This document shows positions 1 through 64,000 of a stretch of 64,000 nucleotides of DNA, piece by piece. Each line of letters begins with the position of its first letter. The stretch's first letter is position 1. The translations under genes were made by a program, and so were the position numbers. This stretch comes from Bugula neritina. Lineage: Eukaryota; Animalia; Bryozoa. The DNA lies in NCBI GenBank assembly GCA_964035545.1, contig OZ037773.1, positions 6,849,751-6,913,750 on the forward strand, written 5' to 3'. A model generated the notes under the pieces. It was not told where the DNA came from and ran no database searches. It worked only from the letters and a program-made list of their open reading frames with translations.

Positions 1-2897
1 TTTAAAATAAATAAATTGGTAATATGAGCTTCATATAAAAAATAATAGGAATGAAACTTTTCACTATTCTTTGCATATTATACGATTACACACCGTGCAT
101 GTAGGAAGATAAGTTCAATACAAACATATGTATTATGAGATTATGACTGTATTACAAATATTTAAACATTTTATATTTTTTCATATTGTGAATTATTAAA
201 AGCCAATTAACATTTTAATGCTTCTAAAACTAACATGTTGACATATAATGATGTTCACATATAAATACTGGATTGTTATAAATACCCTCATTAACCACAA
301 TTTGACTGTGCACCAAAACTTTTATGAGGCTGCATGTTCCAGTTTTTAGCTGTTCTTAAAATTATCTCAAGTTATTATATCTTATAAGATTAGTTTTATA
401 GGCGTAGCTTATTTTTGTTTACAAACTAGCAGAAACTGGTTATGCATGAAAACAATAACTGATGTGTCACCATGATTAAATCAATTAGCATGGAGTCATA
501 TAGAGCCAAGTTGAGTCATTCAAAAATATGGGAATTCAAAAGATTTATTGAAGAAAATTCTGTATATAACGGTATGGGTAACATATTGGTATAATAATAA
601 TTATATGCAATTAGCCTAAGAACATTTGCAGTCAACAACAAGCTCTAATATTGATACTAATTACATAGACCACTGATAATTTATATTTACATTTTACAGG
701 AATGGCTGAAATTGGGTGAAGTTTGCAGATCGAAACTGTCAAATTGATTTAATTTAATTCACTCTTTACTCTGCGTGATTGAAGGTTGAAATTCCCCTAA
801 ACATTTCCTGATAGACTTTTAAACTAGAAGGAAGTGAGAAATTGAACTGTCACTCGCCCAGCCACCTGCTAGCTAAGATGAAGAAAATTTGCCTCTACTG
901 TTGATTGATTTGATTTTAAATCAACAAATCACAGTGAGTAATGGGTGATTTATATTCATTTATATGTCCACCCTATTCAATTAGTAGACAGGTCTACTGT
1001 CTCACGTTAGAAACCAGGAAATTGAGTAATTCAATTAATCATTGTGGACAGAAATTTCAGTTGAAGCAATGGCATTCGCGTGCATATATCAAAAGCTAAG
1101 TGTACGTGTACACTATTCAAGTATAGAGCTCGGAAATAAGGAAGCAGGAATAACGGGTCATGCTAATACGGCTACCTAAACTGTAATAAATAAATACCAG
1201 AGCGTACAACCAATTATATTGTGTGGAGCAAAGACTCACATTGACTCAACAAAACTGCAACTGGTTGCAAAATAATTCAATCCATATAAATGAGGGTTGT
1301 ACAGAGTAGGATAAAATTACTTTTTTAGTATTTATACTAAATAAAACTACAATATCAAAAATATATTGCTGCATACAATTAGCATTTCAGAAAACAAAGC
1401 CACACTAGTGACAGCAACTCTAAGATGAAAAGAAGACTCTTAAAGAAAAGAAGCATTGGTTCCAAATTTTGTTGTTATATAGAATACTAGTTTTATAAAA
1501 TTTATTGTTTATTATAATATTATTCAGTCTGTCTACATGTTATGTGATTGGATTTCTAACTCGAATCATGGGAACATATTATAGTGAATGAAACATCAAA
1601 CCAGCAATACATTAAATTTATTGTTGGTAACAGCTTGAGAATATGTTTTATAAGGATACGTAAATAACTCATAGCACCCTGGCTATAGTAAACACTGTGC
1701 TACTGTTCTTTCAAGAAGAGCTTTTGTGCCAGGGGCACACCATGATAAGCAATGTTGGACAACGAAAATGCACGATTGAATTCAAAATGTATTTGGAAAG
1801 CGCTTATTTTTATCCTTGGTTTTATAGCTGTACTTTAGTAAGTATAACTATAAAATACAAAGTCATCAATAGTTTAAACTAAGAAACATTTAATATTGTT
1901 TTAGTCTGAGAAATACGTCAGAAGGGTAGTTTTTGTCGTAGATAAAGTGAATGTTATTTATTCAAATTCCAAGGAAGATATTTTGCACGCAGATGTTTAT
2001 AAGCCTCTAGAAGGTTCAGTACAGGAAGTATACTTTAGCTCTAATTATTTGTTAACAATGTAACGATAAGCATGATATGTGTTTAATATGATATCAAGTA
2101 TCCTAATGATTACTAATTTCCAACCATGAGATGTGAAATCAACAGAATGTGTTATCTGTTAGTTGTAGATAATGCAGTTATTTGTTACTCATGTTGTATT
2201 ATATTATTCTTAAAATTATATCATATTAGTCAATTGTTATGTGTATTTCTCTTATTATTATATAAATTCCTTTTCTTATTAAATATTTCAACTAAAATAA
2301 TATACCATTTTTACTATTATATATTACTCCTAACAATATTATATACAATTCCAATGATATCATATATTGCCTAAATTATTATCATGAATCATTCATGATA
2401 TTATATATTAATCATATTATCATCATATTATACTAAACTAATGCACTGCATTAATTCACTTATGGTCTATTTTTAGTGTCTGGGGACATTCCTACAAAAG
2501 AACACAAAAACAACTTCAACTTGGCAAGTTTATTAATGCTCTTATAAATGATGATGCTGATTTGTTATACAAAATACATTAAAATTGAAAATCATGCTTT
2601 AGCTTAATGCGGCATAGTTTCATCAAAAGCAGCTGGTGTTTATTTTAATTCAGCTCATTCCAGCATTACTAAATTGGCATAAATACAAAATTCCCATAGA
2701 TCTATAGATGTGGAAGCGTATAATATATTGCACATTGATAGTTAATAATGAAGTATAGGTGGGGCAGTTAGTCATAAATTAAGTTAAAATAAACTAATAA
2801 TAAAGTTTATTTTTTGTATTAGATATTTTATATTATATATAATTTAGCCATTTTAAAACTTTAATAGCTTGACTTCAATCATGTACTTTCTTTCCAG

Positions 2898-5065
2898 GCA
2901 TTGAGTTAGAGAATAAAGAGAAAGTTGTGCACTTTGCCATGACCAAAGTATCCAAAACCGGATCCTCTACTCTGTTTTCTATATTTGCCAGATTTGTTAT
3001 AAATAATGAGTTAAATATTCTTTCACCAGTACCTCCATCATCAGCCATTAACTGGTGGAAAAACCAAAACATATCTGCAGGTATGTATACGAATATACTT
3101 TGTGAGAGGTTTTAGTTGTTTCTAGTTGATAACTTTACTCATCATGAAACCAAACACTCAACATCTGCTTGCAATATATATTTTTAGTAATTTTCATTAA
3201 AAAAGCTAAAGATGATTAGACAAATATATACCAATACATTACATAACTTTGTAGAAAGCTCATCTGCATTTAGCATTTTGCTGTGTAAGTTTTAGGACTG
3301 CTGTACCTTTAAATATTTCCTCTGAAAGAAAGCGTTTACTTTTTAAAACAAATTTGATATGACATTTTAAAGGTGTTTTCTGGTGATTGACAATGCATGT
3401 GTGACAGCTTATATAATATGTTGATATGCCAGCTTTGTGTCAATTATATATACATACATATTATAACCAGCAGACACCTTTAAATGTTTTGACTAATTTA
3501 TTAAATGAACTGTCATGATTGGTTCAAAACAGACCAACCAGGTTAGAAGTTATAACACTTTTATATGAATATTAGTCAATTTATTATAGATTGTTTCATT
3601 GGACCTAGACATGTAGATAAAGCTGATGTTTTGATACACCATGCAAAGTACAGCAAAGATATGTATGATAAGTATTTGGTGAAGGACTATAAGTGGATAA
3701 TTCCAGTGAGAGAGCCGGTGGCATGGTTCAAATCTGCTGTCAGATATAACTACAGATTCCCCAACTACAAGGTGAAAACTGGTTTTACAAGTTTTACAGT
3801 TTTACAATATTCATTACCAGACTAAAAGCAAACTATCAACTGAAAGCAAATTACTAACTGAAAGCAAATTATCAAACTGAAAGCAAATTACTAACTGAAA
3901 GCAAATTACTAACTGAAAGCAAATTACTAACTGAAAGCAAATTATCAAACTGAAAGCAAATTACTAACTGAAAGCAAGTTACTAACTGAAAGCAAATTAC
4001 AAACTGAAAGCAAGTTACCCAACTGATAAACTGATTGAAATGTTATCAATACAGAGTCCAGAAGAGGTTTTGTCAGATAATGCGTTGCTGTACCAGAAAA
4101 CCAGAGGGAGAGTTGGTGAGGCAGCAAAGTTTCATCTGAGGCAGCTGGAATGGCTGGGCTTTGACTACAAGTTACATGACAACATAACTGCTATTAGAGA
4201 GTATATTGCCAAAATAGTTGAAAGGCTTGTACATATTATTATGTAATTACTAAATATGATGTTTAGCACACCATTAGCATCTATAAATGTATTAGCTAAA
4301 AACATTTAGCGTACTGTTAGCAGCTTCTAAACAAAACAAGTAAAAACAATTACTTCAAGCTTCATAAAATAGTTTAACATTTTAATTTAGTAATTAATTT
4401 GCAGCCTCGTGTATATCAAAAGCTATGTTACGCAAACCTATAAATATATTACTCTGATTACTAAATAATGACAAGCTTGCCCTCTTTTTAGAGTGGACAT
4501 CATTATTCTAAATGATCACTTTGATGCATCTCTTCTGCTACTGAGAAAGAAGTTCCGCTGGAAATATACAGACATCTTTTACAAAAGTTTTACCGTTACA
4601 AACTCTTCCCAAGAACTTATGTCACAAAGCGCAATTACCAAACTTCTTTCTATCAACTTGGGAGAACAACTGCTGTACGAAGCTATGAATAAGAGCTGGT
4701 GGAATCAACCTGGAGTAGAGAAGACTAAATTTTGGAATGAGGTTTGCAACTCTTTTGATGTAACTATTCTTTTTAATTTATTTCTCTTATTTTAAAAGCT
4801 GATAAATGTGTCAGCATGGAGCACTTATTGCGGACATCAAAGATTTATAGACTTGAAGCATATGTTTTAGGTTTCCTATTTTAAGTGGCTGAATAGACGA
4901 GTGAATGAAGACGTATGCCCACCTGTACTGAGTTCTAATTCTGAATATCAGATAGAGGCTACAGAGTATCACAATGACCTCTTTGTCTCTGTGAAGCTAT
5001 GCACAGCCTTAAATATGAAAATGAGTAGAGTTAAAAACGTTCTCATGGACTATGCACTTGGATGA
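2898..5065 (+). CDS. Galactose-3-O-sulfotransferase (GAL3ST/cerebroside sulfotransferase)-like protein, catalytic exons ~2898-3080, 3590-3771, 4055-4224, 4492-4741, 4871-5065; 5' exons uncertain (candidates 1391-1626, 1905-2013, 2477-2523)
   Basis: Exons join in phase. 5'-PSB motif FAMTKVSKTGSST (family consensus roughly FLKTHKTASST), LIHH, 3'-PB motif PVREPVAWFKSAVRY, DIIILNDHFDASLLLLRKKFRW (cf. DLVLIxEyFDESLILL) and NLGEQLLYEAMNKSWW; stop TGA at 5063-5065. Confidence 0.85.
3826..4030 (+). repeat. Intronic minisatellite, 18-19 bp unit (AACTGAAAGCAAATTACT), about 11 copies
   Basis: Visible tandem array directly upstream of the acceptor at 4054; explains spurious ORF 3945-4127. Confidence 0.95.
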
Positions 5066-6695
5066 TGGCTGCTCAACCCGAGTGCAATAATGGAAAATTT
5101 TCAACACTCTTAATAAATTTTTTCTTGAAAGTTTTGTAAAACGTTATAAGTTTTTAGTAATTATACTTGTCGTTAATAACACAGGTTTTTCCTACTTTTC
5201 TTATTGTACTGCACCTATAGGTGAGCTAATAGGACCTACTGTTGTTTAAATAGTGACTAATTATTAGTAAATAACTTTTAAGTCATTCCAACAATAACAG
5301 CTAAAAACTAAAACCAGTGTGCATGATCTAATTTTAAAAAGTTGATTTTTCGTACATTTTGTGCATGCATATCTTTAACACATAAGTTTCAGCAACTTGA
5401 TTGTGAAGTTGTAGTCTTGGGGAAGGAAATTATCGTAAGCTATGATTAACAATATGGTTGACCTCAACTGGTCAGTGTATAAGTCTGAACTTTGAATAAA
5501 GAGGTAAAGCCTGTGGCATAAAATGGAAGTTCTCAGTGTTATATTTACAATAGGATTATTCACCATGATTTTCAAAATAATAGACTTAGATACAAGATTT
5601 GTCATAGGGATGGTAATAATGATCATTGTTGCATAATAAATTTGAAATTAATGCAGACATCTTATGCTTGCAATTGGTTATATAGTAACATATTCAACTC
5701 TCACCTATCGGCTGTAGCCAACAGTGTGGCTAGTAACTAGAATCAATCATATATTATGTTAGATTAGTGTTTTACTACTTTTTCAGCAGAGGTATAAATG
5801 CAACTTTATGCCAAGCTCATATCGAAGTAGTTCTATTGTGAGTTATCACAAATCTTCATTATTAAGCGTGTGTACAAAATCAATTACAAAACAAAATTAC
5901 ATGGGCCCTCAACTTTGCAGCTGTATTTTATTGGTAATTAAAATATAATATAACATACATAACATAACATATAACATAACAGGTTGCAATGGAAGTTAAA
6001 TAAGAATTTACATTCAACATTTTAGTAAAGAAAAATGCAATAGGTCTACTATACATTGTATTATGTTTATTATATAGCTGCCCCTGGGAATTACTTTTAG
6101 AGATTAGTTAAGCTGTGAGTAGGAAATAATGGTTGACATTTTATTGTACAATAGAATGCTCAGGCTGAATAACATTAATTACTAAAACTTAAAGCAGTTG
6201 CAATTATATGAAGTATAAATAATGAATAACGAAAAGTAGTTCAAGATAGGAGTTGTGTTTGCATGTCAAAAATGCGAAGACCTACTAATGAACAAACTAG
6301 TGTACAATAATAAGACAATCCAACTATTTAGAATTAAATTATAGTCAATCTAAATTGCGTTATATGTACCTCATGTCCATTACAACAGTGAAGTATGTTT
6401 TCATAAATAAACTTGATTAATAATTCAATGAAAACACATTTAATTACTATTACTATTAGCTGTATAAATGCAGCTATATAATACACATACAAGATATTGG
6501 TTTAGCATAAATACTATAAATAGGTGTCACAATTTATACGTAATATCCTGTGAAATTTAGACTTCAGCTATTTAATAAAAGTAATAGCATTCTAATGAGT
6601 CAAAGTTGAATAAATTTGAATTGTTTAATGCTGTTTAATATTTTTCTAAATTTAGAAGCTGCCATATAGCTATTCAGGTAACTACTTTCATGTCA

Positions 6696-7333
6696 TCAAC
6701 ATACTATTTGTGGTACTTTTCTGCATCTATCTGTGCCACCAGGTTTTCCATGCGTACTGCCTTTCTTAACTGTCGAATCGTAGCAGATAATTCGAATCTT
6801 TTTAGAACAACTTCTTTTGTGCAACTTTCTCGGCTTATTTCTTACAATTTTCATGTTCCAAAATGGCTCGGCGACTGGTAAACTTTGATTTGATTTGGAC
6901 TTGAGTAAATCTTTTAGAAGAACATCATTAAAATTCTAAAATTTAAGTCTTCAAGGTTAGAAAAACTCTAGTGATTTGACAAGAATGCAACTCCAAGGCT
7001 CTTACAAGCATACTAGCTGCTTTGACATTTTCAATAACAATTCTCTCATTCAGTTAAATTGCTTTTCATCGTTTCAACTTTCAGCTAAAGTATTTACAAA
7101 GTTCTCAGTTTAGAGGCTTATCATAAAGTACTTACCATTGCCTTAGTGACTGTACTTACACTGTTGTTTGAATCAATTGAACTGTTATTGTGTAGCAGAA
7201 CAGAGCTTTTGTAGTGCTGCATAGAAGAGTAAGTCATTGAAATCGTCATAAATATTAGCAGAACAAAATTCATTAGATTAACACAATAAAGATACAGCCT
7301 AGTTACTTTCCAGCTACTCACTAGCTTATCCAT
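6696..7333 (-). CDS. Two-exon secreted prepropeptide (145 aa): exon 1 7333-7136, exon 2 6935-6696; predicted 38-aa, 4-Cys cationic mature peptide
   Basis: Exon 1 has a hydrophobic N-terminal segment (LMNFVLLIFMTISMTYS) and ends ATG|GTAAGT in phase 0. Acceptor TTTTAG| at 6936; exon 2 is open for 79 codons: NFNDVLLKDLLKSKSNQSLPVAEPFWNMKIVRNKPRKLHKR-SCSKKIRIICYDSTVKKGSTHGKPGGTDRCRKVPQIVC, followed by TGA TGA. Confidence 0.7.
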
Positions 7334-7761
7334 TTGAGTATTTACAGCAACCCTTCGAAAGCAACTATATACTTAGTTAAACAGGAAATGGTACTTCAAA
7401 TAACAAATAATTTTCCATTGCAGCGTTCATTGTCTTTCCTTCATATACCATTTGTTAACCTCTTTGAACCGATATTTAATGATATCTCAATATATTGTTA
7501 GATTATGTAGTGCATTAAGTTCTAGAATAATTTTCCTATATTTTATACAATATATATCCAGCTAAGAATCACAATGACAGTAATATCAAAATAATATCCC
7601 ACTGCTATTCTACAGCTGCAAAGGTTAAAAGCTGGGCCACCGCGTCTAACATTATAGTGTTAGACCATAGAGGATGTTCATGAATATATATTCCACTAAA
7701 TTTTTATTATTTTTATATATACTTCCCTCAGCGGTTTCAGGCTTCATCATGTGCTAAATTC

Positions 7762-7824
7762 AGCTTCATATATTTTCTGTAATATAAAATACTATAAGTT
7801 ATATTACAGAAATTATGTGAAGCT
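7762..7824. repeat. Inverted repeat: 26-bp arms, 11-nt loop
   Basis: AGCTTCATATATTTTCTGTAATATAA ... TTATATTACAGAAATTATGTGAAGCT, with two mismatches (one can pair as G-U). Confidence 0.9.
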
Positions 7825-9834
7825 ATAACTAGTCAAGTCATTTAATTACTAACAAATTTTCTTTTTATGATATCTTTGTTTTTAGAACATGAAATATTAG
7901 TTTATTTTTACTGTAATGATTGTAATAGTAGATATTTCGTTTATCTATTTGGAATAATGTTTATATATTATATCTGACACGTGGCATTGTAATATTTAAG
8001 CTTTCAAATAGTTAGATTTAATAAATACCTAAGCTCCTTTAGGGGCCGGTGTAAACTTTTTCATAACCAGCTATTTTAAGATGCAATGTCAAATACATAT
8101 ATAATATGTGTTATAGTGTAAGCATTTACTAAATGTTGTAATGTAATTTAAGCATTTAATTAAATGCAAAAACCGCAAAAGATGGACAAAAATTGTTGAA
8201 ATTATACAGAAATAAATCAGTTGGTCTGTAAAAAATGTTGATGACGATTCAAGACATCAACACCACAACATTTGAACAATAAAAATGCTTTAAACTGCCT
8301 AGTTACATAATTATATTATATTATCATTATTGTATCGTATTTGTAAAATATCTGCCCCCACTAGAAACTAAACCCGCAGTCTTGCAACTAGCAAACTAGA
8401 GTGCTACCTATTACATGCATTATAGGAGCTACTGGGGCATGCTATCACCACAATATTGTATATTATGATTATATTATAACTATAAAATAACATGATATGT
8501 TTATATTATAATAATATATATGATGCAAATAATTTTAAATACACATTTTTAACTCCGAGTATTCTTGTTGTTGTATTTTGTTTGTGTTGTATTTGGAGTT
8601 ATCTTGTCGCAATTTGCTACTGGGTTCATTGTGTTGGTTTGCTAATATTATGCTATGCATTAATAAAGATAAACTTACAACATAAAGAATTGCCAGTTAT
8701 TTGCCACAACTTATACAGTCATCTACATCCGAACTAAATTCTCTCTGCTTAAAGCCTGATTATTTCAAATATAAGCTACTTTGATATTAGCAGCCAATAG
8801 ACGCCTAGTATTTGTCTAACAAAATGGACAGCCTTAATTTGAAGAGGCTTGATTTTACAAAACTGGTGCTGAAAAGTAAAGTTATAACTCGCATGCATTC
8901 TTTAGCATAGGTTTTAGACAAGAAAATAAATGACTTATATATTTTAAAAATATTTTTATTAGCTTTACGGGGCATGGACATAGAAAGTGAATTTCAATGA
9001 GCTCTATAAAATCCATAAAACTCAGTCATTTGTGCATTTTTAAAAAAACTAATGAAACTCAATCGCATAATATGTCAGGCAACAATTGATAACATAGTTT
9101 AAAAGTTTTGATCTATGCAGTTAACGTATAGCATTAAAATAAATTAAAAATAATAACAGTAATATAATGTATATATCCTTTCTATATATAATAACTCTGA
9201 CAATTCTAAGTAAACCTCCGCATACTAAGTGAATGGTGACGTCACTCATATGATATAAAGCTAAAGTGTTTAAATTACATAATGTACATACAAAAGAAGT
9301 AAGTATAGTGTCTATGGCACACTTATGAAAATTTTAAACGTACGTTTGATAGCAATAAATTGCTTACCTGTAATGATGATGTCAATATTATTTATAAAAA
9401 ATTTCTGATGCCTACTTCACCTTTATTTTATTTTCAAAACTTTCTCGTGGTGGAAAGACAACTCCATATACATGAGTAAAAGGAAAGAATACAATCCACT
9501 AGGAAGTAACTTTTCTATTTAAACATATAAATTTTAACTTTCTTAAAAGTTAATAAGAGAAGTGGAGACACACAACGCATGCCCCTGGTGCACAACGTGT
9601 GATTAGATTTGCCTTCCTTTTCACATGAACAGATTTTAACTTCTATGGCTACAGACAGAGCATGTATGAAAATTACTAATACAAATTAAATCGCCCAAGA
9701 ATGAGATTTACAGCAGCTATAGTGGTTTGGTTTCAACTTCATAACAAAACCAAAGTTTGTTTCACTTATAAACTGAGTTATACTGCAGTTTAATACCATT
9801 TTTAGATTTCATCAGCATGCGAGAATTAGAGGTA

Positions 9835-9982
9835 GGTGCAGTAATGGAGAATTGAGAAAAGCCTGTGTTCTAGATTAGAACTGTAGCATAAAAAGTGATG
9901 TTCTTGAAAAAATGTCAACCAAAATTTAATAAGATAATTAAAGAGCTTAGGCTATCTCAATTTCTCCACCACTACTGCTCCT
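9835..9982 (+). mobile_element. Short dispersed MITE-like repeat with core GAGAAAAGCCTGTGTTCTAGA; related copies at ~10830-10990 (+), ~11210-11355 (-), ~37025-37110 (+), ~39350-39450 (+)
   Basis: Shared core seen at all listed positions. This copy has imperfect terminal inverted repeats (GCAGTAATGGAGAATTGAGA ... TCTCAATTTCTCCACCACTACTGC). Confidence 0.6.
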
Positions 9983-12900
9983 GAAAAGAGAACTTGCAAG
10001 TAGACTATAGGCTCGCTTAGATGAAGTAGTTTGAGATAATATAATGATTATATGCTGAGTGCTATGCTATAACCATAGAAGTATAAGTTTACAACCATAT
10101 TGGAGGCTAGCAAAACTAGACAAATCACAAGAGTTTCACCTTGGCTTTATGCATAGTAGTCCTAGAAATCATGCATGTCACTATAAATTTTTATATATTC
10201 ATATTATTTTATAATAGCTGATGCTAGCTTATGTGCATTCACTAACTGCATGGGTTTAGAGCGTGATAACAGGGCAGTAGACAGTGGACTAACAATTAGG
10301 GCGTTCGTATGTTGCTCTAATACCATTGAATATATAAGTGTGAATGTAAATACTATTATGTAACACGGCTAGCCATAAACTGTTAAGCAGCTATTAATAG
10401 CTATTGTAGCTTTGTCACAATCTGCTGCACAACCTGCTAGTAGTCTGAAGAATTTTCAGAAACATTTATTATGCAGTTTATGCCTTATTGTGTGCAAATA
10501 TATGTCTGGGTTTACAATTAAATATAAAGTTTGAGCAGTGTACTATGAGTCATTCTATAAAAAAACTCCGAGTTGGGGTGAAAGAGTGCAGTAGTTTGGG
10601 ATTTTCAAGTTTGGGGTGTAAATTGGAACCACATGTAAATAAAATGACAACTAAATATATGCAACAATAATTGCTTCAGTTCTAAAAATAGAAACCTTGC
10701 AAAAGTAGAAGCTAGTCATGAGTGTATTACGGTCACTGATGCGTGAAGATGGTAGCTTTTCTTGAGTAGAAAAACCTTTTTTTAGTCTTAGAATTGAGAT
10801 TTTCATTATGTGAATGGGTTTCGGTGAAGTTAGATGCAGCAGTATTGAAAAAATTGAGGAAAGCCGTGTTCTAGAAGAAAAGTGTAGGGTAGGAACTCTT
10901 GTTCTTGCTAGAAATTAGTATGAAATGTTTTTAAAGAAATGAAAGAACTTGGGCTATTGAAATTTTTTCAGTTTCTCACCTATTTCCGCTTTGCCCTGTT
11001 CGGGTAGCGGAATTGAAATTTATTTAGTATTGCATCTGAATGAATTATTTCATCACTTCTGTCATGATTATATGTGCGTGTGTTGTAAGTTGAACCTCAC
11101 ATTACTTTTATATGCAACTAATATGAAAATATGGTTATCAATATATCAACAACTTATTTGCAGTTTTTGCTTTAATAAAGCATTATCTAAGCATAGTGTT
11201 TTACTGTAACAACTGAGAAACTTAACAGACTAAATTCTTTAACTTTTTAAAAATTTTGTGGGGGCGTCATAGTTGGGATTTCCAAAATAACATAGCTACT
11301 TTTTCTAAAAAATTTACCTAGAACACAGGCTTTCTCCATCTCTGCAATTGCTTACAATGTAATTAAGAGTGGAAATGTATAATATCTTCACTTAGCTTAT
11401 GTTATGGTTTAACATTTGGATTTAAAGATTGATTTAATTTGCAGGCCACCAACTCTCTGCTAATATATACTAGTATGAGTTAGCACTGTTCATAACACTT
11501 GCAGCTATCTTAGATGGTCAGCATGTGTGCATGATTCAGTAATGTTATGTAATATACATGTTATCTTAGTATATTGATCTCACTTCATGGCTGCATAAGT
11601 ATTTGTTATTGGTAAGACAGTTAGATAAGAATGCCAGCATCTCAGAGTTATAATTATATAGTGATACCACTATTGCTAGGCAGTGTGCATAGTAGTAGAC
11701 TATAAAGTGCTATATAGTTATTGAGATCAAATAAATAGAATCTGATAATGTTTATGTTTGAGGTTTGAGATAATGTTTATTCACATAGACTCAACAACTA
11801 AAAGACAACAAAATTATATAAAAATTCATTGTGGAAATACATATAAATTATCAAACAAGTAGACTTGGCTATCAAGATAAAAAATAAAGTATATATTCTT
11901 GCAGAGTGCTGTGACATCAAATGAAATGTACCATGACACATTAAGAGCATCAGATTATGGTTATAAGTAGGTTATTATAGTTACTCCTTAAAGCAATAAA
12001 AGTTACTAAAACTCCTATACTAACAAATCTCTATCAGTAAACTTATAATATACATACCTAATGCAGCCACTACCGCAGCTCATCTTGCTTAGCCTACACT
12101 TTAAGTTATCAAAATCTAGCAAATACTAATACTTATAGAAGTACATTGTTTACACACTTCAGATAGTTTATGTAGCAGGTGGCCAACCTATTGCTGTTGT
12201 TTAATGAACAGCCCAATGACTGTGTTTACTAAGAAGCTAATATAAAGGCTGTAAATGTCAAGGTATTTGTTGTTAAGTATGAAATATTATATAATAACTG
12301 AATAATGTATCGCCAGCAGAATCTTCATTGTCTTTTCCTTGCATTTTGAAGAGAAGGTGACTGCTGTATGCATGGTGCTGCATGTTACTCGTAAATAGGG
12401 GTAAGGGACATCCATCTGCAAATAATATAAAGCAATGAATGCTAAAGTAGCATAGTCTTTTAATGCTGTAAAACTGAACCAAGAAAGTTGTACTTTTTAA
12501 CCAAATTACACACAAGCTTATTTTTTATTACATGTCATATTAGCAAGACATTATTTAACAAAAGCCTTTATTAATTTTTATTTCTGCCTTGGCTTGTATA
12601 AATGCATTTGCTTAAGTCATAAAGCGGTTTTGTATATAATATTCTAGTATATCTTCATGACAACACAATTCAAAACTTTAGTTAAAAATGTTGACCCTGG
12701 AATACTTAGAGCAAGAAAAAGAGGAAAACGAGCAGGGGGTTCGTGGGAAACATCAAGTTAAAAACTCAAGAGTTCCCCTGCCAGCCATCATACTGACCAA
12801 TGCACAATCTGTACGCTATACAAGCTAGATGAACTGCACAGATTAATATTAAATACAGAAGCACTTGGAGCAGAGAGTTTTTTATACGATAGGCAGCACT

Positions 12901-15549
12901 CAAGCTAAATAAACGTGTATAATAATTTTTGTTAATTGAACTTCCAGCCTCAGAGACTTTTTACTCTTATTTTAAGCCATGTATGTTACACTGTTATCAT
13001 TTTTAATATCATGGGCATCGGTATTTAACACCTTTTTTTTCACAACATATATCATGTTAGTGATAGAAATAAAATCAATCAATCAATCAAAATGACTGCA
13101 ATTATAATATTATGAGCGTATCAATGTTTTGAAATGAACGAATTTTTTAATTATTTTTAGTTGATTTTAATTAATCTAGCCAGCAACATTGTTTGCATTT
13201 CAATTTTAAAGCTTACACAATAGTTAAAAAATGAGAAAAAAGCTATTATTGTAACTAAAATAGAATCAACATTGGATTTCTTAATGCCAGAACTTTAAAA
13301 CCTATAAAATAAGGAATTCCAATGTATGAGCATAAAGTTTAAATATTCACCCTTACCAAAAGAATGTCAACACTAAAATCCAATCAAGAGATATTATAGC
13401 AGCTATAACACAATATTATAAAAAGACTCAACAAGATAAGATATGCTGAATTACTAGAAGCCTGAAGAACAAAAAAGTGAGAGCTTGGCTCAGGAAATTT
13501 GAGACTAAAAATATAGCAGTTGCGCCATATTACTAAAATCTCAGAAGGAAAAAAGAAAAAAAATGATCAAAAAGACAAGATTCTTTGTTATCACAATGAC
13601 CACAGAAGAGACTTATAATGTTATAATGTAAATGAATAGGTTATGGAGACAACAGCTGTGTTGTAAATGAGTAATAACTGCACATGAGCCTAGATTCAAG
13701 TGACCCTATAATAGTGCAGGGTTGGGGGTGGTAAATGTGGACTGCAGATTTTTTTCTCGTCTTCAAGAGGTTTCTGCAAGATTTAGGCTTGTTTTTGTGT
13801 CCTTGAAGAGGAACATATAGTTTTAGCCGACAATTTGATTAATAACTGTCTGGCTTTATTGTAAGGGACACTCCGGGAGTGGGTGGTGGACAGCCATTAC
13901 AAAAAATACATTCATTTTTTTCTGCTGTCCTATTATAGAAATCCATAAAATTTGAAAAGTTTTTGCTCCATTGAAGAGTCTGGTTAAAAATGAGAAATAT
14001 GATAGAAAGTAGAGCCTTGATTTTTGTTGAGTTATGTGTCGTTTGTTTTTGTAAAAAACTTTCTAATTATGACGCATCACATCTTTCTCTACGAAAATGG
14101 TACGGTACCCATAGCCGAGAAACTCGTTGTGCTGTCTATTAGTGTAATAAACAGTACAGGGGTTGATTTAGGTTTGATTAAAATGAACATTTGTTACCAC
14201 CACTTTACAACGTGACTCATCACTAATTTAGCTCACAAGTCATACTATGTTACTATGTTATTGGCTGCTAATGCTTTAACTTAAAATCATTTAAACTCTC
14301 TCCTAATATATATAAAGTCTGCTGCATGCCACATCTCAAAAATGAGTTTTTGTGTAAAGAATTCGAGGCTGAGGCTTTCAGATAACCTCTAATTCAAGTG
14401 ACCTCTACGCAAACAACGCTTTAGAAAGTAGATACGATTTCTCCTGCAGTGAACTAAATTCAATATTAAAAAGTCTGAACAAAATAATCAAGAACCAATA
14501 AATTCTTTTAGTATGTGTTTTTTAAAGGTGTTGATTACTAATACTTGAAGACTCATTGTACCAGCTTATAAATAAATATTTAATTCTAATAAGAAATTTT
14601 GAAACAATTATAAGTTACTATAAGGCATATTGCATGGGATCATTAACTTTATTTGCAATTTACATTCTTATTATTATATTATTATTATATTATAATACTC
14701 TTCAATATACTTTTTAAATTATAAAATTTCTTATGTGTTGAACTAAATCAGTTCAAAATAAAGTATAAGTCTCAAACAACTCCAACACACAGCACTTTTC
14801 GCATAAACTGGTGTTGTCTTCTTTTTTTTTAATGATTAATAAAACTTTTTTAAATACAGTTTTAAAAATCAGCAGTAAAAATAATAATATTGTTTATGAA
14901 AAAATGGCATGCAATTCATGCACTCCACCCCATTTTATTTCTTTAGAATCATTGCCCTATTATGAAATGTGCTATGTTAGCAGACACATCTTGCAAGCAA
15001 ATCAGTTTAACTAGTTAGTATATAAATATTTGTGAGCTGCACATCATGCTTTGTTCTATATGAGTTGCCCTAACTATGGTAGGTCAAGTGCTAGAGCCAT
15101 GACTAATTAATGGAGCCACTATGTAAAACTATGTAGAGCCAATCAGGTAATTAATTATACAATATTGCGTTATTCTAAATAATATCCTTTGCATTGTAAT
15201 AGACTGTGAAATCTTAATTGTTTTCAAGCAACTTTGTGACTTATACATTTTACCAACATACTGTTTGATTCATTATATATTTTACATTGCCCTCTATGGC
15301 ATCAGTAGAGACCTACGGCTCTAATAAAGTACCAATAAAATCAAACATATACGACTGCGCTTATACCAATACAATAATAATTTATAAATTCATTAATAAA
15401 AATGTTTGTGCTTTGCTAGGAATAATATAAGTCTTTATACCTTACAAAAATGAACAAAAAAGTCCAAAAAATTGTTGAATAATCTTATAAAATTGCCATT
15501 TTTATGCAATTTACGCAAATTTACTTAATTAATTTACCACTATAATTTA

Positions 15550-18500
15550 AACACACTGATCCACAACTTAAAAAACAATTCAAATAAAAAACAAAACGAT
15601 TAATCTAGAGAACTGGGCAAATATAAAAATTGACTATAAAACAAACCAACACTAACTGACAAACAATCAGATGCATGCAGCAGCTCTCACGAAATGTTAC
15701 ATGGAACTTTTTTCTAAGGTAAACTGGTGAGTTTTGAAAAAGATGTTGCTTGTTATAATTATTTATTCGTTTCGTGCATTAATAATTGAAAAATAAGTTT
15801 TGATCAGATATGATGATTCTATAATTGCTTTTTTAATCAACCTAATTGGTGAGGCATCAAATGATACAGCATTGCATTTCTTTTCTTCAATAACTTAAAT
15901 TAGACTGCAAAAGCCAAAGTATTGCATATAAAAACTTTTCGTTTTTTTTTTCAAAAAACAATGCTGTATTATAACTGATGGCAAAATATTTAGAATTTAA
16001 AAAGTCTTTAGAAAACAACACTTCATTCAAACAAGATGTTGGTAAGAGTTGTTTTTGTATAAAAAATCAATGTGTCATTGGCCTGAGAGGTTAAAAATCA
16101 CCGAAATGCTGTCCACAGCATTTCACAGCAAATGTCTTGAAGCTACGTGTAAATACACTTCAATGGCAAAATGAATAACTTGTCAGTAAAATATCCTTTT
16201 TCATCTTTGAACTCTGTTTATGTGCTAGACATCTATAGCAGACTGATAAGCGTAGTTTAATTATTATTTGATATGGCCATAATAGTAGATTGCACTGTCT
16301 TACAAGTATGCCCTCAGCACTACTACAGTGCAATGAAAATGTAGTAAAGTGGTGTCCAGTGCTTACAGCTGGTGAAAGTATCAAATGTAGTGTTTCATTA
16401 TGCTGATATAGTGACAGGCTCAGTGAAGTGCTAGTAGAGCACAGTTGGTACATGCAACAACAGTCATTGCAGAAAAGTTTTATGATTCTACTTCTAACAG
16501 ACTTAGCTTTCTGAGCAAAGAGAGCAATACTAGTTTTAATTGCAAGAAACATAACTACCAAATGAGAGATTGTCTTGATATAAAATGATTTACATACAAT
16601 CACAGAGAGCACAATCCCAAAGACTGTCCTGAAAAAAACTTCAAGCTTTCTTATAAGTGAAGTAGTTATGATAGCAATAGAAAAATTGAGTATAAAAACA
16701 AATACTGAATACAAACTGAATACCTGATAACCACAATAGCACTAAGGGAGTGCCAAATGTCATATTAAAATAAAATTATTATAAATAATGCTGAAGAGCT
16801 TTCTGCATCGAGTGGAAATGTTGCCAAGATGCAAAGACTAAAAATTGTCAAAAGAATGAAGGTCATTACCATACTCGATGTGTGGCATGACTAATGAATC
16901 TATTTATAGTGCCGATACACATCTAGATACTAATGTATATGTTGTTGTAAGATCATGAAAAACTTAATAAGCTTATCTGACAGTAAAACATTATGACATT
17001 TAAGCAAAATTAATATCAAGTTTGAGTCAAAATAGATCGCAGCTTGGGAAATACAGGAGTATTTAGAACAAGAAAGCCAGTGTCCAATGGCAATGAAAGT
17101 TTCACTTGATCATCAAGCTTGTGCAGCCAATGTGTGTTCCAGGGTCAGTTTCAAACCAAAAGGAGTTAAAGGCTGTTGAGGAGTTGCTAGCCCTTGGTTG
17201 ATCACAGGAAAATCAAAGCCAGTAATAGCCAATCAAAAATTAAGGCCAACAAAAAAACGGGACAGTAAAACATATATTATACTGAATCAAAGAAACAGCG
17301 GTATCAATAAATGCAGCTTCATCAATTTAGATGTCTTTTGAGCACTGTAGGACAGGAAAGCCCCATGTGATGGTAGTTGAGGGATGCAAAATTCTGGCTA
17401 TGTTTGCAAAAGTGGGCAGTAAATAGTTTTACAACTTGCGAGCCTAACCACTGCTCAAACACTTAAAGGCATAAACTGAGAAGGAGAAATGCTTATAACA
17501 AACCTAATTCATTGCTAAGCATATCTGAAAGAAGGAAAAAACTGTTCAGAAAAAAGCTGCAACATAAGGCTTGATAATTTATCTTTCTGTCTCTGGCTGC
17601 AAATGTTAGAAAAATTGTATTGGAAAATTGAAAAAAAACTCGCCTTCGCCTGGACTCGAACCATGGCCCTGAACGTCTTGCAACCACGCACACTATTCAT
17701 ATAGGAGCTAGGATAAAGTTTCAAATGCTAAAAATAAACACATAATTCAGAAGCCAGATTCGAGTTGGCAAAGTTTCAATAACACAAATAATCTGGGTGG
17801 AAAATATGCAGCAACAACAACAACACTACATCCACAGCGCAGAACAAAAGGAAACAGACAGAGAATGCATGTTTCTTGTTGGAAAAATTGGAGAAGAACT
17901 TTAGAAATCCTTTTCTGGTATGCAGCCTTTAAAAAACCAAGGGTGAGAAGCAGTTTTGGACAACCAACACAAACAGTTACATTCAGTAACAGCAACTCCC
18001 AATAAACTACTGAGCTGTTATAATACATATTGAGACTGAAACTGGCCAGTTCAACACTCATTTTGAAAATATGAGAAAACTAGTTAATAAAACCTAAACT
18101 TCTTAGACAATGAGCTGTTTTATGCCTGTTATAACTTAAATTAAACTGAAATACAACATAAACATAATACTATGTCTATTGATTATTTAATTTTTATAGT
18201 ATTGCATTCCATCTAGATTATGGCGCAGTCAACTTATTAAAATCGTTTTTTTGCAAAATATGCTAGTAATAATAAAAAATAGTAGTAGCTAGTAATTATC
18301 ATAATGAGTATTTTTGAGTCACTAAACTTTTTAATATCTGAAGATAAACACCAAGGTCATGTATGATTACAATAAATGATAGCAACTTTCCTGTATTTCG
18401 TTTCAACTGAGGTGTTCAAGTCAACGTTTCTGGTGAAAAGGTAATGTGTGCTGATCTATATTTGTTACTAAACTAGCTTGTCAAAGCAGATGCTATGATG

Positions 18501-19330
18501 AGCCCAGCCGTTTATCTCAAACTTTTTCGATACTCATTGGCGCTAATAATAATATAATTATAAGAACATGAATCTACTGTTATAATAATCAATAATATCA
18601 GAAAATAGAAAAAAATTGAAATAACATAATGATAATGTAACTAGAATATTTAGAAATAGTCATAGTTGTGACAATAGTTGTGTTACTTATCTTGCCTATG
18701 CTCCTCACGCTCAATATTTTGAGAGATTTCTTGAATATTATGCTTCGCGAATCTTCGTGGCAACTGGGCTGACAAGCTTCGGCTAAACTTGAACTACAAG
18801 TGTGATATTGGTTGCTATACAAGTGACAATATTCCACGTTGTCTCGGTTATATAGAATCGATTAGTGAAAGCGGTTTCAAGAGCAGACAATTTCCTCTAA
18901 AATGGCTGCTCTCCAGAAATTAGATGAAGTTGAAAGAAAATAACTCTCTGGTACCTTGTACTGTAGATTAGCACATATTACACTGACAACTACAGCTGAA
19001 GTACTTTAGCTTTGTGTTGTGAATAAAAAAACAGTTATGAATCGCTCAAGGTATCTAAATACAACGCTTTTTGAAAACTTAAAACACAATGATGTAGTAG
19101 ACTTTTTGCAATAAATGTGTTTGCAAGCAATGGGAGAAAGACCACATAAAGTAGCAGCTTTACGTAAACTAGTATGGTGTTAGTGTGGATTTGCTCTGGG
19201 AATCTTATTAAAATCTTGAGTAATACAATAAAACGTGATGTTATGTTTACTATATGTTCTACAATTTATTAATGAAATATGTTTGTTTTTTTAATTCTGT
19301 TGCTATAGGAACCCCATAAAATTTCAACTA
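15550..19330 (+). repeat. Left copy of a diverged long direct repeat (15550-16160 matches 26283-26960; ~17550-19330 matches ~27660-29570)
   Basis: Collinear shared blocks such as ATCAGATGCATG, AATAAAACCTAAACTTCTTAG, AGTAGTAGCTAGTAATTATCATAATGAGTATTTTTGAGTCACTAA and AGAGCAGACAATTTCCT. Confidence 0.85.
16160..17480 (+). mobile_element. Decayed LTR-retroelement gag-like fragment with two eroded CCHC zinc knuckles
   Basis: 16532-16630 reads S-FN-C-KKHN-Y-QMRD-C-LDIK-*-FT-Y-NHRE-H-NPKD-C, two exact C-x2-C-x4-H-x4-C spacings with each deviating residue one nucleotide from Cys or His. The segment is absent from the right repeat copy. Boundaries approximate. Confidence 0.5.
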
Positions 19331-20504
19331 ATAGTAACTGTTTACTCAATTTACTGATGCCAAGTTTTGCTTAGAAGACTTAACCATGAATTTGTTGCAT
19401 TCTTGTATCAAAAATAAAATAATATTAGGAATTGTATATAAAAAACATTTAACTTATGTTGTTGTGAATCACACACACATGTCATACTGTGTTTTGAAAT
19501 GGTAATAATTACATATCAATACAATAACTGATGATGATAAGTTATCCAAGTATAAATGGTACAGCAAAGCACTGAGTATAACGTGTCAAAACCAACTGCC
19601 ATATTATTATACTGGTACTTCTAGACATGTCATTCCCTGCCATTATTAGTGCTGGTTTTAGCAGATAGTAGACTGCCAAGCCAAATATTTTCAACCGCAT
19701 TAGTTATGATTCTGTTCTCATCTATAAGTAACTGTTGTGAAATGTAGCCTTGGAGCCAAAAATACTTGTAGCAGGAGGAAGGTTATGTATATAAGTCAAG
19801 TATCAGCCCAGCTTGTACCTAAATTATATTATAGTTTATAGACTAATAATCAGTTGAAGACCTGTCAACAGCAGTAGCCAAGATAGCATGTCATTCTTGT
19901 TATGATCTGCACCAAAATCAATTTGGACTATGGGCATTATATTTTTTACCATTCTATGAACCCTTAACCTCTGCCATGTACCCTACATAAAACTAATAGC
20001 GAAGATGCTGTGTATAATTGGTGTAAGTTTTAATGCTAAAACAATGTATATTTTGGTAAAGCAATCATTTAGTTCTAAAGAAGCTTATTGCAGAATTACA
20101 ATACTCACAACGTTTTCTGCTTCCAAAGTTGTATTTGGGTGTCATGTAAATATGATTTTCTAATATTTTATTCAAAATAAAAGCATATCAAACTCAAATG
20201 TTAGATATTACAAGTAAAAATACTTTTGACAAGCTTTTTAATAACAACATAGTAAGAACTCACAACTATAATATTACAATAACATTTCATTTACTAAACA
20301 TGTTGGAGTATATCTTGGCAACTAAATAAAAGTGTGAAGGGTTAGTTTTGTATTAAAAACGAATAACACATGATAGACTTAAGCATGCCAATTGTAAACA
20401 ATAATATTAAGCACAGCTTATGATATAGTCAACGCATACATGTATGACGGGCCTTATATATTTTGTTTAATGTGTCCAATACAGAATTAAATCAAATCCC
20501 TTGG

Positions 20505-22786
20505 TTAAATGCTTGTATAGTTATGGAAAGTGATGTAACTGGTAAGACGATTGTGGATTGTGTTGTTAGCTATGACTGGAGCATTTAGACCGAGTGACTG
20601 CCCTTCTCCGTACGGGTTTTGAGGGTGACTGGTTATGTTCAACTCAAAGAAGGCTGCTGTGTAGGTGAGTCTGATGATAGAGGCACTCTAGAATATTATA
20701 TTATGTAATGTAATATAATATATATTATGTAATGTAACATGAATAGAATATATGGCATGTAAGTACTATATGGTGCCATGCTTGTTAAGTGCTGGTAGCA
20801 ATAATAAAATATAATGTTGTGTCAACAATTTATATATAACTATAATAGTTTCTAGAAATACTAAATTCAGAGTTTTAAACACTAAAGCGCATTATTTTCA
20901 ATTAACTCAAAACAATTCACAGGTAAATGTGCTGTCACATCACAAAAGGTGAGCTTACAAATCTGTCTGAGAGTACTTAAGCCTTTAAGAACTTTTAATA
21001 CTTATAGGGAAACTAGTGAAGCATGTAAACTTAATAGGTTTTGCATACTTACAAAACTTCAAAATATAATCTTGATTTTATCATGCAAGTCTTTCTGCAA
21101 ATTTCTATAATTGACATAAACTACTGATTGGTTGGAATGACTGACCTTATATGGCAATACTATGTCTTCTTCTAGACAACCTTCTATTCTGAGCCAAGAG
21201 AATACAAGATTAGTAAAGGAGGGTAAAGTTATATTCTGATTGGTGTTAGGGTCACGACCTTCTACTCCTTCTGGAGCTGTAATAAGTAGTTGGAATCCTC
21301 CATCTATTACCAGATAGTCTACAGTGAAAGTATATAGTAGATATAATATAAGTGATATGTATGGCATTATACACTAGGATATAGGGCCTCTACAGCGTAT
21401 TATCATAATGATTATAATATATCGGTCAGTCACATACTTTTAATACAGCTGCATACGGCTAACTGCTGATTTATTCTATTACATTGCAAAAAAAAACATT
21501 TCTTTTATATAAAAAAATTTTGTGAAATTTTTTTTTTATTTCAGTTTCTGCAAATGCTTCAAATCGATAATGGTTGTATCAATCGGGAAATCAACACAAA
21601 TATTCAGATTGACGACAATAAACATTCTTCATTGGCATAACCTAAAACATCTTCACAGAATTAGTCAAAGTTTGCTTCTTACATTGTAGTTTGTGAAATA
21701 TTCAACAAAAACAGTGTAGATATTTGCATGCGTACTACCTTCCTGTGTTTATACATTACCAGTAAATTTCTTGCAGGCCTTGAAGGCTATTTATATTATT
21801 GCAGGCAAATTTTCAATAGAAGCTCCTTTGTGAAACTACACTGCGTGTAGCCAACAATCTCATTTGAAGCATCTACAAATCTGGAATTTCAATTGTCTAT
21901 CAATCGTTTATACTTTATAGCAGCATATAATCTGGAATATGTCTTATTTATATCTATAAAACGAGTTGGCATCACATGTTAATGTCATAACATTATAAAT
22001 TTTCTGCTATTCAGCTTTAAATATTTATTTCTAAATACTATTCTATCATTTGCTCTAGAAAACATTGATTAGTCATTGATTAGTCTAACTGCCAACTGAG
22101 GTTGAAAGAGCACTTCAACTATATCTATTTATGACATATTCACATACTAGTAGTAAGTTGTAAATACATACCATTTGCATGAAAGTGGCACCCTTTACTT
22201 ATCAAATAGGCTTTCTCATTTACTTGAGGACTTATTTGATACTCCTTTACCAGAGCTGCTCCTCTTTGTTCCAGTGCTTCTCCATCTACACCAAACTCTT
22301 CCAGCCAAAACGATAGAGCAAGCTACAGAAGATCAAAATAAATTTCAGTATATTTTCTAACCATTGTTTACTCATTCTAAGCACATGAACAGTATATATA
22401 TAATGTCCATTAACGCAAGATGCAGTATTTATAATGATTTGTTACTCTTCAAAGACCTAAACACAGTCTAGCAGCTGCATAGATCAACACGAACCAAATC
22501 TCAACCAACCTATAAACAAAATACATATACAAGTATTAAATTTAATTACCCCTCTCTGTGTTTGAATCTCCTCTAGTGTAAATTTCATTTCATGCAGCAG
22601 AAAGCGTCTACCATCTAAAGCATTGTTAGCGTAGAGCTCACTGGAATTAGAGGTCTCAACACTGCCATCGCCAAATAGGAAAATGTGAGTATTTTTAGGA
22701 GAATGCGGGGTGGAGCTTGTGTCCAGAGAATTAGAGAAGACTAACTGAAGTGTAAAGACAAGGGTGATAAAGGCTGCAGACTTCAT
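20505..22786 (-). CDS. Secreted protein of unknown family, possibly pseudogenising; coding exons 22786-22550, ~22322-22200, ~21880-21760 (disrupted), 21318-21146, 20687-20505
   Basis: Signal peptide MKSAAFITLVFTLQLVFS; canonical acceptors and donors; last two exons open and in phase (DYLVIDGGFQLLITAPEG...LPYK|SASIIRLTYTAAFFELNITSHPQNPYGEGQSLG...YTSI*). No fully open reading of the ~21.8 kb exon was found. Confidence 0.65.
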
Positions 22787-23261
22787 TCTAAAACAAATAA
22801 ATAACTACTTAGAAGATGACATAGGTTTGGTTAATTGAAGGCAGCATGAGGAATGTATAATTATATTAAACTGGTAATAAAAATAGCAAAAGTAATACTT
22901 TCAACAAGCTTTTTTGATAAAAGACAATTATTTCTTTATTCATTATTTGTGTGTAAAATAATAATCTACGAATTTACGATCTAAATCAAAACTGCGCCTA
23001 TAGTACATATACCAGACTATAAATTTCAATAAAGTATTTTTAAATCTAATACAGTAGTTAGAATTTTATAAAACAGACCGTGTTACCTTTCAATTTTCAT
23101 CTAGTAGTTACATCTATCCAATAGATGGTATTAGTTTTATTATAGTTGTTGCAACTACGTTATAATTGTTTAAAATTTTCTTATTTATTGTAAAACATGA
23201 TAAAAACATGGAAATAACAAATGTTTTAAATAATATAATCATAGCAAAAGATCCAGCTTAC

Positions 23262-23352
23262 CTCGCTTTATGAAAATATTCTAACTTTCAACAATATTCT
23301 TCAGTAACAAGAAGCTTAAACTGCAGAAGCTTGAGTAAGCCATCCTTTTATA
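23262..23352 (-). promoter_or_regulatory. TATA box, initiator and non-coding exon 1 of the secreted-protein gene
   Basis: Minus-strand TATAAAAG at 23352-23345; Inr-like GCAGTT with A at 23322, 30 nt downstream; donor GAG|GTAAGC at 23262/23261; matching acceptor TTTTAG|A-ATG at 22787. Confidence 0.65.
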
Positions 23353-25251
23353 TGTGTTAACAACTAGCATGTGTACACCTACAAAATCAAAGCAGTTACC
23401 CAGTTTATATAAGATCTGACAGCAGGGTAGTCTATAAACCTAACACTAAGGCTAAATCTTGGTATTTTATAAACAATTATTAATTTTATCTGCATATCCT
23501 GTAGAGACTGGCTATATTACCAGACACCGAATAACTATTTATAGATATACAAATGTTATGGTCATTGCACCAAAATTATCACTCTGTCTGTTCATGCAGG
23601 ATTATTGCATGGGTAGACAATATTAAATGCATAATACAAGATGTGAATATCAAATAATAGCATTAAATTGTTGTCCTGTTTTTAAGCAAAACAACTACTT
23701 AACCATATTCTGTTTAATGAACCATCATTAAATATTAAATTACCAGTAAATTTAGATATAAAAAATTAAATTTATGAACAAGAGATATGAATTATTGATT
23801 AAAGCTATAAAATAGTTTGGTTCCAGACATACCTCTAACTAGTCTTTTCCTTCAGAGACTGAAGTCTTGTAGAATGTATATATGTATCTCTAACACACAT
23901 AATAATTGCTACAAAAGAAGCTGGACCCATAGTAACTCTGCTTAAATGTAGATAGTATTTTTAACTACTCAAGTTATAAAAAAATCCTATCTCTTCAACG
24001 CAAACAGCTCAAACTGAAACTTGTTTCAATTGTTCCACAAAGCAGCTGAACAAAGATGAACAGGCTGCGTTTTTTACATCAAACAGTTCAAACAGCAAAT
24101 AACACTGTGGATGTAGAGTGAAAATAACACCATATGTTAGCATTTTCATCATTGTGGACACGTCATTTTAAAATATTGTAACTGCAGTTAGCTGCAGGAG
24201 AAAGTTCAAGTGTTTTCACAAAAAAAGCTTCAAATTTATCAATTAATTAATAGCTCAAAGTGATTAGATTGTTTCTTTCAGCAAAAAAAATCAAAATTTC
24301 TTATTGAAAAAAGCAATTTTCTCACAAAAAAGTAATATAGTATATTACAAAATATTTTAATATCATACCAAATATTGTAATAAAATATGGCATGAAGTCT
24401 TAAAATATGATATATTATAGTACAAAATAATACAAAACACATTAGTATAACATAATGCATTGTATAATATATTATAATGCGGCTTTATAATCAAATTTTT
24501 AATACAGTTTCTACCATATACTGTAATAAAATAATAAACCATATAGTATAATATAATCTATAAATACTAATATAATGTTTATTTTAGATGAGCAAGCCTG
24601 TTAAGATTATATTAGGCAACTAATTGCATCTTCAAGAAACAGAGATATAAAATCTATATTGTCCATATTGTTTTGCAACATGTTTGCCTCTGCCCTCTAG
24701 TGTATTATTTATATGTGGTGGAGATAATTATGTCCGTTGTTTTGTGTGCAAAGCAATTAAAATCTTACTGAGAACACCAAAAGAACAAAATGAACATAAT
24801 ATTACTTGCCATAATAAAATACAAAGCACAATTTTAAAAACTTAGTGTCTGTCAAAATCATAGTTTTGGGCAGAATCCCTTGCAACTTACTAACAAGAGG
24901 GGTCTATCAAAGAACTTTTGTGCAAACAAATTATGGGCAGTGTGCGTACAACCTAGATAGGTTAGAAAAAATTGAGAAAAAAAAGTGTATAAAACTCAAG
25001 TGAAACTAAGCAGAACCAAGGCGGAGTACATTGCGTCACTGGAAGCAACAAAAAAAGTTAATATGACAAATCTGACCGAGAGACTGCAGCAATCTACCTG
25101 AGACTGGTGCTCTAAAATAACTTAGCACTATAATTGATTGAAAAGTTTGGTGTGGGGTTAAAGTGGCTAGAAGAATTGGAGCGTCTTGGGACAGTTTGAG
25201 GAATCTATCAAGAGTGCTGTCTGTCAAGAAGGTACAGTATATTTATTCCCT

Positions 25252-25432
25252 GCACAAAAGCTACTCCTCACAATCTCCTAACAATGCTCACGTTTTCTCA
25301 TTTGGAGATGGCAGTGTTGAGACCTCTAATTTCAGTGATCTCTACCTTAACAATGCGGTACATGGTAGACATTTTCTACTGAATGAAATGAACTTTACAT
25401 TGAAAGAAATTTAAACACAAAGAAAGGTACAT
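25252..25432 (+). pseudogene. Inverted partial copy of the 22786-22550 exon with a premature stop
   Basis: HVFSFGDGSVETSNFSDLYLNNAVHGRHFLLNEMNFTLKEI*TQRK|GT versus HIFLFGDGSVETSNSSELYANNALDGRRFLLHEMKFTLEEIQTQRG|GT; CAA changed to TAA. Confidence 0.85.
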
Positions 25433-25474
25433 AAGTTTTAATAAGCCAACAATGCTTTAGTTGGTGGAAGGCTA

Positions 25475-25720
25475 CAGACCTATGTCATCTTTTTTAGTAT
25501 TTATGTACTTGTTTGTTTTAGAATGAAGTCTATAACCATTATAACTCTTGCCTTTACACTTCAATTGGTTTTCTTCAATTCTCTAAACACAAGCTACACC
25601 CCACAGTTTCCTGAAAATACTCACATTTTCTTATTTGGAGATGGCAGCGTTGAGACATCCAATTCAAATGACCTCTGCTCTAAAAATGCTTTAGTAAATG
25701 GATAAATATTTCCTCTATAT
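25475..25720 (+). pseudogene. Second inverted copy: intron end, acceptor and signal-peptide exon, truncated by a stop
   Basis: ACCTATGTCATCTT...TTTTAG|A-ATG MKSITIITLAFTLQLVFFNSLNTSYTPQFPENTHIFLFGDGSVETSNSNDLCSKNALVNG*; no downstream paralogous exons seen. Confidence 0.85.
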
Positions 25721-26282
25721 AAACTTGATTAAAAATGGAAGAAAATTTGAGAAAAAAAACAAGAAATGGTTTTCGGTAATCATATTTCAGGAATCATATT
25801 GGTGATCATATTTGGAGTGATTCGAGCAAGTTAGTATACCACCTCTATGCTAACCATTCTTTGGTAAGTAGATCATATTTTTCTTAGGCAAACTTGACAC
25901 AAAAATAGAAAAATTAAAACTTTAAAAACCAAGTAGTTTTCAGTGATAAAACAAACTGAGTAAGCAAAAAACAATACTTCTCAATGATTACTGACCACTA
26001 CAAAGCCTAATAGGTGAGTAAAGCTGACAATAAGGACCACATATTTACTGCATCAAACCATCTAAAAATCTGGGATATAATGCAAAAGTTGTTTCACATA
26101 AAGATGGTCACTATCTCCCATAATGAAATGCGCTACAAAATGATACAATTGTAAATAAAAATATTTCAATTGCAGAAAAAGTTATATTCATCTTGCTTTG
26201 TGAACAATACTCCCTATATAGTATATAGGTAGGTGAATGTTATTAGAACAAACATACGTAGCCAACATTGTGATTTCCATGT

Positions 26283-29200
26283 GCAGATCAGCGATTTAAA
26301 ACACTATTTAGATATGAAAAAAATCAATCTACGTAAATAGAAAAACATATAAATTGACTATTAAATAAATCAACACGTATTGCTGGAAAATGATCAGATG
26401 CATGTGGCATCAGTAAAAACTTTATATTCGGCAAATTTTATTTCAACAAAGCTAAAGAGCTGTTGAGAAATGCATACTGTCTTTGTTGTTTTTGTAAATT
26501 TAAAGTTGGAAAATAAGAATTGATCAGCTTTCTGTAAACTTCTGATAATTCTCCAAATCTTTTAAATTATAATTGATTTTTTATTGAGTTTAGTTGGCAA
26601 TGTGCATAATGATAGAGCATATTTATTCTTTTAAAGTTTATGAAAAATGTGCTAATGCATGCTTTTTCTTCATTATTTTAAATGAAACTGCAAAAACCCA
26701 AAGCATTGCATACAAATGAAACTTTTGAACCTTTTAATTAGAATAAATCTTTTATTTCTATTGGAAGCAAAATGCAGGCAGAGTTCAAAAAGTTGATAGA
26801 AAAAAGACACCCCATTTCAACAATGACAGGTTGGTGAGAAGTCCTTTTGCGCAAACAATTGTTGTCCTATGCAAGGGCAACATTTGCAATAAAATACGTA
26901 GCCAGTTCAACTACTTATAACTTTCAGCAGTAAATGCCCCGAGGCCATCTGCAACACAATCTTTATATTTTATATTTATTTAATATTTTCATAGTTGATA
27001 TAGTATTTGAGAAAAGACAAAGCATCTTAAGTGGTAGTAAATTAGTGTAACTTGAATTGTGCTACACATAATAGCTTTAATATATTGCTAATAACGTTAG
27101 TGACCATGTTCTAAAAACAACATCAAGTTGTAAAGCAAAAAATAGAGGTATTTCTATCTGTCTTTACTAAATTCAACTTTGTGCACTTTTGTGTGATAGT
27201 CATTTACTTTTACTATACCTAATATATTATATGTTTACTAATGTTTTATTAATCATTACTATTTAGCTTATGTATGTTTTAAAATTAATATTTTATGCAT
27301 TTTATGTTTTGATGCTCTTACAATTTGCCAGAGAATAAATGAAGTTTATAAAGTAAAGCAACACAAAACACTCTTGAAGAAAAATAATAGGCAAGTACAA
27401 GTAACAAAAAGATTCATCTTCCTAAACTTCGTTGATAGCAGAACTTCATTGACTACTGCTCAGCTCATATCCTCCCCAAACTACTCACTAAAAACGTGAA
27501 AAGTTTCTCAAAACATCAATTGGCAGGTATCTCTTCAAAATATACCAGCAAAAAATCGGTCACTTGACCAATACTAAATACAAGCATCACTTGAACATGA
27601 AAGCTACTTAGAACTCTATAAGCTAATGCTCAAATTCAACTAAAATAAATTTAAAAATTCAAAAAACCAAACTGCAAAATATAGTTGACCCCTTTATGTT
27701 TTAGACTGTGGCTCCAAATGTTAAAAAAATAGTTTTCAAAAGTAAAAAAATCTGCCTCTACCAGGACTTGAACTTAGGGTCCTTTAGCCAGCAACTCGGT
27801 GCTTGCTCCAAATGTTGAAAAAATAGTTTAAAAAAAGTAAAAAAAAATTGCCTCTACCAGGACTTGAACTCAGGGTCGTTTAGCCAGCAACTCGGTGCTA
27901 GCTCCAAATGTTGAAAAAAAAGTTTTAAAAAAGTAAAAAAAAATTTCCTCTACCAGGACTTGAACTCAGGGTTCTTTAGCCAGCAACTCAGTGCGCTATA
28001 CATCACAATCTTAGAGCCACGCTAAACTAGGTCACCTCTATCTAATAAGAAAACACTTCGAAAAGCGCTAATTAGAGCTGGCTAAGTTTCAATAACACAA
28101 ATCAATATGAAGCCACGAACATACCGCCACAGCACACAAAAATAGACAAAGAATGCATGTTTATTGTTGGAAAATTCGAAAAAGAGCTTCAGAAATCTTT
28201 TGTTGGTATGGGTATGCAGCATTTAGTGATTTACAAACCAACAGTGATAAGTGGTTTTGGACAACCAACACTCAGTAATAGTACCTCCTCCTAACAAATC
28301 ATCAGCCCCAGGAGACTGAAACTGGCTGGTTCAAACTTTTTTGAAAATATGAAAAAACTAATAAATAAAACCTAAACTTCTTAGGCAATGAGCTGTGTTA
28401 TGTCTGTTATAACTTAAATTAAAATAGAATATAACACAATTCTATTGATTATTTGATTTTTATAATATTGCATTCTATCTAATTATGCAGTAGTCAAAGT
28501 ATCAAAAAACATAATTTGCTAAATATATTAGTAAAAATATTAAAAATAGTAGTAGCTAGTAATTATCATAATGAGTATTTTTGAGTCACTAATTTTTTTT
28601 TCAGTATTTATAAAAACCCAAGGTCATGTATTATAGCAACTTCCCTTGTATTTATATTCAACTGAGGGGTTTATGGCAAAGTTTCTGATGAAAAAGTAAT
28701 ATCATATGATCTATATTCATTACTAAATTAGCTTGTCAAAGCATTAGCATATGTTGTGATGAGCCCAGACTTTTACCTTAGAAACTCAAACTGTATACAG
28801 TATAGATATTCATTGGCGCTAATATGATTACAAGAATATAAATTTACCATTGGAAATAAAATATTAGAAAACAGAATGAAAATTAGAACATATTGTAACT
28901 ATAATATTTAGAAATAGTCATATTTATGACAATAATTGTGCTACTTATCTTGTCTGCGCTTCTCGCGCTCAATATTTTGATAAATGTCTTGATTATTGGC
29001 GCTTTGCAAACCCTTCATACAAGTGGGCTGACCTGCGCAGTCTAAGGTTGAGGTACAAGTGTAGCTTTGGTTACTATGAAAATTCTACGTAGTTTCTCTT
29101 ATAGAAAATCGGTTTATAAGCTAAACTTGTTTTGTAAAGAGCAGACAATTTCCTATAAAATGGCCGTTTGCTAAAAACTGGATAAAACTATAAAAAAAAT

Positions 29201-29570
29201 TGTTCTGTTACCCCTTTATGTAGAATGACATGCATAATATTGAAAACTACAGTTAGAGCAGCATAGCTGTGTATTGTGTGCATAGAAGCAGTTATGAATG
29301 GCTCAAGACATGTGGAGACAAATCAAAATGAGAACCTACAAACAGTGAGACAGTTGGATTTTCCAACAAATATGTTAGTATAAAATTAGAGGATGGCCAC
29401 ACAAAGTAGCAGCTCTACGTGAACCATAAAGTTGGTTCGCTTTGGTCTGTGGGTTTTATTGGAATTTGTAAAAGCTCTATAACAAAAAATGTTACTTCGT
29501 GTTTAATTTATGTTGTACAATTCAACAAAAAGCAGTTTTTGTTACCTATAAAAAAATTTCAAAGAACATC
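26283..29570 (+). repeat. Right copy of the diverged long direct repeat
   Basis: Collinear similarity to 15550-19330 as described for the left copy. Confidence 0.85.
27711..27996 (-). repeat. Three tandem ~95-bp units containing a degenerate tRNA-like (B-box) segment; single related copy at 17640-17695 and a weaker one at ~8352-8412
   Basis: Units start GCTCCAAATGTT at 27711, ~27805 and 27901. Minus strand reads ...GAGTTCAAGTCCTGGTAGAGGC; the left-copy equivalent reads GGTTCGAGTCCAGGCGAAGGCG. Confidence 0.8.
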
Positions 29571-30747
29571 TGCTCTTCACTTAACATACTAGTGTCAAGT
29601 CATATAACATTGTATATCAATTATATTAACAAATTGATTATAAAAATAATACAATATAATTGTCAAAAACAGTAAAAATCCTAATGAAAGTTTTGTGGTT
29701 ATAATACAGATGAAGCAGCAACATGCCTTCTGCAGTTTAGCTAAAAATAAATTTGTGCAAATAATACAATGAAAAGAATCCAAAAATGACATATTTCAGT
29801 TGTTTAGCACAATTAAGCTTGTTTTAATTTGTAAAAGTCATCATAAAATGATAGAAATGCAAAAACTTTAATTTTGGGAAGCAGCCAATAATGTGGCATC
29901 AAAAATTATTTGAAACCAAAATATCAATACAACTAGAAAATGGGACACTATATAAATATGCATGAATATAATATGTAGCTGATTGGCTAAGATAACGCTG
30001 TAAGGAGCTGTGAGGTAGTTGAGAGCTGTCGAGACTTTGATATGGTAGTTGTTATCAGCTCTTGGTTTCCTCACTAAGAGTTTCATCAGCTGAGTTTGTT
30101 TGTATCTGGCAGCATAAGCTGACCCAGCTGTCATCATAATTTACGATGCACTGTTCATTTATTGCAAAACAAAAGCATTTTTAGCCATCATTCTGTTGCT
30201 TGTTTAAAAAGCAATTCATCTATTGGCTCTTTTCCAAAATGCCTGGCCGTAACAATTTACTTGCAATGATGTGCATCGCAATGTTTACACTTATAAGATC
30301 CTCTTCTTTCGATAAATGCAAACACCTATTTGCAAATATGCAGGCGTCACCGCAGTTAGTTGGAAAAAGTCTTTCTGCATATATAGTCTGCTTATTTTTT
30401 ACACAGGATGTTATAATTAAGTTAATGAAAATGTTAATGGATTTGGTGAGCGAAAATAATAATGTTGTGATGTTTTATATTTGACATTATTTTCGTTGAC
30501 ATAATAATCATTTGTGACATAGTTTCAAGTGCAAGAGATTACTAGATTGTACACGAGTCAGTTTACTTCATTTAGTACACACCAGCAACTTATGACCTAA
30601 CATTAAAGTTTGCTCAAAATCAATTGCAATTTACTATACATGCTATTTTTATGTGCTGGTTTTAATACATAACAGAAAAGGCTGGAAGGGGATTCCCCAA
30701 CATTAAAGCACAAGTCATTGTCATATGCACTTAATATTCTATATGTG

Positions 30748-30791
30748 CGGACCGTTACGAAAAAACCGTAACGGTCCGTAACCAAAACTAG
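30748..30791 (+). other. Perfect GC-rich 12-bp hairpin followed by CTAG (Helitron-like 3' end)
   Basis: CGGACCGTTACG-AAAAAAC-CGTAACGGTCCG, with CTAG at 30788-30791. The hairpin is certain; the Helitron reading is inference. Confidence 0.45.
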
Positions 30792-31920
30792 CTGAATAAA
30801 TAGGGAAAAACATGGGAAATGAAGCAAAATTAAAAAGAACTTTGATTATTTAGGTGTATTTATTGGTGTTTTACTAGTTTTGGCCAAAAAACCATGTTAA
30901 TTACCAGCTAAATTGTGAAAAATAGCCAAAAACTGAAGATATCCAGCGTGTACAATTACTAAATTAAGTAAAATGACCCACGTGTGTACCAAGTAACACT
31001 TAGCTATAGACAATGTACTGGTTTAAATGACTTCACTTATCCAATATAATCAATGAAGTTAATAAATTAGAAGTTAAAAAGCTGGTCTGTTTACCATATA
31101 TTTACCCGAAGACCATGGTTAAAGCTAAAATTTATGTATTAATTATTCTTATATAGATATCTTTTTGCAAATTAGCAAATTTATTAGCTTCCATAAAAAA
31201 GTTTGCATAATAATTTTTAATAAAATTTTGTACTTAGTGCATTGGCACTAGTGGTACAAGTATTAATCAACGAAATTTTGTTGATGCATCGCAGTTGTCT
31301 TAAAAGATATTCATATTATAAATGTCAATAAAAATCAAAATAATAAATACATGAATATAGTTGCAAAATAATACTTTTACTAGGAATTTTTGACTTCAAA
31401 AGCTGTGCACTTTTAAAAAATATATTTTTCTGATGATAATTTTTTGTTCCAATCAAGAAATACTTGAATTGCAAATAATAGTTCATATTATATTAATTTA
31501 AAGCTCAATTTCATAACACAGAGGAAAGCATACAACTCCTGCAAGCTATAATGCAACATTGTACAAACAACTCCATTGTTGCAAGGAAACCTCTAATGAA
31601 GAGCTTGAGCTGAGGTTCTTAAAGTCTGATTATGACCCATCGTGATGACTTATGACTCATCGTAATATCCTATGACTCATCGTGGCACTGTGGCTAGGTT
31701 CCTTCTTATAGTTACTAATGTTTTTTATTTTTCAATTTTATGTCATAGTTTTTTGTGGATTATTTTATTTGAAAAAGACCAGCATACCACCTCATGGTAT
31801 TTTCTCTTAAAGATAAGAATCATATTATTTATCAATGTTAATTGGGAACTGGAATGATAACTCCCCAACCTGTATTCTCTCAATAGAATATTTATCTTAG
31901 GTGTTAGAGGATTGCTTTAA

Positions 31921-32136
31921 GGGAGCAGCCGGGATCTAGGGGTTAGAGTGCTTTCTTAGTGAACACAAAGTCGAGAGTTCGAACCCGACAAAGGCCATTG
32001 GTCATGTTAGGAAGAGCATCCAGTCATAATTGCTCCTGTGCCCCATCTGAATAAGTCCTTAGCCCGATCTAACAAAAACCTTTCCATCAGGGGTTCTCAC
32101 AGTGATGGTGACTATAAAGTTGTGTGAGTTATTTTT
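31921..32136 (+). mobile_element. tRNA-derived SINE, copy 1
   Basis: GGGAGCAGCC head with A box and AGTTCGAACCC B box, conserved body AGGAAGAGCATCCAGTCATAATTGCTCCTGTG, T-rich tail; four other copies in the window. Confidence 0.9.
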
Positions 32137-33432
32137 AGAGGAACTTGTTTCTGAGCTATTCTTTGACTACTTGCCAGCGCATGTCATTTGGCAGGATGAG
32201 ATGCCAGCTGCTGCTTATGTACCATTTATTATATCATTCGCTCTTTGACTTTCATTTTATTGGAGGCATGTGCGACAGCAATGAAGGGACAAGTGATGGT
32301 TCAACAAATTCCATTATAAGATGTAGTGTTAATTGAACTGAAAGGAACTCTGCAAAATCTTTTCACTATCTGCTCAAATTCTAACCTTTTTCGACAAAGA
32401 GGTGTTGGACATCTTACCGCTGCGCACACGACTTCTGTTATTTCGTTTGTGTTGATCCAATCTTCAGCAACTACCATAATATTAGTGGCAATTAGCTTTC
32501 TATATACTATTTTTCTCTTGACTTCGTTACAGCAAACTCACATCTTGCTATAATCACACGTTTTATTTGTTACTCAATGCTAAAGTGTGGTGGCATAAAT
32601 TTTATATTTCTACATCAAGAATATATGTGTTTGAAAGAAAGCCTTTAGCTCATTTTTCATCTATATAATATCTTATTAATTTATTAACTAAGATAATCTT
32701 AATTAGCTAGTGCTAATTAATCAACACCAAAGTATATCATAGACATATTAAATTAGGAATTAAAATAATGTTTCAAGCAGGTGCATATTCTGGAATGTTC
32801 TTAAAAGTAGAAACGTTGAATATTAATAACTAGAAGTAAGCTTTATGTTTCAGAAACACCCTGCAATCTTATCTCTTATCTAGACAATATGTGTTAGCTC
32901 AGTGTTGAAAAATAAATTTATGTACTAATTAATCTATAGTCTAACTGTACTAGCTGATTATTTATTAGCCTGCTACACTTAATATAAAAATATGATGAGT
33001 AAATTAGTTATACTGTTACATCCATAGTTTAGATATAAGCTCTTCTTACCACATAAAGAGCACAAAATCAATATTGTAAACCGAAAATACGTAAATAATG
33101 CTATTAGACAATGTCAAATACCCAAACAATATAATATAATCAAACCGTATAGTATCAACACATTATTTTACTGGTTAGCATTTCTCAGTAAATTACAAAA
33201 AATAGCTCAAGATTTTCAAGTCTTAGGCAAGTTTATTGCAGAAAGTTTCAAATTAATAAGCTGTACAGATAATGTTCTTCAACACAATAAACAAAACATA
33301 GCATTAAGTAGATAAAAACAATCAAATTTTAAAAAAATACCCCATAAGTAATATAAGCCACTAGAAATACAAAATTTGGGTGATAAAAATTGCTTAGAGA
33401 AATGAAAAGCTCAAGTTTACATGTTGTTGATT

Positions 33433-33530
33433 ACATGTAAGTTACTGAGCTAGCCACACGTAAGTTACAGAGCTAGCCACATGTAAGTTACTGAGCTAGC
33501 CACATGTAAGTTACTGAGCTAGCCACATGT
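33433..33530. repeat. 23-bp minisatellite (ACATGTAAGTTACTGAGCTAGCC), about 4 copies
   Basis: Visible tandem array just 3' of the GPCR CDS. Confidence 0.9.
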
Positions 33531-33899
33531 AGGTCATTGTATTATGAAATCTTAAAAAATCAAGTCATGGTAAAAGATAAATCTATGACGAATCAAACAA
33601 GTTTTGAATTGAGATCTAGGAAAGAAGTGAATTAAAGCAACAGACAGACCAAGAAATGCCGAGTATAAAACTGTGATTGCTGTTGGGAGTTATGGCACCA
33701 CAATCTACTAAATTTGCATAGCAACAGCAACCACAATGATATAAAACTGTGTGAGTTGCTCTTAAGAGATTTTAGAAAATAAGAAAACCCTACATATAAC
33801 TAGGAACATATTAATTTATACAAGAAGTTAAAGGCGACCGAGTATACAATATTCTCCTTGAGGCAGTAGACTGTGTACACGAGGACACAACTCTGACAA

Positions 33900-35003
33900 T
33901 TAAAAAGCGAAGTTGACCTTGTTGTGTCGACAGGTGAGAAGTCTGCAATATGTTCTTCTAAAAGCCCTGTTCATTCCTGCGTAAATGAAGACATTGAGGC
34001 ATGAGTTGGTGACGGCGACAGCAAAAAATATATGGTAGACTGACGCAGGAAGTTTACTGTGGTAGTCAATGGTAAAAACTGTCACTATGGGCAGCCAGCA
34101 ACAAAGAAACACCACAAACACTGTACACAGGTTTGTGACAATTCTACGGGAAGCTCGGTTTCTCTTAGCAGTATGAATATGGACGGTAGAGCTGGAATTG
34201 TTGTTACTTGGTCCTGAGCTTGATAGTTCATAATCCTCAACCTTAGAGCTATCTTGGGTAACATAGTCTACACCGGTCGAGCTTGATTTTGAGTAATTGT
34301 TACCAGCACTGCATTTGCGAGCAGACATTTTCAGTCTATTCTGAGTTCGTCTGAAGTGGATGATGATACTAATGTAGCAGAAGAGTGTGATTACAGTACA
34401 AGGTCCGACGCACACACCGTGGAGCATGGTTTGGACGTAGATGTAGGTCAGGGAGTCGTGTGATATGAAGATACACGTTCCCATCAGGGAGTTGTAGCCA
34501 AACTGCCCAAATCCAAGTAAAGCTGGTAGCACTAGCATCACAGGCATGGTCCATAGAACCACCACACTCAGCGCCACGTTTTTCCGACTGTAAAGTCTCG
34601 TGTATAGCTCACTTCCTCTGACCAACAGGATGTAGCGATTTACTGCAATGGCGGCTAAGCCGAACATAGTTTTACCTAATAGCCCGATGTTCAGTGCACC
34701 TATGAATGTGCATACCTGGGTAGGTATAGTGTTATGATCTACGGTGAGGAGGTAGGCTGAGAACGGCGCTATCACGGCGCACACGACAAAGTCTGCTGCA
34801 GCTAAGTTACCTATGTACACATTTGGGATAGACTTGAGCTTTTTGTTTATGAGTATAGAGATAATAGTCAGACTGTTACCAATGACTCCGACCACGGATA
34901 TGATGCAGTATAGCGCCATAGCAATGGTTGGTATGGTGGTATTAACAGCTTCTTCTGCCTCTTCATAATCTCTAGGTTGGAAGTGAAAATCTGTTTGATT
35001 CAT
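33900..35003 (-). CDS. Class A (rhodopsin-like) GPCR, melatonin-receptor/Moody/Tre1-like, 367 aa, intronless CDS
   Basis: Seven hydrophobic segments; GN (TM1), NLAAAD (TM2), AVNRY (TM3), W (TM4), CCWLP (TM6), NSCLNVFIY (TM7), helix 8 FRRTY; N-glycosylation site at MNQT. True ATG at 35003 follows an acceptor TTTTCTTGTAG| at 35017, so the ORF-track extension to 35063 is intronic. Confidence 0.93.
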   Translation of the reverse strand: MNQTDFHFQPRDYEEAEEAVNTTIPTIAMALYCIISVVGVIGNSLTIISILINKKLKSIPNVYIGNLAAADFVVCAVIAPFSAYLLTVDHNTIPTQVCTFIGALNIGLLGKTMFGLAAIAVNRYILLVRGSELYTRLYSRKNVALSVVVLWTMPVMLVLPALLGFGQFGYNSLMGTCIFISHDSLTYIYVQTMLHGVCVGPCTVITLFCYISIIIHFRRTQNRLKMSARKCSAGNNYSKSSSTGVDYVTQDSSKVEDYELSSSGPSNNNSSSTVHIHTAKRNRASRRIVTNLCTVFVVFLCCWLPIVTVFTIDYHSKLPASVYHIFFAVAVTNSCLNVFIYAGMNRAFRRTYCRLLTCRHNKVNFAF

Positions 35004-36431
35004 TTTCAACTTTTGGCTACAAGAAAAAAAATAGTACACTATTTTTTCAGTGTAAACCCACAAACAAATTAATAGTTATTATTGCTTAAAAATAGTAAAA
35101 GCATTATTAAAAAAACTTTGAAATTTACTGAAAACCTCAGATTTTCTTATCTATTGATAATCATGGCGTGTCAACTTTTAGAGTGCTGTTAATACAGAAA
35201 CCTTTGGTATAAGATATGGTAATATTATTATATATTCACTCAGCACATTTAGCAATCAAAAGTATGAAATTTAAAGCAGGCATAAGCCTATATTATGGAC
35301 AGGATATGGGAATTAGCCACTATAGTAGTCTAGTGTAAAAGATAATCCTACTAATTAAAAAGTTACCCATGCTTGCGATAACAAATGAATAATGTTATTG
35401 TAGACTAAATCATTTTACAGTTAATTTTTCTGTTACAGAATTAACTAGCTAGCCACAATTTATAACAATATAAGACATTAATTATTAGCCCCTGTAATCA
35501 TATTTTTAGCCACACAACTACTGATACATGCAAATAAAATCCTATTTAGTGGTCACATTCAAAGTGACCCCAGAATTAATTTAATATAACATCTACCACA
35601 GACACTTCGTAGCAACAATGCAGTAATAATATAACTTCAAGTACTTGGTATTTAAATGTTAATTATCTTAACAGCAAATTCATAATAGAATAAAGTATAT
35701 TTCCTTTGTTTAATTTGCTCTGCAGTTTAATTTTGTAGACACACGGATTAAAGTACTAAACCATAACAAACTGTCACATCTCCGCACATACTTGAACTTT
35801 AAATATTATAAATGATTATAATTCTTTTATATTAAGAAAGCTGATTTTCAGGTGTAAATGAATTAGCTAAAGTGTTTATATAGTAGGAAAAATAATTAGG
35901 ACGATTTTTCGTCATGCATCTTTATGCATTCAGTTATTAAAATTACATTGTGTTCTTTTAAAATATCACGGATAGCAGCTTTTTTACAAGTTTAACTAGA
36001 CTTTGATATACTTAAATGTTGACAAACAGTATTAAATATGTAGCAATAATCAACTTGAGTATTTCTCCTAATTAAAAACTGTTATGAATAATTAGTTGCC
36101 TTGGCAACAGATGTTTATACAGAAACAATGAGTTGAAGCCGAGGCTCTGCTGGTGCCCTCCTCTATTTTGACTGCGCTCTTTATACAGAAACAGCACTAG
36201 GTTGAAGTTGATCAGATAATTAGCTGTTAATAGAATAATTAAAAGCTACCAGTATTACAAATTGTTAATTCAGTATAAAATATACAATAATAAGTTGGAT
36301 TAAAGCATAAGTAGATATATTCATAGCAGTGTCGGATGATTCACTGGGCCAAGTAGGAAGTTATCTTCTTTTAATGAGACACAAAACAAAGGCAATGTAA
36401 TGCACTTGAGTTGAGATTAAAGACTAAAGCA

Positions 36432-36570
36432 ATAGATATATTATAGGCAGACTATAGATATATAGATATATAGGCAGAGGTAGATATATAGATATATAGA
36501 CAGACTATAGATATATAGATACATAGGCAGACTATAGATATATAGATATATAGACAGAGGTAGATTTAGA
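36432..36570. repeat. Low-complexity (TAGATA/GCAGAC) minisatellite
   Basis: Repeated ATAGATATATAGAT...AGGCAGACT units. Confidence 0.85.
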
Positions 36571-39500
36571 TCTAGAGTTATTATAGTCAGGGATGTAGTG
36601 GAATAAGGTGACACTTTGATAGGTGGAGGAAATACTTATAAAGATAAGTATTAGATGATGGAAATCTTCAGATAAAACAATTGAAGCAGCTAATACAGCA
36701 GTTATAAGGAACAAATAGCAGAGCTTGCGAATGCAAGTGGCATTGAAGTGTTTCAACATCAGATATGTTGTTAGCTGTATGCCTTTTACTCTGCATGTGT
36801 AAATTTTATTTCTGTTAACGTTTTTTTCGTGCTAGTAAAGCTGCCAGTACAATGCAGTGAAAAATGATTAATTTTATCATAAAGTTACCATATCATATTT
36901 AATAAAAACCCAATCAAAAATTTGTTTATATAACTTCGTTGCATAAAAAGTTGCTTTCCTATGAAATAAAGAGATTATGACTCAAACCAGAAAGCATAAG
37001 CCATGTTTTCAAACTTGATTGGCAGGGAAGTAGATGGAGTAACAGAGAAATTGAGAAAAGCCTGAGTTCTAGAACAGGTTAATACAACAAAAGAAGTTCT
37101 GTTTTTACGAATTTAGGTTCTTGTTCCAAATCAAATAATACTAAAAATTTAAAAAAACTTGGCCAGTTAGTTAAATAGCGGACTAATACATATTGAAGTA
37201 AACTGTTGGGTAAAGGGTCTACCATTCACAAAATAATTGTTTGTACACAAAGGCATGCATATGTAATCAGCGTGCTGAAGGAGCTATTCTGTAAACTAGT
37301 ACCCTAGTAATATATTGCTTTTCAATTTAAAGTAGATTAACAAAAATGTCACTAAACCATTGATGGGTAAACCAGACAACTGCCTTTTCATATTAGTCGT
37401 AGAAATCTGAAAGACAAGATAACAAGTCTGTTTTAATATCTCTGTAACTAATTAATATGTTACGGTGAGTACGTAATTTTGCATGTTCTTGCTATCTTAA
37501 ATTAGCTAAAAGCTTAATAATTGATGAGCAAAGCCCAATTTGGCACCGGAGGAATTTTAAATGAACCTTGGGGTACCTGTTTGACTAATGGGCAATATAA
37601 ATCACATGAGCAATTAGCGAATAGCATTATTAGTTGCTGTTGGTTCAATTATTCAGCACTCATTGTGCTAATTGAGTAAAATGTCAGCCATGATGTGAGG
37701 CAGCAATGAGTCATCTGTATTTGTTTTCAGCACAACTTGATAACTGAGAGACCGCAGAAGATTACACTATAATTATATTAGTAATAACATATTCAGTTTA
37801 GTTAAAGGTACTATCTATCAAATAATCAAAGTAAATGATTTTATTTAAATAGTCAAGCAACAAATATCAGCAAAGTTTTGTCATAGCTAACAATTGTGAT
37901 CACTACTATTATTAGTTATTAATTGTTTCCAACACATTTGTGTAAAGTAAAGTTTAGTATTTGTCTCCCCTTGTTCTCAGGGTGGGTCCAATCTAGTGCA
38001 ACCATCCTCACTTTACACTGCTACACACTGTATGAGTTTATCTACTAAAATTAATTATTTTTCTCCTCCTTAAATGCTGCATAATTCAAATTATGTAACA
38101 ATCAACGCCCTAAGGTATAATTATATTACAATCTAATTATAGTACCTGGTACAACAATCTTTATAATATTTTGGAGTTGTGTGCTCAACAGCCAGAACAT
38201 AGTATTAGGCTTCAGATATCATTTGTGTGTTATATCAAACCAATCATTTGTCAACAACTACTGCAATATCTTTCTAGTATCATAAATAAGCTAATAATAA
38301 AAACAAAACAGGATCTCATTCTAGAAAACTAAGCCTACTTATATGAATGATCAAAGACGAAAACTATAATTTTACACCAAGCATAATTCATTAACATTAA
38401 CAATATACTAAATATTTCTGTTCTGAACTTATTTGTAATACTAATAAATGATAAACAATAAAACGTAGCCAAAAGGTGTGTTAGGTATGCAGTGGGCCAA
38501 ACAAAGTTAAATTTGTGTTCCATCATGACCTTGTACTTGAAATATTTGGTGGCAGCATGATTTGTTCAGAACCGCATATGTGCAGTATTTTAAGACAAAA
38601 CTTAACTTTTTTGCTAGAAATCACAATTAAGACTATACTCAAAGAGAAACTATAAGCACTGTAATATCTGTAATGCATTATATCCTGTCAAAACAAAGTC
38701 AAGTAAACTAAATTAATGATTTCTTTATGTTATAATTGATTGCTTTGCATATATATTGGTAATTAATTACAAGTCTTACTGAGCCATTTGCTAAGCACTA
38801 ATAGTTATTATAAATCATTTACTCTGACATAGATATGAACTAAGATATATATTGGATACTCTGTTTAAAATAGCATATGTTCTATACTTATAGTATTACT
38901 TAGTGTTAGCTGATGGCCCATTAGTGAAACACATAGATTATAGAAAGTAAACAAGGAGAAGTTGATATTAGTGCACAAATTTTAAACATGGTCATTTAGA
39001 ATGGGGAAAATCTATTAGGCGTGCAAAGGACTCTTGAAGTGGTATTGTTTACATAAAAACAATATCATTAGTCATGCAAATATAAATTGTCATAGTACAT
39101 GAAACAGTCATAATAAGTACTTCCATAATTATGATCACAATGGTGCAGGTCTGAGTGTTTTGTATTTATACTGTATTAGTATATATCGTTATTATCTGAC
39201 AGTGAAACTTGTATTTATTCCAAAAATCACCAGTTTGACTGTTTTAATAGACTGTGTCCTGAAATGCATATTGATTTGTTATACACTGTATACTGTTTTA
39301 ATACACTGCGAATTTTTCCAGGTCTATATGAGGCATATGCAGGTTTTAAAGTGAGAAAACCCTGTTATCTAGATTAAAAACGTAGCAAAAGAAGTTCAGA
39401 ATTTCTACTTCATGCCCCAAAACAAAATTTATAAGGAAAATTGGAGATTCAATATTGTCACTAGTGCACCAAAATGTTTGTATAGTAGCCCTATACTTAT

Positions 39501-40510
39501 ACTTATATTTTTAGCAAAAAACTTGTAGCACACATTATAACTGTTTGACTTATATAAAATGAAGCAATCATGTTTAAAAACCTTAAAAATCATCAACTAA
39601 AGCTAAGCAAATGTTCTCGAATAAAATATATTTCAACTGAAGACTGTTCTCTGCTGAATTGCTGACAAGTAATTTATAGATTATATGTACTTTTAGAACG
39701 CTCTATCACTATGCATTTATGAAGTTGAGCACGATTGTTAGTTTTACTTTTGCTGTTAGCATGGCATGATACTTATATTGAAATATTTATTACGACTAAC
39801 CTAAATCAACTGTAGAAGGGTTTTGAAAAATTTAGACTGCTTGTAAAAACATGACATACAAAAATACTAAACATAGTCTTGCTCTTACCTTTTTTTGTGA
39901 AAAAGATAAGGTGAAATATCCTTACTCCTTAGCAATAATAACAATAATTCTCTCGCTCAAATAATAATACACTCTTCATGTAGGCTGGCTGTACCACATT
40001 ACGACTAGTTGAATTACAAAAATAGAGACAATGAACCGCAGGTGCTGGCAGGTGGAACACCCAAGACCTTGGCAACCTATAAGCGAAATGATAGCTTTCT
40101 CTGTACCCTAGCAATGTAATACCTGCATTCTGAAGCCTGTCACTACCACCAGGAAACTCAGTCTACCTAATTTTATCTTCATTCATTGTTTTGACATAGC
40201 ACCGTTGCTATGACTACTCCACTATCGCGTTATCCTATCACCGCGCGATCATTAATTGTGACCTTTTAACCTTTAATAAGTAAACTAGCTACTGCTCAAG
40301 ATTGCTATTTATATTGGTCGTGGTTGATTCGTCATTACATGGCAAGCACGTTATGGCGTAGATTAGGGTCACTACAAATTCAACTTGTTTTTGCAAATGT
40401 CTGCTGAATGACCAACCAGCCTTGCTTTGTATTTCACTAGGAAAAGCATAGCTCAGCTTGCCAAAAAGCAGCTTGTATTTATTCACTTTCCCTTTTCAAT
40501 GTTGTTGTAA

Positions 40511-40732
40511 GGAGCAGCCGTGGTCTAGGGGTTAGAACGTTTGCCTAGTAAACACGCGCGAAGGTCATGGGTTCGAGCCCTGACAAAGGCCATTGGTGAT
40601 GTTAGGAAGAGCATCCAGTCATAATTGCTCCTGTGCCTCATTTAAATAAGTCCTTAGCCCGCTTTAACAAAAACCCTTTCCATCAGAGGTTTCTCACAGG
40701 GATAGTGACTATAAACTTGCGTGAGTTTTTTT
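40511..40732 (+). mobile_element. tRNA-Thr(AGT)-like SINE, copy 2 (best preserved)
   Basis: A box TGGTCTAGGGG, loop CCTAGTAAAC, B box GGTTCGAGCCC, shared body, T7 tail; flanked by the direct repeat TTTTCAATGTTGT (probable target-site duplication). Confidence 0.92.
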
Positions 40733-41339
40733 CAATGTTGTGCCTACTATAGCTTGTATGTACTAATAACACAAACTAAATGTTAATATGTTATGGTAGG
40801 TAAATGTTGATGAAAAAATGCATTTCATTTTTGAGCATTTAATTCTAGCTTTGAGATATTGAAAACTTCCTCTTTGATTGGCCAATACATTGCAACCAAG
40901 ATGTGGGGGTAGGCTAGAGTCACTACAAGCTATCAAATAGCAGCTTCTATATAATATGAGAATTCACCTTTTTCTCTCAATGTTCATGTCTACTATTGCC
41001 AGTATGTTCTAATAACACAAACTAAATATTTATATATAATATTATGTGATATTATATTATATTTTTTATATTATATATTATATAATATTATGTGATAAGC
41101 TGATTATCGATGAAAAAGAGCATTCTAGAAACATTTGATTCTAGCTCTGGTGTATCACAAATGTTGTGACGAATTTTCAGTGCTAGCAATGCTACAATAT
41201 TTTGCAAGTTTAAACTTGGACCTCTAGAATACTTTTAAATTTTAGATTGATTAGTTCTGGTGGAAATTAATCGAGCATTACTATAAACCGTTTTTTTCTA
41301 ATTAATTATTTTTGCTTTCGTGTGTATAGTTTAAGCTTT

Positions 41340-41795
41340 TTTATTCTTGGTATGGCATTTGAAGCGAACACAAAGAGTCGGTAGCAGCCAGACTTCTAGA
41401 CTGATGCCAGTGGACATTGGTAGACACTTTCTCTCCTAATCCAGTAAGAAGGATCTCTCTACGTGCAGAACTTTTTTTGCTGTCCAGGGTAAACCTGATC
41501 ATTATAGATGCCAGTAAAGGTTGTAAAACCAGGAGCTTATCCAGAGTAAGGCACAGCTGCAGAGGAAAACATAAGGATATTGCCAAACCACATTGATCAC
41601 ATTTGTAGCTTACCATAATTAATTTTAATTCAACTAACATTATATTTTCGAATCAATCCTGCAGAAATAATTAAATTGACATCAAGGGCGTACAGAACAT
41701 CCGATGTCAGAAGGTTGTGTATAAATACAGTGGCAAACGTAACATGCCCTGGTGTTAATTTCAGCCAATACTGTAATCGCTGTAGCCAACACACC
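41340..41795 (-). pseudogene. Possible pseudogene of a small Cys-rich secreted protein
   Basis: GVLATAITVLAEINTRACYVCHC...GC, then splice-like signals and an exon-like block VPYSG*APGF...KFCT*RDPSYWIRRESVYQCPLASV*KSGCYRLF with three in-frame stops. Confidence 0.25.
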
Positions 41796-42266
41796 TTCCT
41801 ATTTTTAGAAAAATAATTATTGAAACCAAGCAATAAATATTTTAATATTTTATCATCCTTATTTATTCACAAGATGTAATGAGTCATGTTATTTTTATAA
41901 AGAGATGGCTTTCTAACTGCTTACCTAGCCAAAGCAATTTCAGTAATTGTATTTCCTATGTTTTAAAAATGCAAAAAGTTCTACTGGTATTTTATCTGAC
42001 AAATAACGTTGCATTACTTAACTGATAAAAGCAATATTATGTTAAAATATTTTTTCTAAGTTAATTAATAATTGATGTTCAAGTTTCACCAGCTCCAAGG
42101 CTCTGGAAAAGAAGAGGCAGATTATTTTATTTACTGTAAATTTTTCCTTTGAAAAAGGAATACTATAAATGGTATGCAGTAACAAAAACACACAAGTATG
42201 AATCTTCTTTCTCCAAGCTGTCACATAACCACAGTAAAGTAAACAATGGTAGCAGAAGATGCAAAT

Positions 42267-42481
42267 AAAAACTCAGCAAGTTTATAGTCACCATCCCTGT
42301 GAGAAACCCCTGATAGAAAGGGTTTTTGTTCAATTGGACTAAGGACTTATTCAGATGGGGCACAAGAGCAATTATGACTGGAAGCTCCTCCTAACATCAC
42401 CAATGGCCTTTATCAGGGCTCGAACCCATGACTTCGTGCTTACTAGGCAAACGCTCCAACCCCTAGACCACTGCTGCTCCC
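42267..42481 (-). mobile_element. tRNA-derived SINE, copy 3
   Basis: Reverse complement of the same head, body and tail. Confidence 0.92.
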
Positions 42482-45139
42482 TTAGCATAAAATGCAGACA
42501 CAAGGCTTTAATAAAAGCTTGGCCATAATATTAGCTTTACAACATGATAGTGAAATTGCTTTGATATTGCATTATTTGTTTTTAAGCAAATGAGTTTAAA
42601 TAAAGTATATTTTTCAAAACTTTTTACAAAATCCCATTGACAATCGTACAAGCATATAATAAAAGTGGATATATAGGTATAACAAAGTCATAAGCAACAT
42701 AAGTTGTTGATACTATTGTGTTTCCATGGATACGAACAGCTTCGCTGGAGCTACTATAAATTACAAAGTAGCCCCAGAGTTTTGAAGAATTCAACTTCTT
42801 ATTAAATTATAAGTGTTATTCAAATTACTAAGAGATTGATGTTTATAAATGGGCAAAACCTTTTATTCAGGCGTATTTTAATTTGCTTATTCAATAACTT
42901 AGTTACACTACCAATAAATTTTACTGTCCACTGACCAGCTTCGTTTAATTTAATTAAAAAGCTTTCACAAAGCATGCTGGCGCCAAACTTTAACACTAAA
43001 ACTAAAAATATATACATGTATATTGTAGAGTTATAATATATTCAATATTATATATTCACACTTAGACAAAACACTTATTGTATACTAAATATTGTCCAAA
43101 TTATTTGATGTGAACAAATAGCAACTCATTTGTTTATTTAAATTAGCAAGACTTATGACTTGAATTGACTGGAGAGCTCACTGGTTGTCATGACAACTAG
43201 AATAACTGTGTATGTATGGGCAGTGAGTATATAACCTGTTACATTGAGTTAGACCCTACTACAGATGTTTAATATTTGACAATAGATACAACATGGGCAA
43301 AGCATGCACACATCCATAGGTTTGATTACAATGCCACTGTGAACTGTATAAGCAATCTGTTTACACCTGAAATAGTTGAGGAAAGAACTGCTTTCTAATA
43401 CATGCTGTATAGGCATTACAAAGAATACCCACAAGCAAAGCTGATAATAAACTTTAGTACTTCAGTTTTTATTAGCTTCCCTTCTGAATTTTTTTTAGAC
43501 TGTCTGTACTGCTACAGGCTATTGTTTGCTATTGTTTCCCCGTAAATGTATGTAAACTTCTATACTAGTTGCAGTGAAGGATCCAAGAAAACTTCCATCT
43601 AAAGGTTCTCTCAGGTTGATGGCCACATTGTGTGCAGCCATCATTAAAATAATTTAATTATAAGTCTTTGATAGTGGCTAGCAGACTGGGTGTGTCCTTC
43701 ATAAGTTATGATATTAATATTTAAAGATATTTCAAAATTAGAAGAATGTTCTGGAAGACTGATCACTGGTAATAATGCTGAGACATCTCTCTTCACATGA
43801 TTAGTAAACCAAAAACTGCCAATAAAACTAATAATAATAATTGAAGAGAAGGAGTGAGCCTTGAATTCCTGTCAGACATGATAGAAGGGGATGACAACCA
43901 ACTGTAGCCAGAGTAACCAGACCAGTTCTACAATTATTTATAATCTAAGATGTCATATTATTGCTTTGATGTGCCAATTAGTCATAACAGAGGTTTGGAA
44001 TCATCAATCCTTTTCATAGTTGTATAGCATTTATCTTGAGCTAAATAAATGAAAAATAGCTCTGGCTATTTTGACATCATTAGTTGACACAGCAGATATA
44101 GCAAACGAGCAGCTTTAGCATTTAACCTTCACCTTCCTGTGCATGACTCGTCAATGTTCACAATCAATAGATTTCTTTCAAATATAATATTTTATAGTCC
44201 CTCCCAATTAAAAAATTCATATTCTTTTAATTAACATCTTGGAAGTGAGAATAAATGACTCACAGTTATAACTTAGCACAATAGTCTGAAAACATAAGTA
44301 AATTAAGCTACACCAGAAATTTTACAACTATAACAGCATTATGCAAAACTCTAAAGCTTTAAAACCAGATCTTTTGTATCAAAAACATATTTTCAGCGTA
44401 CCACTTAAAGAGAAGAAAAACTTGCAGTTTGATAGCTATAAAGTATAAACTCACCCCAGTGTTGTTACTTTGATTTAAACCCATGACCTAGTAAGAAACT
44501 AGCCCAGAACTGCTTTCCAGTCTCATGCCTATGGTCTCCACTTTATTCATCCAACAATAAACAATAGGTTATAAAATAGAAGATCATAACTAAATAACCA
44601 TCGCAAAATAGTCTATGTGTGCACAACTTTGATCAATCAGAATTTTGGGCTGTTGGCTTCTATCACATAACTTCAACTTTGTAAACGTTGGGACAATTAT
44701 TATTCAACAAAAACTGTGGAAATTAATCAAAACTACAAGCTTAATTAGTAATCCACCCTCAGCCTCAATGGAAATCTGCAGCTTAGTGCATTTTTAGTGC
44801 AGAATTTGATGCAAATTAGAGCATTGTAGTGGGTGGCTTGGATAATGTATGGAGAGTTGAGACACATAGAGTTGAACAGCTGCATTTCAAATGTTTTTAG
44901 CATAAGAGCCTGAAAATTGAGTTTATCCAAACTCCTTCTTTTTATAAGGCTGTTTAAAACTAGCAACAGGTATTAAAACTGAGCAGGTAGATGACAGTAA
45001 TTATAAATGCAGAAACGTGGATTCATAAATAGCTAAGCTTTGGATTTAGGTTTGAAATTGGAGCTTGACTAATTTGTTTTATATCTTACAATGCTACTAA
45101 CATCCGATAGAGCAGGATACTGAGATCACCAGACAATGA

Positions 45140-45605
45140 GGTTATGAAGCAGACTATAAAAGTTGAAATGTCTGCAATACTGGAAATTATAGTCAGCATG
45201 CCTTTTTTACAACCAATAACAACTCTGAGTCAGTAAATAACTTGATCATTTAGGAAGTTGTCTTTGTCTTTCTTTGTGTCCGAAGCTCTTGCAAAACTCT
45301 GTCGCAATAATTTAGATTTTCTGTGGACAATACTCTGCAATTTATTACTTGTTTTTTGATGAGAATATCTGGATATTTGGAGTGTCCTGAACATATATCC
45401 TCTGTATTTATAGCACATTCAAAAATGTGTTTACAGCTCTTTATGAGTCATAATTGTTTGTGCATTCAGCAATTTAGGCTGTGGTCAAACAGTTATGAAA
45501 ACCTTTCTAAAAATTGTTAAAAAATTGTTGACCTTTAGCCAATCTTAACCCAATGCACAAAATACTTTTTTGTTCAAACAAAGAAGTTGAGTATTTAGGT
45601 GAGTA
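45140..45605 (+). mobile_element. Possible heavily decayed Ty3/Gypsy reverse-transcriptase remnant
   Basis: Fragments in RT order: DYK.., FLMRISGYLECP (cf. FxRMPFGLxNAP), LWSNSYENL (cf. IYSxTxEEHL), KEVEYLG. Many stops and frameshifts. Confidence 0.3.
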
Positions 45606-46329
45606 TGTGATAGACATTTTTGGCTAAAGCTCTCATGTTTATAGTGAAACTTGCTTGATTGTTCATAACAAAAGAATTAAATTATTATAATTATTGTGTT
45701 AGGCCAGTGTAAAACATGCATATACACTACAATTTATGATTAATTGCATTTGATTACCTAAACAAATATTCTAACAAGCAGGTGCTGCATCTAATCAACA
45801 TATACTCCTAGGACTTGTACTTGAACTTTTGAGTAGCTTTTGGGAACTTGACCACATGTTATACATGTAACTTAGCCTGTGGCAGAAAGGGTGTAGAATT
45901 TGTACTTTCTGTCTACCGCAGCATGACTCATTTTTAAACTAAATTGTCTGATATGAACAAGTTTTTGCAGAAGTATAAAGGTTGGATATACACCCAGTTG
46001 AAGCAGAAACATTATCTTAAACAGGTAAACCAAAATAAGACAAATAAAACAGAGTCATTTATGTTTACCAAATAACACTTTGTAAAAATATTTAGGCCTA
46101 CTGCAAATACATAGAAAATAAATGTTATTTTTATTTTGATTCAAGGATTAGCTGTTAAACCACATTAGTTATTCCACTGTACAGATTTTAAATGCATAAA
46201 AGATAAAAAACATTAAATAAATATGAGTATCTTCAAGCTGCGCTTGCTTTTTAGTCAAGTTGAAGAAAATAGCTTGCTGTACTCTGGGAACCACTACAAC
46301 ACATTCTGTTCTAACTCATCTTAAATGAC

Positions 46330-46620
46330 GCAAGGGCATTAGTTTGAATTCAAGCATACATTCTCTGCTCCAGCGCGTTAGTCTGTAGATTCTTAGTGGG
46401 GAAAGCCATGGCTGATCAAACGTTGAAGTGTAGTTTGCCATCAAAGTTTGATGAGAAATTACCACCTTTTGGTCTTTTCATCTGTCATTTAATGGTTTAA
46501 TTGCATTTGTAAGAGTACTAATCTACACTGCAGTCTATTTGGATCTATAATGCCCTTTGACCTACGGGGATGCAGTAACCAACCTGGTAATAAACTTCAA
46601 GGAGCAGAAGCCATATTCCT
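46330..46620 (-). mobile_element. Possible decayed retroelement integrase-core remnant
   Basis: Weak, frameshifted resemblance to the TxYHPxxNGxxERxNRT ... YNTxxxxxTGFSP region. Confidence 0.2.
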
Positions 46621-47284
46621 GCTTCAAATTGCAAAAAGTGTATCTAAATTAATTTCCACACGTTTCAAATAAAGCCAGAGTGGTCAGTACGTTGTCAGAT
46701 TTTATAGCCTAAGCAGATTGCAGTGGTCAGCTCCGGATTAGATGGTAATGAGAAAGATCACAAGCTCCTGTGACATTTCAAAAGAAATATCCTGGTGGTA
46801 ACATTTTTAGTGGTGAATTTTGTTGGCAGTTAAAGAAAAAAAATGGTTGCATGATTAAAGGTTAGGGTTGCAGTCTGTGGTATAGTGTATAGTTGGTGAT
46901 TACCTGTACGCAAGCCAAAGCTGCTTACTAAATCTAGATTAGCCTCAAAACCTTTCATTTAGACTTTAGAGTATTGGGGTAGCTTGAGAGTGACCCGGCT
47001 CAATAACCAAGGCTTTACTCTTACTCACCTGCTATATATGTTAACTGGCTACTCTGGGAAAAAAAGACAGATGACATGCCCATGTGTTTTTGGTCCCAGT
47101 GCTGAGCAGACTCAGTGGGCAGGGTGTGAGGCTTGCTGAAGGGTCTTTTTAAAATATGCCATTCTGTCTCTTTAGTGTTTTATTAAGTGAAGGTTTTAGT
47201 TTTTGATTTTAATTGTTAATTTAATAATTGAATTTTTGTTTTTCAGGATGGACAACAAAGCTTACTGAAAACACGAGTTAGCAA

Positions 47285-47615
47285 CTAGCATGTATATAGC
47301 ATGTATATAGCAGATATATAGCATGTATATAACAGGTATATATAATATGTATATAGCACGTATATAGCACATATATAGCATGTATCTTACAGGTATATAT
47401 AATATGTATATAACATGTATATAGCAGACATATAGCATGTATATAGCAGGTATATATAATATGTATATAGCACGTATATAGCACATATATAGCATGTATC
47501 TTACAGGTATATATAATATGTATATAACATGTATATAGCAGACATATAGCATGTATATAGCATGTATCTAACAGGTATATATAATATGTAAATAGCATGT
47601 ATATAGTAGGTATAT
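47285..47615. repeat. AT-rich compound minisatellite (ATATAGCATGT-based)
   Basis: Visible array; explains ORFs 47262-47552 and 47278-47598. Confidence 0.95.
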
Positions 47616-47966
47616 AGTAAATTGCAGATCAATGACAGATTACCAGGAACAGCTGTGCATAAAGTAAGAATAAAAAATTATTAATTGCAATTTTATATAT
47701 AATTGTATATATAAGCCTAATAACATGCCATACAGTGCAAAATGCTTACCAGGGCTTATGGACTTTTAGTAAAAGGATGCATGTGCAGTGTTGTACATAC
47801 ATGTGTGAATATTGGCTGATGTCTACTTAGTAAACTATAATTAGTATAACATACTTTATCAAGTATAACTGACAGGATACAGCTGCCATCTTATAATCAT
47901 CTTTATTCTGTGCTATTTTATATGCTTATATTCTTATTTATGTTCATATTTTGTATACAAGTTTAT

Positions 47967-48160
47967 AAAAAACTCACGCAAGTTTAAAGTCTCTATCCCT
48001 GTGAGAAACTCCTGGTAGAAGGGGTTTTTGTTAAGGTGGGGCTAAGGACTTGTTCAAATGAGGCACAGGAGCAATTATGACTGAATGCTCTTCCTAACAT
48101 CACCAATGGCCTTCGTGTTCACAAAGCAAACGCTTTAACCCCTAGATCACGGCTGCTCCC
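47967..48160 (-). mobile_element. tRNA-derived SINE, copy 4, with the B-box region deleted
   Basis: Same family; CAATGGCCTT joins directly to CGTGTTCAC, without the GGGCTCGAACCCATGAC segment. Confidence 0.9.
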
Positions 48161-51100
48161 TCTTATTTTTTATACTTATATTTCACATTTATGTTTCATA
48201 CGTTTTTAATGATTACTCCTTGTAGACAACGCCAAGTCAAATGACTATGAAGCCTGTAAAAGATATTGTGTATATACAAGAATTTATAGATGATTGCCAA
48301 CATAATATAGAAAAGTATTCTAATAGATAAAAACAGAGGCATGTTCTATAAAACGTATACATAATATTATAAGCAATCATATTACCAAACATTTTCAAAG
48401 CCTCTAACTTGTATATACATCTTATTACAGGGTTTATTTCCAATAATGAATTGTATTTACAGCAAGCAGCAATATCTAGATGTTCATTGTGATACTGAAA
48501 GAACCTGGTCAAGCAAAAATCACTCAAGTGCAGTAGTGGAGAACTTGAAACAGCCAAAGTTCTTTAATTAAAAAAACATTTGATTTGGGGCTCTGATGGG
48601 AACATAACTTCTTTTGCAGCATTTTTCATTTAGAACCCATTTCTCCCTTACGTACTTCACTTATACCTCTGAAAGATTCAATGTTATGTATTTGTGTTAC
48701 AAGCAAGGATTTGGCTTTACTGAGTCACAAATCAGGATACATCTTAGTTTACTAAATCAGACTGGAGGCTTAGTCTTAAGCTGAGGAGACAACTCTTAAT
48801 GCTATAAAGGGAATTCAATATACTTCTGAGCACACACAAATACAAAATAATTATATACTGTCTTTCTTTCTCAAAGGTGAATTGCTTAACTCGTTAATCA
48901 GTTTGGGAGCATGAAACAGAGTGTTACAAGTAGTAATATCTTATTTTGAATAGTGCTATCTATGCCTATAGTAATAGCTAGTGCCAACATTCAGGTGGGC
49001 CACTGGTCATCTTGTAATCCCTGCGTCACACTATGGTCATGAACTAGCACGTTCCCAAACATATGTCAGGTCAAGGTGGCTTGAAGTCTAATAACTGCAG
49101 GGTAGATTAGAGATAATCTGCTTTGTAGTTGATTGCTTCATTCAATAAACTGAATGGACTTGTGTAGAATATGGCAGAGGATACTGAAGATTAACAACTC
49201 CACATGTGTTGACAAATTCTTGTAAGAGCTGTGATAAGTTTGACCTTAAAAGTGACTCACAAGGAGGAAATAATGAGAAAGTTCTAATAAGTCATACTAG
49301 TACTTTTTTAACCAGAAAAACTACGTTTAATATACAATATCTTTATGGGTGGGGCCTCACACTCCCTATGAATTTTACCGCATCACTGGTAATAATGGCT
49401 ACAAAGATCGTAATTTGTTAATTTAAATAAATAGTCAAGTCTGCTTATTTCAGAAATCATTTTTATTTGATAAAATGATAAAATATAAATTCTCAACTGA
49501 TTACATACATTCAGGTATAGAAGCAATCATTAGTTGATCAAACAAGACTGTAATAGAATAGAAAGTAATACTGAAGAAAATAGATTGAAAAAAACGCATA
49601 TGAAGAGAAATTAATATTAAATTATATATAGAACTTCATTTAATGCTCAATTAGTTTAGCATATGCTTAGTATAGCAAACAGCTTATGATTAACATTTTG
49701 AACCAACAAAAAAGATGGAAAAGAACAACTGGTGTTACTTTAAGAAAGTTCAAATTAAATCAGAAGAATCTAAAATGGCCTTTGGACAGCTGATAAGAAT
49801 AGAGTATAGACTATCAAAACTTTCATTTTAAACTTGTCAACAAGTAACTTTAACTAAATATAAGATCAGCTAAATATATTTCTAAATCAAATGCAACAGG
49901 AAATTGACATGTTAATGGAACTTGCATCTCACAGCAAGGGTAATCACGGATATGCTAGCCGGATGTATGTAAAAAACTGCATTACTTCTAGATAGCAACA
50001 ACACAACACTTCTACATGATTCCATGACTAAATAAAATGAAACGACTATAACTAGCAGTGAGTCACATGTCTACCTGAGAGCCAATCTAAATGTCATTAG
50101 TTGTCACTAGATGTCTACAACCTGTTCCTGTACGAGTTAAATGAATAGAGATACCAATTGCTTCATATATTTTACAAAAAACTAAATTCACGAGCTTCAA
50201 GATTATGATGAGTCATATGCTATGATTCTTTATCTGAGCCAAATGCTCAACATTAGCATAATAAGTGAAGACAACTCTTGGATAATGAGCAAAAAGGAGC
50301 ACCAGAAACAGAAAAAGGACATTATAAATTAAGCATGAGACTGAATACTTTATTACCATAACAAAACTGTCACTAATAATTTCAGTCTTTTTGCCAGTCA
50401 TGATGAAAAGCAGACTCCGTCTCATTAAGAGCAGGTAATTCTAGTTAATATCTTTTTAATAGTGCACTGAGACTTTGATGTTACTTTTCTGGCAACTGTG
50501 ACATACTTGAGACGTGGGAGAAAATTTGGTTGAACTAATACAAGGAGCAGCAGCCATTTCAAGCCAAACACATTTCATTAAAGACTAGAGAACTAATAAT
50601 TTACTAAGATAAGCTGCACTATTCTTTCAATATAAGAAGCAGCTTTGAGTATAACCCAATTTCCAAACCTGAAAGGCAGAAATATAGGAGAGGGATGGTA
50701 TGACAGCCTACAAGAACTGAAATGACAACATACAGTGTTCAAAGTCAGGCAATTTTTTTCGTTTCAAGACAGAAAAAGTTAAAATTAGACTCAAGAAGTT
50801 TTGACTAAATATGCTAAATTAAGAACATTTTAAAACAAAGTAACACATCTAATCAACCTATTCAGTCCAAGATTGTCCACAACAGATAATAATTCATGGG
50901 ATAGAAAGCATGCATAGTGGACTGTGTAAGAAACAACATAACTGAGCCAGGTTAAATATTAAAAGGAAGAAATAAATAGTGAAAGATAATTTAGCTACTG
51001 GTTGGAGCACATTGGACATGGCACTTGTATACTGTCAGTAGTAATAGTGTTAGACTAGACTATACACTATATTATACTATCTAGGGTGGAGGTGTTCCGG

Positions 51101-51191
51101 TTTATGTACTGAACACTCATTGACTTAGCACCATGCATGACTTGTTCAGTATAATAGTAATCCGTCACATTAGAGAAACAGCGGATGTTGG

Positions 51192-54100
51192 CTAGAGATC
51201 ATTGTCTCTCTTCAGTCGTCTCACAACTCCTGTACTACCATTCAGACATATTGTATCTCCTAGAATAGAAATATAATGTAGGTAGAGTAGTAGAGTACTG
51301 TGAATATGATGTAGGTAGAGTAGTAGAGTAATGTGAGTATGACATATATACTCTGGGTGCAATGTAGCAGTAAGGCTAATAATGGCAATCTGACGCATAG
51401 ATTAGACTTTAGAGGGTACAAAAATTTTGTATAGATTTCAAATATAAAACCAGGAAGCTGAAATTAATATTGATAGAGAACAATTTTGAACTCCTAATAC
51501 TGATATTTTGATGGGCAAGAGGTTACTTGAAGAAGCAAATGAAAATCTAAGATTTTTAAAAATATGAGACAAAAGTGTAATTTTGAAGCCATGGTCTGGT
51601 GGCCTAGTGGCTAGAGCACTGGCTTAGTAAACACAAGGTCATGGGTTTACTAAATCAGTAAAGGCCATTGGTGGTATTAGGAAGAGCATCCAGTCATAAT
51701 TGCTCCTCTGTCACAATAGTGAAAAAGTTTTTAGCCCGCTTAGAAAACCCTTTCCTCCAGGGGCTCCTAGGGGGATGGCAGCTTTTCTCAACAAAAATAG
51801 AGAACTTCTTATTCTTTATACAATCACAGAAGACTTGCTATTGTACACCTGTGCATGAAGCCTAGTCTGTCAATAACAAAACTGATCAAACTGATTAAAG
51901 TTAAAATTCATGATTATAGACAATCGTTGGGATTATTTGTATTATGCAACATGCACTGAGCTAATTGTTATTAATTACCTAACATACAATTGATACAAAT
52001 TGGCAGATGTTCAAGATTATCACATACTTAATATTATTTAGTTGAGAATACAAAAAATTGCTAAACTTTTGCCAAATACGGGTCAAGTCTCATCTCTCTC
52101 TATGATAGGTAGTACCAAACCCCCTTCCTAGTTGTTAGGAATACTGGTTAAACAATGCTACTCTTCTAACTTTACATTATCTCCAACTACCCTAAAATGT
52201 CCGCATCACTCTGAATTACTCCATATTACACTGATTTCCTACAAACCTACTTTCGTTATCTCAGTTACCTTGAATAAGGCTCCCTACAACCTTAAACCAG
52301 CAACCTACTTAAGTTTTGTGAGAAAAATAGAGTTAATCATAAATCACGTTAAGCTTACTATCTATAAAATACCAATTAAAAAGTAATTAGTAGGATTATT
52401 GGAAAAGTTTAATTGAGTCTTAGCCTCAGAATAACTGCACTCTTTCCACAGTATAAATCTGACACGCCGTGAACATAGTATCTCACTCCAGCAAAGTATA
52501 ACATTATAAGCTCCATTGTGGTTGAGGAGTTAAAACATAGGTTTAGATAATGTACTAAACTAATTTCACAAGTATATCACATATAAGCAAGTGCCTACTA
52601 GTTTTTGATCTATATTTCTAAGTTATTTCTTTAATTTTGCATTTGTTCAAAATCATTCCTGTGTGGATGAAGAAAAAGATTGAGCTTGTGCAGTATTTAT
52701 CTGCAGAGACAATTTTTTGCCCATGAAATGTACACAAACTCTTGTGGTGAAGTAAAATATTTGTGACTTTTTATATTTAGCAAATGAAATTAATTTGTGA
52801 AGAATTGATATAAAAATGAAATTGGCTCATACTATAAGAAACATTTCACAAAACGAAAATAAAACATCCATGAGACTATGTATAGTATGAAAACTAAGTG
52901 CACCATTTAGCTAGAAGAACAAACGAGAGATGGCCAAAGCAGGTGTTCCAAATAACAAAACAGCACAGAAAATACATAAAAAATAATGGTTACAGGGTTT
53001 GAACTGACTGAAATGTTTTCTTCAATGAAATAGAAAGGTTTCAAATTGATCTTTACATCCCTTTATATAGATAAGATAACTCCGAAAACCCCTGAGAGAG
53101 TTGTTTTAAACTGTGAACATGTTTTCAATAACCTGACTCTACCTCGACACTACATTCAGTGGAGTCCAGATCTGGACAGGAGAACAACATTAGAAATGAT
53201 GGTAAATAACTCACCTGACTGGAAGACTTGTGTGGCATTGTGGCAGCTGACAACACAAGGTATCCCATACTCCCTAGCTACTACAGCACCTGTTGACACA
53301 TGCCAGATAGTAGCTGATTACACACACTATTACATAGACTATGAAGTATTACAGTGGTTTCTGCATTCATAATCATAGTTTTGGAGTCATCTGTTCCACA
53401 AGTAATAACGCATTCTAGAAATCTGTTAAAAATTCATTGAAGTTAGATTTTGCCCTCTCACATCTGACTTTTAGCCAATTAGAAGTAAAATTTAAGGTTA
53501 ATATTCTAGTATATACATACATACATACATACATGTACATACATACGTACATATGTACATACATACATAAATACGTATGTATGTAGTATGTACATGTATG
53601 TATATACTAGAATATTAACCTTAATGTTTCCTTTCAAGTGGCTAAAAGAAAAAGCATTATAAAAGATCAGAAAAACACAATAAGGAGTTATCCACTCTCC
53701 AGAGCGCTGTATACTGAATATTCTAACTATGAAGTTGTAGCACAACATCCACCAGAGAGCTTACCATGCGAGACTAGACCTCCTTGTTCAGTCACTACTC
53801 CAGAGATCATTGGGAAATAAGGAGCCCAGCCGACGTCCGTAAAGTACACTATTAGTATGTCGTTCTTCTACAGATAAAACCATAGGCTAGCATAACGCAA
53901 TGATAAGCAATATGAGGTAGAGCACCACCATAGAAAAGAATATAGCAAATGTTGTATAATCGAAGAAAATAAAAGTTTTAAATATCAATTATTAAACTTT
54001 TTATTATGACAATACACAGTAGTATCTTTACACTATTATGCTAGGTACCACTACATGACAGTCACATAATTGAGTCACATGATAGAGTCACATGATAGAG

Positions 54101-57100
54101 TCACATGATTGAGTCACATGATAGAGTCACATGATAGAGTCACATGATTGAGTCACATGACTGAGTCACAAAATTGAGTCACATGATAGAGTCACATGAT
54201 AGAGTCACATGATAGAGTCACATGACTACCTGAATTGTATGGGCTTCAGACAAGTTTTTCACGACTCTGGCAGTTCCGGTCACCTCCCCCACACTCACTG
54301 GCATTCCTTTCAGCTCTGTTTCCACTTCCAGTGACTTTAGATCTTGTTGGGTGTCCACCTAATAGAAAACAACTGTAGGTATCATTTGTGGTGAAAGCAA
54401 ACTGACTTATGTGTCGTAAGTAAACCAAAAGTAACCGAGTTAGAAAAAGCAGCAACTATTTAGTGGCTAAAATTTGACAGCAACCGCATCACTTGTAAAA
54501 AAATAATATCTTTCAACTTTGATTTTTTCTAAGAACACAAATTTCACATGATTTACTTTGCCAGTACTTCTGCATAGTTTTCTTTGGCAAGTCCAAGAGA
54601 TACTTCACAAAAAGAAGCAGAATTTATCACTATGACTACGAGGGTGAATCAGGATATAATGCATAATGTTATCTCCAATCAAATATCCAATAAAAAGTTG
54701 ACACACAATAAGATATCCAATGAGAAGTTGACACGCAATAAGATATCCAATAAAAAGTTGACACACAATAAGATATCTAATGAGAAGTTGACACACAATA
54801 AGATATCCAATGAGAAGTTGACACACAATAAGATATCCAATGAGAAGTTGATATACAATCATAATATGTCAATGTTTTGATAATCTGCAGAAATGTAGCC
54901 ACGGAACCTAATTCTGCTTTAGTCTCAGCGATTTGACTCTTCTGAGTAAATCAAACCAACAGCACAATGATATGATATGAGAAGAGCTTACAGCTTCAGG
55001 ATATCCATGATTGAAACGAGGAAACTGCATGGAGTTTTGTTTCTCATATATCTTTCGCCTTCGCTTGGCTCTATAATTGTAAAAAGTTGCATTTGAATTC
55101 AACTTGAAATAATCTAGAAAGTTAGTTGACTATATGATGGACACAATCTTAGTAGCTCTATTGCTATTCTCTTATTTAATAGCTCCATTGCTGAGCATAC
55201 TAAATGAGATAAAAACAATAATTCGACACTAAAATATAACATAGACATAGAAACAATAATTTAACGCTGGAATATAACATAAACATCTTTAGGTAAAAAC
55301 AAAAATTCAACACTTTGACTGTAAAATAAACATTGCGGGTCAAAGGGAAAGAAAAAAGTAGTATTACCTGTTAACAAGAGAACCATTCCTATTAGACAGG
55401 ACGTCTTTAATCTCGGTAACAGTAAGAAAGAAAAGAAGCTCGGGAGAAGGTAAATAACCCTAAACATACAACGGATAACATAGCAGGGGAGAAAAGTCGT
55501 CATGCAGCAAATCTACCCAGGTGCGTATCACAATGTTCACTCTTGCGTTAGGAAACATATTATAAGCGTTATATTACGAGGTTATGTGGCGTTTTAATTG
55601 GTACAACTTGGTGCAAAACAGAACTCTGTGGAGAAAGTTGATCCATCGTCAGTCATAGTCGTTTTCGACTGACTGCTTAGTGAGTGAGTGAGTGATGTGG
55701 CGGTTTTAGTTCATGGGAGAGTTTTAAGTCCTTTTGAATCAAAACATGAGAATAAGCATTTTACCACAACACCAGACAAAGCTAAAGAGGATAGTTTATT
55801 AATAACCCATCTTTAAATTCACGAACGCACACACAGGCATGAGCACACGCATGCACACATGCACGCACACACACACAAACTCATGCATTTGTATTTGCAT
55901 GCTATTGCAAGATCAACTATGCAACTAGAAGTTATATCTAAACAGGTACCAGAGTGGTGCTATGTAGGTGTTTAACAAACGACATGCTATTTTCACCATT
56001 ATTGAATCAAAGCATAACAACAGAAGTAGAGAACTAACTAACCTGGCTGTACATAAGCTCTGACAATCTCCAGAACCCCAGCTTCATCTTGCTGGCTGCT
56101 TTCACTAATATAGACTACAAAGGTAATCTCAAATTTATGAAGAACTTTTGAAGAAAATCAGCTATAAAATTCTGCTAATATATGCATTACTACTACTGCT
56201 AAAGCTACCAGCTCCACTACTAGTATTATCCGTAGTAACAAAAATTTAATAAAAATAATGTTACCACTGACGATTGCCATTACCACCATAATGAATTATA
56301 ACCACCAATTATCAACTGCAAAAAAATTATGCAGAAATGAATCCATTATACCTTCACTTCTTCTCTACTGTTGACAGCCTTCTTAGCTTTGGGCAAGATT
56401 AACTTGATGAATAATTTTTGACCTTTGGTAAGGTTACACTGCAAACCATCCACTACTTCCTGTACAGAGTAACACTTGGCACCGACATTGTGACCCGTAG
56501 CAATGGTCTTCACCATCATCTAAACCATAAACATTAAGTTAGGACGGGGGGGGGGAGGCCTGTCAGGATTACAGGCTAAGTGAGCAGAGAACCAGCTAAA
56601 AATCTTTAACCAACAATTTAAAAAAGGATATCAATACAATAAATTGACAAATTACTGTACTGTAAATATGTGTGGATTTCTAAAAGCAGTAGAGTGAATA
56701 TATATAGAAAAACCACTGTGCAAGGGACGCAGTAAAATCTGCCAAATCTTGTCAAATCAAATTAAAAGTTTGATCTGGTCACGACTGTGGTATAAAATAA
56801 CTCAATTTGAGTCAATTCAAGCTAAATACACACTTTCAACATCTGTTCTGAATCAAGCTGGCATGACATAAAAGTAAATGGCGCAGTAATTAAAATAATG
56901 TACTTCTATTTACTATTGGGTTCCTTATTCTCATTGAGAATACACATGATGTCCAGGTAAATACCTGTAATGTCTCTATAAGCTGGGAAGGGTCTTGACT
57001 CCAACACTTCTTAAGAAGATCCAACTGCAAGCAACATAAACATCTGTACCCTACTGAAACTAACAGTGCTTATAGACACAGTTACAGATAGCCATTCTCT

Positions 57101-60100
57101 GGTAGGTTTATAAACACCATGAGTGAGATATCACATCTCTAAGTGAATGTCAGTAAATAAGTTGAAATAAAAAACATCTGTCCAGAAATAAAAGAAATAC
57201 AGTTTAGAATAACAAGTGGCTTTTCCTCCGGACACTTTTTATTATTGGAAAGTTTGAGTTTAACAAACATACACCTACATCACACAGTACACCTACCTTT
57301 TACAATTTACTTGCTTTTTACAATGTACTTACTTCTTACAACATACTTACTTTTTACAATATACTAACTTCTTACACTTACCTATTAAAACACACTTACT
57401 TCTCACAGTACACTTACTTCCCACAGTACACTCACCTCTAACAATATACTTACATCTCACAATACACTCACCTCGCACAGCCCCCTGTGACCGAACTTCT
57501 CCATAAACAGCTGATATGCCTCCCTGACGTCTGCTGGAGTCTCTTTTGAATTAAGGAAACTGTCACCCGACTCTATAGAAACTTCTAGAAAGTGTGCAGC
57601 AAACTCCGGGTGACCGTGTATCAGGCTGGACAACTCCTGGATACATGGTATAATATATTACATATATGGTATAATACTATATATATACATATATGGTATA
57701 CTACACTAGATATATGATCCAATATACCACATATATGGTATACTACACTAGATATATGATCCAATATACCACATATATGGTATACTACACTAGATATATG
57801 ATCCAATATACCACATATATGGTATACTACACTAGATATATGATCCAATATACCACATATATGGTATACTACACTAGATATATGATCCAATATACCACAT
57901 ATATGGTATACTACACTAGATATATGATCCAATATACCACATATATGGTATACTACACTAGATATATGATCCAATATACCACATATATGGTATACTACAC
58001 TAGATATATGATCCAATATACCACATATATGGTATACTACACTAGATATATGATCCAATATACCACATATATGGTAAATTACTATATAATATATCCCATA
58101 TTATATTAGATATATACAACATATAACCCGGTTGAAATTATCTGTTTACAAACATGAAGTAAAAAATCTATTTGCTAAGATGTGAATGATAACTTGATAT
58201 ACAGACCCACCTCTAACTTATTAGGTACTCCTGCACTGAAGACCTCATTTATGTGGCAGGCCAGTAAGGATGCTAAGTCTGTGTAATGTTTGGCTTCCCA
58301 CACTACAAAACAGCAAGGAATTGAAAGCAACTGTCTATAGTGAGAATACCAGACGAGGAACTTGAATGGTCAACCAGAAGCGACTCTCAGATGTTCTTCG
58401 CTTCTTTTCAGCAGTTCAACTATTTATAACAATCTTATAACTGAACGCAAAGTAAAAACTCGAAATGAGAATGAAGAAAGGATGTAGAAGAAATTACCGT
58501 GTTTTCCTTTAGTAAGGATTCCCATCAGCACCTGAGAGTAAACTGGAGAAATTCCGGTAGCAGGCATGTAGTCCTTAACAACCTGCAGCAGAAAATGTAG
58601 CCTTAGAGAAACAAATTTGATAACACAAAAGGGGAGCCTTGCAGAAGTTTACGTGCAACTTTAACAATGCCTTTTCTAACAGTTTTGTTTGCCTACACTT
58701 AATATAAAATCATTTCTAATGTGTAAAACTATTACTTTAGTTGTTTTGTCAGGCCTTAAGCTTGTGAATAATGAAAAAAAATGTTGGCTGGCAAAAAAAG
58801 ACATTTAGACAAATAATGTTGACTAATTATATATTAGTATACAATATTATTATTGCGGCAAACGATGAATGCACAGCGTTCAGCTACATCCTTAAAAAGA
58901 GTAACACAAACCTGGCTTGAAATATCAACAGTATGATTTACATATTCCAGCATTTCAGCACAGGATGTAGTTGAAGGAACTGTTAACTTGTCCAGTGCTT
59001 TCTCATGAACAAGGCATTTCTCTCTTTTCCCCAAAATCATCTATTAAACAGAACTACGTATTTCAAAAGCTTCGCTGTTACATGTAGCACAGAAATCAAC
59101 CACTGCATAGGATACATAAACTCAACACGCTTTAGTTTTTGAAACAAAAATTCACTTCAACAAAAAACATAGATGTTGGCAACTATTTTGTGAATAGAAC
59201 ATAATTGACTGACACTGAAGAATCGCAATGAGCAGTAGAGTCGGGTTAGAAGGGGCCGAGCAGGGTGATAGGCTCGAATCACTTCATCTGTCATGGAGTC
59301 AATCACGTGACCAGCCAACGCCAGTTCCATCATACGTCGGTCGGCCAGTGAGCTTCTATACTTGTTTGATAACTCATACGCCTAGGGACACAAGCAGGCG
59401 GTCCGTACTTATCAAGTGCAGAGATAGGTACACAGGCTAGATTCAAATGGGCGAGTAGCAATTATTCTGCTAGACACAGTCTGTTACAATCTAGCACTCA
59501 CTGACCTTGGAGACAAGGTTATTAGTATATCACTATTAAAAATAAGATAATCTCAATCGAGATAATACCACATTATCATGTTAATTCCACTTGGAGCGCT
59601 TAAAATTTTTAATGAATATAAAAAACACACACACTCTAGGTCCCAGTTATCAATGTGATATCAATATTTCACAAGAGAGTGGAAGCTGACGTACGTGGAC
59701 ATTCAAGAAGGCGTGATTACAGTAGACTTTGTGTAGTCTGAACAGGTTGGGCACCACGTTGAGTCCATTGGCAACTGACCAGTTCTAAAAATAGCACACC
59801 TTTCCAGAAACCATCCACTAGCAGAGCTAAGCAGACAGGTTTGCTTTAACCTATTTGACATGTAATTGAGAGACAACTCAAACATGGAATAGCTCAATTA
59901 AATCATTGAATATAATTTATCACAAATCTAATGGAATAATAAATCATTTTTGGAAATATTTAAAAGCAAACAGCTGAGAACATTTTCTATAAGAATTTTG
60001 ACTAATAAATCGGGCGTTTTCAGGCATATTAGTTTGACTAGCTTGTCAATTCAAACAAGTAATTTCCGACAAACTTGACACTCTGAGAAAATATTTCGTA

Positions 60101-63100
60101 AAAAGTTTCTATCTTAAAAGTCGTCTAGCGCCTAGAGAATATAGACTGAAATTAATGAGTTGAATCTTTTCTATACAGTATCTTCATGACAACTGCTATA
60201 TATTCTACACAATACTTTTAATAACAGACAAAAGATTAGTAGAAATCCGGCACTGAAATTCAAATTAAAAAGTTCATAAACTACATGACCAGCCATTGTA
60301 AAATGTAAAAAACTCTTTTTTCAGCATAATATTTTGACAAAAATTACCAGACCTATAAAAGACAAAATATATACATATTATAGGGAATTACCACCATGGA
60401 GTCTTCTATCTGTTTCACAACAACAGAGATAGTAAGAGGGCATAGGGCGCCTGGGAAAGCTTCTCTAAAACAAGCAAATAATCACACACTATGCTACTCA
60501 GTCTGTCTCTCAACTGTTTAAGGAGTTATGTAAATCAATAACACAGTTAATATAGAGTCAAATGTACAAGATAACTGAAATATTTTATGTACAATGTACA
60601 GTTTTACTCTTTCATGACTATTATATATAAATTTACAAATAAAAAATTAAAAATAAAACATGTGTATACATTTATGATACTGCAAACAGTTTTTTAATAA
60701 ATTGGTAATGAAACTCTGTAACACCAAAAATATTAAGTGTGTTTGATATAACTTCTTGGTCCACTTGAATGAAATAATTCTTCTACATATAAAAATATTT
60801 AGTTAACAGAAAATAAAACACGACACTGGTACATTCACAATATTTCAGTGATATTTTACAACAAATACAAGATATGATGTGAAGTGGCATTCTAGAAGCA
60901 TCTAAAGTGGCAATGCTGTGTTACCCAATGTTCATAGTAGACAGCAACTCTTGGTCCATAGCCAAGGCGCTGTCAAACTCGTGCAGCAGTTCGTACTCAG
61001 TTTCTTGAGTCAGCGTAGTGATTGGACGAGACTGCAACAGAAACACACCTAATTCAACTGTAAAATATATATCTGTATTATATATCGGAAAATTATCAAT
61101 TTTTCATGATTTTATGTATACACCACACTTATCCACACACACATATGCAATATAATTTATACACTAAAATATGATCAGTGACTATGCTGTTCATTTAAAA
61201 TTTATATACATGTGCCTGCGTGCGTGTGTGCGTGCACGCAAGCGTGCATGTGTGTGTGTAGTAAAATACGCAAAATTTTGCATGGCCCTATTTCTTTAGC
61301 TTTTCCAGACATGTTGACAATGTAAACAGTGTAGAAGTGTAGGGTGTAAAGCCAGTGTATAAGGTCTTAGGCAATTATAAGCCAAGTGTAGATAATATAA
61401 AGACACACCAGTCAAGATTCACACTGAACACAAGATTTTGATTACAAAAGTAAATTAAATTCAATAGAACATAAAAGGTGCTCATTTAAAAAGCTGAAAA
61501 ATAAGAACCAACATAATACGTACAGCTAATCCATGAAACTACCTGCAGAAGGTATATTTGACCTTGACATATGGCCCATTCAATGTCGCAAGGATGACCG
61601 AAACGTCTTTCTAGCTCTAGACCAATCTGGCAGAGTGCCAGCACGGTTTCCTCGTTTGCACAAAAGACAGAGCTGCTGGAAACTGACTGCTTACCAACAG
61701 TTCCTGACTCTAAAACACAGATAATCAAAGGATGGGAATATAGAGAGCAAAGGCTACAAAGTAGGAGCTACATTAGAAAAGGAAAGACAACTCCAAACAA
61801 AAACACTGTTGCTCAACTCTTAACTGAAGTTATTTCCACCATATTATGTCACTAGAGCGCAGAGGTTATGAAGTAGTTTAGGTTGTAGATTCTACAGCCA
61901 TACAGTTAGGGATTTTTCGGCAATAAAGAGAAAGGCAACTCTAAACAACAAAATTTTTCAACTCAAATGAAATCAAGAGTGGACTCTAAAATGTAATCAC
62001 TGCAGTTATTTCTACCGTACTCCACGTATCCTGTTGTTTTATTATTTAGTCATGTGTTCAAACTAAAAGTTTTCACCTAGGAGGTATCGGTAGCAAATTC
62101 ACCTGACACTACATACTGTACTTGTTTGCTGCCGCAAACCCTCTCCTCTATAGAGAAGATATCGCTGCCACCTTGATCAGACGTGTAAGTCACACGGAAG
62201 GTGTCCGGCTCTGCCTCACCTGACACCACAGACTAAAATATATATTCTGTGCGTAACAGTAACGGAGCAAAGATGTCACAGAGTCACAGTGACCAAGAGT
62301 TAAAAACAGATTAAAATCTGGACAAAAATTCTATGCTAAAAAGAGTTTTACCTCGAAATGTCAAAGTGCAAGTCCGAACCACTAAACTTACTTTCTCACA
62401 CCAAGACTAGTACTTGAAGTTAAAGCATAGGACCTGCCAGATACCAAGTATAAAAAGAGTCCAGCACTCTGTGTGAGTAAGACTAACAACTGAGTAGTAT
62501 ATACTGCACGTGTATACTGTACTATAACCCCCTGCTACAAAGGAACAATTACCTCTCCAACACCAAAGTTAGCGTTTATAACCATCGTGTTACAACTCCC
62601 CGTAACCGGGTCGTTGGTAAAAAGAGCACCTGCCACGTCTGCATGCACCATCTTCTGTATTACTACGCCCATCCCTGTGTTGATTGGCTGTCCGTGTTGT
62701 CTACAATATTCCAAGCTGCTATATTACACTTGTGAGTATACTGGCTACAACTCGGCAACATACAAACTATTACATAACTACAAGTACTTCCTTCCCTAAA
62801 CACTTATATAATGCAATACATGTAACCAATTTAGCTGACAATTAATATAATACCTGACAATATTGCAACTCAAAGGGAAGACAACTTCTATTCACTTTTA
62901 AAACCTTCCAGTTATATGAGAACATAGATATGATTACTACAGTGTATAGTTTATATTACAAGTAGCACTGCTATTGGACAGATCTATAGCTGTTAACCTG
63001 CATCCATATATGTACACCTGGTTGTTTCTCACAATATCCCACTAGGAGGCGTATCAACTAACACAAGAAGACAACTCTATGAAAATATTCTCAGCCTAAG

Positions 63101-63272
63101 GTTCAGCCACAACAATGTGGGGGTCCCCAGTTATACCTCTTGTACTGCACAGCGGAAAAGGTGAAATGTGATGACCAACACTTCTTGACAGCAGCGAATA
63201 TCTCATTATAACCTTTGACCCCCAGAATAGTGTCCATTTGACCGGCAGCAGACAACTCTTCACCATCTTCTC
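51192..63272 (-). CDS. Rifampicin phosphotransferase/PigC-like PEP-utilising enzyme (ATP-grasp, substrate-binding, C-terminal phospho-His swivel), 5'-partial. Exons: 63272-63137, 62700-62553, 62232-62103, 61709-61543, 61031-60925, 60464-60392, 59784-59695, 59381-59214, 59040-58912, 58582-58498, 58302-58211, 57636-57472, 57024-56965, 56519-56352, 56114-56043, 55459-55368, 55070-54992, 54358-54230, 53867-53765, 53289-53215, 51259-51192
   Basis: All 21 exons join in phase with GT-AG introns. Motifs: GEDGEELSAAGQMDT, MGVVIQKMV...AGALFTNDPVTG, NFGVGESVVSG, FGHPCDIEWAI...YLLQSRPIT, NIGEAFPG, FMEKFGHRGLCELDL, LLFFLTVTEI, LKGMPVSVGEVTGTARVV, TDVGWAPYF...[32 protein letters not shown]; stop TAG at 51194-51192. 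Confidence 0.93.
51586..51785 (+). mobile_element. tRNA-derived SINE, copy 5 (older, diverged), antisense in the last intron of the PEP-utilising gene
   Basis: TGGCCTAGTGG A box, TTAGTAAACAC, AAAGGCCATTGGTG...AGGAAGAGCATCCAGTCATAATTGCTCCT. Confidence 0.85.
53510..53606. repeat. (TACA)n/(TATG)n microsatellite, partly self-complementary
   Basis: TACA runs followed by TATG runs. Confidence 0.9.
54055..54226. repeat. 13-bp minisatellite GAGTCACATGAT(A/T), about 13 copies
   Basis: Visible array abutting the donor at 54229. Confidence 0.95.
54675..54860. repeat. 30-bp minisatellite (GATATCCAATGAGAAGTTGACACACAATAA), about 6 copies
   Basis: Visible array; explains ORFs 54584-54880 and 54605-54862. 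Confidence 0.95.
57268..57471 (-). repeat. Degenerate 18-bp tandem repeat in which each unit begins with a 5' splice-site consensus
   Basis: Minus strand: GTGAGTGTATTGTGAGAT GTAAGTATATTGTTAGAG GTGAGTGTACTGTGGGAA GTAAGTGTACTGTGAGAA GTAAGT..., about 11-12 units. Confidence 0.85.
57645..58076. repeat. 42-bp minisatellite (ATATGGTATACTACACTAGATATATGATCCAATATACCACAT), about 9 near-identical copies plus degenerate flanks
   Basis: Visible array; explains ORFs 57621-58058 and 57693-58109. Confidence 0.97.
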
Positions 63273-63340
63273 CTGGAAAACAGCGTGAGAGAAGATAATC
63301 AGTCTGAGAATTACATGAAAGACACCAAGACAGCTCTGAG

Positions 63341-63488
63341 ATTCAAATTAAAAGGTCCATAAACTACATGACCAGCCGTGACATTGTAAAATGTAAAAAA
63401 TTCTTTTTTCAGCATAATATTTTGACAAAAATTACCAGACCTATAAAAGACAAAATATATACATATTATAGGGAATTACCACCATGGA
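63341..63488. repeat. ~145-bp near-identical duplicate of 60258-60400 (exon end, donor and intron start)
   Basis: Shared ATTCAAATTAAAA...CAGCATAATATTTTGACAAAAATTACCAGACCTATAAAAGACAAAATATATACATATTATAGGGAATTACCACCATGGA. Confidence 0.93.
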
Positions 63489-64000
63489 ATCTAAACTGAT
63501 GAAGGTCAAGCGAAGGTGGAGAGTCTAATCATTGTACCATGATACGTAATCATATTTTCAGCTATAACTAAACCTCTTAGTCTTAGACACCAAGCAGTCA
63601 TGCCACACATACACAACATACACACAGCTAATACCTAAATCCTTTTAAACACCTTTTAACTGCATACAAGTGTACTGCATACAAGTGTACTGCATACAAG
63701 TGTACTGCCCAACTCAAAATAAGTCATATTTTAAAATGTTTCAAGTAAATTAAAAGTAGTTCAAAATTATTTTATTGCCAATAATTTATCATCAGCACAT
63801 AGCAAATGATACACACGCACCCAAAGACTTCCACACAGATAACTTATATAAAACTAGAGTCTATATAACCTGCAGAACGGTCTGGTATTTGGTTACAATT
63901 CAACATAGTAAATAACGGTGAGGGAGGATAACTCATAAAAACATTCGACAAAACAGTCACACTACCATGTGTCACACCACCATGTGTCACACCACTACAT

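What the first reader, a model, noticed from the sequence alone, without database searches (positions are those of the whole stretch)
6696..7333. Hidden two-exon gene for a candidate new disulfide-stapled cationic beta-hairpin peptide
Seen: the ORF track shows only exon 1. Splicing 7136 to 6935 gives a 145-aa precursor with a hydrophobic leader, a Ser/Asn-rich pro-region, a basic site ...PRKLHKR, and then SCSKKIRIICYDSTVKKGSTHGKPGGTDRCRKVPQIVC-stop. The mature 38-mer has Cys at 2, 10, 30 and 38 (mirror-symmetric C-x7-C ... C-x7-C), 9 K/R against 2 D (about +7), beta-branched residues in both Cys-bounded arms and a Gly-rich loop. Established: nested C1-C4/C2-C3 cationic hairpins typify tachyplesin, protegrin, gomesin and alvinellacin, and KR is a prohormone-convertase site. 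Inference: a new antimicrobial/defence peptide or neuropeptide with an unusually long 19-aa loop and no BRICHOS or cathelin pro-domain. I do not recognise it as a named family.
Basis: partly seen in the sequence, partly recalled or inferred. Interest (0 to 1): 0.85.

Follow-up and report, generated by a model that had tools for sequence, protein, structure and literature searches.

The report
Mini member of a Cys-clasped family
The two short reading frames probably form a real small gene of the bryozoan Bugula neritina. It is the smallest member of an unnamed neighbouring family of secreted proteins closed by two cysteine-bearing arms, but nobody has yet shown that it is transcribed or what it does.

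Summary
The sequence facts hold: minus-strand exons 7333..7136 and 6935..6696 join into 145 aa ending in a +7, four-Cys 38-mer. Openness alone is at chance level, with 84 open frames of 70 aa or more in the window.

**For a real gene**
- A sister genome of the B. neritina complex (14.5% substitutions) keeps both exons open and unshifted, with all four Cys and the KR site.
- Only 4 of 34 comparable frames stay open there.
- A profile built only from the C-termini of the four neighbouring cluster genes finds this locus as its best non-training hit genome-wide (E 0.011).
- The locus keeps the family's two C-x7-C arms but has 19 residues in place of the Pro/Gly repeats.
- AlphaFold2 pairs the arms as strands.

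**Corrections**
- The conserved donor is 7160|7159, giving 137 aa.
- The conserved Met is at 7273.

**Against**
- No RNA data were reachable.
- Substitutions look neutral, at 14% and spread evenly over codon positions.
- A duplicated sister copy carries a stop codon.

It is not a member of the tachyplesin, protegrin or alvinellacin families, and antimicrobial function is untested.

The scan noted a similar four-Cys cationic tail before, on a WAP-domain gene of this genome (s1-441774).

Real gene: about 0.6-0.7. Interest is moderate.

The parts
7541..7547 (-). TATAAAA motif inside the most conserved upstream block (7606-7487, 6.8% substitutions). It is a possible core promoter; several ATGs lie between it and the ORF.
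   Evidence: Alignment and block statistics. The promoter role is inferred.
7160..7333 (-). Exon 1 (58 codons to the conserved donor): hydrophobic leader and a Ser/Asn-rich stretch. The ATG at 7333 is specific to the window genome; the sister copies have in-frame ATGs 10 codons upstream or 2 codons downstream.
   Evidence: There are no indels in 174 nt against the sister genome.
7271..7273 (-). ATG conserved in all four aligned copies. It would start MNFVLLIFMTISMTYSS..., a short signal-peptide-like N-terminus, and is an alternative true start.
   Evidence: Alignment. The signal peptide was not tested with a predictor.
7154..7159 (-). Donor GTAAGT after ...AAC AGT (phase 0). It is conserved in the window, L008 and both L007 copies, and the AUGUSTUS model EB796_015433 uses it. 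It gives a 137-aa precursor.
7130..7135 (-). It is intact in the window and in L007 copy 1 but reads ATAAGT in L008 and L007 copy 2. If used, it adds VSTVTKAM, giving 145 aa.
6936..7159 (-). Intron (224 nt, or 200 nt from the second donor). A CTAAC branch-point-like motif lies at 6956-6960 and a TTTTAG acceptor ends at 6936; both are conserved. Against the sister genome it carries three indels, none a multiple of three (1, 7 and 4 nt).
6813..6935 (-). Exon 2, pro-region (41 codons), ending in PRKLHKR. The K-R codons at 6813-6818 are identical in all copies.
6840..6845 (-). Internal GTAAGA that the AUGUSTUS model of the sister genome uses as a donor, which would make the Cys peptide intronic. 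The exon it joins to is not conserved in the window: it has stop codons and its AG is lost.
6699..6812 (-). Putative mature 38-mer. Arm 1 is C-SKKIRII-C (6783-6809), the loop is 19 residues with GKPGG, and arm 2 is C-RKVPQIV-C (6699-6725).
   Evidence: AlphaFold2 places strands at both arms.
6696..6698 (-). Stop codon directly after the last Cys, as in the family members A1, A2, B1, B2 and L059.
6571..6639 (-). 3' flank with three ATTAAA motifs (6634-6639, 6624-6629, 6571-6576). The last two are conserved in the sister genome. The block 6659-6580 is 89% identical. These are putative poly(A) signals.
   Evidence: The poly(A) role is inferred.

Best explanation
The locus is most likely a real two-exon gene of Bugula neritina. 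It is the smallest, inverted member of a lineage-specific, unnamed family of secreted proteins, whose other members lie 8-25 kb away in a tandem cluster and at three more loci.

Family members share two features:
- a basic stretch followed by a C-x7-C arm rich in V/I;
- a C-terminus of the form PGG-x(1-3)-C-x2-[VI]P[DQ]I[IV]C-stop.

Between the arms they carry 14 to about 150 residues, often Pro/Gly repeats, plus two further Cys. The candidate keeps only the two arms, separated by 19 residues.

Proposed mechanism (inferred, not shown):
1. The hydrophobic N-terminus takes the precursor into the secretory pathway.
2. A proprotein convertase cuts after Lys-Arg.
3. In the released 38-mer the two arms pair as antiparallel strands fixed by two disulfides (C2-C38 and C10-C30), closing a flexible Gly/Pro loop.

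What this cationic 'clasp-only' peptide does is unknown. It could act in defence, in signalling, or by interfering with or capping the larger matrix-like relatives.
For: **Homology**
- A profile built from the C-termini of the four cluster genes alone ranks the candidate as the best non-training hit in the 216-Mb genome (E 0.011).
- BLASTP against B1 gives 9/15 identities at the extreme C-terminus, ending at the stop in both. Against B2 it gives 8/15.
- Arm 1 and the preceding basic stretch align with L059, L058 and B2.

**Retention in the sister genome**
- Both exons stay open and unshifted in the sister genome. Only 4 of 34 frames of 50 codons or more do so in about 9 kb of aligned sequence, and the others include a known Gal3ST exon.
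- The exons lie in the third and fourth longest gap-free runs, after the two Gal3ST exons.
- The intron and the flanks carry indels that are not multiples of three.
- The four Cys, the KR site, the upstream donor, the branch-like motif and the acceptor are all conserved.

**Rival gene model**
- The AUGUSTUS exon that would splice out the peptide is not conserved.

**Structure prediction**
- AlphaFold2 with 2 and with 6 sequences gives strands at both arms (pLDDT 82-86) and a disordered loop.
Against: - No RNA evidence exists here. The only run found is genomic DNA at about 133x.
- No transcript-derived protein is in the large protein collections.
- A junction pattern scan gave only chance hits.
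- Exon substitution rates (14.4%, 16.1%, 12.5%) equal the intron (13.6%) and the background (14.5%).
- Differences are spread evenly over codon positions, [21, 18, 20]. The Gal3ST control gives [14, 8, 28].
- dN/dS does not single out the proposed frame.
- The start codon is not conserved in position.
- The duplicated sister copy has a TGA inside the peptide.
- Two of the six family Cys and the repeat region are missing.
- Exon 1 shows no similarity to other members.
- The codon-usage score is only at the 70th-85th percentile of random open frames.
Confidence: 0.6

Rival explanations
1. It is a decaying relic of a family member. An old inverted copy lost its repeat region and two Cys, is no longer under selection, and happens still to be open in two lineages.
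For: - The substitution rate is neutral and differences are spread evenly over codon positions.
- The duplicate copy in the sister genome has a nonsense codon.
- The ATG position is not conserved.
- No transcript was found.
- Counting all three copies, one stop was observed against about 2.5-3.4 expected under neutrality. That estimate comes from the per-substitution stop rates and the divergences, and it is not a significant deficit.
Against: - The copy is so diverged from its paralogues that only about 15-20 residues align. Yet it keeps an intact 137-145-codon frame, canonical splice signals, both arms and a stop right after the last Cys.
- There are no frameshifting indels in 411 nt across three copies, while the background has one indel per 69 nt, 65% of them not a multiple of three. 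The expected number is about 5.
- Only 4 of 34 control frames stay open.
Confidence: 0.22
2. The gene is real but follows the structure of the sister-genome annotation (EB796_015433). Exon 2 would end at ...AAAATT|GTAAGA (6846|6845), so the Cys-rich part is intronic or untranslated.
For: The AUGUSTUS model P0002, built with transcriptome hints, uses this donor in both tandem copies.
Against: - The exon it joins to has stop codons and a lost acceptor AG in the window genome.
- The model fuses two tandem copies through an unlikely exon extension.
- The region called intronic is the best conserved part of the locus (92-95% identity over 6896-6777).
- That region is homologous to coding C-termini of family members that have no intron there.
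Confidence: 0.05
3. It is a chance pair of open frames in non-coding DNA of an AT-rich genome, unrelated to any gene.
For: The window holds 84 open frames of 70 aa or more. AT-rich frames are naturally rich in K, N, I and F, which gives apparent 'leaders' and positive charge. Coding statistics are weak.
Against: A genome-wide profile hit at E 0.011, 8 kb from the cluster used to build the profile, ends at the stop codon. The frame is retained in the sister genome. The Cys, KR and splice signals are conserved.
Confidence: 0.03
4. It is a real gene whose product is a beta-hairpin antimicrobial peptide in the functional sense.
For: - The mature part has a net charge of +7 in the window genome and +5 in the sister.
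- AlphaFold2 predicts a two-stranded sheet.
- A similar four-Cys cationic tail ends a WAP-domain gene. WAP proteins are often antimicrobial or antiprotease; that is general knowledge, not tested here.
Against: - There are no activity data.
- Other family members with the same arms are neutral or acidic in this module and carry collagen-like or Pro-rich repeats, which points to matrix roles.
- The 19-residue disordered loop is unlike known hairpin antimicrobial peptides.
- Positive charge is expected from AT-rich codons.
Confidence: 0.15

Closest known systems
Neighbouring unnamed 'Cys-framed Pro/Gly-repeat' gene cluster of the same genome (four genes at G000:C9:6,832-6,849 kb; earlier notes s1-442874 and s1-443020), with related loci at C9:7,652,101 and C4:22,508,446 / 22,512,304
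   Same: - The C-terminal module PGG-x(1-3)-C-x2-[VI]P[DQ]I[IV]C is followed by a stop.
- An upstream C-x7-C arm is preceded by a basic stretch.
- Both have dibasic processing sites, a short first exon ending in a phase-0 GTAAG donor, low GC3, and the same chromosomal neighbourhood.
   Different: - The candidate has 4 Cys instead of 6.
- It has no Pro/Gly or collagen-like repeats, with 19 residues between the arms instead of 14-150 plus a further Cys.
- It has KR rather than the R-x-K/R-R furin motif, and the site lies before arm 1 rather than after it.
- It is on the opposite strand.
- Exon 1 is not detectably similar.
- It is strongly cationic.
Beta-hairpin antimicrobial peptides (tachyplesin/polyphemusin, protegrin, gomesin, arenicin/alvinellacin); comparison from general knowledge
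   Same: It is cationic, with two Cys pairs placed mirror-symmetrically on two predicted antiparallel strands. The C1-C4 / C2-C3 ladder is plausible.
   Different: - The candidate has 38 residues, against about 17-25.
- Its loop is 19 residues and predicted disordered, against a tight turn.
- Cys spacing within an arm is x7, against x1-x4.
- It has no cathelin or BRICHOS domain (Pfam negative).
- It has no C-terminal amidation signal.
- It has no sequence match to any solved chain and no fold match.
C-terminal exon of a WAP-domain gene in the same genome
   Same: - The frame is C-x7-C ... KPxG ... C-x7-C next to the stop.
- It is very basic.
- 8/19 residues are identical over the second half (pairwise E 6e-5).
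   Different: - The loop has 12 residues.
- The module is attached to a multi-domain WAP protein.
- It was not found by the family profile A5, so homology is only suggestive.
- Whether that exon is used is unverified.
Hypothetical protein EB796_015433 of the B. neritina draft GCA_010799875.2 (P0002)
   Same: It is the orthologous locus and shares exon 1, the upstream donor and the acceptor.
   Different: It is an AUGUSTUS model that fuses two tandem copies and splices out the Cys peptide. Its last exon is not conserved in the window genome.

Membership tests
Unnamed Cys-framed family of the neighbouring cluster | C-terminal module PGG-x(1-3)-C-x2-[VI]P[DQ]I[IV]C at or within 5 residues of the stop | tested here: met
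   The candidate reads GKPGGTDRCRKVPQIVC-stop. A profile built without the candidate gives E 0.011 genome-wide. BLASTP against B1 gives 9/15.
Unnamed Cys-framed family of the neighbouring cluster | Upstream C-x7-C arm, with a basic start and a V/I-rich end, preceded by a basic stretch | tested here: met
   C-SKKIRII-C aligns with C-RVVVRVV-C, C-RAVYQIL-C and C-REVAYLV-C.
Unnamed Cys-framed family of the neighbouring cluster | Six-Cys frame C1..C2-x7-C3..C4..C5-x7-C6 | tested here: not met
   Only four Cys are present. C1 and one of C3/C4 are absent.
Unnamed Cys-framed family of the neighbouring cluster | Pro/Gly-rich or collagen-like repeat region between the arms (present in the four cluster genes, absent from the short members L058 and L059) | tested here: not met
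   There are 19 residues with a single GKPGG. B1 has a Pfam Collagen hit.
Unnamed Cys-framed family of the neighbouring cluster | Furin-type R-x-K/R-R sites | tested here: inconclusive
   The candidate has RKLHKR, which is dibasic KR with P4 = Leu. The cluster genes have RRKKR, RAKR and RRKR.
Beta-hairpin antimicrobial peptides (tachyplesin, protegrin, gomesin, arenicin/alvinellacin) | Short peptide (about 17-25 aa) with a tight turn between two disulfide-linked strands | tested here: not met
   It has 38 aa and a 19-residue loop predicted disordered (pLDDT below 50).
Beta-hairpin antimicrobial peptides (tachyplesin, protegrin, gomesin, arenicin/alvinellacin) | Family-specific precursor domain (cathelin for protegrin, BRICHOS for arenicin/alvinellacin) | tested here: not met
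   Neither exon has a Pfam hit at the family cut-off.
Beta-hairpin antimicrobial peptides (tachyplesin, protegrin, gomesin, arenicin/alvinellacin) | Nested C1-C4 / C2-C3 disulfides | not testable with these tools
   AlphaFold2 gives two paired strands, but coordinates and disulfide geometry cannot be read out. Chemical disulfide mapping is needed.
Beta-hairpin antimicrobial peptides (tachyplesin, protegrin, gomesin, arenicin/alvinellacin) | Antimicrobial activity | not testable with these tools
   This needs synthesis and MIC assays.
Neuropeptide / peptide-hormone precursor | Signal peptide, dibasic sites, and a mature peptide conserved beyond the genus | tested here: inconclusive
   A hydrophobic leader and a KR site are present. 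An exhaustive HMMER search of 1.84 billion representatives found relatives only in the B. neritina complex. No signal-peptide predictor was available.

The most novel reading that the evidence does not exclude
A bryozoan-specific protein family uses a two-arm disulfide 'clasp' (C-x7-C paired with C-x7-C) to close loops of 12 to about 150 residues. The candidate is the clasp alone, turned into a free cationic peptide with a defence or signalling role. The same mini-module has been joined by exon shuffling to a WAP-domain protein.
Probability: 0.2. Interest if true: 0.65.

Novelty: new variant of a known kind. Interest (0 to 1): 0.42.

Why it matters
Bryozoans have almost no characterised gene-encoded peptides. 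If the gene is expressed, it gives a minimal, chemically tractable 38-residue handle on an undescribed Cys-framed protein family of B. neritina. Its arms could be synthesised and disulfide-mapped to learn how the larger repeat-bearing relatives are closed or cross-linked.

It also shows how a lineage-specific matrix-like protein can shrink to a free cationic peptide, which is one route by which defence or signalling peptides may arise.

Practically, it flags a probable mis-annotation (EB796_015433) and a gene that ORF-based tracks miss.

If it turns out to be a relic, it is an ordinary case of gene-family turnover.

Tried and rejected
**RNA evidence**
- The single run search returned only a DNA run (X1, about 133x, uniform depth). 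Laying it confirmed the assembly but says nothing on expression.
- A scan of metagenome contigs for the spliced junction, allowing either donor, gave 6 hits, all with the wrong spacing, so they are chance matches.

**Protein searches**
- The search with exon 2 and the search with P0002 found only P0001 and P0002.
- The last search, with B1, was swamped by collagen-like repeats.

**Known families and folds**
- Pfam, PDB sequences, ESM Atlas, Foldseek against PDB and Rfam gave nothing for the candidate.

**Evolutionary and coding statistics**
- dN/dS of about 0.45-0.5 looked like constraint, but the five control frames gave the same range, so it is uninformative.
- GC content and codon-usage log-odds do not separate the candidate from real neighbouring exons or from random frames.

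**Other readings rejected**
- An antisense frame on the plus strand (6639-6878, 80 codons) is broken in the sister genome.
- No paralogue of exon 1 was found.
- The literature search found no described Bugula peptide of this kind.

Full report
**1. What is in the sequence**

On the minus strand, 7333..7136 (66 codons) ends in ATG|GTAAGT, and 6935..6696 (79 codons plus TGA) follows TTTTAG. Its last 38 residues are SCSKKIRIICYDSTVKKGSTHGKPGGTDRCRKVPQIVC.

Openness alone means little. The window is about 31% GC and holds 84 stop-to-stop frames of 70 aa or more. Base composition by codon position is unremarkable. A codon-usage log-odds score was trained on 22 intronless GPCR genes of the same genome. 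It puts the two exons at 0.03 and 0.10. Four genuine Gal-3-O-sulfotransferase exons next door score 0.00-0.14, and random open frames have a median of -0.03. That is weakly positive at best.

**2. Source and expression data**

- The genome has 216,009,554 bases in 321 contigs, and the window lies on a contig of 10,879,868 bases.
- This fits the Darwin Tree of Life assembly of Bugula neritina: 216.00 Mb, 320 scaffolds plus the mitochondrion, and chromosome 9 at 10.88 Mb (PMC11480708).
When laid on the locus it proved to be genomic DNA at a uniform depth of about 133x.
- No transcript-derived protein exists in the large protein collections.
- A scan for the spliced junction in metagenome contigs gave only chance hits.
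- The locus is single-copy in its own genome.

**3. Comparison with a sister genome**

An exhaustive HMMER search found two relatives.

- P0001 is a 53-aa ORF on a JGI contig (locus L008).
- P0002 is hypothetical protein EB796_015433 of the draft GCA_010799875.2 (locus L007). That draft was annotated with AUGUSTUS plus transcriptome hints (PMC7576161).

About 10 kb around the locus aligns, with 14.5% substitutions and one indel per 69 nt. This fits a different cryptic species of the complex.

In L007 the locus is tandemly duplicated. The two copies are 11% apart, and each is 15-16% from the window.

The alignment shows the following.

- The acceptor and a CTAAC branch-like motif are conserved.
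- A second GTAAGT donor 24 nt upstream (7160|7159, same phase) is conserved everywhere and is the one AUGUSTUS used. This gives a 137-aa form.
- The ATG at 7333 is not conserved in position, whereas the ATG at 7273 is.
- All four Cys and the KR site are kept, with synonymous TGC/TGT changes at two Cys.
- The only indel inside the frame is an in-frame 3-nt insertion in the loop.
- L007 copy 1 has CGA changed to TGA after SCSKKI.

**4. Is the frame maintained?**

Substitution rates give no sign of constraint.

| Region | Substitutions |
|---|---|
| Exon 1 | 14.4% |
| Intron | 13.6% |
| Pro-region | 16.1% |
| Peptide | 12.5% |
| Background | 14.5% |

Differences are spread evenly over codon positions, at [9,7,10] for exon 1 and [12,11,10] for exon 2. 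The Gal3ST control exons give [8,4,13] and [6,4,15]. The dN/dS value of about 0.5 is matched by the control frames.

The frame itself, however, is kept.

- Of 34 frames of 50 codons or more in the aligned 9 kb, only four stay open and unshifted in L007. They are candidate exon 2, a Gal3ST exon, a frame overlapping another Gal3ST exon, and one unknown frame.
- Exon 1 proper is also retained; its one indel lies in the intron.
- The exons occupy the third and fourth longest gap-free runs, after the Gal3ST exons.
- Simulated neutral substitution leaves exon 1 open 39% of the time and exon 2 open 20% of the time.

Counting the nonsense codon in copy 1, stop avoidance alone is not significant. The lack of frameshifts is the stronger signal: about 5 were expected over the three copies and none was seen.

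**5. Family link**

This changed the reading.

A small profile that included it hit a gene 5.5 kb before the window start. That gene belongs to the cluster noted as s1-442874.

I then built a profile from the C-termini of the four cluster genes only. Its best non-training hit in the whole genome is the candidate (E 0.011). Three further loci follow.

Alignments show a shared frame:

- a basic stretch;
- a C-x7-C arm;
- a variable middle with one more Cys;
- PGG-x(1-3)-C-x2-[VI]P[DQ]I[IV]C-stop.

The candidate keeps both arms and the PGG motif. It lacks the first Cys, the linker with its Cys, and all repeats.

None of these proteins has a Pfam family, apart from a collagen repeat in B1. GC3 is low throughout the family, so the candidate's AT-rich codons are not anomalous.

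This homology also argues against the AUGUSTUS model that splices the peptide out. The exon that model joins to is broken in the window genome.

**6. Structure**

AlphaFold2 was run with 2 sequences and again with 6. Both runs predict strands at the two arms (pLDDT 82-86) and a disordered loop. With only two strands in the model, they must pair with each other. Coordinates could not be inspected, so the disulfide pattern remains inferred. No fold or sequence match to solved structures was found.

**7. Verdict**

The gene model is probably right in outline, with a corrected donor and start.

The locus is best read as the minimal member of an unnamed, lineage-specific, secreted Cys-clasped family. 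My estimates are:

| Reading | Probability |
|---|---|
| Functional gene | 0.6-0.7 |
| Relic of the family | about 0.2 |
| Peptide spliced out, as in the AUGUSTUS model | about 0.05 |
| Chance ORF | below 0.05 |

Antimicrobial or neuropeptide function is untested. Interest is moderate.

Noticed in passing
G000:C9:1923300-1929400 (L045), terminal exon at L045:3014-3115 (-): A gene with at least three WAP four-disulfide-core exons (Pfam E 2e-9 to 5e-6) appears to end in a 33-aa exon, DNCRWITKKRCHPTARKPNGKRKCRRIRKYVCQ-stop. It has the same C-x7-C..KPxG..C-x7-C frame as the candidate.
   Followed up: partly
G000:C4:22508446-22508505 and 22512304-22512363 (L058, L057); G000:C9:7652101-7652133 (L059): These are three further loci with the family's C-terminal module and upstream C-x7-C arm. 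L058 and L059 are short members without Pro/Gly repeats. L057 seems to need a frame change or an intron within the module.
   Followed up: partly
L007:9103-10669 and L007:10688-12400: The sister genome (GCA_010799875.2) carries a tandem duplication of about 1.6 kb of the whole candidate locus. The copies are 11% diverged. Copy 1 has a TGA in the peptide, and its annotation EB796_015433 fuses the two copies.
   Followed up: yes
window 3556-5062 (+): Exons of a galactose-3-O-sulfotransferase gene (PF06990) lie convergent with the candidate and are conserved in the sister genome with third-position-biased substitutions. I used them as the positive control.
   Followed up: yes
window 13387-13566 (-): A 60-codon open frame stays open and in frame in the sister genome, with only in-frame indels of 6 and 3 nt. 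It has no Pfam hit and may be an unannotated exon.
   Followed up: partly
window 7753-7830: An inverted repeat upstream of the candidate aligns to itself in reverse and gives weak, sub-threshold miRNA-like Rfam hits (E 0.14-0.77).
   Followed up: no
window 5776-5972 and 9716-10100: The depth of the DNA run rises from about 133 to 16,000-84,000, with many loose ends. These are high-copy repeats.
   Followed up: no
window 6086-6288: A 202-nt gap-free block about 88% identical to the sister genome has no long open frame. It is a conserved non-coding element or an unrecognised exon between the candidate and Gal3ST.
   Followed up: no
window 33900-35063 (-): An intronless rhodopsin-type GPCR (PF00001, E 7e-37). 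The genome holds at least 77 such matches.
   Followed up: partly
window 57621-58109: A tandem repeat leaves long open frames on both strands (unit about 14 aa, DHISSVVYHICGIL). It is likely a satellite, not a gene.
   Followed up: no
G000:C9:6847211-6847440 (L051, gene B2): Where B1 has TGT followed by the donor AAC|GTAAGA at the end of its second exon, B2 has an in-frame TGA and no GT. B2 may be spliced differently or be damaged.
   Followed up: no
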